A program made the position numbers and the translations under genes. DNA of 63,735 bases, counting the filler, from Octopus bimaculoides (Eukaryota), in NCBI RefSeq assembly GCF_001194135.2. It is 10 parts of 10 records of this genome, joined end to end, with 100 filler letters (N's around TTAATTAATTAA, not from the genome) between each part and the next. Parts side by side here need not be neighbours in the genome. Positions count along the whole stretch, not along the records: positions 14,507 to 31,437 come from NC_069009.1; 9 more parts are not named here. One strand, given 5' to 3'. Position 1 is the first letter of the stretch, and each line of letters begins with the position of its first letter. A model generated the notes under the pieces. The model did no database searches and was not told the DNA's origin. It saw only the letters and a program-made list of their open reading frames with translations. Below, in pieces: positions 1 to 63,735 of the stretch.

Positions 1-127
1 TGTGCTTGTATTTATGTATGTATATATATGTCTATGCATGTGTATGTACATATGTGAGTACACACAGACACACACACACACACGCACACATATACATATA
101 TATTTTATAGGAAAAATTTATCATCAT

Positions 128-410
128 AGGCGCAGGCGTGGCTGTGTGGTAAAAAGCTTTCTCCCCCGACCACATGGTTTCAGGTTCAGTCCCACTGCGT
201 GGAATCTTCGGCAAGTGTGTTCTTCGGGACAACCAAAGCCTTGTGAGTGGATTTGGTTGACAGAAAGTGGAAGAAGATCGTTCTATGTATACATGTATAT
301 ATGTGTGTGTGTGTGTGTGTGCGTGTGTGTGTGTTTGTGTCTGTGTTTTTTTTCCCCGAGCACCACAACCACCATCGCTTGACATCCCATGTTGGTGTGC
401 TTACGTTCTC
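128..410 (+). mobile_element. tRNA-derived SINE family A, 5' part with internal (TG)n
   Basis: GGCGCAGGCGTGGCTGTGTGGT head, GGTTCAGTCCCACTGCG B-box-like motif; same sequence recurs more than 20 times in the window. Confidence 0.85.
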
Positions 411-594
411 GAGCATGGAAATTATTGGTATACCTGTTGATGTAGAGGCAGATTAAAATGATACTACGATTGAGTGGGTGGGGGGTAGAAAATAACAGAC
501 GTGAACATAACATACTTGACAACAGAAATATTAATAGTGAAAATATTAATAATAACAATATGAATTTTAATAATGCTAATATCAATAGTAATAT

Positions 595-690
595 TTCTCC
601 TAGTTGCAATTGTAGAGTTAAATCCCACTGTCCGTTATTAGGCCGATGTATTACGCAGAACGTAATTTATAAATGTACAATAAATAACTA
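595..690 (+). mobile_element. Penelope-like element fragment (Cys-rich RT-endonuclease linker)
   Basis: Translates SPSCNCRVKSHCPLLGRCITQNVIYKCTI, matching the CNCRxKxxCPLxGxCxxxxVIY linker of Neptune-type PLEs. Confidence 0.7.
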
Positions 691-799
691 CAACTATTCC
701 ACCATATATATTTATTTATTTATTTATGTGTTTCAGCCAAGTGGCTGCGGTCATGCTGGTGCACCACGTGTGTATAACTTTGTGTGTGTGTGTGTGTGT

Positions 800-1000
800 G
801 TGTGTGTCTGACACCCAGCATCGCTTGACAACCGATGGTGGTGTGTTTACGTCCCCGTAACTTAGCGGTTCGGCAAAAGTGACTGATATAATAAGTAATA
901 GGCTTACAAAGAATAAGTCCAGGGTCGATTTGCTCGACTAAAGGCGCTGCTCCAGCATGACCGCAGTCAAACGACTGAAACAAATAAAAGAATAAAAGAA
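800..1000 (+). mobile_element. SINE family A, 3' half
   Basis: CGCTTGACAACCGATGGTGGTGTGTTTACGTCCCCGTAACTTAGCGGTTCGG through GACTGAAACAAATAAAAGAATAAAAG. Confidence 0.85.
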
Positions 1001-1111
1001 TATATATATATATATATATCGTCTGTGCATTTAGCATGTTTTTCAACTTGACCTTCTGAATCTTTTTTTTCCGTTTGTTTGTTTATTACTCTACGTATAT
1101 GACTTCAGAAA

Positions 1112-1142
<31 letters not shown>

Positions 1143-1557
1143 TGTATGAATATGTATGTACGTATGTATGTGTGTATGTGTGTATGTACGTATGTTAGCA
1201 TGTATGTATGTACGTATGTATGTATGTGTATAGCCACTCACGCACATGTGCTCTGATATCACAGTCGCGTGCTAGTATATGTATGCTCGTGTATGTACAA
1301 ATGTATGTTTATAATAATTATATCTATGTATATATTTGTATATGTGTGTATCTATGTATATATCTTGTTTGTGTGTAATGTGTGATGTGTGGTGGTGGTG
1401 GTAGTGTGTGTGTGTGTGTGTGTGTGTGTTTGTGTTTGTGTGTATATTAGTATGTCTGTTTATACATCTTAACCAGTTTCTTGGCTAAAGTAATCTTTTC
1501 CGTGCTTGAACGGCCGCTGACCTCCCTATATAAACCACTCACAAATCACCTCAGTCC

Positions 1558-1995
1558 TCTCACCATCTCCACCACCACCACCACCACCTCCNNNNNNNNN
1601 NNNNNNNNNNNNNNNNNNNNNNNNNNNNNNNNNNNNNNNNNNNNNNNNNNNNNNNNNNNNNNNNNNNNNNNNNNNNNNNNNNNNNNNNNNNNNNNNNNNN
1701 NNNNNNNNNNNNNNNNNNNNNNNNNNNNNNNNNNNNNNNNNNNNNNNNNNNNNNNNNNNNNNNNNNNNNNNNNNNNNNNNNNNNNNNNNNNNNNNNNNNN
1801 NNNNNNNNNNNNNNNNNNNNNNNNNNNNNNNNNNNNNNNNNNNNNNNNNNNNNNNNNNNNNNNNNNNNNNNNNNNNNNNNNNNNNNNNNNNNNNNNNNNN
1901 NNNNNNNNNNNNNNNGATCCCATACCACGACCATCACTACCACCATCACTATCAAAAACAACAAGAATACCATGACGACGACGACCACCACCACC

Positions 1996-2028
<33 letters not shown>

Positions 2029-2200
2029 AACAACAATAATACCACCACATCGACCACCACCATCACGACCACCATCACGACCACCATCTCCACCACCACC
2101 ATCACCACCACCACCACCATCTCCACCACCAACTACAACAATACCACGACGACGACAACCACTACCACCATCACCATCATTATCATCATCATCATCATCA
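1558..2200. repeat. Degenerate (ACC)n/(ACG)n/(ATC)n trinucleotide tract spanning an N gap
   Basis: Directly visible; source of poly-Thr/Gly/Val pseudo-ORFs. Confidence 0.9.
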
Positions 2201-2307
2201 TTAAAGAAGGATCGACTTGCTACCCATAGCTGCCATATCTCCCTCATATCAATCTGAACAGAAAAGAAGGAATGCGGAAAGTCATATGAAGGTACATGGC
2301 TCATTGG

Positions 2308-2600
2308 TTAAAGCGTGTCGAGTTCACAATCATGAGGTAGTGAGTTTGATTCCCAGACCTGGCTGTGTGCTGTGCTCTCGAGCAAGTCTCTTTATTTCAC
2401 GTTGCTCCTTTTCACTCAGCTGTAGAAATCAGTTGTGACGTCACTGGTGCCAAGCTGAATCGGCCCCTTTGCCTTTCCCTTGGATAACATCAGTGGTATG
2501 GAGATCGTAGGCTGGTCTTCCATAAACAACCTTATATGGACTTGTGCACCAGAGGGTGCAGTCCTATGGTCATTCAAAACCGAAGGGGTCCTTACCGCGT
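2308..2600 (+). mobile_element. tRNA-derived SINE family D (CORE-like central block)
   Basis: GGCTCATTGGTTAAAGCG A-box-like and GAGTTTGATTCCC B-box-like motifs, then GAGCAAGTCTCTTTATTTCACGTTGCTCC...CACTCAGCTG; related to 37176-37407. Confidence 0.6.
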
Positions 2601-2944
2601 ATTATCAAATGGCTATGAAGGTCTACCCGAATAAAACAGGAAATGAAGGGGTCCATAGCTTAAAAATGAGAACAACTGATATAGGTACAAACTGTATTTT
2701 GATGTCTTATAAAAAGATGATGCATTGAGGGTTTCCCTAATTTTTTGTGGGGGCGCTGGTATGCGCCAGGTTGAAGCCCACTGAAATAGCTTGCAGAAAT
2801 TTTATATCGGGGTGCAGCTTTTCAAGGCGGATGTACCCCTATCTGCTTTGTAAGTTTGTCTGATGCATTCTATATTCTTAGAGAAGCCAGGAATATTTCG
2901 TAAACTTCAACACTGTAAGAGATATTAGAAAACGTTACTAATTG

Positions 2945-2998
<54 letters not shown>

Positions 2999-2999
2999 C

Positions 3000-3122
3000 T
3001 TTCAAATTTTGGTCCATGGCCAGCAAATTCAGGGGAGGGACTGAGTCGATTAGATCAATCCCTGTACTCAACTGGTACTTATTTTATCGACCCCGGCGGA
3101 ATTTGAACTTAGAACGTAATGA
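3000..3122 (-). mobile_element. SINE family C fragment
   Basis: Reverse complement of AAATTCCGCCG...GTCGATAAAATAAGTACCAGTTGAG seen at 36121 and 59020. Confidence 0.7.
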
Positions 3123-5210
3123 CTTTTTAAAGGAAAGCTTTATATTAAAAGGCTTTATATCAAAAAGGGTTAATTAAATGTCCGGAAACAAGCATGGGTG
3201 TTTAGGATAAGCTTATGAAAAGGCTTTAGACAAGCAAAGGGTTTAGGATAAGTTCATGAAAAGGCTTTCGACAAGCAAAGGGTTAAGCCTGCTCTGGAAT
3301 CATGAGCTTCCCCGTTTGATCTTACAGAGTGACATCTTGGGAAAATGTCTTTTTACCATAGCTACGGATCGTTCAAAGCCCTGTGGGAGAAAAAGGCCTG
3401 ATGGAAATCACACGGAAGGTCACACAGATTGTAACAGTAATTCAAAGGGTCAGTCCTGTTACGTGCTGTGTCACGCTGATTCTTTGTGTCACAATCGTGT
3501 TTTAAGGGTACGCGTGTCTGTGAAACTGCTAGACTCTTTCGTCGCTTCGACTTAGGAGACATGACTTACTCCATCGCCGCTGGACTTAGAAAAGGACAGT
3601 GTTATGCTGTTGGTGTCGGTCTCTTGGTTTACTGAACAAACTGCACAATGGATTTTATTATCATGAGCGAGGCTTGTGCAGAGCCAGTCCCACTCTCTCG
3701 CCTTTTAAACTTGTATGGTCTGGTACAACAAGTATCAAGAGATCAGTAGATATCAGGGAACAGAATTTGTATGGTGTTAGCTTTTCTTAAGTCAGCAGCT
3801 AAAAAGCCGAAGGGCCTTACTTGCTTTGGGTGACCTTCACCCGGGAGCGATTCCGTGACATACAGTTCAACCCTTAGCTGAAACTCTGACAGGTTGCTGC
3901 TTCTCGGAGTCAAAGCAGACCTGGAAACAATGGTAGGTAAGAGGTGGTTCCATACTTCCCAGAACTCCCTGGAATTCCCGAACCGGATGCAATTAAGTCA
4001 TACCCAGGAGAAGTCTGTGGAATACTTTGCCGATTACATGGTAATTCAAAGAGCACGTAATGCAGTGAATCAAACAAGTGAATAATCACCGTCGAAACCA
4101 ACGGAGATCCACTACTTTACAAAGACCTTAACGGCGTATCTTTGGTGGGATATGATCTCAGAAACAATGTGCTTGTAATCCAATGCTGTATTCATTTAGT
4201 CATTTGTCTTTGGTGTATGGTGGGGTGGTGGGGAGTCATAATTTAGAGAAAGGCATCCTGTCGAGTCGGCCCACGTAAGCTGGTGATCGATCATTTTGAC
4301 AAATGAGCCAGATATCGGATATCGGCTACGAGCACAAATACCATCGTTCATTCCAGATCAAATGTGCACAAGAATAAACAAGAATTCTAATATTTCATGA
4401 CAACCCACAAATCCCAAATACCAAGATGTTTGGTGTTTTAAGTTTCTTTTTGTTTCTGTTTCTTTGAAAAATACTTATGTAAGTCACTAAAGGAATTAAA
4501 GCAACAACAACAACAACAACAGCAACAACAATAACAACAACAACAACAACAGAAGCAACAACAACTACTACAACAACAAAATATTTGTCTGTCAATTCCG
4601 TATAATAGTATATATTTCATTTTGATATTTTAAATGCTTACAGCTCAGACGTGATTGTGTGACTGAGAAGTTTGCTTCGAAACCAAGTGGCTCCCAGTTT
4701 GACTCCACTACCCGGAACCTTGTGCAAGTGTCTTTTACTACAGGCCGATCAATGCCTTATGAATATGTTTGGTAAATGGAAACTCGTGTGGAAGCGCGTC
4801 GTGTAAACATACGCGTGCGTGTATGTGAGTGTATGTGTGTGTGTGTGTACTTATGCATACGTGTATCCACACACACACAGATATATATATATATATAATA
4901 ATAAAGATAATTATAAAAAGTAACAACAAAAGAATGAGACCTCGATATTAGATAGATAGAGCATTATTTATATATGTTATAATTTAGAACAAACAGCAAA
5001 AGGTTGTCATCATAATACGAGAATGTAGCGTAGCTCTTCGCGCCGACATTCGAAATTCCGAGGACTACAGGGTATTCAATTTAAAAGTTGATTCGATTGA
5101 TTAACTGTCAAAATATTGGCACTCTCTGATTGGCTCAGATTAGTTCTCTTTGACTGGCTCGCAATGCCAAATTGATTTTAGCCTTTTACAAGTGTAATGC
5201 ATTCATTCGA

Positions 5211-5597
5211 GTGGAGGCGCAATGGCCCAGTGTTTAGGGCAGCGGACTCGCGGTCATGGGATCGCGGTTTCGATTCCCAGACCGGGCGTTGTGAGTGTTT
5301 ATTGAGCGAAAACACCTAAAGCTCCACGAGGCTCCGGCAGGGGATGGTGGCGAACCCTGTCGTACTCTTCCACCACAACTTTCTCTCACTCTTACTTTCT
5401 GTTTCTGTTGTGCTTGTAATTCAAAGGGTCAGCCTTGTCACACTGTGTCACGCTGAATATCTCCGAGAACTACGTTAAGGGTACACGTGTCTGAGGAGTG
5501 CTCAGCCACTTGCACGTTAATTTCACGAGCAGGCTGTTCCGTTGATCGGGTCAACTGGAACCCTCGACATCGTAAGCGACGGAGTGCCAACAACAAC
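5211..5597 (+). mobile_element. tRNA-derived SINE family B, full length
   Basis: GTGGAGGCGCAATGGCCCAGTG A box, GGTTTCGATTCC B box, (CAA)n tail; near-identical copies at 25059-25348 and 49026-49412. Confidence 0.9.
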
Positions 5598-5629
5598 GGA
5601 ATTTCAACAACATCAACAGGATATGTATG

Positions 5630-5663
<34 letters not shown>

Positions 5664-6659
5664 TTACGTGTGTTTGTGTGTTTCTCTGTGTGTATTTGCT
5701 GTACATATGAGTGGTGAAGTGTGTGTATACGAACATGTGTTTTTACAATGTCGCACTCAATATTATATGGAACACAATTGTAGTGAGAGTAAAGCAACAA
5801 GGTCGACGACGACGACAGCGACAATAACAACAACAACAACAACACAAATGTATAAAATAGTTCAAGAAAGTACTCGACATCTCATCCTGAACAAAAAAAA
5901 AAATACCCACTTAGAATAAAATGAAATCCAATAAGAATTAACAAAAATAATAACACGTCACAATTTGACATTTGGACAAATTGTTCAAGGGAGAAAACCC
6001 ATACCGACAAATGACAAACACCGTTTAACAAGATGTCAAGATTTTGTCTCTATGTGTCTTCCAGTGCAAGCGAGTTTCTTTGAAGAAAAATAACTCAATA
6101 AATAAATAAATAAATAATAAACAATATGAAATAAGACAAGTCTACTTAATGGCATGTGTTTTTGCGGTTATATATTTGGAGTTTTTCTTTCAGTTTTGTA
6201 AGACATGGATTTGTTTTTCTTGTTGCTGTTGGTGTTGATGTTTTAAGTGATTTCGTTCTTTAAGCTGCAATGGTTTAAGTTTAAATAGGTTCAAGGAAGC
6301 GAATTAAAGACCCCTGCAATACACTGGAAAAAGATACGCAAAACAATGTCAATAGGAATGCTTGTTTTTTAATTTACATGTCTATGTAACTACAGTACAC
6401 ACGTACACATTTGTGTGTATATATATATATATATATATNNNNNNNNNNNNNNNNNNNNNNNNNNNNNNNNNNNNNNNNNNNNNNNNNNNNNNNNNNNNNN
6501 NNNNNNNNNNNNNNNNNNNNNNNNNNNNNNNNNNNNNNNNNNNNNNNNNNNNNNNNNNNNNNNNNNNNNNNNNNNNNNNNNNNNNNNNNNNNNNNNNNNN
6601 NNNNNNNNNNNNNNNNNNNNNNNNNNNNNNNATATATATATGTATGTATGTACATATAA

Positions 6660-6812
6660 GAGCAGATGAGTGGTAAGACGTTTGCTTTCCAACCACATGG
6701 TTCTGGGTTCAGTCCCATTGCGTGTCATCTGAGGCAAGTGTCTTCCACTATAGCTTCGGGCCGACCAAAACCTTGTGAGTGGATTTGGTAGACTGGAACT
6801 GAAAGAAGTGTG
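6660..6812 (+). mobile_element. SINE family A, 5' half
   Basis: CCAACCACATGGTTCTGGGTTCAGTCCCATTGCG through ACTGAAAGAAG. Confidence 0.8.
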
Positions 6813-7382
6813 CTTAGATGAAGATCTTAAAATCTCTCCATCCAAACTAAAAGACCAAGTGCTACATATGAGGAAGCAAAACTCATCTAAGAACTTTCTG
6901 CACAGAATGACTTAAAGAGCAAAACTAACAAGAAATAAAAGATTATGAAGATTGCCGGTTCTAAGGCGATATCTGGGCACAGTTCGTAAGAGTCAGTAAG
7001 TAAAACAGTTCTGTCCTCATTACTAGTTACGAACCATGAAACATAAGAATCCTCCACACCCCTGTCACAAAAAAGGGTAATGACTCAGAAAAACAACAAT
7101 AGGTAGGAGTAAATGAAAAGGAAGTACCCCCTCATAACAGTATCACCATTTTCTTTTATAAGGATGGGATCCAGACGGAAGTCGAAGTGGGGTCACGCAG
7201 ACTTCTTAAACAAAAAGTAAAGAATAGAAAAGAAAAGAGAACCCATCCTTGCAAATCTCTAAAAGACACGAAATGCGATACCCCCACCTACATACGAAGG
7301 GCAGCTAAAATATTCTGTGTTGCGGAACCAGCGCCTTACCTTGAACGAATTAAAACCTCCAGTTCTTCGCAAGATCAACAGG

Positions 7383-7750
7383 CGTAGGAGTGGTTCCGGG
7401 TTCAGTCCCACTGCGTGACACCTTGGACAAGTGTCTTCTACTATAGCCTCGGGCCGACCAAAACCTTGTGAGTGGATTTGGTAGACGGAAACTGAAAGAA
7501 GCCCGTCGTATATACGTATATATGCATGTGTGTGTATATGTTTGTGTGTCTGTGCTTGCCTCCCCAAGATCGCTTGACAACCGATGCTAGTGTGTTTACG
7601 TCCCCATAACTTAGCGGTTCGGCAAAAAGAGACCGATAGAATAAGTACTAGGCTTACAAAGAATAAGTCCTGGGGCCGATTTGTTCGACTAAAGGCGGAG
7701 CTCCAGCATGGCCGCAGTCAAATGACTGAAACAAGTAAAAGAGTAAAAGA
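7383..7750 (+). mobile_element. SINE family A, near full length
   Basis: Head, internal TA/TG block and GTAAAAGA tail all present. Confidence 0.9.
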
Positions 7751-7778
7751 GAAAGAGTATATATATATATATATATAT

Positions 7779-8060
7779 GACTGCGGCCATGCTGGAGCAC
7801 CGCCTTTAGTCGAACAAATCGACATCAGGACTTATTCTTTGTAAGCCTAGTACTTATTCTGTCGGTCACTTATATATATATATATATATATACTATGGAC
7901 TTCTTTCAGTTTACCGTCTACGAAATCTACTCTCAAGGCTTCGGTTAACCCGGGGTTATCGTAGAAAGCACAAGTCCGAGATGCAACGCAGTAGGACGGA
8001 ACCCGGTACCCTGTAGTTAGCAAGCAGACGTCTTATGATACTGCCACGCCTGCACCTACA
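7779..8060 (-). mobile_element. SINE family A, inverted degenerate copy (two pieces)
   Basis: GACTGCGGCCATGCTGGAGCACCGCC is the reverse complement of the family 3' end; 7895-8060 is a decayed 5' half. Confidence 0.75.
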
Positions 8061-8389
8061 GCCACCTCGTTATAGATACCTAACTATAATTATTTTATGA
8101 TTTGTCGTACTTCTCTTAAAATTTAATCTGTGTAAACATTTGCGTGTTGCTGTCGTTTCTATGCACCCGCGCGCGTGCTTGTAGATGTGTGTGCCTGTAC
8201 ATGTGCATGTGTGTGTGTGTGTATGTGTGTGTGTGTGTGTGAGTGTGAGTGTGCGTGCGTGTGCGGTGTGTGCATAAATGTCTGGAAAAAATGCAGTAAT
8301 ATAACTTGTTAAACGGGTTCGAATTCCTGAACGAGCGCTTGACAGGAAAGAAGATAAAAAAAAAAACCAAGCTGGGTAACAGGAAACAC

Positions 8390-8555
8390 CACTGCTACTA
8401 CTACTACTACTACCACCACCATCTCCACTAATACTACTACCACTACTACCACCCCCACCACTACCATTACTATTACTATCATAGCTGCTGCTGTTACTAC
8501 AACTGCCACCCCCACCACCCCCACCATTACTACTACTATTATAGCTGCTGCTGCA

Positions 8556-8586
<31 letters not shown>

Positions 8587-8589
8587 TAG

Positions 8590-8652
<63 letters not shown>

Positions 8653-8733
8653 TAAGTTTTACTATAACTACTACTGCTACTGTTGCCGCGTCTATAGCTG
8701 CAGTTTCTACTACTACTGTTACTACTACTACTA

Positions 8734-8797
<64 letters not shown>
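8390..8797. repeat. (ACT)n/(ACC)n degenerate trinucleotide tract
   Basis: Directly visible. Confidence 0.9.
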
Positions 8798-9843
8798 ACA
8801 ACAAAAGCAACAAAAGATTGTGTGCATGGTGAATGAACGGCTGACGTCCGAAAGCAGAACGAGAGCGTAGAGTAGTTAAGTTCACGGTTTTNNNNNNNNN
8901 NNNNNNNNNNNNNNNNNNNNNNNNNNNNNNNNNNNNNNNNNNNNNNNNNNNNNNNNNNNNNNNNNNNNNNNNNNNNNNNNNNNNNNNNNNNNNNNNNNNN
9001 NNNNNNNNNNNNNNNNNNNNNNNNNNNNNNNNNNNNNNNNNNNNNNNNNNNNNNNNNNNNNNNNNNNNNNNNNNNNNNNNNNNNNNNNNNNNNNNNNNNN
9101 NNNNNNNNNNNNNNNNNNNNNNNNNNNNNNNNNNNNNNNNNNNNNNNNNNNNNNNNNNNNNNNNNNNNNNNNNNNNNNNNNNNNNNNNNNNNNNNNNNNN
9201 NNNNNNNNNNNNNNNNNNNNNNNNNNNNNNNNNNNNNNNNNNNNNNNNNNNNNNNNNNNNNNNNNNNNNNNNNNNNNNNNNNNNNNNNNNNNNNNNNNNN
9301 NNNNNNNNNNNNNNNNNNNNNNNNNNNNNNNNNNNNNNNNNNNNNNNNNNNNNNNNNNNNNNNNNNNNNNNNNNNNNNNNNNNNNNNNNNNNNNNNNNNN
9401 NNNNNNNNNNNNNNNNNNNNNNNNNNNNNNNNNNNNNNNNNNNNNNNNNNNNNNNNNNNNNNNNNNNNNNNNNNNNNNNNNNNNNNNNNNNNNNNNNNNN
9501 NNNNNNNNNNNNNNNNNNNNNNNNNNNNNNNNNNNNNNNNNNNNNNNNNNNNNNNNNNNNNNNNNNNNNNNNNNNNNNNNNNNNNNNNNNNNNNNNNNNN
9601 NNNNNNNNNNNNNNNNNNNNNNNNNNNNNNNNNNNNNNNNNNNNNNNNNNNNNNNNNNNNNNNNNNNNNNNNNNNNNNNNNNNNNNNNNNNNNNNNNNNN
9701 NNNNNNNNNNNNNNNNNNNNNNNNNNNNNNNNNNNNNNNNNNNNNNNNNNNNNNNNNNNNNNNNNNNNNCACACACACACACATATTTATGTGTTCCTAT
9801 TTGCTTTTTACTTTCATTGGTTCCAGCCTGTGTATTGTCAACT

Positions 9844-9893
<50 letters not shown>

Positions 9894-10499
9894 GGTTTGT
9901 TTGCCTGTCTGCCTGCCTGTCTGTCTGCTGTCTGTCTGTCTATCTATCTATCTATCTGTCTGTCTATCTATCTTCCATATATCTGCATGCACACACATAT
10001 AGTATATCTCTGCATGTAAAAAAACCCATAAAAAAGAAAGCAATAAAACAAAGCAAAACAACAAAAAACAGCGAAGAAAAAAACAGAAAATGGTATAGAG
10101 AGATCAGGTAGATAAAAAGTACGAGGACAAATATGGAGGGAAAATAGAAAATTCTAAATTGCTGCTCAAACATGGCGATTGTCCTGGAACAAAAGCATGC
10201 CATAAATATAACTTTCAATGTAGTTGCACAACATTGTAACTTGGTGAGGGAAAACAAACAACGACTAAACTTGAGATTGTATTCAGATTAAATCTTCGCT
10301 CGTCTAAGATAGGTCTTTTTTTTATCGTGTAGTCGGAAGAGAAGGCAGTGTATATGAACTGTGTAGAGACTCCGAGACTGGCGAGTGAGATGGCGGAAGG
10401 ATTGTTCATACTGGAGTCCTGGCCTGGATGCTTACAATAGAGTGAAACTCCTCTGAATGCAGGCAATATGACAAGTGGTGTTGTCATACCAGGCGGTGA

Positions 10500-12200
10500 A
10501 TTAATACCACCCTTTTAGGCTTCGGAAGAGCGCAATGCGCTGGAACAACTATGGCAAATTATTCGGTCCAACATCGTAAACTAAAAGAAAAGCCTATTTG
10601 ATTTTAACTCAGACCGCAATGCGCTGGAACAACTGTGGCAAATTATTTGGTCCAACATCGTAAACTAAAAGAAAAGCCCATTTAACTTTAAGTGAGCACG
10701 AACACAACTTAAGCCACGAGCCCGTCTGTAGACTTATAATCCCTCCCCACTTGAAGTAAAATAGGTTTAGCAGCCCCAAAATTACTAAATCATATTAATA
10801 ATAGAATTAAGAAGCTACAAAAAGTACAGCAATGGTCAAAAAGTAACACTGTTTTAGACAAATTTAGGAATATAAAATACAAATATAGAGCTAAATTTAG
10901 ACCAATCGACAATGTGGATTTTTACCCTTCGATCGAGGTTCTTGTTGGACAAAGCAAAAAAGTTCGCCAGAAAAAATGTCACCATTGACCAAACAGATCT
11001 TGAGTTTATCATGTATGCACGAAAAACTCTCTTCTTTTGGAAGAGTTTAGCAGGAGTCAAGAATCTGAACAAGGAGAAGTATTTGATGTATCGATGGATT
11101 TGTATGATAGTACTGGCATATTTGATCTTGTAGGACCGCTTATATCAATATCTTAATATTTAAGGTTCCCTCCCATACTATGATACTGTATGAAGCATAT
11201 CCCGCAGCTGTGGTGGTCATACTTTCGATACATTTAGGAAAAATCTCATTTAGATCTCTGTATTATAATAATAAAAAATCTCACTAAAATTTATTTCTTA
11301 GACGCTTCCTAGGACCAACTCTTATACTCTTACAAGCCCTACCATAAACCCAATGAAAAAATTACGTATATACACAAGCAGTCTTGTCACCCACCGATCG
11401 ACTTTAAAAACCTTATAGACAATATTAGTAATAGGATATAATATCTTTCCTCCTTTTAGGAAATATTCGATTAGGCAACTCTCCTACAATAATAACGCCC
11501 TGGCCAACAAAATTTTTAACTAGAAGTTAACTTGCACTACGACCATAAAAAGAGAGAGGCATAAAAAAAGATTATATCGCACGATCCTCACTTTCTCTTT
11601 GAATGTTAAGACAAACATAGGTGGGAAATTCCTAGCCTTGATAGATAAGCATCTCCCGGATAGCCATAGATATAAGAAAATCTTTTGATAGGTATTTTGT
11701 GAAAGTTCCTTAAAGCTGCTGTCCCAACATGACAAACATTATTACACGTAAGTCACACGAAGCGACCAATCCAAACTGTAAATTCAGGAACACAGACACT
11801 TGTCTACTCGACCAGGCATGTATAATTAGCTCAGTTGTATACGATGTCGAGATCACTTCAGTTCTATCAAATAAAGAAGCCGAGAAGAAAAAAATATATT
11901 GGACTATGTGAATGTGACTTCAGAAAAGATAAGCCTTCTTTCTGGTACGTATAACAAGAAGAAAACCTATATGCTAGCAAGCCACATCTGCAACATGAAG
12001 GCGAGAAGTACTCCTCCCCACCACACATCATCAAGTGGAACATCGTTGAGCGATCTACATACAATAATGGGTCACGGAGATGCAGGATTTGTAAAGCCGA
12101 AATAGCTCATATCCATCTTAAACTGAAGAACTCCACCGATCCATTGAAAACGGGGTCAGAGATTTTCACAAGATGCAAACATCTCAGCATTTTTTGTTAT
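10500..12200 (+). mobile_element. Decayed Penelope-like retroelement (Neptune-like): RT + Cys linker + GIY-YIG endonuclease
   Basis: Frame-broken motifs in the expected order: [132 protein letters not shown]. Confidence 0.85.
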
Positions 12201-12883
12201 CGAACTGGAGAGCACACCACTCTCCGGATTAGACAAAGTCTTAAAAACTTCAGCCTTTCCTCATTGGATTAATTCCCACAATCATTATTAATTCATATAT
12301 AAATTTTACCGTAATCCCCCTTCTAACCGCCTAAAGGGACATAACTTTTATATCCCTTCCTCTTTAAGTTTCCTTTCTTCGTTTCATTCATTTTTTTCCC
12401 GGTTTTACTATATTTTCTCGTCACATAACAATTTCTAAATGTATGTGTGTGCGTGTGCGTTTATGGGTGTGCATTTTTGTGTGCGTGTGTATGAGTGTTA
12501 GCCTGTATGTGTGTTTGTGTGTGTGTGTGTGTGTCTGTGTGTGTGTGTGTGTGCGTGTGCGTGTGCAATTGTCATTTACTGTCTATATATTTATTCATAC
12601 AAATAAAGAATCGGAGTTTGCAACTTAGTACGGCTGAAATTCGTAACAAAGTATATAATGTGACCGGTAAGTGTGCATGTGCGAGTGTCTGTCAGTATGT
12701 ATGTATGTGAGTATGTATGTTTGTATGTATATGTGCATGTATCTCTCTCTCTCTCTTCCCCCCTTCTCTCTCTCCATCTCTCCATCTATTTATTCTCTGT
12801 TCCACGTCTCTGCGTGTATGTGCTAGTGCGTGAGCGTGTGTGAGTGTGTGTGTGTGTGTGTGTGTGTCTGTGTCTCTATGTTT

Positions 12884-12919
<36 letters not shown>

Positions 12920-24604: not shown

Positions 24605-25058
24605 CGATGTTGTTTGTAAATAACAGAATTATTTAAAACCTCCGCCCATTCTATANNNNNNNNNNNNNNNNNNNNNNNNNNNNNNNNNNNNNNNNNNNNN
24701 NNNNNNNNNNNNNNNNNNNNNNNNNNNNNNNNNNNNNNNNNNNNNNNNNNNNNNNNNNNNNNNNNNNNNNNNNNNNNNNNNNNNNNNNNNNNNNNNNNNN
24801 NNNNNNNNNNNNNNNNNNNNNNNNNNNNNNNNNNNNNNNNNNNNNNNNNNNNNNNNNNNNNNNNNNNNNNNNNNNNNNNNNNNNNNNNNNNNNNNNNNNN
24901 NNNNNNNNNNNNNNNNNNNNNNNNNNNNNNNNNNNNNNNNNNNNNNNNNNNNNNNNNNNNNNNNNNNNNNNNNNNNNNNNNNNNNNNNNNNNNNNNNNNN
25001 NNNNNNNNNNNNNNNNNNNNNNNNNNNNNNNNNNNNNNNNNNNNNNNNNNNNNNNNNT

Positions 25059-25348
25059 GGGCGTTGTGAGTGTTTATTGAGCGAAAACACCTAAAGCTCC
25101 ACGAGATCCGGCAGGGGATGGTGGCGAACCCTGCTGTACTCTTTCACCACAACTTTCTCTCACTCTTACTTCCTGTTTCTGTCAGCCTTGTTACACTCTG
25201 TGTCACGCTGAATATCCCCCGAGAACTACGTTAAGGGTACACATGTCTGTGGAGTGCTCAGCCACTTGCACGTTAATTTCACGAGCAGGTTGTTCCGTTG
25301 ATTGGATCAACTGGAACCCTCGTCGTCGTAAGCGATGGAGTGCCAACA
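25059..25348 (+). mobile_element. SINE family B (5' end in gap)
   Basis: Near-identical to 5283-5595. Confidence 0.85.
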
Positions 25349-25649
25349 AATATATATATATATATATATGTTGTGCATTGGTGTGTGACGAGAAGTTTGT
25401 TACCCAACTACATGGGCTCGAATTCAGTCCTACTGTATCAATCATGGGACAAATGTCTTTTTTTATATTCTTGGTGCTTTGGTAGAAATTGTTACTTGCC
25501 AAAATTCAATAATAGCAAAGAAGTAGTTTTAACTATTGGTTCTTTAGGTAGCGCTGCTATGCTACTTCCGGTAGAAAGAACTGCAAACTCTGTTTTCGGA
25601 TTGGCCTTAGGTAACCACTAAATTTGTAATATTGGTTTTAAAACTTTGA

Positions 25650-25830
25650 CATAAGGCCAGAAAGTTTGTGGGGAGGGGCTAAGTTGATTTCATTGAGTCC
25701 AGTGCTCAACAAATACTTATTCTATCGACCCTGGAAGGATGAAAGGCAAAGTTGACCTCACCAGAATTTGAACTAAGAGCATATAGACTGCCAATATGCC
25801 ACGAAACATTTTGTCTGTTATGCTAACGAT
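25650..25830 (-). mobile_element. SINE family C
   Basis: TTCTATCGACCCTGGAAGGATGAAAGGCAAAGTTGACC, reverse complement of the family core. Confidence 0.7.
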
Positions 25831-26109
25831 TTTCCGCAAGTAAATATTAAAAGTTTCTCTTGTTAGTCATGCTCTGGACATCAGCTTTCGTTTTTCAAAA
25901 CTATTTTACAGATCGCGACCGGTTCACTGACAGAATTCAGTGCTGAATTTTACAGATTATGGATGTTCTAAAGTTGTTGCCCTGTTTGTTCGCGTTGTGT
26001 TTTTGTAAGTTTTCTTCCGTTTTTGTTTTTTAGAGTCTTTTTTTTTTTTTTTTTTTTGCTAAGATTTATTATTTTTCTAAGAATAATTGTCACATATCAT
26101 TTACATTAA

Positions 26110-26327
26110 CCCTTTAGTGTTCAAATTAATGTCAAAAGTAATCCTTATTCATGTACACTTTAAAAAATTAATCTGGTATTATCTTGTTACTTCAAGATTT
26201 GAGAGATGTAAATATTTATTTTTAGAATGACATTGCAGGGTAGATGTGAGATACTGGTTCTGGCCAGTTTGGGCATAAAATGAGTAGAATATTTGGGCTG
26301 GATATAGCCGGTTTAAACACTAAAGGG
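26110..26327. mobile_element. piggyBac-like MITE
   Basis: TTAA|CCCTTTAGTGTT ... AACACTAAAGGG|TTAA: perfect 12-bp TIRs with a TTAA target duplication. Confidence 0.85.
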
Positions 26328-27799
26328 TTAAATTGTGAGCAATATTCTCCCACTAGTTTTTCATTTTTGTTTTTATAATATGTTATGNNNNNNNNNNNNN
26401 NNNNNNNNNNNNNNNNNNNNNNNNNNNNNNNNNNNNNNNNNNNNNNNNNNNNNNNNNNNNNNNNNNNNNNNNNNNNNNNNNNNNNNNNNNNNNNNNNNNN
26501 NNNNNNNNNNNNNNNNNNNNNNNNNNNNNNNNNNNNNNNNNNNNNNNNNNNNNNNNNNNNNNNNNNNNNNNNNNNNNNNNNNNNNNNNNNNNNNNNNNNN
26601 NNNNNNNNNNNNNNNNNNNNNNNNNNNNNNNNNNNNNNNNNNNNNNNNNNNNNNNNNNNNNNNNNNNNNNNNNNNNNNNNNNNNNNNNNNNNNNNNNNNN
26701 NNNNNNNNNNNNNNNNNNNNNNNNNNNNNNNNNNNNNNNNNNNNNNNNNNNNNNNNNNNNNNNNNNNNNNNNNNNNNNNNNNNNNNNNNNNNNNNNNNNN
26801 NNNNNNNNNNNNNNNNNNNNNNNNNNNNNNNNNNNNNNNNNNNNNNNNNNNNNNNNNNNNNNNNNNNNNNNNNNNNNNNNNNNNNNNNNNNNNNNNNNNN
26901 NNNNNNNNNNNNNNNNNNNNNNNNNNNNNNNNNNNNNNNNNNNNNNNNNNNNNNNNNNNNNNNNNNNNNNNNNNNNNNNNNNNNNNNNNNNNNNNNNNNN
27001 NNNNNNNNNNNNNNNNNNNNNNNNNNNNNNNNNNNNNNNNNNNNNNNNNNNNNNNNNNNNNNNNNNNNNNNNNNNNNNNNTATTCCGACCAGGCAGTTCA
27101 CTAACACAACTCAGTCACTGATAGTGACTGTTCTTTAGATAAAACTACAGCTTTGAATCTGCTCAGGTTTATCTTTCTCTGGAGTTTCCCATTGATGAAG
27201 GCTAATGAGCCAGAATCACTCATCGGGGAATCCACTAGTACAGTGGTTTTCAACCGGGGTCAATATAGCAGCTGGGGGTCCATATAAGATTTTGATGTTA
27301 CAATTTATGTATAGTTAAGGGTACACGTGTCTGAGGAGTGCTCAACCACTTGCATGTTAATTTCACGAGCAGGCTGTTCCGTTGATCGGATCAACTGAAA
27401 CCCTCATCGTCATAAGCAATGGAGTGCCAACAACAACAACATTCACACTCACAAACATAGATGCATGTGTGATTTGATTAATTCCGTTGCATTTGCTAGT
27501 TCGTAATGGATGGTGTTTCCACAGTGATGTAATTTGCTTGAAGTCCACCACAAAAGCATGTCTATGCTTCTTGATGTGTTGCACAATGTTAGTAAACAAA
27601 AGGCTCGTTTATACGGTGTCATTTGTTTCCAGTTCATTGTGTAAAACATGTCCAGGCTGTTTGCTATTCTATAGACTGGAATAAGATAGCTTTGTTTGGA
27701 AACAGATGGAGGTTAGTGACAGGAAGAGCATCCTACTGGTGGAAATGAAAACTCTGATCCATTCAAGCTTGGAAAAGTAGGCGTTATAACAATGATGAT

Positions 27800-28022
27800 C
27801 TTTTGCCGTGAAGAATTTGTAGTCAAATGAACGAATCCCAATATTTATTTATTTTAAGACTGGTACTTATTCTGTTGGTCTCTTTTCCAGAGCCACTAAG
27901 TAATAGGGACGTAGACACACCAGAACGAGTCAGGCCGAGGCTATAGTAGAAGACACTTGCCCAAGGTGCCGCATAGTGGGACTGAACCCAGGACCATGAA
28001 ATTGAGAAGCAAACTTCTTACC
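27800..28022 (-). mobile_element. SINE family A remnant abutting the exon acceptor
   Basis: GGGACTGAACCCAGGACCATG...AAGCAAACTTCTTACC is the reverse complement of the SINE head. Confidence 0.75.
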
Positions 28023-28039
28023 TGATTTCTTTATTTCAG

Positions 28040-28288
28040 AAATTGTTGAGCTCCAGAAGAGTACCACTCTTTATATCAATTTCCCAAATATGGAAAGACC
28101 AGTGGAGTGGAAATGTAAAAATTATACATACGAATGCGACAAGACGTGCGCTAGCACCACTGAATTTCAAGTGACCCAGAGTGGGAATGATTCCACTCTT
28201 TGGATTCGAGACGTTACGAATGAATGTTTGTCTTGGACATTTTATGACAACAACAACAACTTTGGAAAATTTGATTTGAAGACAAATG
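28040..28288 (+). CDS. Internal exon (phase 1-1, 249 nt) encoding a divergent Ig-like ectodomain, copy 1
   Basis: TTTCTTTATTTCAG| acceptor and G|GTAAGG donor; stop-free IVELQKSTTLYINFPNMERPVEWKCKNYTYECDKTCASTTEFQVTQSGNDSTLWIRDVTNECLSWTFYDNNNNFGKFDLKTN; C-strand-like W, STLxIxxV E-strand-like motif, N-glycosylation sequons NYT and NDS; paralogous exon at 30479. Confidence 0.75.
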
Positions 28289-28321
28289 GTAAGGAAATGA
28301 TTTATTATAACAACAACAATA

Positions 28322-28356
<35 letters not shown>

Positions 28357-28576
28357 AATAATAAGATAAATACATAACAAAAACAGCAGAAGTAACATAT
28401 ATATATATATGACATACAGAAAATAGCACAAGTAGGCACCACACACATCCTACGTAAAAACACTTTCAGTACAATAAAAATAAGAGCATCATAACAAACC
28501 ACAGCACATACCCAAGGGACGCAGAGCTGCGCTCGGTAGTGCAGTGAAAGTACGTGATAATAATAAGACTACTGGA

Positions 28577-28740
28577 TAATAATAATAATCCTTTCTACTA
28601 TAGGTACAGGACCTGAAATTTTGAGGGAGGGAAATACTCAATTACATTGACCCCAGTGTTTCACTGGTACTTGATTTATTGATCCCGAAAAGGATGAAAA
28701 GCAATGTCGACTTTGACGGAATTTGAACTCAAAATGGCAT
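28577..28740 (-). mobile_element. SINE family C downstream of exon copy 1
   Basis: Family core in reverse; a counterpart lies downstream of exon copy 2. Confidence 0.7.
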
Positions 28741-29899
28741 CTCAAAACGAGAACTGTTCCTGTTATGGTGGGGGCCCTAGGTATGTTAAAAAAGGGGATG
28801 TCAGAAACATGTAGATAATATCGCAGGAGAACCATGTCTCAGAGAAATCCAAAAGATTGTGCTGACAAGTACCGGCCGCAACTTTACAAAAACCCAATCA
28901 GTTTAAGTTCAATTATTTATCGTCTGCTTGCTTAAAAACTTATATTTCTTCGTAAAGTTTGGATTCGCCAGAAACAAGCTGCCCAAAAACGATGTGCAGA
29001 TATGAAGCACGGATTGGAGAGAAACAGCGAGAAGGTATAGCAAAACGAGAGAAAAGAAAACATTGACAGATATGCGAGAAAAGGAAGACGAACATCAAGA
29101 ATATTTAAAGGAAGCTAAACTATGAATGCTATAAAAATGCAAATCCTTTCTTTCTTAACTAGGTCCCCTTAATTTTTTCCATTCCATTCAATTTCCATGG
29201 ATCCCACTAATAATATATTATTGTGACAGGAAGTGAAATAACTTTAAATAATGAAAGTAAAAACACANNNNNNNNNNTTGGTGTTTCCCATTGATGAAGG
29301 CTAATGAGCCAGAAACAGAAGCATGCATCAAGGAATCTACTAGAGCAGTAGTTTTTAATAGGAGTCATACACCACACACCTGTTCAGTCAACGTCAATTT
29401 GATGGAGAGTGTTAGCTAACGTACAGCACATACAGTTGATCACTATAAACAAATCAATGGTGCCGGTCATTCAGCAAGCACTGCACACTCATATGTCTTC
29501 TTCTATCGGAGATTCTATCATACATATATATGCACACTCACATACACGCATCTGTGTTTGTTTGTGTGTGTGTGTGATTTCGTTATTTCTCTTGCATTTT
29601 CTGGTTTGTAATCAACGGCTTTCCCAACGATGCCATTTGCTTGATGTCCACCACAAATGCATGTCTTGGCTGCTTGATGTGTTGCACAATCTTAGTAAAT
29701 AAAAGGCTCATTTATGCAGCGTCATTTGTTCCCAGTTCTTTGTGTAAAACATGTCCAGGATGTTTGTTATTCTATAGACTGGGATATTATGGCCTTGTTT
29801 AGAAATAGGAGTTTGGTGACAAGGAGAGCATCCTCCTGTTGGAAATGACAACTCTGATCCCTCAAATGTGGAAAAATAGGCATTAAAACGATGATAATC

Positions 29900-30137
29900 T
29901 CTTACTCGTTTCAGCCATTAAAGTGTGGGCATACTGGGGCACTGCCTTGAAGAATTTTTAGTCGAATGAATTGACCCCAGTACTTATTTATTTTAAGCTT
30001 GCCTGGTACATATTCTATTGGTCTCTGTTGCTGAACCACTAAATTACAGGGACAAAAACACACCAACACCGATTGTCAAGGGGTGGTGGGGGACAAACAC
30101 ACACAAAGAAACTCACACATATATATGTATGTATGTG

Positions 30138-30171
<34 letters not shown>

Positions 30172-30461
30172 ATATATAACAGAAATATGTTAGAAAACAA
30201 AATAGAAACTACCCGTGGAAATTTAAGGGGAAAGTATACACATATAGATAGATAGTTAGATATAGGTATATATATACACATATATATATGTGTGTATATA
30301 TATACATACAAACACACGTCAGGCTTCTTTCAGTTTCCATTTATGAAATCCGCTCATAAGGTGTTGGTCAGCCTGTGACTATAGTAGAAGTCACTTTTCT
30401 CAAGGTTGCACAGAGTGGGACAGAACCCAGAACCATGTGGTTGGGAAGCACACTTCTCACC
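29900..30461 (-). mobile_element. SINE family A with expanded internal microsatellite, abutting the exon 2 acceptor
   Basis: Reverse complement of the full family body. Confidence 0.8.
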
Positions 30462-30478
30462 TGATTTCTTTCTTTCAG

Positions 30479-30581
30479 ATAATGGTACATTCGACGTAAG
30501 TGCAACTTTACAGATTGAAACACCAAACATGAAAAGACCAACCATTTGGAAATACAACAATTATAAATATGAATGTGACCG
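30479..30581 (+). CDS. Ig-like exon copy 2 (5' part; remainder lost in N gap 30582-30732)
   Basis: TTTCTTTCTTTCAG| acceptor, phase 1 compatible with the copy 1 donor; (D)NGTFDVSATLQIETPNMKRPTIWKYNNYKYECD aligns without gaps to copy 1 (17/33 identical). Confidence 0.7.
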
Positions 30582-30734
30582 NNNNNNNNNNNNNNNNNNN
30601 NNNNNNNNNNNNNNNNNNNNNNNNNNNNNNNNNNNNNNNNNNNNNNNNNNNNNNNNNNNNNNNNNNNNNNNNNNNNNNNNNNNNNNNNNNNNNNNNNNNN
30701 NNNNNNNNNNNNNNNNNNNNNNNNNNNNNNNNAC

Positions 30735-31020
30735 TGCCCCCTGCTCCGCAGAAATTTCAGGCCTTTTGTCTAAAGTAGAATAGAAAAGAATTATCCTTTC
30801 TACTAAAGGCACAAGGCCTGAAATTGTGGTGGTGGTGGGGGGGGGGGCTAATCGATTATATCTATCCCAGTGTCTCACTGGTACTTAATTTATCAGCCCC
30901 GAAAGGATGAAAGGCAAAGTCAACCTTGGTGGAATTGGAACTCAGAACGTAAAGATACAGAAAATGCTGGAAAGCATTTTGCCCAGCGTGATAATGATTC
31001 TGCCAGCTCACCACCTTAAT
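30735..31020 (-). mobile_element. SINE family C downstream of exon copy 2
   Basis: Full family body in reverse, ending GATTCTGCCAGCTCACCACCTTA. Confidence 0.75.
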
Positions 31021-31539
31021 AATAATAATAATGATAATATCGGGGGGTTTTCTGAAAATCCGCCCAGAGCTTTAAACGGAGAATTCTATTTTACATACAT
31101 ACGCACGTACGTACATACATATGTACGTACGTACGTACATACATACATCCGTACATGCATATATTTTTTGGCTTAAATAACTTCCCACCTATAATAAGCG
31201 CCCATGGGCAGTAATATGGAAGTTTAATAGCACTCAGTATTTCACTAATGGTATATGATGTTTTGATATATGTTCTTTTGACTCCATTATTGGAGTACCA
31301 GTATATTAAGTACCAGTGAAACACTGGGGTTGATGTAATCGACTCATCTCCTCTCCCAAAATTTCAGCTCTCTCTCTCTCTCTCTCCCACACACACACAC
31401 AGAAAGAGAGAGAAATCAACAGAAAGAGTCGAGTTTTNNNNNNNNNNNNNNNNNNNNNNNNNNNNNNNNNNNNNNNNNNNNTTAATTAATTAANNNNNNN
31501 NNNNNNNNNNNNNNNNNNNNNNNNNNNNNNNNNNNNNAT

Positions 31540-32974
31540 ATATATAAATATATATGTATCTATATATATGTCTGTATATATATATACGTGTGTGTTTTGA
31601 TATAAATGGATTGCTGTATTTTATTTATATATTTTTAGATACGTCTACACTTGTCATTCATATACTGAACATATCTACCATGTTTACCCAATTCCCATAT
31701 ATCTTTATATGCATAGATATATGTATGGATACATAACCTTTTAATAAAATCCATTTCTCTTATATAATGGTATACACACACACACACACACACACATATC
31801 TATACTAGAACTTACGTACATAAATACACACATATGTACCTGCGTGTCTGTGTGCGAGTATGTGCGTATTTGCATACATACGTGTACATACAAATACACA
31901 CACACATATATACAGTTCTCTGAGAATAATATATTCTATAGACACCTGGATTGTACATATTACTATGTATGTATATTTCGCTCTGAGATTTATTCTTTCT
32001 TCAACATTTATACAAATGTACAATACATATCTATGTAGACGACTGTGTGTGTCTTCGTTATTCGTTATGATGCTTTAGAATGCATACCCATTTTATATGC
32101 ATTGTCTGCACAATCTCCTACATAGTTCTTGTTACTATTTATTATGCATATGTTTCGTGCCTATATGTATATATATGTATTTGAGTGCCCTTGTGTCGTA
32201 ATTTGTATGTGTATATATAAATGTACGTATATTCATGCTTGAGTTTACGCGCCAGTTATTCGCTCGCCCGAGTACATTGCATAGACATAACCTAGCGTGT
32301 GCGTATGTATGGGCATTTATGTCTATAAATATGTGTCCATATATCCATGTGTATGTCTATATGCACTCATATATGCATGCAGCAGTGTACACATGTAGAA
32401 GTGCGCGTGCATGCATATGCATGTTTGTGCGCGATTGCGTGCGTGTAAATGTGTCTGTGTGTTTGTTCACGTGAATTTGTAACCGTTTGTAAGATATTTG
32501 TATATATGTGCAAGTAGGTACTCGTATGTTATCCTATGTGTATCTATATGCACATGTCTGTATGTGTATGGGAATATCTGTACACATATTTGTATATGTA
32601 TATGTGTAAGCGTATGTTTGTCTCTGCACGTATGCGTGCACATTTGCATATGTGTATACATATATAAGTCTGCTCCTCTGTGTGTGTGAATCTACATGTA
32701 TATGATAGAACGTGTGCACATACATATATATATATACATACAGATATGATGTATTATATATGATGTATATATGTGTATATTATGTATATATACGTTTAAA
32801 TAATTCTATATAAATATACATATATATATTTACACGTACATGTTTTTAAGTACATATAAGAAAAGTATATAAATGTCTATACGTACATTCAATGGTGTGT
32901 GTATATACGAATAATTGTAAATATGTGTTATTATTTGTGCATATGAGTGCAATGTGTGTACATGCATGCATATA

Positions 32975-33011
<37 letters not shown>

Positions 33012-33093
33012 GTATACATGTATGCAAGTATATATGTATCACGCATATTACGTCTGTACGTCTGTCTATCTGTCTGTGTGTTTGTGTCTACCA

Positions 33094-33127
<34 letters not shown>

Positions 33128-33322
33128 ATGTATGTATGTATGTATGTATGTATGTATGTATGTATGTATGTATGTATGTATAAATATCTTTCTTACTATG
33201 GTTGCTGAACTGAGGTTAGGCTAGCTGGCTAGCCTTACCTCCGTACGAAAGATGTCATTCACAGCACACTGCTGCAGTAGTTTCGTATCTCTATGCAGGA
33301 ATGCATCAAACAGTAGTAGTAG

Positions 33323-33362
<40 letters not shown>

Positions 33363-33552
33363 TTAGAATATCATCATCATTACCATCAATATTATTACCG
33401 TGTAAACAACAAAATTTATAAGGTTACAGAAATGAATGTTATATAGATGTGTATATTTATATAAATATTTAGATATATGCACACGCATAATCGTATGTGC
33501 ATATACAAACATATATATACATGTGTGCGTTTGTGTATACATATATACATAC

Positions 33553-33605
<53 letters not shown>

Positions 33606-33670
33606 TGTATATATGCATATATATATTTATATACATATATAAAAACATGTATATATATATATATATATAC
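31540..33670. repeat. Compound degenerate TA/CA/TATG/TCTG/AGT microsatellite field
   Basis: Directly visible; source of the YI/CV pseudo-ORFs. Confidence 0.85.
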
Positions 33671-34309
33671 TTTTTCCCACAACAGAATCTGGAAGAATTA
33701 TATCATATTATCCAATGGAACTTCCTCTTTTGTAAAGTGGCCGACATTTCTCTATATTGAATCGCATCTACGATCCATAGGAATTCAAAAGTATGAAGAT
33801 TACGTTATCTGGAATTTAGCACCCATTGTTTTCTTGGTAATATTCACCCAATCCATTCAATTTTCAGGAATTTCCTTTGTAGAATTCTCATGGCGACCCA
33901 TTACCTTAAGCTTTCTCTCGATTCGAAATAAATCCAGTTATTATGCAGGTCATAGCCACTCTTGATTTTTTTTCCTTTCGTTGTTGTTGTTGTTGTTGTC
34001 GTTGTTGCTGTTTTACTGGTGCAGTCTTTGATATTCCTGCAATATACTTGAGGTGATTCTATGCTGGAAAATCTACGACCGGTCCAAATGTTGCTGGGTG
34101 TACGGAAACATAAACTAGTCCAGGATCCCTAGGAACACATGCAATTCTTTTTCTGCTCTCCGACATTGGGCATGGGCCAGGCCGTTGGAGTTCACGAAAT
34201 ATGTCGAATCATCCGAGTTAAAAACCTTTCACTAATCCGGCAATCCCTAGTTCTTATGCATCTGAGTGAACTGAATCCGGGAGATTACCTTTTACCTTTT
34301 ACCTCTTAC

Positions 34310-34547
34310 CATACACTTGTTTCGATCGTGGGACTGCGGCCATGCTAGGGCACCTCATTGAAGAATTGTTTAGTCAAATGAATCAACTCCAGTACTTCTT
34401 TATATTTCATTTTTTAAGGCTAGTATTTATTCAATCGGTCACTTTTGCCGAACCGTTAAGTTACGGGGACGTAAACACACCAACACCGGTTGTCGAGCAG
34501 TGGTTGGGGGCAAACACAGACACAAAGACACGCATGCACAGATATAT
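34310..34547 (-). mobile_element. SINE family A, 3' half
   Basis: GACTGCGGCCATGCTAGGGCACC through GGGGACGTAAACACACCAACACCGG. Confidence 0.8.
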
Positions 34548-35335
34548 NNNNNNNNNNNNNNNNNNNNNNNNNNNNNNNNNNNNNNNNNNNNNNNNNNNNN
34601 NNNNNNNNNNNNNNNNNNNNNNNNNNNNNNNNNNNNNNNNNNNNNNNNNNNNNNNNNNNNNNNNNNNNNNNNNNNNNNNNNNNNNNNNNNNNNNNNNNNN
34701 NNNNNNNNNNNNNNNNNNNNNNNNNNNNNNNNNNNNNNNNNNNNNNNNNNNNNNNNNNNNNNNNNNNNNNNNNNNNNNNNNNNNNNNNNNNNNNNNNNNN
34801 NNNNNNNNNNNNNNNNNNNNNNNNNNNNNNNNNNNNNNNNNNNNNNNNNNNNNNNNNNNNNNNNNNNNNNNNNNNNNNNNNNNNNNNNNNNNNNNNNNNN
34901 NNNNNNNNNNNNNNNNNNNNNNNNNNNNNNNNNNNNNNNNNNNNNNNNNNNNNNNNNNNNNNNNNNNNNNNNNNNNNNNNNNNNNNNNNNNNNNNNNNNN
35001 NNNNNNNNNNNNNNNNNNNNNACCGCTAGGTTATGGGAACGCAAACAATCTAATCGAGTGGCCCCTTCCCCACAAATTTCGGGCCTTGTAACTCGAGTAG
35101 AAAAGAATATTATTTATTGCTTTATCTGCCTCGAGTTTTACTGTAAAAATAAAAAGAATTAATTTACTTCAATTCTCTCGAAGTTTATAAATTCTTACAA
35201 TGAAAACAGTGAATATATTGTATATTTGATGTTAATTTGCTTCAGCTTTATATTACATTATATTACATTAATTCTATTTCGGCTGATAGTTAGCAAGGTG
35301 AGACACACATAAGAAAGAAGAAAGAAGAAAGCAAA

Positions 35336-35380
35336 GGACCACTGATGAGGTCACAGAAGTGTGACGAAAGAATTCTGGCC
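35336..35380 (+). ncRNA. Minimal type I hammerhead ribozyme motif
   Basis: GGACCA-CTGATGA-G(G)TCAC-AGAAGT-GTGAC-GAAA-GAAT-TC-TGGCC: all core nucleotides present, 5-bp stem II, stem I GGACCA/TGG-CC, predicted cleavage after C35375; the 15.2-16.2 pair is G.U instead of the usual C-G. Confidence 0.55.
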
Positions 35381-36120
35381 GAAATAGGATTAATGTAATA
35401 TAATGTAATATAATGTAATATAAAGCTGAAGCAAATTAACAGTGAATATATTACTTTATGCTTGAAGTAATTTCTCACAGCTACCCTAATCTATGGCGCT
35501 CAGAATACAACGACCGTTTTTTTTTTTTTTTTTTGCGTTTCCCTTGAAGATGTTCACAGCAAATGAGCATCCATAAAGCATCCGACTCCTGACCTTATGC
35601 TAGAAAAAGAAGTAAAACCGAAAACCACTGGACAAGGCACCAGTTGTGACACGATAAACTTGTCCGTCATATCTCTCAGATTACTTATGCATGTAAGAGT
35701 GTGCACATCCGTGCGTGTTCGTATATTTATATGCTTGTTTATTCGCGATATGCATGCGTGTAAATGTGTCTGTGTGTTTAGCCATGTGAATTTATGAACA
35801 TTTGTACATATTTGTACTGGAGTGTATATACGTGTGTGACACAATGCGGCACTCAAATGCTCTCTGGACTCATTTTAGTGTCTCTAACTCCACCCTTCCT
35901 TTTAACCTGTCAGTGTCTCTATATCGACGTTGATTTTACTAGTTGTTGTGAGTATCTTCCTTGATATTTTCAAGTGTTCCCTCTAGTATCGCAAGTAATG
36001 GATACTAGCGCGGACACTACAAAGCTTTGTAGTATAACAGATCTTAGTGTGATATAACAGATCTTAGTGAGATATGATCAAACGTAACATATCTTATTGT
36101 AGTATAATCAAAGAGATATA

Positions 36121-36283
36121 AAGCGATGAGCTGGCAGAATCGCTAACACACCAGGCAAAATACTTTGCACCGTTTCGTCCGTCTTTACGGTCTGCTGATG
36201 TCGAGTTTGCCTTTCATCCTTTCGGCGTCAATAAAATAACTACCAGTTGAACATTGGGGTCAATGTAACCAATTTACCCCCTT
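36121..36283 (+). mobile_element. SINE family C
   Basis: GATGAGCTGGCAGAATCG head; TTTGCCTTTCATCCTTTCGGCGTCAATAAAATAACTACCAG core (resembles a conserved Meta-type SINE central domain, from memory). Confidence 0.75.
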
Positions 36284-36690
36284 TACAATCTTTACTACAA
36301 ATTACTGTTGCTGAATATCTCACGTTAAAAATAGTAATTTTCTAATTTACCCCCTCTCCTTAAATTTCTGGACTTCTGTTAAAATTTGAAATAAAATATT
36401 TATCGCTTATTTCATGCAGTTTTAGTATAAAACCAAATGTCACAACAACTAAAATACAATTTTTGTATAATGTTCGTAAGTTTGCGTGCACATTTCTCAC
36501 TTTATCACTAGTATGGATAATTATATTACGCTAATTTAAATTTTTCCTTTCTAAATATGCATTATGTAAAAAAGTAAAAAGTTCTCGTTCTATTCTTGTA
36601 TTGCTTTAATCCTAAGCGAATAATCAAAATTGATACTTAGTAAACCATATATACCCTGGTTGCGTTTTCTCAACGAAAACCTGCTCCTTC

Positions 36691-36958
36691 TTTGTAGGAA
36701 AGATTGTTTGCCAACATAACAAGGCAGTCCTGGTTTAGGACTAATGTTGCTGTAATTTAGCCTCAAGAGACATCATTTGTAACTCCCTATACGACACGAT
36801 CTGTGTCCTTATATTTTCGAACAAGGGAATCTAGCACATCCTTGTTCGAAAATATAGGGACACACATCGTGTCGTATAGCCAGCTGGGGCTAAATTACAG
36901 CAACATTAGTCCTAAACCAGGACTGCCATGTTATGTTGGCGAAAATCTTTACTACAAA
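36691..36958. repeat. 268-bp near-perfect foldback element
   Basis: Arms pair from TTTGTAG/CTACAAA inward to CGAACAAGG/CCTTGTTCG with a 13-nt loop and one internal mismatched block. Confidence 0.85.
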
Positions 36959-37175
36959 GTACTGTTGCTGAATATCTCACGTTGTGGGATTTAAAAATAG
37001 TAATTTTCCTGCTCCTACCTATTTGAATATGAACTCGCCGGGAAGCTTCTGACTGGGCATACGAAATGTTCAGTAGATAGTCGACACCTACAGCTAACAG
37101 TTGCATAGTGTCCTTCTCTTCCAGATTGTGAAAGCTTACCATAACGTTTCATCTAAAATAGATAATATTGAATTC

Positions 37176-37407
37176 GCCCTTTTAAATCCTAGCCAGGCTC
37201 ATGGACTCGGTTTCCCGGTTTCAATGGCGTATGTGTTCCCCAACTGGACGGTACGCCAGTCCATCGCAGCGTTACTCATTTTTGCCAGCTGGGTGGACTG
37301 AAGTGTTTTGCTCAAGAACACAACGCGTCGCCCGGTCCAGGAATCGAAACCACAATCTTACGATCATGATGCTGATACCGTAACCACGAAGCCACGCGCC
37401 TCCACGA
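37176..37407 (-). mobile_element. tRNA-derived SINE family D (CORE/V-like)
   Basis: Minus strand GTGGAGGCGCGTGGCTTCGTGGT...GGTTTCGATTCCTGG...TTGAGCAAAACACTT...CTGCGATGGACTGGCG. Confidence 0.7.
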
Positions 37408-38247
37408 CGTTTAATCTAAATACAGTGGAATTTTTTATGGGCATATATGGGTTAAACCTTTGTGTCTGCATTGAATGATGACGGTATGTCCTGTATGTAG
37501 GTAGCTTCTCACATTAAGATCGATGTTGTAAGTACGAGGCTAAAAGGAGTATTGGGTTAAGTTGGATGACTGGAATCATTAAAATGGTTTTCCAACATGG
37601 TGCTGCTGTCAGCACACTTAACAAAAGAATAACAGAAATATGTATATGTATATGCTTATATGTGTGTGAGCGCGTGTGTGTGTCTGTATGTGTATATGTG
37701 TGTGCGTGTGTGTGCAAGTGTGTGTACGTGTGTGTATGTGTTTATCTCTACGTCTATCTGTGTGTGTGTATGTATGTGCGTATGTGCGCATGTGTATGTA
37801 CATGTGTGTATATTTGTATGTGTCTGTGTGTGTGTGTGTGTGCATGTGCATATACATATATNNNNNNNNNNNNNNNNNNNNNNNNNNNNNNNNNNNNNNN
37901 NNNNNTTAATTAATTAANNNNNNNNNNNNNNNNNNNNNNNNNNNNNNNNNNNNNNNNNNNNATATATATATACATATATACATATATTTTTCAAAAGTTG
38001 AGAAAATGTTCTTGATGCAATTACCATATGCAAAAAAATTTTTTTTTTTTTTTTTTTTGATAATTAAAAAGTATCTTAAGAAAAACGGATTTAAACCAAC
38101 CTGTTGAAAGAGGATTTTGTGCATAAGTACTTTTGCTGTCTTCAGTGTTTGTACACAAAAATCTTCTCTCAATTAGGCCTGTGTTAATCAGCTTTTCTCA
38201 AAGATTTATTTCAGATAATTTTTCATTTCCAAATATCGTCATCATTG

Positions 38248-38281
<34 letters not shown>

Positions 38282-38492
38282 TGTCGGTGTCGTTGTTGTT
38301 GTTGTTGTTGTAGTCGTAGTCGTCCACTTTTTCAATGCTGACATGCATCACACGTAAGTCGCTGAAGCAGATTTCCTGCAGTTGGATGCCTATTCTGTCA
38401 CTAACTATCACGTTTCTAACCAAGGTAATAATTTCACATGAATGGGCATGTTTTCATGGAATCATCATCATCATCATCATCANNNNNNNNNN

Positions 38493-39100
38493 TATTCTTT
38501 GTAAGCCTAGTACTTATACTATCGGTCTCTTTTGCTGAACCGATAATGTTACGGGGACATTAAACACACCAGCATCGGTTGTGAAGCAATGATGGGGGAA
38601 CAAACACAGACACACAAACATATACATATGTATGTATATATACATATATATATATGTATATATATGATGGGCTTCTTTCAGTTAACATCTACCAAATCCA
38701 CTCACAAGGCTTTGGTCTGCCTGAGGCTATAATAGAAGACACTTGCCGAAGGTACCACGCAGTGGCATTGAACCCAGAACCATTTGTTTGGGAAGCAAAC
38801 TACTTACCACTCTGCCACTCCTGCACCTATGTATATTTACATTATATATATATATATATATACATATTCCATTGATATCTTTTGCTAAACTGCTCAGTCA
38901 TGGGGATGTAAACACACCAAGACTGGTTGTCAAGCAGTGACAAGGAACATAAACACGTAAACACACACACACATGAGCTTCTTACAGTTTGCGTTTCCCA
39001 AATTCATAGTCTAGGCGTTGGTCGGCCCTGAGCCACATGGGACTGAACCCAGAGCCACATGGTTGGAAAGCAAATTCCTTACCACACAGCCATGTCTGTG
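38493..39100 (-). mobile_element. Two tandem SINE family A copies
   Basis: 38493-38830 and 38870-39100, both reverse complement of the family. Confidence 0.75.
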
Positions 39101-39203
39101 CTTGTATGTTTTTTTTTATTCTTCAACAAGAATAGTATTGAGTAATCCTTCAATTCAATGTGAAACTGTTTTATTAGAACATAAAAGCAAACATCAACAT
39201 GTA

Positions 39204-39234
<31 letters not shown>

Positions 39235-39235
39235 T

Positions 39236-39271
<36 letters not shown>

Positions 39272-40728
39272 CATATANNNNNNNNNNNNNNNNNNNNNNN
39301 NNNNNNNNNNNNNNNNNNNNNNNNNNNNNNNNNNNNNNNNNNNNNNNNNNNNNNNNNNNNNNNNNNNNNNNNNNNNNNNNNNNNNNNNNNNNNNNNNNNN
39401 NNNNNNNNNNNNNNNNNNNNNNNNNNNNNNNNNNNNNNNNNNNNNNNNNNNNNNNNNNNNNNNNNNNNNNNNNNNNNNNNNNNNNNNNNNNNNNNNNNNN
39501 NNNNNNNNNNNNNNNNNNNNNNNNNNNNNNNNNNNNNNNNNNNNNNNNNNNNNNNNNNNNNNNNNNNNNNNNNNNNNNNNNNNNNNNNNNNNNNNNNNNN
39601 NNNNNNNNNNNNNNNNNNNNNNNNNNNNNNNNNNNNNNNNNNNNNNNNNNNNNNNNNNNNNNNNNNNNNNNNNNNNNNNNNNNNNNNNNNNNNNNNNNNN
39701 NNNNNNNNNNNNNNNNNNNNNNNNNNNNNNNNNNNNNNNNNNNNNNNNNNNNNNNNNNNNNNNNNNNNNNNNNNNNNNNNNNNNNNNNNNNNNNNNTCAT
39801 CATTGTCGGTGTCGTTGTTGTTGTTGTTGTTGTAGTCGTAGTCGTCCACTTTTTCAATGCTGACATGCATCACACGTAAGTCGCTGAAGCAGATTTCCTG
39901 CAGTTGGATGCCTATTCTGTCACTAACTATCACGTTTCTAACCAAGGTAATAATTTCACATGAATGGGCATGTTTTCATGGAATCATCATCATCATCATC
40001 ATCATTATCATCATCATCATCATCGTTGTTGTTGTTATATGTATATAACTTGCCCAAGGTGTCACACAATAGGACTGAACCCAGAACCATGTGTTTGAGA
40101 AGCAAGCTTCTTACCACACAGCCATTCCCATGTTGATATCTTTAATATCCAGGCATTTACTTGACTGGATTCTACATTCCATACAAGCTGTGATGTTAAC
40201 CATCCAAAAGATCGTTTCTCAACCTATTTCTATCCAATCTCCACATATCTATGTTGAATATATTTATCTGCCTATCACACAGCATCACACACCTCAAATA
40301 TCCTTTACGCAGTCGGCCCTTTATAAATAACAGAATTAAACTGCTCCTTGAAATTCATCCATTCTTTTCTCCCTGTAGTTACTATATTTGCCCCGTAAAC
40401 CCCACCATAACCACAACCTTGCCCCACAATCATAAATTAATAAATGTAGATAACAGAAAATATTACATCCTTTATCTAGGTGAGCCATCCGAGAAATTCA
40501 GGGATGTTTTTATTAGGAACTGCTCCCTTACATTTAGCATCATCTGAAACCCTGGATCCCTGCCAGAGACCCTACTGTGTCTGTTATATATCTGTGTAAT
40601 CTTTTAAGTAACCGATATTGACTTCCTATTTATACATTTCCTGTATATTAAGCACTGTTATACCCGGATATTTATCTGTCTGTCTGTCTATCTTTCTATC
40701 GTGTGTCTATCTATATGTCTATCTATCA

Positions 40729-40769
<41 letters not shown>

Positions 40770-40814
40770 TAACCCCTCATTCATTGGACAACGAATTATG
40801 ATTGCGAAGACCTA

Positions 40815-41341
40815 TTGAGGCAAGTGTAAACAAACCAAAATTGATGACGTAGCCGATGACAGTACCGCCTGATTGGCACTCATACCAGTAGAATGTTAAA
40901 AGCACATCCGAGTGTGACCGTTGCCAGGGCCAAGGACTGGCTCCCATGCTGGTGACATGTGAAAAGCACCATTCGAGCATGATCGTAGCCAGTGTCGCCT
41001 TACCTACACATGTGCCGGTGGCACGTGAAAAACAACATTCAAGCTTGGTCGTTGCCAGTGCCACCGGACTGGCTCTCATGCATGTAGCACATAAAAACAC
41101 CTTTCAAGTGAGAGCGTGGTCGTTGCCAGAACCGCCTGACTGGTCCTCATGCCGGTGGTATGTAAAAAGCACCCACTACACTCTCGGAGGGGTTGGCGTT
41201 AGGAAGGGCATCCAGCTGTAGAAACTCTGCCAGATCAGATTGGAGCCTGGTACAGCCATCTGGTTCACCAGTCCTCAGTCAAATAGTCCAAACCATGCTA
41301 GCATGGAAAGCGGACGTTAAACGATGATGATGATGATGATG
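40815..41341 (+). mobile_element. SINE-like family E with about 4 internal 60-70-bp subrepeats and an RTE-type tail
   Basis: Repeated AAAA(G/A)CA..TTCGAGC.TGGTCGTTGCCAG units; 3' end CCTCAGTCAAAT.GTCCAA.CCATGCTAGCATGGAAAGCGGACGTTAAACGATGATG shared with the RTE remnant at 18340; fragment at 16270-16378. Confidence 0.75.
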
Positions 41342-42211
41342 ATATATNNNNNNNNNNNNNNNNNNNNNNNNNNNNNNNNNNNNNNNNNNNNNNNNNNNNN
41401 NNNNNNNNNNNNNNNNNNNNNNNNNNNNNNNNNNNNNNNNNNNNNNNNNNNNNNNNNNNNNNNNNNNNNNNNNNNNNNNNNNNNNNNNNNNNNNNNNNNN
41501 NNNNNNNNNNNNNNNNNNNNNNNNNNNNNNNNNNNNNNNNNNNNNNNNNNNNNNNNNNNNNNNNNNNNNNNNNNNNNNNNNNNNNNNNNNNNNNNNNNNN
41601 NNNNNNNNNNNNNNNNNNNNNNNNNNNNNNNNNNNNNNNNNNNNNNNNNNNNNNNNNNNNNNNNNNNNNNNNNNNNNNNNNNNNNNNNNNNNNNNNNNNN
41701 NNNNNNNNNNNNNNNNNNNNNNNNNNNNNNNNNNNNNNNNNNNNNNNNNNNNNNNNNNNNNNNNNNNNNNNNNNNNNNNNNNNNNNNNNNNNNNNNNNNN
41801 NNNNNNNNNNNNNNNNNNNNNNNNNNNNNNNNNNNNNNNNNNNNNNNNNNNNNNNNNNNNNNNNNNNNNNNNNNNNNNNNNNNNNNNNNNNNNNNNNNNN
41901 NNNNNNNNNNNNNNNNNNNNNNNNNNNNNNNNNNNNNNNNNNNNNNNNNNNNNNNNNNNNNNNNNNNNNNNNNNNNNNNNNNNNNNNNNNNNNNNNNNNN
42001 NNNNNNNNNNNNNNNNNNNNNNNNNNNNNNNNNNNNNNNNNNNNNNNNNNNNNNNNNNNNNNNNNNNNNNNNNNNNNNNNNNNNNNNNNNNNNNNNNNNN
42101 NNNNNNNNNNNNNNNNNNNNNNNNNNNNNNNNNNNNNNNNNNNNNNNNNNNNNNNNNNNNNNNNTATATATATATATATGATGAACATATATGTTTATAG
42201 GTATGAATATA

Positions 42212-42246
<35 letters not shown>

Positions 42247-42550
42247 GCATGCATACACATATCTGTGCATGTATATACATATTCATATGTGTGTGTATGT
42301 GTGTATGTATCCAAATATATATACATATATATATACATGTTTGCATATATATGTATATGCACATATGGATACATAGACATGTATAAATATGTACATGTGT
42401 GTGTGTGTATTCATATATATATATATGAATACACACACTCACACATCTATATATGTATACATACATACATACATATATATATATATATAAATATATGTAT
42501 GTATATATACACACATACATCTATATATGTATACATACATATATACATAC

Positions 42551-42609
<59 letters not shown>

Positions 42610-43005
42610 TATGCATATACGCACACTGTTTGTGCGGCAGAACAGATATGAAAAAGTCATCAAAGATGATATAAAAGAAGTGGGGGGAGGGGAGAGCGTG
42701 CCAATAATATGTGTTCATTAAATATGGTGACAGATTCAGGTGATAGAACAGTCATCGATCGATATTGGAAGAGAAGATTGAAAAGAAATAGCAGCAGGAG
42801 TCATAGTAGTAGTAGCGGCAGCAGCAGTAGAAGCAGCGGCAGCAGCAGTAGAAGCAGCATTGGCAGTGGTCACAGAGATGGTGGTAGCAGCAGCAGCAGC
42901 AGCACNNNNNNNNNNNNNNNNNNNNNNNNNNNNNNNNNNNNNNNNNNNNTTAATTAATTAANNNNNNNNNNNNNNNNNNNNNNNNNNNNNNNNNNNNNNN
43001 NNNNN

Positions 43006-43047
<42 letters not shown>

Positions 43048-43146
43048 GATAGATAGATAGATAGATAGATAGACAGATGTATATATATATATGTATAAAT
43101 GTATATATATGCATATATACATATATATGCATATATGTATATATAT

Positions 43147-43177
<31 letters not shown>

Positions 43178-43620
43178 TACATATATATATGTATACATGT
43201 ATGTATTTATATACATATACACACACATATATATGTATGTATATGTATATATACATATATAGATATATATTATATATATGTTTGTATATATGTGCGTGTA
43301 TGTGTACATATGTATAAGAAACTACTATTGGGACAAATCTACCCAGACACACATCCATGGTGCGCACGCCACTTGTTTATTCAATCCAACAATACATCCA
43401 ATGAATATAGCAATTATTATGTATTAAGTCACAACTCGAACCCTCCACCCTTCTCTTTATAAATATGCTAACCTTGTTGACTCAATCGATGTCATCAATG
43501 ATTTATCGTTAGCGATTTCGGATCGATATCTTTACAATTTTATCATTATTGTTCATAGAATATTTTGTAGGCATTTATATTTAATACATAACATACATAC
43601 ACACATATATATTTATACAT

Positions 43621-43680
<60 letters not shown>

Positions 43681-44598
43681 NNNNNNNNNNNNNNNNNNNN
43701 NNNNNNNNNNNNNNNNNNNNNNNNNNNNNNNNNNNNNNNNNNNNNNNNNNNNNNNNNNNNNNNNNNNNNNNNNNNNNNNNNNNNNNNNNNNNNNNNNNNN
43801 NNNNNNNNNNNNNNNNNNNNNNNNNNNNNNNNNNNNNNNNNNNNNNNNNNNNNNNNNNNNNNNNNNNNNNNNNNNNNNNNNNNNNNNNNNNNNNNNNNNN
43901 NNNNNNNNNNNNNNNNNNNNNNNNNNNNNNNNNNNNNNNNNNNNNNNNNNNNNNNNNNNNNNNNNNNNNNNNNNNNNNNNNNNNNNNNNNNNNNNNNNNN
44001 NNNNNNNNNNNNNNNNNNNNNNNNNNNNNNNNNNNNNNNNNNNNNNNNNNNNNNNNNNNNNNNNNNNNNNNNNNNNNNNNNNNNNNNNNNNNNNNNNNNN
44101 NNNNNNNNNNNNNNNNNNNNNNNNNNNNNNNNNNNNNNNNNNNNNNNNNNNNNNNNNNNNNNNNNNNNNNNNNNNNNNNNNNNNNNNNNNNNNNNNNNNN
44201 NNNNNNNNNNNNNNNNNNNNNNNNNNNNNNNNNNNNNNNNNNNNNNNNNNNNNNNNNNNNNNNNNNNNNNNNNNNNNNNNNNNNNNNNNNNNNNNNNNNN
44301 NNNNNNNNNNNNNNNNNNNNNNNNNNNNNNNNNNNNNNNNNNNNNNNNNNNNNNNNNNNNNNNNNNNNNNNNNNNNNNNNNNNNNNNNNNNNNNNNNNNN
44401 NNNNNNNNNNNNNNNNNNNNNNNNNNNNNNNNNNNNNNNNNNNNNNNNNNNNNNNNNNNNNNNNNNNNNNNNNNNNNNNNNNNNNNNNNNNNNNNNNNNN
44501 NNNNNNNNNNNNNNNNNNNNNNNNNNNNNNNNNNNNNNNNNNNNNNNNNNNNNNNNNNNNNNNNNNNNNNNNNNNNNNNNNNNNNNNNNNNNNNNNNN

Positions 44599-44645
<47 letters not shown>

Positions 44646-44803
44646 TATGTGTATGTGTGTGTGTGTGTGTACAAGTGTGTACCTGTATGTGTATACTCAT
44701 GTATGCGTGTATGTATGTGTGCGTATGATGTGTCTATGCGTATTAAGTGAAGTAGGTCACAGCGATCACCCTCTTGGAGAGGGACCCCGTCACATCATAA
44801 TTG

Positions 44804-44934
44804 TGACGTCATGTCAACGGAGTAAGAAAACTTGTGTGGATCAGTGTTTACGATGGAGTGGGCGTGTCTGTAACGATATAGCAGAGAAAGGCTTTTAATG
44901 CTTTAACCAATCAGATGTCAAAGATAGGCGGGGC
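44804..44934 (+). promoter_or_regulatory. CRE + CCAAT + GC-box motif cluster
   Basis: TGACGTCA at 44804, CCAAT at 44907 and GGCGGGGC at 44927 in a unique, relatively GC-rich island between TA microsatellites. Confidence 0.3.
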
Positions 44935-45118
44935 TTATTCATCATGTTGACTTCCATCGGCGATCTTGTTTTCAACTATCTCTGTGAGGCATGTGTGTAT
45001 GTACATATATACGTGTATAAATGTTCATATTATATGCGTATAAATACGTTAACACACACACATATATAAATATATATATATATGCCTATATATATATATA
45101 TATATATATATATTTGCC

Positions 45119-45210
<92 letters not shown>

Positions 45211-45521
45211 TATAGATATGCGTATATACAGATATGTATATATGTACGCATCAATGTATGTATATAGCTATATATCTCTACCTCTATCTATATGCATGTA
45301 TATATATGTATGTGTGTATGCTTGAATGTATGCATGTATCTCTCTCTTTCTCTCTCTCTCTTTCACTCTCTCTATATACACACACACACACATACAGGTT
45401 GACAGAGAGACAGACAGGCAGACAGACAGGTAGATAGATTGATAGATTGATAGATAGAGAGACAGATAGAAAGTTCGATCGATCGATCGATCGATCGATA
45501 GGTAGATAGATAGATCTGTAT

Positions 45522-45690
45522 AGGCGCAGGTGTGGCTGTATCGTTAAGAGTTTACTTCCAAAGGCATAGTTCGGAGTTCAACCCCACTTCGTGACACCGT
45601 GGGCAAATGGCTACTATCAAAGCCTCGGGCCGACCAGAAGCTTGTGAGAACATTTGGTGGTGGTAACTGAAAGCAGTGTCGTGTATCTCT
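45522..45690 (+). mobile_element. SINE family A, diverged 5' half
   Basis: GGCGCAGGTGTGGCTGT head through ACTGAAAGCAG. Confidence 0.7.
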
Positions 45691-45702
45691 TTCTATATAT
45701 AA

Positions 45703-45750
<48 letters not shown>

Positions 45751-46670
45751 NNNNNNNNNNNNNNNNNNNNNNNNNNNNNNNNNNNNNNNNNNNNTTAATT
45801 AATTAANNNNNNNNNNNNNNNNNNNNNNNNNNNNNNNNNNNNNNNNNNNNGCACACCGCTTCCCTCCTCCATTTCACTCAATTCTAACGGTTCCCATTTC
45901 AGTAACCATCTTCCCTCACCCCTACACCCACCACTCCTATATCCACCCACCCCACACCCGTCAACCCGCCGCCACTTAATGTTGGCCTCCACCCGCCTTC
46001 GTCACCCGCCTCTTTAACAAAGAAACTCTGTAATGAAGCAATTATTTTCGCCGTCTGCTCGGCTGAAATAGTCATTTGTCAAACGGTAGACATATTGGTT
46101 TCAGTGCTTTAACCTTCATTATGAAGGTGTTAGCTGCGCCTCGGCTCTGTTTTCGATTGTATTTAACTGTTAATGTAATGGGACCTGCACTAAATCTAAC
46201 CGGGACTCTGATGGTGTTGGTTGAGCCCTAAACTGATTCGTTTTATCTCCCTATTGTCATAATCGGAATTGAGCAGTAAAATGTCAACTTAATTTTTATA
46301 ATACTGAACGATCTTTGCTCAAACAGCTTTCCATCCGTGGCCATCTCGTTTGTTTTTTTTTGTTTTTAGTTGCAATATATATAGAACTTCATCATCCATT
46401 GTGTTACACTCTTTTATGCGACAGTAGAAGTTGGCTTGAGGTAGATTTGGTTGTTATTTTCATCAGATCGCGCAGTTAACTACATAGTGGTCCTTACGTT
46501 GTTTCGTCTCATTTAATGTTTGTTGCGCTGGTGTGAGTTGAACCCTAAACGTTAAATGTATTTAACCACAGGACGGTTCTGATCGAACGATCAAAGTCAT
46601 TCCTGCTGTTACCAAACCGTTCCCCCCCTTCATCTTCAAGACCATTCTACATGCATCTTCAGTTGTAATA

Positions 46671-47150
46671 CTCGGATACATCATCAGTGTTGTATCCTGG
46701 GATCATTGGCTGTTTCGTGTTTTGCAGCATACACCTTCAACCGGGCGACCCATCCTTGGTTGGTCAAATCTAGGTCTGTCTCCAAGCAGCATTCTGCTGA
46801 TCTCACCGATCACTTCTTGAACAATCTAGATGCTTTCTCAATAGCCTCTACGCTGCTCTTCTTTGCTAATTCCTGAAATGCCCAGAGCTCCATAGGCCTT
46901 ATTCGGGGAAAGACCTGCCAATCCTCGACTACCAATCTCCACTGGCAAACATCTGTTTTTCTATCCATTCTTACGGTATTCCTCCACCAACTCCTGATTC
47001 TTGGTCCTTTTCCTCTCTTGCATATTCGTCCACCCTCTCCTTCCAGGAAACAGTTAATTCCAGTAGGACTGACTGCTTTGATATCTCAGACATTAAGATG
47101 ACATCTGGTCTAAACAAGGCTTGAGTGATATACTTAGATAACCTAGATTG
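46671..47150 (-). mobile_element. Hero/R2-like non-LTR element: restriction-like endonuclease and 3' tail
   Basis: LFRPDVILMSEISKQSVLLELTVSWKERVDE (RPD..ELT.PWE motif); tail GGGTCGCC.GG..GAAGGTGT...CGAAACAGCCAATGATCCCAGGATACAACACTGATGATGTATCC as recalled for Hero-type elements. Confidence 0.7.
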
Positions 47151-47229
47151 GTTTCGGCCATGATCGGCCCAGGCCATGACTAACTCAATAGCACCACCTG
47201 GAAAAGTCTTTTAATTAATTATTTCGGGA

Positions 47230-47860
47230 CACTACGGACTACTCAAGCAGAGAGTTGTTGTTGGCTGAGACGTATCCAGGTGTAGGTGGCTTATCCGGTA
47301 TTTCTTGGAGGAATTCGTCCAGGTACCGTTTGAAAGTTGCTGGGTTTTTTTCTACTTCAATTTCTTTCGGGATAACATTGAAAAGAGCAGGACCATTTGC
47401 AGTGAAGAAATTGGGTTGCAATGTTCTTATGTGATGTAATCTCGACCTTTGTAGGGGTCGCATTGCACGGAGGCCTAGTCTTGGGTGAATTGTAAACATA
47501 ATACTGATATCATTTGGATAATATTGGTGGAATATTTTCCACATGGTGCAAATAATGTATCACTCACGACGGCGTTGCATAGAATAGAGTTTCAGCTGTT
47601 TAAGTCGAGTTCAATAATCAAGTCCCGTCATGCTATCTATTTTATTAATGATTGATCTTTGTGGTGATTCGATCCTCATTATGTCTTATTTTTTTTTAGG
47701 GGGACCACAATGGGTAGCAGTATTTGAGGTGGGGACTAGCAAATGTGGAGAAGAGAAGGATGACAGTTTCATGATCCCTCGACTGGAAAGTTCTGAGGAT
47801 CCATGAGCACATTCTGCGGACAACATCGACTTTTTTGTTAATGTGCACACTCCGGCTAAG
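47230..47860 (-). mobile_element. LINE ORF2 C-terminal remnant (CR1/L2-group-like)
   Basis: RRMCSWILRTFQSRD...PHLKYCYPLWSP, QLKLYSMQRRRE, NGPALFNVIPKEI...FKRYLDEFLQEIPDKPPTPGY...NNSLL*; internal deletion; clade assignment tentative. Confidence 0.75.
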
Positions 47861-48633
47861 NNNNNNNNNNNNNNNNNNNNNNNNNNNNNNNNNNNNNNNN
47901 NNNNNNNNNNNNNNNNNNNNNNNNNNNNNNNNNNNNNNNNNNNNNNNNNNNNNNNNNNNNNNNNNNNNNNNNNNNNNNNNNNNNNNNNNNNNNNNNNNNN
48001 NNNNNNNNNNNNNNNNNNNNNNNNNNNNNNNNNNNNNNNNNNNNNNNNNNNNNNNNNNNNNNNNNNNNNNNNNNNNNNNNNNNNNNNNNNNNNNNNNNNN
48101 NNNNNNNNNNNNNNNNNNNNNNNNNNNNNNNNNNNNNNNNNNNNNNNNNNNNNNNNNNNNNNNNNNNNNNNNNNNNNNNNNNNNNNNNNNNNNNNNNNNN
48201 NNNNNNNNNNNNNNNNNNNNNNNNNNNNNNNNNNNNNNNNNNNNNNNNNNNNNNNNNNNNNNNNNNNNNNNNNNNNNNNNNNNNNNNNNNNNNNNNNNNN
48301 NNNNNNNNNNNNNNNNNNNNNNNNNNNNNNNNNNNNNNNNNNNNNNNNNNNNNNNNNNNNNNNNNNNNNNNNNNNNNNNNNNNNNNNNNNNNNNNNNNNN
48401 NNNNNNNNNNNNNNNNNNNNNNNNNNNNNNNNNNNNNNNNNNNNNNNNNNNNNNNNNNNNNNNNNNNNNNNNNNNNNNNNNNNNNNNNNNNNNNNNNNNN
48501 NNNNNNNNNNNNNNNNNNNNNNNNNNNNNNNNNNNNNNNNNNNNNNNNNNNNNNNNNNNNNNNNNNNNNNNNNNNNNNNNNNNNNNNNNNNNNNNNNNNN
48601 NNNNNNNNNNNNNNNNNNNNNNNNNNNNNNNNN

Positions 48634-48652
48634 CACATACACACACACACAT

Positions 48653-48685
<33 letters not shown>

Positions 48686-48835
48686 CGACGGGCTTCTTTC
48701 AGTTTCCGTCTACCAAATCCACTCACAAGGATTTGGTTTGCCCGAGGCTATAGTTGAAGACACTTGCCCAAGGTGGGACTGAACCCGGAACCATGTGGTT
48801 GGTAAGCAAGCTACCTACCACACAGCCACTCCTAT
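48634..48835 (-). mobile_element. SINE family A, 5' half
   Basis: Reverse complement of the head. Confidence 0.85.
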
Positions 48836-49850
48836 GACGTGGAAATTTTAACCGATTCTCTAGGTTAACTTTCCAGTTAGTTCTTTGATGTGCAAAGTAG
48901 ACTATCAGAGCTGTTGTTGAGTCTTTTCTTCTCCTTTTTAACAAAGAGTATCTTTCTCGATGTAGTGTGTGCATTTCTGCTGTCTCTGATTCTTTGCAGA
49001 TTGCCCCAGTAATAGTCTTGAGGACGTGAAGGCACAATGGTCCAGTGGTTAGGGCAGCGGACTCGCGGTCATAGGATCGCGGTTTCGATTCCCAGACCGG
49101 GCGTTGTGAGTGTTTATTGAGCGAAAACACCTAAAGCTCCACGAGGCTCCGGCAGAGGATGGTGGCGAACCCTGCTATACTCTTTCATCACAACTTTCTC
49201 TCACTCTTTCTTCCTGTTTCTGTTGTGCCTGTAATTCAAAGGGCCAGCCTTGTCACACTGTGTCACGCTGAATCTCCCTGAGAACTACGTTAAGGGTACA
49301 CATGTCTGTGGAGTGCTCAGCCACTTGCACGTTAATTTCACGAGCAGGCTGTTCCGTTGATCGGATCGACTGGAAGCCTCGACGTCGTAAGCGACGGAGT
49401 GCCAACAACAAAAGTCTTGAGGACATAATCGTGTCCCCAGTGAGAGTACCCTTCACTCTGTACTAGGAAGCAGCAGCTGCCTAGGAGATATCCGAAGGCC
49501 CCTGTCTTAGAACACGAGAGGCATACGGGGGTTTTCACTAAGTCCCATGTAAATAAGTTAGAGTGGAAAAGACATAATACTCCGGTCCCTGCTTAAGGAA
49601 CATGATCCTTTCAGGGTTCCGTTTCTAGCTGGTGACCTTTTCTGCATCGCCCTCTCCCACTTCACCAGGTATCCTACTTCGCATCGACGCTGCCAGCATG
49701 TATGTATACAATTTATGGTCGTTGACAGCAGCAACAGAGTCCTTCAGCTCTTATTTCTAGCAGTGTTGGTGTTCTAACATCCCCATCATATTTGCTGACA
49801 ATTATTATTTTCCCTTTTGGTGAAACCCTGCTAACTAGCTGCCTCAGTTA
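48836..49850 (-). mobile_element. Hero/R2-like element, upstream part (zinc knuckle), split by a SINE
   Basis: QGYLVKWE..., GLSENPVCLSCSKTGAFGYLLGSC...YSHWGHDYVLKT (degenerate CxxCx7Hx4C and RHDxVL motifs), NWKVNLENRLKFPRH. Confidence 0.65.
49026..49412 (+). mobile_element. SINE family B, full length with 12-bp TSD
   Basis: AGTCTTGAGGAC at 49014-49025 and 49413-49424. Confidence 0.9.
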
Positions 49851-49859
49851 ATTATGTAT

Positions 49860-50157
49860 GTATGTATTCTTTTATTTGTTTCACTCATTTGACTGCGGCT
49901 ATGATGGAGCACCGCCTTTAGTCGAACAACTCGCTAAGTTACAGGGACGTAAACACACCAGCATCGGTTGTCAAGCGATGATGGCAGGACAAACACACAC
50001 ACACGTCGGGCTTCTTTCAGTTTTCGTCTATCAGATCCACTCACAAGGCTTTTGTCGGCCCGAGGCTATAGCAGAAGACACTTGCCCATGGTGCCACGCA
50101 GTGGGACTGAACCAAGAACCATGTGGTTGGTAAGCAAGCTACTTACCACACAGCCAC

Positions 50158-50160
<3 letters not shown>
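49860..50160 (-). mobile_element. SINE family A with internal deletion
   Basis: Reverse complement of the family. Confidence 0.8.
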
Positions 50161-50189
<29 letters not shown>

Positions 50190-50239
50190 TGTATGTATGT
50201 ATGTATGTGTGTGTGTATGTATGTATGTATGAATGTATG

Positions 50240-50270
<31 letters not shown>

Positions 50271-51218
50271 ATAAAACATGTATCTATCTGTCTGTCTGTC
50301 TGTCTGTCTACCTACATACCTACCTACCTACCTACCTACCTACCTACCTACCTACCTACCTACCTACCTACCAGTCTCTAAGACCCGATAGAAAAAGCAG
50401 GTAAATCTCAACCAAACCATAGATCCCCCAAGAATTTGGAACGGCACAAGTTACCATCAAAAGTATGATGGCACCAATATCATGGATATTACAATGGCAT
50501 CAAGAATATTTGCTGGATACAATTAATTCATTTGCAGAAAACTGTGGCCGATTTAATCGTCATTTTCATTCGATAGGCATGATTTTCATGTCTGATCCAG
50601 TTTAGCCATGGGCTTCCCAACCGAAATTATTGAAAACTGTTGGACAGAACAAGGTAGATAACTTGGTCATCTTAAAAGGCTTTCTTTTCATGTGGCCAGC
50701 TTCATACTGATACTTCAAGTGCTGGAAACCCTCATGGCCACTTCTTCATCATAGCACCACAGGGTTAAACCAAGAATATTTGTTTACTCTGAGATTTTGG
50801 ATTAAATAAACGACCCAGAAATTGCTGCTGCTGCAATTCCTACCAAAGTGGGAATTGAACAGAGAAACAGAGAAAGTGGGAATTGAACAATTAGTTTGTA
50901 ATGTTTTGTGGAAATTAATCAGATTACCGCATGTGGGTACTTTAGTAAAAGAGCTGGGCAGCGCTTGATACCTTAGCTAATGTATATATGTATATATATG
51001 TATGCTTATATGTGTGTGTGGATATGGATGTGTTTATACACATCCATATCCACACACACACATATATATACACATACATACACACGTACTCATAATGTAC
51101 GTAGCTGTGTATATATGATATATGTAACTGTATCTACATACATATATTCATACATACATACATACATTGTATCCCTATATATGTATATACATGTATATAT
51201 GATTTATGTGTGTGTATG

Positions 51219-51267
<49 letters not shown>

Positions 51268-51465
51268 GTATATACATATTTGTATATATACATATGTGTG
51301 TGTGTGTGTGATTGTGTATGTTATATAGATAATTCATTTTGTTTGTAGATATATTATATATATATNNNNNNNNNNNNNNNNNNNNNNNNNNNNNNNNNNN
51401 NNNNNNNNNTTAATTAATTAANNNNNNNNNNNNNNNNNNNNNNNNNNNNNNNNNNNNNNNNNNNN

Positions 51466-51520
<55 letters not shown>

Positions 51521-51809
51521 CGTGTGTGTGTGTGTGTATTTGTGTTTATCCCGCTCCACCGCTTGACAATTAATATTGAGTTGATTACCACTCCGTAATC
51601 TAGCGGTTCGGCAAAAGAATTTGATACAATGAGTACTAGACTTAAAAACTAAAGACTGCTTCATCTATTACTGTTTTAAGTGATGGGCTTCCCGCCCTGA
51701 TTGGTTGCGATATGTCTTAACCCATCGTAAATCTCTGAGGCCTTTTGACAAGGTACTGAAAATCTGCAACCTTTCGAATCCTAAGTAATATTGGATACTT
51801 GCTCTAGAC

Positions 51810-52070
51810 TAGTGTTTCTCAACCGGTGTTCATAAAGCCCCTAAGGGTCCATATAAGATTTGAAGGGGGGCATGTAGATTTAGAACCCAAAGAATATTTT
51901 AGGGGCCCCTGAAAAAAATTTACTTTAGATGTATGTATTGATATGTATTGCATGAAACAACTGGGGTTCTTTCTCTAACATCTTACGTAGTTCAACCTAC
52001 ACAAGTTAATGTAGGAAAAACAAAATAAGAATTTTGAAAGAAGCATCCATAAAACTAGATTTTAAACATC
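51810..52070 (+). mobile_element. hAT (Charlie-like) MITE fragment
   Basis: TAGTGTTTCTCAACCGG...GGGTCCATATAAGATTT; related end at 27241-27295 (CAGTGGTTTTCAACCGGGG). Confidence 0.45.
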
Positions 52071-52534
52071 AAATGGCTATGGAGTGGGGCGGGTCCACCA
52101 GAATAAAATAGTAATCAAAGGGATCCATAGATATAAAATGGCTGAGTACTACCGCTGTTCCAGACGGGGAGAGCGAGATGTTTAGCATTCTGCGGTGGTG
52201 TCCAGTCCATTGATTGGTTGTGTACGAAATTAGATGTTCGTTTTCGTTCATAGAAGAATACGCTTTTAGAAAAAAAATTATATTTGCATTTACATTGATT
52301 CATACAACAAAACGAGCAAGCTTCGTCCCAGTTTAATTAGTTGGTAATTTAATAAAGTATTAAATAAGATTGTTATCTTTTAAAAATTAAAAGCTCAAAA
52401 TAGCAAGTCGCTTAAATTGATGGTGTATTCAGAATGCAGTGAATACCAATAAAGATCTGATTGGTCGAAATTATTAATCCATACAATTTTATATATTTAC
52501 GCACTTATTTCCAAAATACATAGTGGCAGTAAAT

Positions 52535-52840
52535 AGGCGTAGGCGTGGCTCTGTGGTAAAAAGTTTGCTTCCCAACCACATGGTCTCGTGTTCAGTTTTA
52601 CTGCGTGAAACCTTGGGCAAGGGACTTCTACTATAGCCCCGGGCCGACCAAAGCCTTGTAAGTAGATTTGGTAGACGGAAACTGAAAGAAGCCTGTTGTA
52701 CATACACACACACATATTTTTATATGTGTGTGTGTCTGTGTTTGCCCCCTCCCCCCTCTTGACAACACGTGTTGGTGTATTTACGTCCCCTTAACTTAGC
52801 GGTTCGGCTAAATAGAACGATAGCATAAGTACAAGGCATG
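52535..52840 (+). mobile_element. SINE family A
   Basis: Head through GCGGTTCGGC...ATAAGTACAAGGC. Confidence 0.8.
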
Positions 52841-52972
52841 AAAAAATTTGTTCAGAGTGGGTGAAAATTAGGTAGGCATTAAAAATCGGTAATAAAATCC
52901 ATGTTCCTTTTACAAATTTATTGAAACAAATGATACATGTTCTTTATTACATGGGAAAATGAAAGTAAATCT

Positions 52973-53420
52973 TCATATTTCAACGTAAGCACAGGTGGCA
53001 TCAACCAGTTGCCTCAAACGACCAGGTATGGAATGAACAACCTTCTGAAGGACGTCGTCTGAGATATCATTGAGAATCTCCTGAATCCGTGTCTCTAAAT
53101 CCTTCAGTGTGCGAGGTTTTGTCTTGTACGCGTTCTCTTTTGTGTAACCCCACAGGTAAAAATCACATGGAGTGAGATCTGGACTTATTGGACTTCTGGA
53201 CGTCTGTGGTTACATTCTTCAGGTTTTAGCTCCTGCACATAATGAGGTTTCCACGGACGAAAATTCAATTCTTTATGCAACACCGTACGTATTGTGTGCC
53301 TAGTTAGTCCATTTTCATGAGCTGTTTGACATGTTGATTTTTGTGGGCTGTGATTAAACATTTCCTGCACTGTTGCCATGTTCTCCGCTTATCGGGATGT
53401 GGTTAGACGGCCACTTCTTG
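52973..53420 (-). mobile_element. Internally deleted Tc1/mariner-superfamily transposase
   Basis: SPQKSTCQTAHENGLTRHTIRTVLHKELNFRPWKPHYVQEL (HTH region) joined to SPDLTPCDFYLWGYTKENAYKTKPRTLKDLETRI...YVEI*; the central catalytic region is missing. Confidence 0.8.
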
Positions 53421-54382
53421 CATCGTTCACAGAGCCCGTGGTCATCAGCTTTGCATGACATCTTATTATTGACTCCGTACATAATGCCGCATACTTACCT
53501 TTCCATGCACGCCATCATCTCTGAACCAAAACAATGGAATTCCACACTTCATAGTGTGCTGCTGTCTTGGCTCGCTCCCGGACAGACGAGCGACTAGCCA
53601 TCTGGCAAATAAGAAAATAAGAAATCCCCATTAGTGTTGTCTGTTTAAAAAAATGTTTTTCTTATGACTTCAGTGATACTAAAAATTCTCTAAGCAATTT
53701 CGAATGCTTTGCTACAGGGACATAAACAAACCAACACCGGTTTTCAAGCGTTGGATAGGAGACGAGCATAAANNNNNNNNNNNNNNNNNNNNNNNNNNNN
53801 NNNNNNNNNNNNNNNNNNNNNNNNNNNNNNNNNNNNNNNNNNNNNNNNNNNNNNNNNNNNNNNNNNNNNNNNNNNNNNNNNNNNNNNNNNNNNNNNNNNN
53901 NNNNNNNNNNNNNNNNNNNNNNNNNNNNNNNNNNNNNNNNNNNNNNNNNNNNNNNNNNNNNNNNNNNNNNNNNNNNNNNNNNNNNNNNNNNNNNNNNNNN
54001 NNNNNNNNNNNNNNNNNNNNNNNNNNNNNNNNNNNNNNNNNNNNNNNNNNNNNNNNNNNNNNNNNNNNNNNNNNNNNNNNNNNNNNNNNNNNNNNNNNNN
54101 NNNNNNNNNNNNNNNNNNNNNNNNNNNNNNNNNNNNNNNNNNNNNNNNNNNNNNNNNNNNNNNNNNNNNNNNNNNNNNNNNNNNNNNNNNNNNNNNNNNN
54201 NNNNNNNNNNNNNNNNNNNNNNNNNNNNNNNNNNNNNNNNNNNNNNNNNNNNNNNNNNTAAGCTTCTTAACCATTCAGGCATGACGACGCCCATTGTTAA
54301 TTTTGTAATCGACACTCAGGCGTAATTGTAAATATCGATCTTGTAAATTGTTGCTGTTGCTGGACTCATTGGTGTTGTTGCA

Positions 54383-54430
<48 letters not shown>

Positions 54431-55083
54431 GCTGTTGTTGCTGTTGTTGTTGTTGTTGTTGTTTTGTTGTAGCTCATATTGTTGTTGTTGTTGTCGTCGT
54501 CGTCCTTGTCACCTCCCCCCCCCCACACTGTCTCTTAAATGACAGTTTGACCAATAAACTAGCTGCCATATGGCTACCGAAACATTGGTGTCCCGCAGAC
54601 ATACGCACAGACACAAATACGCAGACACACAGACAGACACACACACACACATACACATACACACAAACATACACACACACTCACGCACAAACATGCACAC
54701 ATGTACACATATATACAAAATGACATACACACACGCATACACACACACCCACACACAAACACCTACACACAAACACACACACACGCACATATGCACACAT
54801 ATACACAAAATGACATACACGCACACAGACATACACAAAGGCATACACACATTACACAAGCATACACACAANNNNNNNNNNNNNNNNNNNNNNNNNNNNN
54901 NNNNNNNNNNNNNNNTTAATTAATTAANNNNNNNNNNNNNNNNNNNNNNNNNNNNNNNNNNNNNNNNNNNNATATATTAATAGTAATGGTAAGACAACAA
55001 AAGAATGCAAGAGACCTCGATACTATGTAAATAGAGGAATTTATCTGTAATATAATATGTGACTATTATTCGGTTGCCATAAT

Positions 55084-55142
55084 ATAAGACTCCGAGTTTC
55101 GGATGTCGGGGCGGAAACCTGCTCCGGAATCTCGTCAGTTAT
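55084..55142 (-). ncRNA. Minimal type I hammerhead ribozyme motif, core intact
   Basis: Minus strand ATAA-CTGACGA-G...C-GAAAC-TCGGA-GTC-TTAT: stem I 4 bp, self-complementary stem III ACTC(G)GAGT, GUC site with cleavage after 55088; stem II imperfect (GATtcCGG/CCGACATC). Confidence 0.6.
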
Positions 55143-56039
55143 CGAGGCAATAAAAAATTGCAATGAAAATGACCGTTAAACAAAAGGAAATTACTATGTA
55201 TTTGACCGTTAATAAGACGAAAGAACTATATGAATAATAGATTTTTGAAAAATTATTGAAAAATTTAATTTTGGTAAATTTAGAAGAAATGTATTTTCAA
55301 AGACATATTTGAATAGTATTCAAGTAACAGCGGAATTTTTCTTGTTTCTGCCTGCCTCTGTTTCACTTGTTAACTCTTGTGGGTTCGAAGAAGGAGTGCT
55401 ATGATAGTAGCAGCGTGTTAAATGGTTGGATGTCCTGGCATTGACCTGTTGATGGGCGTAGTGATCTGTATTGTTTATAATGTTTGCGTGGGTGTTATTC
55501 TAGACAGCAGTAGTAGTACTAATGTAAGGGAAGAGGTGGTGGAAAGGAAGAAGATGACGGAGAAGATGAGGGATGGGGAGAAGGAGAGAAATAGTAATAA
55601 TAAAATGCAGGATAGAGTGATAGAAACTAGTCGAGTGAGTAGTGATTGGGGTTGTTTTTTTAATATTTTTTTATCTTTTTATAATTCCTTGCGTATCTAT
55701 TTGGAGTTTATCATTTTTGATACTTGTGTGTGTGTTTTATTCTAAAGTCGTGGTGGATATGTCATTCATGTCATTCATATATATATATTTATATATATAT
55801 ACACACACATACACACATATATAAAATATAAGACATACATATGTTCTATTCCTATGATTTTATATCTAATGTTGCCTGCAGCTGGATTTCTGGCTCAGTG
55901 GGGTTTATTAGGTTTGTGCGTAGTGAAATAAAAAGCAGTGGAAAATGTGCATATATTAGCTGTATTTTAGATTGTGCACTGAATACCATCCCTTAGTTTA
56001 GCATGACTGTATTACTTTATATCAACAAAGCTTGCCTTC

Positions 56040-56225
56040 TTCAAGGCCTACAGAGAGCGTCGTTTTTGTTTTCGAAAGGCCAGGCATATAGACTATGACA
56101 AAAGAGCTTCAGGAACGCTTTGATGGTACATACACCAGGTTTCTCGTGAACGCACAAAACATATGATAGAATGAGCACATGATCAAAGAAATTTACGGAT
56201 ATTTACCACTGACATTATCGATAGT
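56040..56225 (+). mobile_element. RTE-like LINE fragment
   Basis: MTKELQERFDGTYTRFLVNAQNI..EH..KEIYGYLP resembles the LDGxYTRxLxxAxNISWxxH...xYGxLP motif; stops present. Confidence 0.55.
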
Positions 56226-56306
56226 TGTTTAACACACACACACACACGCATGCACGCAGTCACACACACACTACACACATACATATAAACACACATATAC
56301 ACACAC

Positions 56307-56357
<51 letters not shown>

Positions 56358-56400
56358 TATACACATGCATATATNNNNNNNNNNTATATATATATATATG

Positions 56401-56439
<39 letters not shown>

Positions 56440-56442
<3 letters not shown>

Positions 56443-56650
56443 GGTGTCTGTGTTTGTCCTCCCCAATATCGCTTGACAACCGATGCTGGTGTGTTTACGT
56501 CCCCGTAACATAGCGGTTCGGCAAAAGAGACCGATAGAATAAGTACTAGGCTTACAAAGAATAAGTCCTGGGGTCGATCTGCTCGACTAAAGGCGATGCT
56601 CCATCATGGCCACAGTCAAACGACTGAAACAAGTAAAAGAGTAAAAGAGT
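56440..56650 (+). mobile_element. SINE family A, 3' half
   Basis: Close to the consensus, GTAAAAGA tail. Confidence 0.85.
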
Positions 56651-57147
56651 AATGAAAACGATAAATAAAATAGAATAAAATAAATATAAATAAACATCTT
56701 TGTCGGTGTTAAAGTTTGAATAGGACATCAAATATAAAAATGACTGATGGTACGCTAAAGTCAAAGATACTTGCATGATGTAGACTTTTTGCAATTTCTA
56801 TAAAAATTTAACATAGCTGGCAGTAGTCCATGTAGATATCTAAAAACAGATACTTTTTAGATGGAATAGCACAAGAAAAAATACATGATAAACTACTGCA
56901 CAAACAAAATCAGCTTCTGTTTGATTAAAGTAACTTGCTGTAGGTTTTTGTGGGTCGGTTTTGTTTTTGGCTACGAAACATAGGGAAGAGGCGTTTCTAA
57001 AATGGCATTCAGTGAAAGTGGAAACTGAGATAAAGGGAGGCTGAGAACAACTGGACCATGTGGGTGGTAAATATGGGATGGAATAAAATAGCTCAGAAAG
57101 ATCGCATCAAAGAAAAATATGTGTGGAAGTAATGAAACCCAACAGAG

Positions 57148-57190
<43 letters not shown>

Positions 57191-58255
57191 GAGAGAAAGG
57201 GAGAGAGAGAGAGAGTGAGAGAGATAATGCAAGACAGAATGTGTGTGTCTGTATAACACACACACATATATATATATANNNNNNNNNNNNNNNNNNNNNN
57301 NNNNNNNNNNNNNNNNNNNNNNNNNNNNNNNNNNNNNNNNNNNNNNNNNNNNNNNNNNNNNNNNNNNNNNNNNNNNNNNNNNNNNNNNNNNNNNNNNNNN
57401 NNNNNNNNNNNNNNNNNNNNNNNNNNNNNNNNNNNNNNNNNNNNNNNNNNNNNNNNNNNNNNNNNNNNNNNNNNNNNNNNNNNNNNNNNNNNNNNNNNNN
57501 NNNNNNNNNNNNNNNNNNNNNNNNNNNNNNNNNNNNNNNNNNNNNNNNNNNNNNNNNNNNNNNNNNNNNNNNNNNNNNNNNNNNNNNNNNNNNNNNNNNN
57601 NNNNNNNNNNNNNNNNNNNNNNNNNNNNNNNNNNNNNNNNNNNNNNNNNNNNNNNNNNNNNNNNNNNNNNNNNNNNNNNNNNNNNNNNNNNNNNNNNNNN
57701 NNNNNNNNNNNNNNNNNNNNNNNNNNNNNNNNNNNNNNNNNNNNNNNNNNNNNNNNNNNNNNNNNNNNNNNNNNNNNNNNNNNNNNNNNNNNNNNNNNNN
57801 NNNNNNNNNNNNNNNNNNNNNNNNNNNNNNNNNNNNNNNNNNNNNNNNNNNNNNNNNNNNNNNNNNNNNNNNNNNNNNNNNNNNNNNNNNNNNNNNNNNN
57901 NNNNNNNNNNNNNNNNNNNNNNNNNNNNNNNNNNNNNNNNNNNNNNNNNNNNNNNNNNNNNNNNNNNNNNNNNNNNNNNNNNNNNNNNNNNNNNNNNNNN
58001 NNNNNNNNNNNNNNNNNNNNNNNNNNNNNNNNNNNNNNNNNNNNNNNNNNNNNNNNNNNNNNNNNNNNNNNNNNNNNNNNNNNNNNNNNNNNNNNNNNNN
58101 NNNNNNNNNNNNNNNNNNNNNNNNNNNNNNNNNNNNNNNNNNNNNNNNNNNNNNNNNNNNNNNNNNNNTATATATATATAAACATAGATGCATAAATGTA
58201 TATATAACATATATATATATAATACAAACACAGGCACACACACACAATCACACAC

Positions 58256-58298
<43 letters not shown>

Positions 58299-58536
58299 AA
58301 GAAGACTAGAAAAATTTGGTATGTTTTTAATTCCATTTTGCACACGTTTCATTACAGAATAGGAGTAACAAAGATACGGAATGTCGTATCTGCAATTCTT
58401 CAGACAGAGGTTAAATCATACAAATGTGTTTCACAAGGACACATCATGGTTTATAATCCCTTACATAAGTTACGGAGTTACAGGGACATAAACACACTAG
58501 TATCGGTTGTCAAGCGAAGGCGTGGACACACACACA

Positions 58537-58571
<35 letters not shown>

Positions 58572-58728
58572 GACGGGCTTCTTCCTGAGAATAACGTTAA
58601 GGGCACACGTGCGTGCGAAAACACTATAATTCAACGTGCAGGTAAATTCAGTTGATTGAGCACGTCAATACTCATCGTCCGAACCGACGAATAACCATCC
58701 TTACACACACACCCACACCCACACACAT

Positions 58729-58766
<38 letters not shown>

Positions 58767-58934
58767 NNNNNNNNNNNNNNNNNNNNNNNNNNNNNNNNNN
58801 NNNNNNNNNNTTAATTAATTAANNNNNNNNNNNNNNNNNNNNNNNNNNNNNNNNNNNNNNNNNNNNTGCTCCAGCATGGCCACAGTCAAATAACTGAAAC
58901 AAGTAAAGGAGTAAAACAGTATTTAACATTATTA

Positions 58935-59395
58935 TTAAGGCAACGAGAGAGCAGAATCTAGAGCGCGACGGACACAATGCTTAGCAGCGTTTCACCAGTC
59001 TTTATTTTCTCAGTTCAAATTCCGCCGAGGTCGACTTTGCCTTTTATCCTTTCGAGGTCGATAATATACGTAGCAGTTGAGCACTGGGGGTTCGATGTAA
59101 TCGATATATCCCGTCCGCTGAACTTACTGGACTTGTTCCAAAAATATTAAACCATTATTATCATTATTGCTAAGGTGGTGAGCTGGGAGAATTAGTAGCA
59201 CACGAGACAAAAAATACTTAGCGGCTGTTCATCCGTTTTTTACGTTCTGAGTTCAAATTCTGCCGACGTCTACTTTGCTTTTTATTCTTTCGGAGTTGAT
59301 AAAATAAGTAACACATGAGCACAGGGATGGATGTAATCAACATACACCTTTCCCCCGAAATTGCTGGCCTTGTGCCAAAATTTCAAACCATTATT
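58935..59395 (+). mobile_element. Two tandem SINE family C copies
   Basis: 58935-59125 and 59170-59395. Confidence 0.75.
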
Positions 59396-59603
59396 ATTAT
59401 TATTATTATTTTATGTTTGACTTTTGCTTTGCATTTGTACAAGTTGGATCCAAGTCTCACCCAGAGACCTCAAGAGACAACAAGTTAGAAGTTCATGTAG
59501 GTGTTATGCCTAGGGTACCATATATTTGGATTTGTACATACCATATATTTAGATTTGTACATTTGGATTTGTACTAGAGAATGTTTAAGAATGTCTATTA
59601 AGA

Positions 59604-59657
<54 letters not shown>

Positions 59658-60875
59658 NNNNNNNNNNNNNNNNNNNNNNNNNNNNNNNNNNNNNNNNNNN
59701 NNNNNNNNNNNNNNNNNNNNNNNNNNNNNNNNNNNNNNNNNNNNNNNNNNNNNNNNNNNNNNNNNNNNNNNNNNNNNNNNNNNNNNNNNNNNNNNNNNNN
59801 NNNNNNNNNNNNNNNNNNNNNNNNNNNNNNNNNNNNNNNNNNNNNNNNNNNNNNNNNNNNNNNNNNNNNNNNNNNNNNNNNNNNNNNNNNNNNNNNNNNN
59901 NNNNNNNNNNNNNNNNNNNNNNNNNNNNNNNNNNNNNNNNNNNNNNNNNNNNNNNNNNNNNNNNNNNNNNNNNNNNNNNNNNNNNNNNNNNNNNNNNNNN
60001 NNNNNNNNNNNNNNNNNNNNNNNNNNNNNNNNNNNNNNNNNNNNNNNNNNNNNNNNNNNNNNNNNNNNNNNNNNNNNNNNNNNNNNNNNNNNNNNNNNNN
60101 NNNNNNNNNNNNNNNNNNNNNNNNNNNNNNNNNNNNNNNNNNNNNNNNNNNNNNNNNNNNNNNNNNNNNNNNNNNNNNNNNNNNNNNNNNNNNNNNNNNN
60201 NNNNNNNNNNNNNNNNNNNNNNNNNNNNNNNNNNNNNNNNNNNNNNNNNNNNNNNNNNNNNNNNNNNNNNNNNNNNNNNNNNNNNNNNNNNNNNNNNNNN
60301 NNNNNNNNNNNNNNNNNNNNNNNNNNNNNNNNNNNNNNNNNNNNNNNNNNNNNNNNNNNNNNNNNNNNNNNNNNNNNNNNNNNNNNNNNNNNNNNNNNNN
60401 NNNNNNNNNNNNNNNNNNNNNNNNNNNNNNNNNNNNNNNNNNNNNNNNNNNNNNNNNNNNNNNNNNNNNNNNNNNNNNNNNNNNNNNNNNNNNNNNNNNN
60501 NNNNNNNNNNNNNNNNNNNNNNNNNNNNNNNNNNTACACACATATATATATGTATATATATGCGCAGCATTACAATTCGACGAACTGGGCAGTTGGGGAG
60601 TTTAAAAACGCGTCATTCATAATTCGAATTTAATCGCAAACGTACTTTAATCTAATTTAACGATGAAAGCGGTAATGATAATACATTGGCAATACAGATC
60701 CAATAATAACAACAACAACAACAACAACAATAATAATAATAATAATAATTATAAATGTAGCATCAACTGTGGTGATGGTGATATAAGAGCCATTGGTGAT
60801 ACAGGCAACACCCACCACACACTCAGTCACACGCACAGACACACACACAAACACACACACACACAAACACACACA

Positions 60876-60961
<86 letters not shown>

Positions 60962-61489
60962 TATATGTGTATGTATGTATATGTGTATCAGTGTGCATGT
61001 GTGTATATAAACATCTGCATATGTATGTATATATGTATGTATGCACGTATGTATATGTATTTATATATGCATGTATGCATGTATGTATGTATATATATGT
61101 ATGTATGTATGTATATATGTATGTATATATATATGAATGTATGTATATATGTATGTATGTAGTTATGTATGAATATATATTTGTATGTGTGTGCATGTCC
61201 AAATATATATATATATATACATATATACATACACACACACACACATATANNNNNNNNNNNNNNNNNNNNNNNNNNNNNNNNNNNNNNNNNNNNTTAATTA
61301 ATTAANNNNNNNNNNNNNNNNNNNNNNNNNNNNNNNNNNNNNNNNNNNNAATCCCAAAAAACACAAAAGTCATACCTGTAGTTGCACGTCAAAATTCACG
61401 ACGCTGGCATTCAGCGGAGCGACAAAAAACACGTCCTTTCCGTAAGCTAGCTACTTACCACACAGCCACTCCTCCGCCTATATAAACAA

Positions 61490-61670
61490 TTATAAAATAA
61501 GGGCAAAAGGAAACATTTCTATGCCAATATGCTGTGAATCGGGCTTTAAATCGTCAATCACCAAATAAAATATACATCACTATATGTATATTGTATGTGG
61601 TGACTGACGATTCAAAGACTATTTCTCAGCATATTGGCATAGGATTTTTTCTTTTGCCCTTATTTTATAA
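61490..61670. repeat. Foldback: about 73-bp imperfect inverted arms
   Basis: TTATAAAATAAGGGCAAAAG...TCGTCAATCACCA versus TGGTGACTGACGA...CTTTTGCCCTTATTTTATAA. Confidence 0.8.
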
Positions 61671-61672
61671 TA

Positions 61673-62213
61673 GGGATCTTTTTTAAAACGGGGGCCACAT
61701 TTTTCATTAACGAAACACTTTGAAACTTGGAACACTGGTAGAATGTGTCATATAAAACATCTTTTTCTCTTAGTCTTCTTTTAAAAAAAAGAAATCCATA
61801 AGTTATTCTATGTTAAAGTTGTCGTACTTCTGTAATTTCAACCGATATACATTAAGTGCCGACTACATAAACAAACGATTCTGAAACAATTAACCCTAAC
61901 CCTAACCCTAGGGTTATGGTTAAAGCGAATTTAAAATGAAAAAAGCAAATAGAATGAAGGTATGGAGATTAAATACGCTTTACACCGCTTAATCAGCCAA
62001 AGGAGTAAATGTAAACAACTGAATACTTGTCAGTGATTGGTTGAAATTATCAAAATAAGACAATTTTTTACATGAAATAAATTCGAATACAAAAATATTT
62101 TTCTGTTCTATAACACAAAATAGATAAGTATACGAAGTTTGAAAGTCTTTCCGTACCAAAAACACTATGTAAAACATTAATGAAAAATGTGGCCCCCGTT
62201 TTAAAATAGATCC
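61673..62213 (+). mobile_element. Complete MITE (about 37-bp TIRs, TA flanks) with internal telomere-like palindrome
   Basis: GGATCTTTTTTAAAACGGGGGCCACATTTTTCATTAA versus TTAATGAAAAATGTGGCCCCCGTTTTAAAATAGATCC; (TAACCC)3-TAGGGTTA at 61891-61923. Confidence 0.85.
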
Positions 62214-62291
62214 TATAATTGTTTAATATTTTCACGTTAAAATGTATTTTAACATGCTGGCCACTTGGTGAAATTTTCTAAAAAAATGTTA

Positions 62292-62409
<118 letters not shown>

Positions 62410-62429
62410 GTATGTATAATGTATGTATG

Positions 62430-62620
62430 GATAAATGGCTGTGTGTAAGAAGTTTATTTCCCCATCAGAGGGGTTCGGGTTCAATCCCAATACGTGGCTT
62501 TTACTATGGATGCGGGTTGACCAAATATTTATGATTGAAATTGTTGGACGGAAATTGAAAGGAGCACGTCGTATATATATGTGTGTGTTTGTCTGGGTGT
62601 CTGTGTGTGTGCATCCGTGA
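62430..62620 (+). mobile_element. SINE family A, diverged
   Basis: TGGCTGTGTGTAAGAAGTTT...GGGTTCAATCCCA...GGAAATTGAAAGGAGC. Confidence 0.65.
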
Positions 62621-62870
62621 ATAAGTAGCAAACGATAACAGAAGCACACATAAACTCTGATATAAACGGAGAGAGAGAGAAAGAAAGAAAATGGAGCGAG
62701 AAAACGAGAGCGAAGGAAAAGAAAGAGATAGAGAAAGAGGGAAGCAAAAGAAATTGACGGAATGAATAAAAGATGAAACGAGATTGAATGAGAGACACGA
62801 AGAAAAGGAATAACAAGCTTTTTCTCTCTCTCTTGAAAACTATTTTGATATGAATATGTAATTATATATG

Positions 62871-62955
<85 letters not shown>

Positions 62956-63024
62956 GCGATGGAGTACCGTAGTAGTGTATATGTGTATTCAGGCGCGCNN
63001 NNNNNNNNNNNNNNNNNNNNNNNN

Positions 63025-63075
<51 letters not shown>

Positions 63076-63735
63076 ATATATATATTTATGTACAAGACTT
63101 AAATATAATTAAAGATAATGTTACTGTCTAACAAGAATAAATGTTGATGTGGAGGCTGATTTTGGTTGAAAGGATCTGAAGAATTAGTAAGGAAGAATAT
63201 AGGAGCTTGTTACCATGGTGGAAGTGACCATAACTGATTTGCTGGTAGTAAAACAGAAATACTATATAGTGTGGCCAGTGCAACGTAAAGGCCAAGAATA
63301 GATACAGAGGTATAAGATGTAATTTAAGAGAGAAGCAGACTTTAAATGCGGGAGGTGACGGGAGCACATGTGAAACTGTGTTCCCATAATCTCCAGGGGT
63401 GCGTGTAGAAGTAACTCATAATTTCTCTTCCCTGGGAGTGGGGTTTATGAGATGATTTTCCCCACACTCACTCTCACACTATCCCTCTCTATTTCACTCA
63501 CACTCTTTATCTCTCTTCCACTCTCTGTCCGTATATAGATAGAATAATCATCTACAATGTGCACGTCAAGCAACAAATAATTCTGTCTGCTACAATTTTT
63601 AGGTTTGAACATTTCCTAATTAATTACATCGACGCCGAAGTTAATTTTGAGCCAATTCTATCGACCCTAAAATGATAAAAGGCAAAGTTGTAATTGGTGG
63701 GATTCGAGCTCAGAATGTAAATTACCAAAGAATGT

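What the first reader, a model, noticed from the sequence alone, without database searches (positions are those of the whole stretch)
27181..31020. Candidate lineage-specific Ig-like receptor built by tandem duplication of an exon plus intron module
Seen: two modules (about 27181-28740 and 29278-31020) repeat the same order of parts: CCCATTGATGAAGGCTAATGAGCCAGAA, hAT-MITE end, a shared intron block, antisense SINE A, acceptor, exon, antisense SINE C. Copy 1 is a symmetric phase 1-1 exon and copy 2 starts in phase 1. Established: one-domain-per-exon phase 1-1 structure is typical of Ig-superfamily ectodomains. The domain has the C-strand W and an LxIxxV E-strand pattern but lacks the canonical B-F cysteines, carrying WKC, ECDKTC (CxxxC) and ECLSW instead. 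Inference: a non-canonical Ig-like family that I cannot assign to any named gene, possibly an immune, adhesion or chemosensory receptor family. Signal, TM and tail exons are not visible and may lie in gaps 26388-27080 and 30582-30732 or beyond the linker at 31438.
Basis: partly seen in the sequence, partly recalled or inferred. Interest (0 to 1): 0.8.

Follow-up and report, generated by a model that had tools for sequence, protein, structure and literature searches.

The report
Octopus-only Ig-like membrane protein gene
The repeated exon-plus-intron modules are real and belong to a gene of an uncharacterised, octopus-restricted family of cell-surface proteins built from tandem immunoglobulin-like domains; it is a moderately interesting new branch of a very well-known protein kind, and its function is still unknown.

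Summary
Window 27081-29267 and 29278-31437 are two collinear copies of one module (four blocks, 72-78% identity, offsets 2099-2438 nt). Each holds an intact or cut phase-1 exon: A1 at 28040-28289, and A2 from 30479, cut by the gap.

The exon is coding. It hits 23 proteins at E<1e-10. Every family member with a source name is an 'uncharacterized protein' of Octopus bimaculoides, O. sinensis, O. vulgaris or Argonauta hians. These proteins have a signal peptide, 1-4 tandem ~97-aa domains, a transmembrane helix and a short tail.

With a 31-sequence family alignment, AlphaFold2 gives pLDDT 95.3. All top Foldseek matches are Ig domains (antibody VL, titin/twitchin I-set). The canonical B-F cysteines are absent. 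W24, C33 and C37 (ECDxTC) are near-invariant.

- Each domain is encoded by two phase 1-1 exons. A 39-51-nt mini-exon precedes the 250-nt exon. In the window both mini-exons fall in assembly gaps.
- The signal-peptide exon is visible at 25959-26004.
- The tail exon of an upstream paralogue sits at 15720-15794, so this is a tandem gene cluster.
- The module duplication predates the gene duplications.

Function (adhesion or recognition) is inferred, not tested.

The parts
15720..15794 (+). Last coding exon (cytoplasmic tail, ...PYIWIRTRVIKWQSHKKYQNPPQA, then stop) of an upstream paralogue. Its 5' part is lost in gap 15378-15717.
   Evidence: tblastn hit to the tail of family member P0010 (E 5e-4, 57% identity); translation.
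25959..26004 (+). Signal-peptide exon of the gene in question: ATG, MDVLKLLPCLFALCF plus 1 base, donor t|gtaagt, leaving in phase 1.
   Evidence: Matches the N-termini of family proteins (P0005 MDVHMLFFCVFALCFC, P0016, P0012). Sequence.
26388..27080 (.). Assembly gap that most probably hides the first mini-exon B (about 39 nt, inferred A strand).
   Evidence: The block 27081-27260 right after the gap is homologous (82-87%) to the sequence lying about 120-160 nt downstream of mini-exons in L001 and L002.
27081..27262 (+). Conserved intronic block that follows mini-exon B. It contains the anchor TTTCCCATTGATGAAGGCTAATGAGCCAGAA.
   Evidence: (D14).
27466..27922 (+). Shared intron block, copy 1 (partner 29571-30065).
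   Evidence: blastn 74.7% over 501 columns, E 3e-99; D4 85% ungapped.
27929..28039 (-). Antisense SINE fragment plus the polypyrimidine tract and acceptor (cttacctgatttctttatttcag) directly abutting exon A1.
   Evidence: D11: 85% to the copy at 18151-18244. The same context precedes exon A in L001 and in L002 d1 and d2.
28040..28289 (+). Exon A1: 250 nt, phase 1-1, encoding strands A'-G of an Ig-like domain ((E)IVELQKSTTLYINFPNMERPVEWKCKNYTYECDKTCASTTEFQVTQSGNDSTLWIRDVTNECLSWTFYDNNNNFGKFDLKTN(G)).
   Evidence: All near-invariant family residues are present (W24, E32, C33, C37, V45, W66, F68, D70, L80).
28581..28740 (-). Antisense SINE ('SINE C'), copy 1.
   Evidence: D13/D9, I2 and I4. A sense copy lies at L001 8355-8520.
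28741..28880 (+). Degenerate fragment that I read as the 3' end of a LINE reverse-transcriptase ORF, downstream of exon A1.
   Evidence: Translation ...TVPVMVGALGMLKKG... resembles L001 10270-10450 ...TTIPVIVGSLGMIKKG.... The LINE assignment is from memory and was not tested.
29268..29277 (.). Nominal 10-N gap whose flanks are not contiguous. The expected site of the second mini-exon B and about 260 nt of flanking intron.
   Evidence: see the observation check.
29279..30478 (+). Module 2 intron: the anchor block (29279-29367), the shared intron block (29571-30065), a module-2-specific insertion holding microsatellite DNA (about 30066-30366, inferred from the offset change between collinear blocks), and the antisense SINE with acceptor (30367-30478).
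30479..30581 (+). Exon A2, first 103 nt ((D)NGTFDVSATLQIETPNMKRPTIWKYNNYKYECD). It enters in phase 1 and is cut by the gap.
   Evidence: 78% nt identity to domain-2 exon of LOC106867739.
30582..30732 (.). Gap expected to hold the remaining ~147 nt of exon A2 and its donor.
   Evidence: Length by homology to A1 and to L002 d2. Not testable.
30786..30947 (-). Antisense SINE C, copy 2.
   Evidence: 74%, E 6e-26; D13, D9.

Best explanation
The region is the 5' half of a gene on the + strand for a single-pass type I membrane glycoprotein. The gene belongs to a family found so far only in octopods. No protein identical to this exon turned up in the protein database searched.

The ectodomain is a string of ~97-aa immunoglobulin-like domains that look I-set-like. 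They lack the canonical B-F disulfide and instead carry an invariant C-strand Trp, a near-invariant E-C-D-x-T-C motif, and a co-occurring extra Cys pair.

Each domain is encoded by a two-exon module: a 39-51-nt mini-exon (inferred A strand, consensus 'xxAETYEITQN') followed by a 250-nt exon (strands A'-G). All these exons are phase 1-1. Unequal crossing-over between modules therefore adds or removes whole domains in frame, and exon skipping stays in frame. The module introns already carried SINE insertions before the modules duplicated.

The window shows the signal exon (25959-26004), domain exon A1 (28040-28289) and the start of domain exon A2 (30479-). The two mini-exons and the rest of A2 are lost in assembly gaps. 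Further domain exons, the transmembrane segment and the tail should lie beyond 31437. An upstream paralogue ends at 15794, so the genes sit in a tandem cluster.

Shown: the repeat anatomy, the exon phases, family membership, the predicted Ig fold, the family architecture and the octopod-only distribution among database hits.

Inferred: that this copy is expressed and functional, and that the protein acts as a cell-surface adhesion or recognition molecule whose domain number and composition vary by duplication and cassette splicing.
For: - Repeat anatomy and exon phases.
- Family: a profile HMMER search of 1.84 billion representatives gave 29 hits, 23 of them at E<1e-10. The 19 family representatives looked up include 17 named octopod proteins (Octopus and Argonauta) and 2 unnamed Logan assemblies; the other look-up, P0025, was the Tribolium hit. 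The closest relative, P0001 (LOC106878976), is 97% identical.
- Architecture: signal peptide, 1-4 domains and a transmembrane segment are read directly from the sequences.
- Exon map: LOC106867739 has a signal exon, three mini-exon/large-exon pairs and a transmembrane exon. Splice contexts are conserved.
- Signal exon in the window.
- Fold: AlphaFold2 with the 31-sequence alignment gives pLDDT 95.3 and pTM 0.84, with seven strands of at least 3 residues plus a short N-terminal one. The top 50 Foldseek PDB matches listed are Ig domains or Ig-containing chains, with TM 0.6-0.75. A profile search of PDB returns weak matches, most of them Ig-like domains: titin, CD2, obscurin, CD79b and alphavirus E1.
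- Pfam: I-set is the recurrent best near-threshold hit, 23.6 against a cut-off of 23.7.
- Coding constraint: dN/dS is 0.23-0.39 for 9 of 10 pairwise comparisons.
- Cysteines: positions 26 and 63 co-occur (12 both, 15 neither, 4 mixed; p = 5e-5).
- Cassette use: two O. sinensis isoforms differ by exactly one 13-aa mini-exon.
Against: - There is no transcript or protein evidence for this particular copy.
- Both mini-exons, 60% of A2 and everything downstream are unseen, so this copy could be a broken paralogue.
- Splicing the signal exon directly to A1 would create TAA. The model therefore depends on a mini-exon hidden in gap 26388-27080.
- Sequence-level homology to Ig families never reaches a curated threshold. 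hhalign against single Ig sequences is not significant. The Ig assignment therefore rests on a predicted structure.
- The model covers exon A only. The A-strand role of the mini-exon is inferred.
- The tails show no recognisable signalling motif, so 'receptor' is loose.
- The octopod restriction rests on a shallow 3-sequence profile and on whatever cephalopod proteomes the library holds.
Confidence: 0.82

Rival explanations
1. This is a decaying, non-functional paralogue. The window copy is a pseudogenised or partial duplicate within the cluster. The exons look intact only because the duplication or a gene conversion is recent.
For: - No protein identical to this exon was found in the 5.8-billion-sequence database.
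- The closest relative, L001, sits on an unplaced 49.6-kb contig.
- 211 of the 250 exon nt differ at only one site from L001. That could reflect recent conversion rather than selection.
- The essential parts lie in gaps.
Against: - A1 has canonical splice sites, no stop codon, and all nine near-invariant family residues.
- The signal exon has an ATG and a donor in the correct phase.
- A2 is open as far as it can be read.
- The lack of an annotation is readily explained by the five gaps in this 6-kb stretch.
Confidence: 0.13
2. This is a repeat-borne or transposon-derived ORF. On this reading the 2.1-2.4-kb unit is a macrosatellite or composite transposable element that happens to carry an open frame, not a host gene.
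For: - The module is saturated with SINE and LINE fragments, and microsatellites lie around and between the modules.
- Copies of the module occur at several genomic sites.
Against: - The ORF has no transposase, reverse-transcriptase or other TE match in Pfam.
- Relatives are complete proteins with signal peptide, domains and transmembrane segment, encoded by conventional multi-exon genes.
- dN/dS is below 1.
- The SINE pieces occur elsewhere without the exon (D11).
- The predicted fold is a confident Ig domain.
Confidence: 0.02
3. The gene encodes a secreted or otherwise non-membrane product. It would produce a soluble multi-Ig protein, such as a haemolymph or mucus lectin-like factor, rather than a membrane receptor.
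For: - The transmembrane exon is not visible in the window.
- Several database relatives are short and end without a transmembrane segment (P0008, P0009, P0015, P0022).
Against: - Most of the longer, apparently complete relatives end in a hydrophobic helix plus a basic tail (P0002-P0006, P0010, P0012, P0016).
- The transmembrane-less ones look like truncated models, for example those ending in an NNNNNNSF read-through of the intronic microsatellite.
Confidence: 0.03

Closest known systems
Octopus bimaculoides LOC106878976 (P0001, 105-aa RefSeq model, 'uncharacterized protein'; locus L001 on LGKD02070975.1)
   Same: The exon A product is 97% identical. Acceptor and donor contexts, the downstream (AAT)n and the LINE fragment are the same. 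Mini-exons lie before and after it.
   Different: It is a different locus: the introns are about 87-93% identical. 17 of the 18 exon differences are clustered in the first 39 nt. The RefSeq model is itself a fragment. It starts at an internal Met and reads through the mini-exon donor into the intron. A frameshift in the upstream mini-exon copy shows that the stretch beyond the donor is intronic.
Octopus bimaculoides LOC106867739 (P0033/P0003, three domains plus transmembrane segment) and O. sinensis LOC115225115 (P0002, four domains plus transmembrane segment, with multiple RefSeq isoforms, up to X12 seen)
   Same: The domain is the same (60-63% identity to A1). LOC106867739 has the same mini-exon plus 250-nt exon module, and both have a signal peptide of the same style. 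A2 is of the 'domain 2' type, WKY/WRY without Cys26.
   Different: They are paralogues, not the same gene. They are complete models, whereas the window copy is interrupted by gaps.
I-set Ig domains of titin, twitchin and MyBP-C (PDB 1waa, 3uto, 2k1m)
   Same: These are the best structural fits: TM 0.70-0.75 and rmsd 2.4-3.0 A over 86-88 columns. From general knowledge, many of them also lack the B-F disulfide.
   Different: Sequence identity is only 15-16%. They are intracellular muscle proteins. They have no ECDxTC motif. Pfam I-set scores stay just under the threshold.
CD2/SLAM-type small IgSF surface receptors (type I membrane proteins; by general knowledge the N-terminal V-like domain lacks the canonical disulfide)
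   Same: CD2 is among the best PDB profile hits (1hnf, E 0.059). The overall plan is the same: signal peptide, a few Ig domains, a transmembrane segment and a short tail.
   Different: The match is not significant and there is no evidence of homology. The vertebrate family has different exon structure and different tail motifs.
Clustered, diversified adhesion-gene families, such as the octopus protocadherin expansions (general knowledge)
   Same: Both are lineage-specific tandem gene clusters that encode repeated extracellular beta-sandwich domains.
   Different: The domain type is unrelated (cadherin versus Ig-like). No functional parallel was tested.

Membership tests
Immunoglobulin superfamily (Ig-like domain, I-set/V-set) | Two-sheet Greek-key beta-sandwich of 7-9 strands | tested here: met
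   The AF2 model has pLDDT 95.3 with strands B, C, C', D, E, F and G plus a short A'. All of the top 50 Foldseek PDB hits are Ig domains or Ig-containing chains. This is a predicted structure, not an experimental one.
Immunoglobulin superfamily (Ig-like domain, I-set/V-set) | Sequence match to a curated Ig profile at its gathering threshold | tested here: not met
   Pfam I-set scores 23.6 bits against a cut-off of 23.7 for P0002, and 21.6-21.7 for the others. Ig_3 scores at most 14.8. The single exon gives no Ig hit. hhalign against titin I27 and a V-kappa gives E 0.14 and 0.045.
Immunoglobulin superfamily (Ig-like domain, I-set/V-set) | Conserved B-strand and F-strand cysteines forming the core disulfide | tested here: not met
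   The B-strand position (I13) is I, V, T or A in 31 of 31 domains. F68 is F, V, Y or I in 31 of 31. This feature is typical of Ig domains but not obligatory.
Immunoglobulin superfamily (Ig-like domain, I-set/V-set) | Invariant C-strand tryptophan about 11 residues after the B-strand core position | tested here: met
   W24 is invariant in 31 of 31 domains and lies 11 residues after I13. It aligns with the V-kappa W35.
Immunoglobulin superfamily (Ig-like domain, I-set/V-set) | Domain exons bounded by phase-1 introns | tested here: met
   A1 is 250 nt and phase 1-1. A2 enters in phase 1. The mini-exons of 39 or 51 nt are also phase 1-1. However, each domain is split over two exons.
Octopod uncharacterised Ig-like transmembrane family (LOC106878976, LOC106867739, LOC115225115 and others) | Significant sequence similarity across the ~84-aa core, with the family's near-invariant residues | tested here: met
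   23 representatives at E<1e-10. A1 carries W24, E32, C33, C37, V45, W66, F68, D70 and L80.
Octopod uncharacterised Ig-like transmembrane family (LOC106878976, LOC106867739, LOC115225115 and others) | N-terminal signal peptide on its own exon ending in phase 1 | tested here: met
   Window 25959-26004, MDVLKLLPCLFALCF with donor t|gtaagt, matches the N-termini of P0005, P0012 and P0016.
Octopod uncharacterised Ig-like transmembrane family (LOC106878976, LOC106867739, LOC115225115 and others) | A mini-exon (39-51 nt) preceding each large domain exon | tested here: inconclusive
   No mini-exon is visible in the window. The block that follows mini-exons in L001 and L002 starts right after gap 26388-27080, and is truncated at gap 29268-29277. 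Both mini-exons are therefore expected inside gaps.
Octopod uncharacterised Ig-like transmembrane family (LOC106878976, LOC106867739, LOC115225115 and others) | C-terminal transmembrane helix and short cytoplasmic tail | not testable with these tools
   These lie beyond the end of the piece (31437). A tail exon of the upstream neighbour is seen at 15720-15794.
Pfam ELLD (PF25309, endolysin-like domain; the one paper that uses the term describes a phage ejectosome) | Score at or above the 27-bit gathering threshold on a natural protein | tested here: not met
   The score is 18.8-19.2 bits on the exon and on P0001. Only 2 of 31 family domains hit at all. The 28 bits were reached only on an artificial two-domain concatenate. 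The match is spurious.
Transposable-element protein | Match to transposase, reverse-transcriptase or integrase families, or TE termini around the ORF | tested here: not met
   There are no such Pfam hits. The flanking SINE and LINE pieces are separate insertions in the introns.

The most novel reading that the evidence does not exclude
The family is an octopod invention used as a diversified cell-surface recognition code, either for self/non-self or for neuronal or sucker-epithelium identity.

On this reading, variation arises in three ways: tandem gene and module duplication, cassette use of phase 1-1 mini-exons and domain exons, and patchy gene conversion or diversifying change focused on the A'-B strand edge.

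The hints are as follows:
- 17 of the 18 differences between two otherwise near-identical paralogous exons lie in 39 nt.
- The exons are more diverged than the adjacent intron.
- dN/dS is about 1 for the N-terminal third of A2 against its closest paralogue.
Probability: 0.12. Interest if true: 0.75.

Novelty: new member of a known kind. Interest (0 to 1): 0.45.

Why it matters
Octopods have no antibody-type immunity and are known for lineage-specific expansions of surface-molecule genes. This family is too diverged for Pfam to recognise. It is therefore labelled 'uncharacterized' in every genome, and I found no paper that mentions it.

Recognising it as a clustered, multi-isoform Ig-like membrane protein family gives cephalopod biologists a defined candidate set for adhesion or recognition functions. 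It also provides a domain alignment that can be used to annotate it.

The locus is also a clean example of domain gain by duplication of a symmetric-phase two-exon module whose splice acceptor sits at the edge of an old SINE.

It does not change any general principle. Ig-like domains without the core disulfide, split Ig exons and tandem IgSF clusters are all known.

Tried and rejected
- Single-sequence AlphaFold2 of the exon gave pLDDT 42 and was uninformative. It was replaced by the alignment-based run.
- The Pfam ELLD hit was rejected. ELLD is a domain whose only mention in the paper library is a phage ejectosome study. The hit is below threshold and appears in only 2 of 31 domains.
- phmmer of the exon against PDB gave only E>1 matches.
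- The search for homologous proteins with the family alignment returned only 2 proteins. Its word index evidently misses the family. The taxonomic picture therefore rests on the one exhaustive HMMER run, made with a shallow 3-sequence profile.
- The Tribolium hit P0025 matches only 25-30-aa stretches, each with E>0.005, and was rejected as spurious.
- The look-up of encoding contigs for P0002 found nothing.
- Rfam found only sub-threshold mir-297-type hits on microsatellites and no tRNA hit for the SINEs.
- I looked for the mini-exon and for transmembrane exons in the visible window by tblastn. None was found for this gene.
- Four literature searches for the LOC identifiers and for octopus Ig-like families found nothing relevant.

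Full report
**1. Observation**

The piece is 14507-31437 of the window. It is broken by eight internal N runs.

The repeat finder and blastn of 27081-29267 against 29278-31437 show four collinear blocks:

| Copy 1 | Copy 2 | Identity | Offset |
|---|---|---|---|
| 27180-27262 | 29279-29367 | 77.5% | 2099 |
| 27466-27922 | 29571-30065 | 74.7% (E 3e-99) | 2105 |
| 27929-28140 | 30367-30579 | 72.3% | 2438 |
| 28581-28734 | 30786-30947 | 74.2% | 2205 |

The offset jump between the second and third blocks points to a module-2-specific insertion at about 30066-30366, a stretch that holds microsatellite DNA.

The exon in copy 1 is 28040-28289. It is 250 nt long, with acceptor tttatttcag| and donor |gtaagg, and it is open in only one frame. 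It enters with two bases that complete a codon and leaves after one base, so it is phase 1-1. Copy 2 begins at 30479 in the same phase and runs into the gap at 30582 after 103 nt.

**2. Gaps (the scan program's question)**

Gap 29268-29277. In the related loci L001 and L002, a 39-51-nt mini-exon is followed about 120-160 nt later by a conserved block (tattccgaccagg...tttcccattgatgaaggctaat). This block is window 27081-27260 (82-87% identity). Module 1 shows the whole block, starting immediately after gap 26388-27080. Module 2 starts only at the equivalent of 27180. So the nominal 10-N gap hides at least the first ~100 nt of the block, the ~160 nt upstream of it, and the mini-exon. The flanks are not contiguous, and no reading frame crosses the gap.

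Gap 30582-30732. The left flank is inside exon A2 (...YECD, then CG). The right flank is non-coding SINE-related sequence (I6, D13). By homology, 147 nt of exon are missing. They would just fit in 151 N, but the gap length is only an estimate. Continuity and frame cannot be tested.

**3. The exon is coding and belongs to a family**

The word-indexed protein search found one relative, P0001. This is O. bimaculoides LOC106878976, an 'uncharacterized protein', 97% identical.

The exhaustive HMMER search of 1.84 billion representatives found 29 proteins, 23 of them at E<1e-10. Look-ups show that every named family member is an uncharacterised or hypothetical protein of O. bimaculoides, O. sinensis, O. 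vulgaris or Argonauta hians. Two others come from unnamed Logan assemblies. The one non-octopod hit, from Tribolium, matches only short weak stretches and is spurious.

The sequences share one plan:
- a signal peptide (for example MDILKFFCCLSALFCLTSA);
- one to four tandem ~97-aa domains;
- in one subfamily, a second Cys-rich domain;
- a hydrophobic transmembrane helix;
- a short basic tail.

In a 31-domain alignment (A2), W24 and C33 are invariant. E32, C37, V45, W66, F68, D70 and L80 are at least 90% conserved. A1 has all of them.

Pairwise Nei-Gojobori estimates between paralogous exons give dN/dS of 0.23-0.39 for 9 of 10 comparisons. That indicates purifying selection on the protein.

**4. 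Gene structure**

The annotated paralogue LOC106867739 (locus L002) maps as follows:
- a signal exon;
- three pairs, each a mini-exon (36-39 nt by the tblastn map, 39 nt in the first two read directly...HYKIIQS...ETYEISQN...ETYITQN) followed by a large exon of about 250 nt;
- a transmembrane-plus-tail exon.

L001 shows the same alternation. Its upstream mini-exon copy shifts frame just beyond the conserved g|gtaaatgg donor. So the RefSeq model P0001, which reads through that donor, is wrong there.

The mini-exons share the context catcttttacag|...g|gtaaatgg. The large exons of the window, L001, and L002 d1 and d2 share cttacctgatttctttatttcag|. All of these exons are phase 1-1.

The true module is therefore two exons per domain, not one. 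The mini-exon sequence (Y-x-I-x-Q) looks like an Ig A strand. This is an inference, because the second structure job covered exon A only.

Two O. sinensis isoforms of LOC115225115 differ by exactly one 13-aa mini-exon. This suggests that these cassettes can be alternatively spliced, at least in the RefSeq isoform models.

**5. What else is in the window**

A signal exon lies at 25959-26004: ATG, MDVLKLLPCLFALCF, one further base, then gtaagt. It matches the N-termini of P0005, P0012 and P0016. Spliced directly to A1 it would give TAA. That fits the requirement for an intervening mini-exon, expected in gap 26388-27080.

At 15720-15794, directly after gap 15378-15717, the + strand encodes PYIWIRTRVIKWQSHKKYQNPPQA followed by a stop. 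This is similar to the cytoplasmic tail of P0010 (E 5e-4). A paralogue therefore ends about 10 kb upstream on the same strand, and the genes form a tandem cluster. This agrees with the many family loci that share a single 21.3-Mb O. sinensis contig.

A2 is 78% identical to the domain-2 exon of LOC106867739, but only 61% identical to A1. The module duplication is therefore older than the gene duplication.

**6. Fold**

Alone, the exon folds poorly in AlphaFold2 (pLDDT 42). With alignment A2 it gives pLDDT 95.3 and pTM 0.84. The strands are at residues 9-14, 22-26, 29-33, 43-48, 51-56, 65-69 and 75-79, with a short one at 2-3.

Foldseek against the PDB returns only Ig domains or Ig-containing chains among the top 50 hits: antibody VL, twitchin Ig26, titin I27, I81 and I21, NCAM2 Ig1 and MyBP-C C0. 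The best geometric fits are I-set domains, with TM 0.70-0.75 and rmsd 2.4-3.0 A.

A profile search of PDB sequences gives only weak hits, most of them Ig-like: titin, CD2, obscurin, CD79b, myotilin and alphavirus E1.

Pfam I-set is the recurrent best hit but always falls just under its threshold. The ELLD hit is spurious.

The canonical B-strand and F-strand cysteine positions are filled by hydrophobic residues in all 31 domains. Cys26 and Cys63 are present together or absent together (12 both, 15 neither, 4 mixed; Fisher p = 5e-5, not corrected for phylogeny). That suggests a non-canonical disulfide.

N-glycosylation sequons are frequent at two positions, in 18 and 15 of the 31 domains.

**7. 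Interpretation**

The best-supported reading is a gene for an octopod-restricted type I membrane glycoprotein with tandem I-set-like domains. Because the exons are symmetric in phase, domain number changes in frame through unequal recombination between modules and through cassette splicing.

A role in cell-surface adhesion or recognition follows from the architecture only. The tails carry no motif I could recognise.

Rival readings, in decreasing order of likelihood, are: a dead paralogue, a secreted product, and a TE-borne ORF. The main uncertainty is whether this particular copy is intact and expressed.

**8. Novelty**

The protein kind (IgSF-like surface protein) is very well known. Ig domains without the core disulfide and Ig domains split across exons are known too.

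What is new is the recognition that a set of 'uncharacterized' octopod genes forms one clustered Ig-like family with a distinctive ECDxTC signature and a two-exon module. I found no paper that mentions it.

I rate it a new member of a known kind, of moderate interest.

Noticed in passing
window 28040-28078 compared with L001 9951-9989: The window's exon A1 and the L001 exon differ at 18 of 250 nt, and 17 of those lie in the first 39 nt (A'/B strand; 7 of 13 residues change). The remaining 211 nt differ at one site, and the upstream intron is 92-93% identical. This looks like a gene-conversion patch or very local diversification.
   Followed up: partly
window 27940-28039 and 30379-30478; L001 9851-9950; L002 about 10898-10997 and 12534-12633: The last ~100 nt of intron before the large exon (antisense SINE remnant plus polypyrimidine tract) is 74-86% identical among paralogous modules. 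The exons themselves are only 60-72% identical in all but the two closest pairs (W_A1/L001 93%, W_A2/L002 d2 78%), with synonymous p of about 0.5. The intron flank evolves more slowly than the coding sequence. Possible causes are a splicing constraint, conversion, or accelerated exon change.
   Followed up: partly
window 15720-15794: This is the cytoplasmic-tail exon and stop codon of an upstream family member on the same strand, cut by gap 15378-15717. It shows a tandem gene cluster.
   Followed up: partly
window 25959-26004: This is the signal-peptide exon of the gene in question.
   Followed up: yes
window 18682-18943 and 19230-19529: A minisatellite with a 19-nt period lies on both sides of gap 18925-19248 (D1).
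   Followed up: no
window 22040-22303: A near-perfect inverted repeat has 118-nt arms, 95% complementary, separated by 28 nt (I1). It is AT-rich and may be a foldback element or MITE.
   Followed up: no
window 28741-28880; L001 10270-10450: Both copies carry, downstream of exon A, a degenerate fragment that I read as the C-terminus of a LINE reverse transcriptase (...IPVIVGSLGMIKKG...). If so, the insertion predates their divergence.
   Followed up: partly
window 29145-29256 compared with L001 10751-10864: This intronic segment is 85% identical between the two loci but in opposite orientation. That implies an inversion, an inverted TE copy, or a misoriented contig next to gap 29268-29277.
   Followed up: no
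window 30117-30315 and 31092-31164: Rfam mir-297, mir-3149 and mir-466-type matches fall well below their gathering scores and lie on (TA)n/(TG)n/(TACG)n microsatellites. They are artefacts.
   Followed up: yes
L002 1803-3074 (minus strand): A C2H2 zinc-finger gene lies next to LOC106867739. An O. sinensis model (P0021, 'zinc finger protein 239-like') fuses zinc fingers to a family Ig-like domain. This is probably a gene-model chimera of such neighbours.
   Followed up: partly
family proteins P0013, P0018, P0020, P0023, P0026, P0028: One subfamily, which includes the Argonauta members, has a single N-terminal domain of this type followed by a different Cys-rich domain of about 90 aa before the transmembrane segment. 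That second domain was not analysed.
   Followed up: no

Follow-up and report, generated by a model that had tools for sequence, protein, structure and literature searches.

Domain exons and their introns differ in history within an unannotated octopod gene encoding predicted immunoglobulin-like domains

In the X-linked red/green opsin genes and in MHC class I and II genes, introns are homogenized by gene conversion while exons are kept distinct. Snake venom PLA2 and conopeptide genes undergo accelerated evolution, with introns that are more conserved than exons and a dN/dS of about 1 or higher in the mature peptide, and a local hypermutation of conopeptide and snake-venom genes has been suggested. 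Two articles describe islands of divergence that persist under interlocus gene conversion (PMC3728101, PMC3924837), and two preprints report tandem paralogs with mosaic divergence (bioRxiv 10.1101/2025.10.29.685298) and contrasting evolution of coding and flanking regions (bioRxiv 10.1101/282418). The evolutionary mechanism that we propose below for a locus of Octopus bimaculoides is itself not new, and the locus provides a clean invertebrate case in which exon and intron histories part within a tandem array. It is unsafe to treat an intron as a neutral clock for its own exon.

The analyzed stretch of DNA, hereafter the window, comprises 63,735 nucleotides (filler included), and the part that contains the locus derives from NC_069009.1. 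Two repeat units of the window (unit 1 or u1, unit 2 or u2; Table 1) were compared with five related loci (L001-L005, domain exons denoted X) in about 95 kb of octopus DNA, with small counts of informative sites. In this family, a domain unit consists of a 33-39-nt micro-exon, encoding strand A or a linker, and a 249-nt phase-1/phase-1 exon. In LOC106867739, the exon-intron map reveals such units of micro-exon and 249-nt exon used in series, and annotated family proteins contain two to four domains in series (P0031 holds X1, X2 and X3). A Dscam-like array of mutually exclusive exons was rejected, as family transcripts use their exons in series. An exhaustive HMMER search returned 27 relatives from O. 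bimaculoides, O. sinensis, O. vulgaris and Argonauta hians, all of them annotated as 'uncharacterized', whereas a word-indexed protein search returned only one. The family architecture is a signal peptide, one to four domains and a transmembrane helix. Besides L001, the nearest annotated relative found with HMMER had at most 58% protein identity, and an orthologous locus of the window gene was not found; the family proteins P0002 and P0003 have no encoding contig on record, and no family loci appear in the searchable literature. The family is an octopod-only, unnamed and clustered group of type-I membrane proteins, and the window gene is an unannotated member of it.

Table 1. Features of the two repeat units, in window coordinates, with their homologues or copies in the window and in related loci.
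Feature	Position	Strand	Description	Homologues or copies
Unit-start intron block	27081..27261	+	Follows the 39-nt micro-exon in every repeat unit	Window 29278-29366; L001 8581-8706, 11235-11360; L002 10497-10734, 12216-12398 (78-87% identity overall)
Dispersed-repeat insertion, unit 1-specific	27262..27460	.	No homology here to unit 2 or L001, which have a different, common sequence at this position	Window 25230-25349 (92%); L002 3157-3272, 23093-23204; L003 15913-15806
Shared intron block	27461..27807	+	Only in unit 1, unit 2 and the L001 unit; includes 27532-27679	Unit 2 29571-29903
SINE-like dispersed repeat	27808..28022	+	5' part 27808-27926, 3' part 27929-28022; ends 17 nt before the acceptor	Window 18058-18244, 23288-23492 (inverted); L001 7551-7644; L002 4327-4427, 19991-20077; L003 3059-3148; L004 1988-2069 (70-85% identity overall)
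Putative branch point, polypyrimidine tract and AG acceptor, near-invariant	28012..28039	+	ACTTCTTACCTGATTTCTTTATTTCAG	Last 17 nt: 17/17 identical among u1, L001-X, L002-X1 and L002-X2; unit 2 16/17
Exon 1	28040..28288	+	249 nt, phase 1-1; ag/gt boundaries, open frame; one predicted Ig-like domain minus strand A	
Divergent island in exon 1	28040..28084	+	First 15 codons: predicted A' strand, A'-B turn and B strand	
Donor gtaagg followed by (ATA)n microsatellite	28289..28364	+	Conserved 3' of family exons; TRF array 28307-28364	L001 10200-10270 (95%); L004 (89%); L002-X2 (82%)
Second SINE-like dispersed repeat, downstream intron	28576..28734	+		Window 25657-25774, 30786-30947, 31299-31370 (inverted); many in L001-L004
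Assembly gap	29268..29277	.	Within intron; flanks not colinear with unit 1, L001 or L002	
Unit 2 intron	29278..30478	+	Unit start 29278-29366, own insert 29367-29565, shared block 29571-29903, SINE-like copy 29897-30461	
Exon 2	30479..30581	+	103 of the expected 249 nt visible; AG acceptor, open frame; NGTFDVSATLQIETPNMKRPTIWKYNNYKYECD	

The unit 2 intron is colinear with 27180-28039, with 78-81% identity in aligned columns, and the microsatellite inside its SINE-like copy is expanded (about 30065-30340). The remainder of exon 2, to about 30727, lies in the gap 30582-30732. The gap at 29268-29277 is intronic, so that no reading frame crosses it, and its two sides are discontinuous: the right flank begins at the equivalent of u1 27179, and the left flank (29145-29256) matches L001 10751-10864 in inverted orientation. 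At least about 100 nt of the unit-start block, and probably the 39-nt micro-exon of unit 2 too, are hidden in this gap. The unit 1 micro-exon would fall in the gap 26388-27080. No micro-exon pattern was found in the window, where the expected positions fall in gaps. The acceptor signal pattern occurs only twice in the window (28017-28039 and 30456-30478), and a third exon or acceptor signature is not present there. A candidate third repeat unit upstream (25230-25349 versus 27314-27433, 92%) was rejected as a dispersed repeat. It is unlikely that L001 represents an allelic haplotig of the window, given flanks of 80-92% identity, large indels and an inverted segment.

Each 249-nt exon is predicted to encode an Ig-like beta-sandwich domain. 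The AlphaFold model of the exon 1 domain has seven strands and a pLDDT of 96.8, and the top 50 PDB entries listed by Foldseek were all Ig domains (probability 1.00, TM 0.62-0.72), with matches to V/I-set domains such as those of VL, titin and twitchin. In Pfam, the I-set profile scored 23.6 bits with P0002, against a cut-off of 23.7, and 21.6 bits with P0031; the exon alone gave no Ig match, and its sub-threshold match to ELLD (PF25309, E = 0.0015) was treated as noise. A profile search against the PDB reached titin, obscurin and CD2 only at E = 0.3-0.9. The canonical Cys(B)-Trp(C)-Cys(F) core was not found: Trp23 is invariant, strand B is without Cys and strand F has the pattern W-x-F, and the invariant cysteines of the family domain are C32 and C36.

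The initial annotation had reported that the exon diverged much faster than the intron duplicated with it, and all of its counts were reproduced. Aligned without gaps from 28040 and 30479, the two exons differ at 38 of 101 nt (62.4% identity) and share 17 of 33 amino acids, with PNMxRP, WK and NYxYECD retained and zero stop codons. The intron segments 27532-27679 and 29635-29782 differ at 15 of 148 nt (89.9% identity), and the 62 nt before the acceptor differ at 9 (85.5%). All compared segments lie within the uninterrupted stretches 27081-29267 and 29278-30581, so the gap leaves these counts unaffected. The 148-nt block, already described there as the best-aligning one, coincides exactly with the 148-nt segment of highest identity in the u1-u2 intron alignment, which overall contains 122 mismatches in 654 nt (81% identity), and its identity was equaled in 88 of 2000 shuffles when the choice of the best segment was allowed for. 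The 62-nt stretch consists of 45 nt from the 3' end of the SINE-like repeat, of which unrelated copies elsewhere are also 80-85% identical, and of 17 nt of a splice signal that nearly all family exons have in identical form. Identity between the exons is 21/45 (47%) in nt 1-45 and 42/56 (75%) in nt 46-101; only the former exceed the divergence of the intron, whereas the latter do not differ from the intron by z-test.

Across the family, divergence amounts to 0.47 at 4-fold and 0.31 at 2-fold sites, compared with 0.19 in alignable intron, so that silent sites are about 2-3 times as diverged as introns, although the intron alignments were built from local matches that may favor conserved parts. 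Since silent sites are more diverged than introns, the intron is no valid neutral yardstick. Along the exon, silent divergence remains even (0.36, 0.35 and 0.36). Within a single gene, X1 and X2 of L002 have 0.87 identity in the intron and about 0.69 in the exon. Against an older age of the exons, exon 1 and exon 2 show only 4 silent differences at 14 unambiguous sites in conserved codons (0.29), which is not clearly apart from the intron value of 0.19-0.21, and the case for older exons therefore rests mainly on the full-length paralogous exons. In LOC115225372 of O. sinensis, silent divergence (0.15-0.30) roughly equals intron divergence (0.15-0.22), indicating that the discordance is not universal in the family.

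Adjacent segments differ in genealogy, with introns grouping by gene and exons by domain position. In the quartet of u1, u2, L2X1 and L2X2, informative intron sites support grouping by gene over grouping by position at a ratio of 5 to 1, whereas exon sites are split 2 to 8 (Fisher two-sided p ~0.035, from small counts). Exon 2 is closest to L002-X2, the second-domain exon of a paralogous gene, with 51/56 identical positions in nt 46-101 and a common Tyr replacing Cys25, compared with 42/56 for exon 1; yet the u2 intron bears the 350-nt block that is found besides only in u1 and L001. The u1-u2 intron identity of 0.78-0.81 is no higher than that between genes (0.75-0.82), and it is through this block alone, part of which may be ancestral, that the window introns group by gene. 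A mosaic emerges when u1 is compared with L001: the 113 nt that precede the exon have an identity of 0.92, which drops to 0.62 (28/45) over the first 45 exon nucleotides, rises to 99.5% (203/204) over the remaining exon and stands at 0.95 (54/57) in the 3' intron. The near-identical tracts have sharp boundaries, since max-chi-square placed the borders of the island at 28043-28078 with a value that 0 of 300 shuffles reached; silent differences between u1 and L001 number 4/8 in the island and 0/62 in the remainder of the exon. Intron-restricted conversion or exon swapping among paralogs, which the initial annotation had also considered, fits the excess of silent over intron divergence, the conflict between intron and exon grouping and the L001 mosaic.

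The higher divergence of the exon than of the intron thus seems to result mainly from old exons in combination with introns that were seemingly copied between units, and not from proven positive selection. We consider it reasonably probable that gene conversion homogenized the introns around old domain exons, which in addition contain a fast-evolving A'-B segment. The window exons would be consecutive d1-type and d2-type domain exons of one family gene and old, position-specific duplicates with silent sites close to saturation, preceded by introns that look younger than the exons. Units within the gene and between neighboring genes of the cluster may exchange sequence by gene conversion or unequal crossing-over, and the exchanged tracts would homogenize non-coding DNA and would in certain pairs extend to the exon's conserved 3' two-thirds as well. 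These tracts would stop at, or be lost across, the first ~45 nt of the exon, which are predicted to encode strand A', the turn between A' and B, and those residues of strand B that face outward.

Alternatively, strong diversifying selection of the kind seen in immune-receptor or toxin exons might have driven the exon, especially its first 15 codons, past a co-duplicated neutral intron. Identity of the island is 0.47-0.64 in every exon pair, below both the rest of the exon (0.68-1.00) and the adjacent intron (0.8-0.9). When three close exon pairs were pooled, pN was 0.29 in the island compared with 0.07 in the rest of the exon (p = 7e-9), corresponding to an approximately fourfold accumulation of replacements. 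Between u2 and L002-X2, NG86 counted 17.5 replacement and 3.5 silent differences, with 0 silent differences in the 19 conserved codons scored, and the island of LOC115225372 has a pN of 0.27 and a pS of 0.17. In the AlphaFold model, conserved and variable positions alternate along strand B (residues 8-13), and the variable side chains would face outward. However, for the 33 visible codons of exon 1 and exon 2, NG86 yielded a pS of 0.60, a pN of 0.33 and a dN/dS of 0.35, with 0.83 in codons 1-15 and 0.14 in codons 16-33. The pooled pN of the island is below its pS of 0.43, and neither the pooled pairs nor exon 1 and exon 2 give a dN/dS above 1 for the variable segment; individual pairs ranged from 0.45 to 1.67 in the island, with ~10 silent sites each. 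The replacements of two to three bases per codon that had been noted from the sequence do occur, in 11 codons, but their number does not exceed the expectation for random placement of the 37 differences (2226/5000). Across the family, amino acid entropy is only marginally higher in the island (1.88) than in residues 34-82 (1.78). Strong diversifying selection, for which the initial annotation had itself named a dN/dS well below 1 as contrary evidence, was therefore not borne out, and we regard it as unlikely. Replacements in the island accumulate at roughly the silent rate, indicating relaxed constraint or possibly some diversifying selection. The island is best read as a fast-evolving A'-B strand segment that is a feature across the family.

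The family could even constitute a diversified surface recognition repertoire (immune or neuronal/self), in which the A'-B segment of each domain would act as a specificity patch that selection keeps different between domains and paralogs while conversion homogenizes its surroundings. In function, such a patch would be comparable to the epitopes on the A/A' strands of Dscam Ig2/Ig3 or to the residues with which MHC binds peptides. We deem this reading distinctly improbable at present.

Homogenization of introns by conversion would not be needed if the introns were themselves under purifying selection, for example on splicing enhancers that the 33-39-nt micro-exons and a regulated inclusion of the domain exons would require. 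Across genes, the final 17-28 nt upstream of the exon do not vary, and the best-conserved stretches flank the micro-exon (85% over 514 nt in L005, 86% in L002). In O. sinensis, isoforms of LOC115225115 are numbered to at least X12, and two of them, with 455 and 442 aa, are distinguished by a single 13-aa linker segment, which is the size of a micro-exon. The similarity nevertheless spans a SINE-derived segment and a 350-nt block that is absent from most family introns. This block gave no Rfam match, with sub-threshold miRNA matches that were all on microsatellites, and an RNAalifold covariation term of +0.68, which is no support for a structured RNA. It contains no conserved ORF on either strand, the frame being open in unit 1 only and broken in unit 2 and L001. 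As intron function would also leave the discordance of exon and intron trees and the u1-L001 mosaic unexplained, it is improbable as the explanation.

Independent insertions of the same young TE or TEs upstream of two old exons are still harder to reconcile with the data. The repeat at 27808-28022 is indeed dispersed and SINE-like and accounts for 45 of the 62 nt before the acceptor, and unrelated copies of it (80-85%) are no less similar than the pair within the units (81%); 27262-27460 is a dispersed repeat as well. ARAGORN detected no tRNA-like SINE heads. However, although about one quarter of the intron is an old shared SINE, both introns are colinear from unit start to acceptor, and for this reason young insertions, which had been weighed in the initial annotation, were rejected as a full account of the similarity. 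The SINE-like repeat occupies the same pre-exon position in unit 2, L001, L002-X1, L004-X1 and both L005 exons, and in these as in u1 its end lies exactly 17 nt before the AG, which argues for an old shared insertion. L002-X2 retains just the last ~20 nt of the element; presence or absence of the SINE was rejected as a clean phylogenetic marker, because this remnant indicates deletion and not absence of insertion. In contrast to the SINE with its ~15 copies, the block at 27532-27679, with identities of 0.90, 0.89 and 0.86 in the three pairs of u1, u2 and L001, has no other copy in the ~95 kb of related loci. The same applies to the whole of 27461-27807, apart from weak counterparts of its last ~40-80 nt in L002 introns. 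An exon-targeted mutational mechanism that raises silent and replacement rates above those of introns would match the two- to threefold silent divergence and the high pS and pN of the island in two of three close pairs, but is barely credible. Silent divergence does not vary along the exon, the sequence reveals no such mechanism, and in L005 the silent rate matches that of the introns; the lack of silent changes between u1 and L001 outside the island points to tracts of different ancestry and not to a difference in rate.

A feature for which cephalopods are noted is the lineage-specific expansion of surface molecules, for example of protocadherins. In this context, the octopod family is a candidate for study, and its definition as an unnamed, octopod-restricted and clustered membrane protein family with divergent Ig-like domains is a by-product of our analysis that may be more useful than the original question. 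Its architecture of micro-exon plus domain exon is unusual.

Compared with described systems, the locus shows partial similarity to several. As in arthropod Dscam1, duplicated exons in tandem encode parts of Ig domains, and the N-terminal strands (A/A') are the most variable; unlike in Dscam1, the octopus exons are used in series, and the introns measure 0.5-2.4 kb, are rich in TEs and have no evident docking or selector elements. With toxin genes the locus shares introns that are more similar than the exons and silent sites that are more diverged than the introns, whereas dN/dS is 0.14-0.4 outside the first 15 codons and the product is a membrane protein and not a secreted toxin. The predicted domain resembles I-set and V-set Ig domains (titin I27, twitchin Ig26, NCAM2 Ig1, antibody VL) in its seven-strand sandwich, the invariant Trp in strand C and an 'L-x-I-x-x-V' E strand followed by an aromatic F strand, and the encoding of one domain per symmetric phase-1 exon as well as the type-I membrane architecture are in line with the Ig superfamily. 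It differs from them by ~15% identity, an I-set score just below threshold, strand A on a micro-exon and the lack of the canonical B-F disulfide, with C32 and C36 conserved and a variable C25/C62 pair. In contrast to the opsin and MHC genes, the octopus units are exons for one domain each, located in the same or in different genes of an invertebrate cluster, we infer conversion from five loci, and selective maintenance of the island would be conjecture. With these genes and with the islands of divergence described in PMC3728101 and PMC3924837, the locus has in common tandem paralogous units in which non-coding DNA is at least as similar as coding DNA, intron and exon topologies that differ, and short diverged coding islands between near-identical tracts.

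The initial annotation had described the Ig-like exon as diverging much faster than the intron duplicated with it, and its gap-free counts between exons 1 and 2 were reproduced exactly (38 mismatches in 101 exon nt, 15 in a 148-nt intron block, 9 in the 62 nt before the acceptor), as was the amino-acid identity of 17/33. The difference is real but smaller than it appears. The 148-nt block is the best window of that length in the whole two-intron alignment, in which 122 of 654 positions mismatch (81% identity); with this choice allowed for, 88 of 2000 shuffles match it, and the slightly higher conservation of the 350-nt intron block is marginal. Of the 62 bases before the acceptor, 45 make up the 3' end of a dispersed SINE-like repeat, whose unrelated copies in the window and four other loci are 80–85% identical to it, about as similar as the in-unit copies are to each other, and the final 17 nt form a branch-point/polypyrimidine/AG signal shared without change by nearly all family exons. 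The exon itself falls into two parts, with 47% identity in the first 45 nt and 75% in nt 46–101. In hand z-tests, the mismatch of 0.376 over all 101 nt exceeds the intron value of 0.187 (z ≈ 4.3), whereas that of 0.25 in nt 46–101 shows no excess (z ≈ 1.2). Multi-base codon replacements, also emphasized initially, are not above chance (11 of 33 codons with two or three changes; 2226 of 5000 random placements of the 37 differences).

Comparison of the units (micro-exon, intron and 249-nt Ig-like exon) of the window gene and five related loci points to different histories of adjacent segments. From nt 46 to 101, exon 2 is identical to the second-domain exon of LOC106867739 at 51 of 56 positions and to exon 1 at 42 of 56, and only these two among 39 aligned domains have Tyr in place of Cys25. 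The intron preceding exon 2 nevertheless contains the 350-nt block, which among the loci compared recurs only in unit 1 and in the unit of a related locus, L001. In the quartet of both window units and the first two LOC106867739 units, informative intron sites favor grouping by gene 5:1 and exon sites favor grouping by domain position 8:2 (hand Fisher test, two-sided p ≈ 0.035). Within LOC106867739, the introns preceding the first and second domain exons are 87% identical and the exons about 69%; in the window gene, intron identity between units (0.78–0.81) is not above cross-gene values (0.75–0.82). Unit 1 and L001 form an overt mosaic, with identities of 92% in the 113 nt before the exon, 62% in the first 45 exon nt, 203/204 in the rest of the exon and 95% in the 3' intron. 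Silent differences between them number 4/8 in codons 1–15 and 0/62 thereafter, and a max-chi-square scan delimited the divergent window to 28043–28078 (0 of 300 shuffles equal). Mosaic patterns of this sort are described as arising from interlocus or intragenic gene conversion (PMC3924837; PMC3728101; bioRxiv 10.1101/2025.10.29.685298).

Strong diversifying selection, which had been proposed for the exon, is not supported: dN/dS is 0.35 (Nei-Gojobori; pS 0.60, pN 0.33) over the 33 visible codons of exons 1 and 2, with 0.83 in codons 1–15 and 0.14 in codons 16–33, a result of the kind that the initial annotation had itself given as a refutation. As silent sites are few in this pair (in conserved codons, unambiguous silent differences number 4/14), full-length paralogue exons were used. 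Among six exons, 4-fold sites differ by 0.47 (81/171) and 2-fold sites by 0.31, compared to 0.19 in alignable introns from these units (transitions 0.108, transversions 0.081); silent divergence is uniform along the exon (0.36, 0.35 and 0.36). On this evidence the exons are older than their introns look, and the intron is thus unsuitable as a neutral yardstick. The discordance does not extend to the whole family, as silent and intron divergences match in O. sinensis LOC115225372. Conversion or exchange among paralogues that acted differently on intron and exon, an option already raised initially, is the reading best supported by the sequence comparisons, namely by tree discordance, the mosaic with L001 and silent divergence above intron divergence.

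In every exon pair, similarity is lowest over the first 45 nt (0.47–0.64). In three close pairs pooled (exon 1 and L001; exon 2 and the second-domain exon of LOC106867739; the first two domain exons of LOC115225372), replacement divergence is 0.29 there and 0.07 elsewhere (p = 7e-9), but does not exceed the silent divergence of the same segment (0.43), and its family-wide amino-acid entropy is only slightly higher (1.88 vs 1.47 and 1.78). In the predicted structure these codons correspond to strand A', the A'-B turn and strand B, in which conserved and variable positions alternate in the pattern expected of inward and outward side chains. The segment is a real, recurrent fast-evolving one, which conversion tracts do not cross or across which they are not retained, and relaxed constraint fits it as well as diversifying selection.

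Among other explanations of the intron similarity, constraint on splicing signals may contribute, being clearly present beside exons and around micro-exons, the latter with strongly conserved flanks (ttttacag|...|gtaaat), but it leaves the tree discordance unexplained. Hypermutation targeted to the exon is not needed and agrees poorly with the count of 0/62 silent changes beyond codon 15 between unit 1 and L001. Nor can the similarity be put down to separate insertions of a young TE: the introns are colinear from unit start to acceptor, and the SINE occupies an identical position, to the base, in units from several genes and from two species. The 350-nt block showed no conserved ORF, Rfam match or covariation. 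Sub-threshold Rfam matches elsewhere in the window (mir-297, mir-3149, mir-466 and families like them) coincide without exception with TA/CA/TACG microsatellites and are low-complexity artefacts.

Exon 1 (249 nt, ag|...|gt boundaries, phase 1 at both ends) has a sole close protein match, O. bimaculoides LOC106878976 (97% identity). Its AlphaFold model, based on a 28-sequence family alignment, has seven strands (mean pLDDT 96.8); the PDB matches listed by Foldseek are all Ig domains (TM 0.62–0.72), among them antibody VL, twitchin Ig26, titin I27, NCAM2 Ig1 and MyBP-C C0, and the Pfam I-set score is 0.1 bit below threshold. The canonical B-F disulfide is lacking; W23 and C32 do not vary, and C36 hardly does. 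An exhaustive HMMER search returned 27 proteins at E-value ≤0.001. The 20 source records checked are from O. bimaculoides, O. sinensis, O. vulgaris or Argonauta hians, except one from a Logan assembly, and named relatives are annotated only as 'uncharacterized' or 'hypothetical'. Family proteins consist of a signal peptide, one to four repeats of about 96 residues, a transmembrane helix and a short tail. In LOC106867739, mapped on its locus, each repeat is a 33–39-nt micro-exon (consensus xxxYKITQSG), encoding the first strand or linker, plus a 249-nt exon, and the units are used in series. The micro-exon positions expected in the window lie inside assembly gaps. O. sinensis LOC115225115 (P0002/P0028) has four domains, the second and third near-identical, and isoforms numbered up to at least X12, two of which, with lengths of 455 and 442 aa, are distinguished by a single linker segment of 13 aa, the size of a micro-exon; this suggests recent internal duplication or conversion and alternative micro-exon use. 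The genes are clustered: in O. bimaculoides, loci L002 (LOC106867739) and L003 adjoin on chromosome CM046629.1; of the O. sinensis members looked up, most are on one 21-Mb chromosome-scale record, and all O. vulgaris members listed are on one of 34.6 Mb. A subfamily (P0035, P0019, P0020, P0023, P0024), to which the Argonauta protein belongs, has one Ig-like domain followed by at least one Cys-rich module of about 90 residues (...C..Y.V.A.CSLP...I.C...). The P0021 model combines several C2H2 zinc fingers in a row with a single Ig-like domain of the family, and adjacent genes have probably been merged in its annotation.

The piece at 14507–31437 is AT-rich, repeat-rich animal DNA with nine internal assembly gaps; the protein match of exon 1 and a perfect 189-nt match to an O. 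bimaculoides scaffold (below) identify the window as genomic DNA of an octopus. The segments compared initially all lie within uninterrupted stretches. The gap between the exons is intronic and crossed by no reading frame. Its right flank starts at the equivalent of unit 1 position 27179, and its left flank (112 nt) matches, in reverse orientation and at 85% identity, the L001 intron downstream of the exon. The cause could be a TE inserted in both orientations, a local inversion, or a contig end placed the wrong way round beside the 10-N gap. The DNA between these landmarks in other loci, including a micro-exon of 39 nt and the ~100 nt with which the unit begins, is missing in the window; the two sides thus do not join directly, and the true gap size is probably several hundred bases. 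If exon 2 has 249 nt as in its relatives, its missing 146 nt lie entirely inside the following gap. Near the piece start is a cytoplasmic-tail exon (PYIWIRTRVIKWQSHKKYQNPPQA) of another family member, so that the piece contains one family gene's 3' end and, beyond it, domain exons of the following family gene. Window 15718–15906 (189 nt) is 100% and 14777–15225 is 96.5% identical to scaffold LGKD02011600.1 (LOC106871836), and the two diverge beyond 15906; the ~190-nt tail-exon region occurs there in four tandem copies and once in the window. A 19-nt tandem-repeat array spans a gap, and the 205 nt on either side of this gap match at 100%, possibly an artefact of assembly.

Positions of features in the window and in related loci
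Feature	Sequence	Position	Remark
Exon 1	window	28040-28288	
Exon 2, visible part	window	30479-30581	
350-nt intron block	window	27461-27807	
SINE-like repeat	window	27808-28022	
Uninterrupted stretches	window	27081-29267, 29278-30581	
Gap between exons	window	29268-29277	
Left flank of that gap	window	29145-29256	L001 10751-10864
Gap after visible exon 2	window	30582-30732	
Sub-threshold Rfam matches	window	30093-30315, 31083-31166	
Tail exon	window	15720-15791	+ strand
19-nt repeat array	window	18682-19529	
Gap in array	window	18925-19248	
Identical flanks	window	18720-18924, 19249-19453	
Similar to array	L002	16462-16863	at and just past 3' end of gene
Micro-exons	L001	11065-11103	
Micro-exons	L002	10341-10379, 12050-12088, 13240-13272	
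Micro-exons	L005	9269-9304, 11624-11662, 12613-12651	
Tail-exon region copies	LGKD02011600.1	14605-14793, 14847-14938, 15035-15225, 15253-15319	whole array 14605-15319
Gene with Galaxin_repeat (PF24748) match	LGKD02011600.1	3389-4447	~5.5 kb upstream of family gene

The searchable literature held no mention of six family locus names, and the gene family with its architecture of micro-exons and Ig-like exons appears to be undescribed. The proposed conversion or exchange is of an already known kind: classic analogues of such intron homogenisation are the introns of X-linked opsin genes and of MHC genes.
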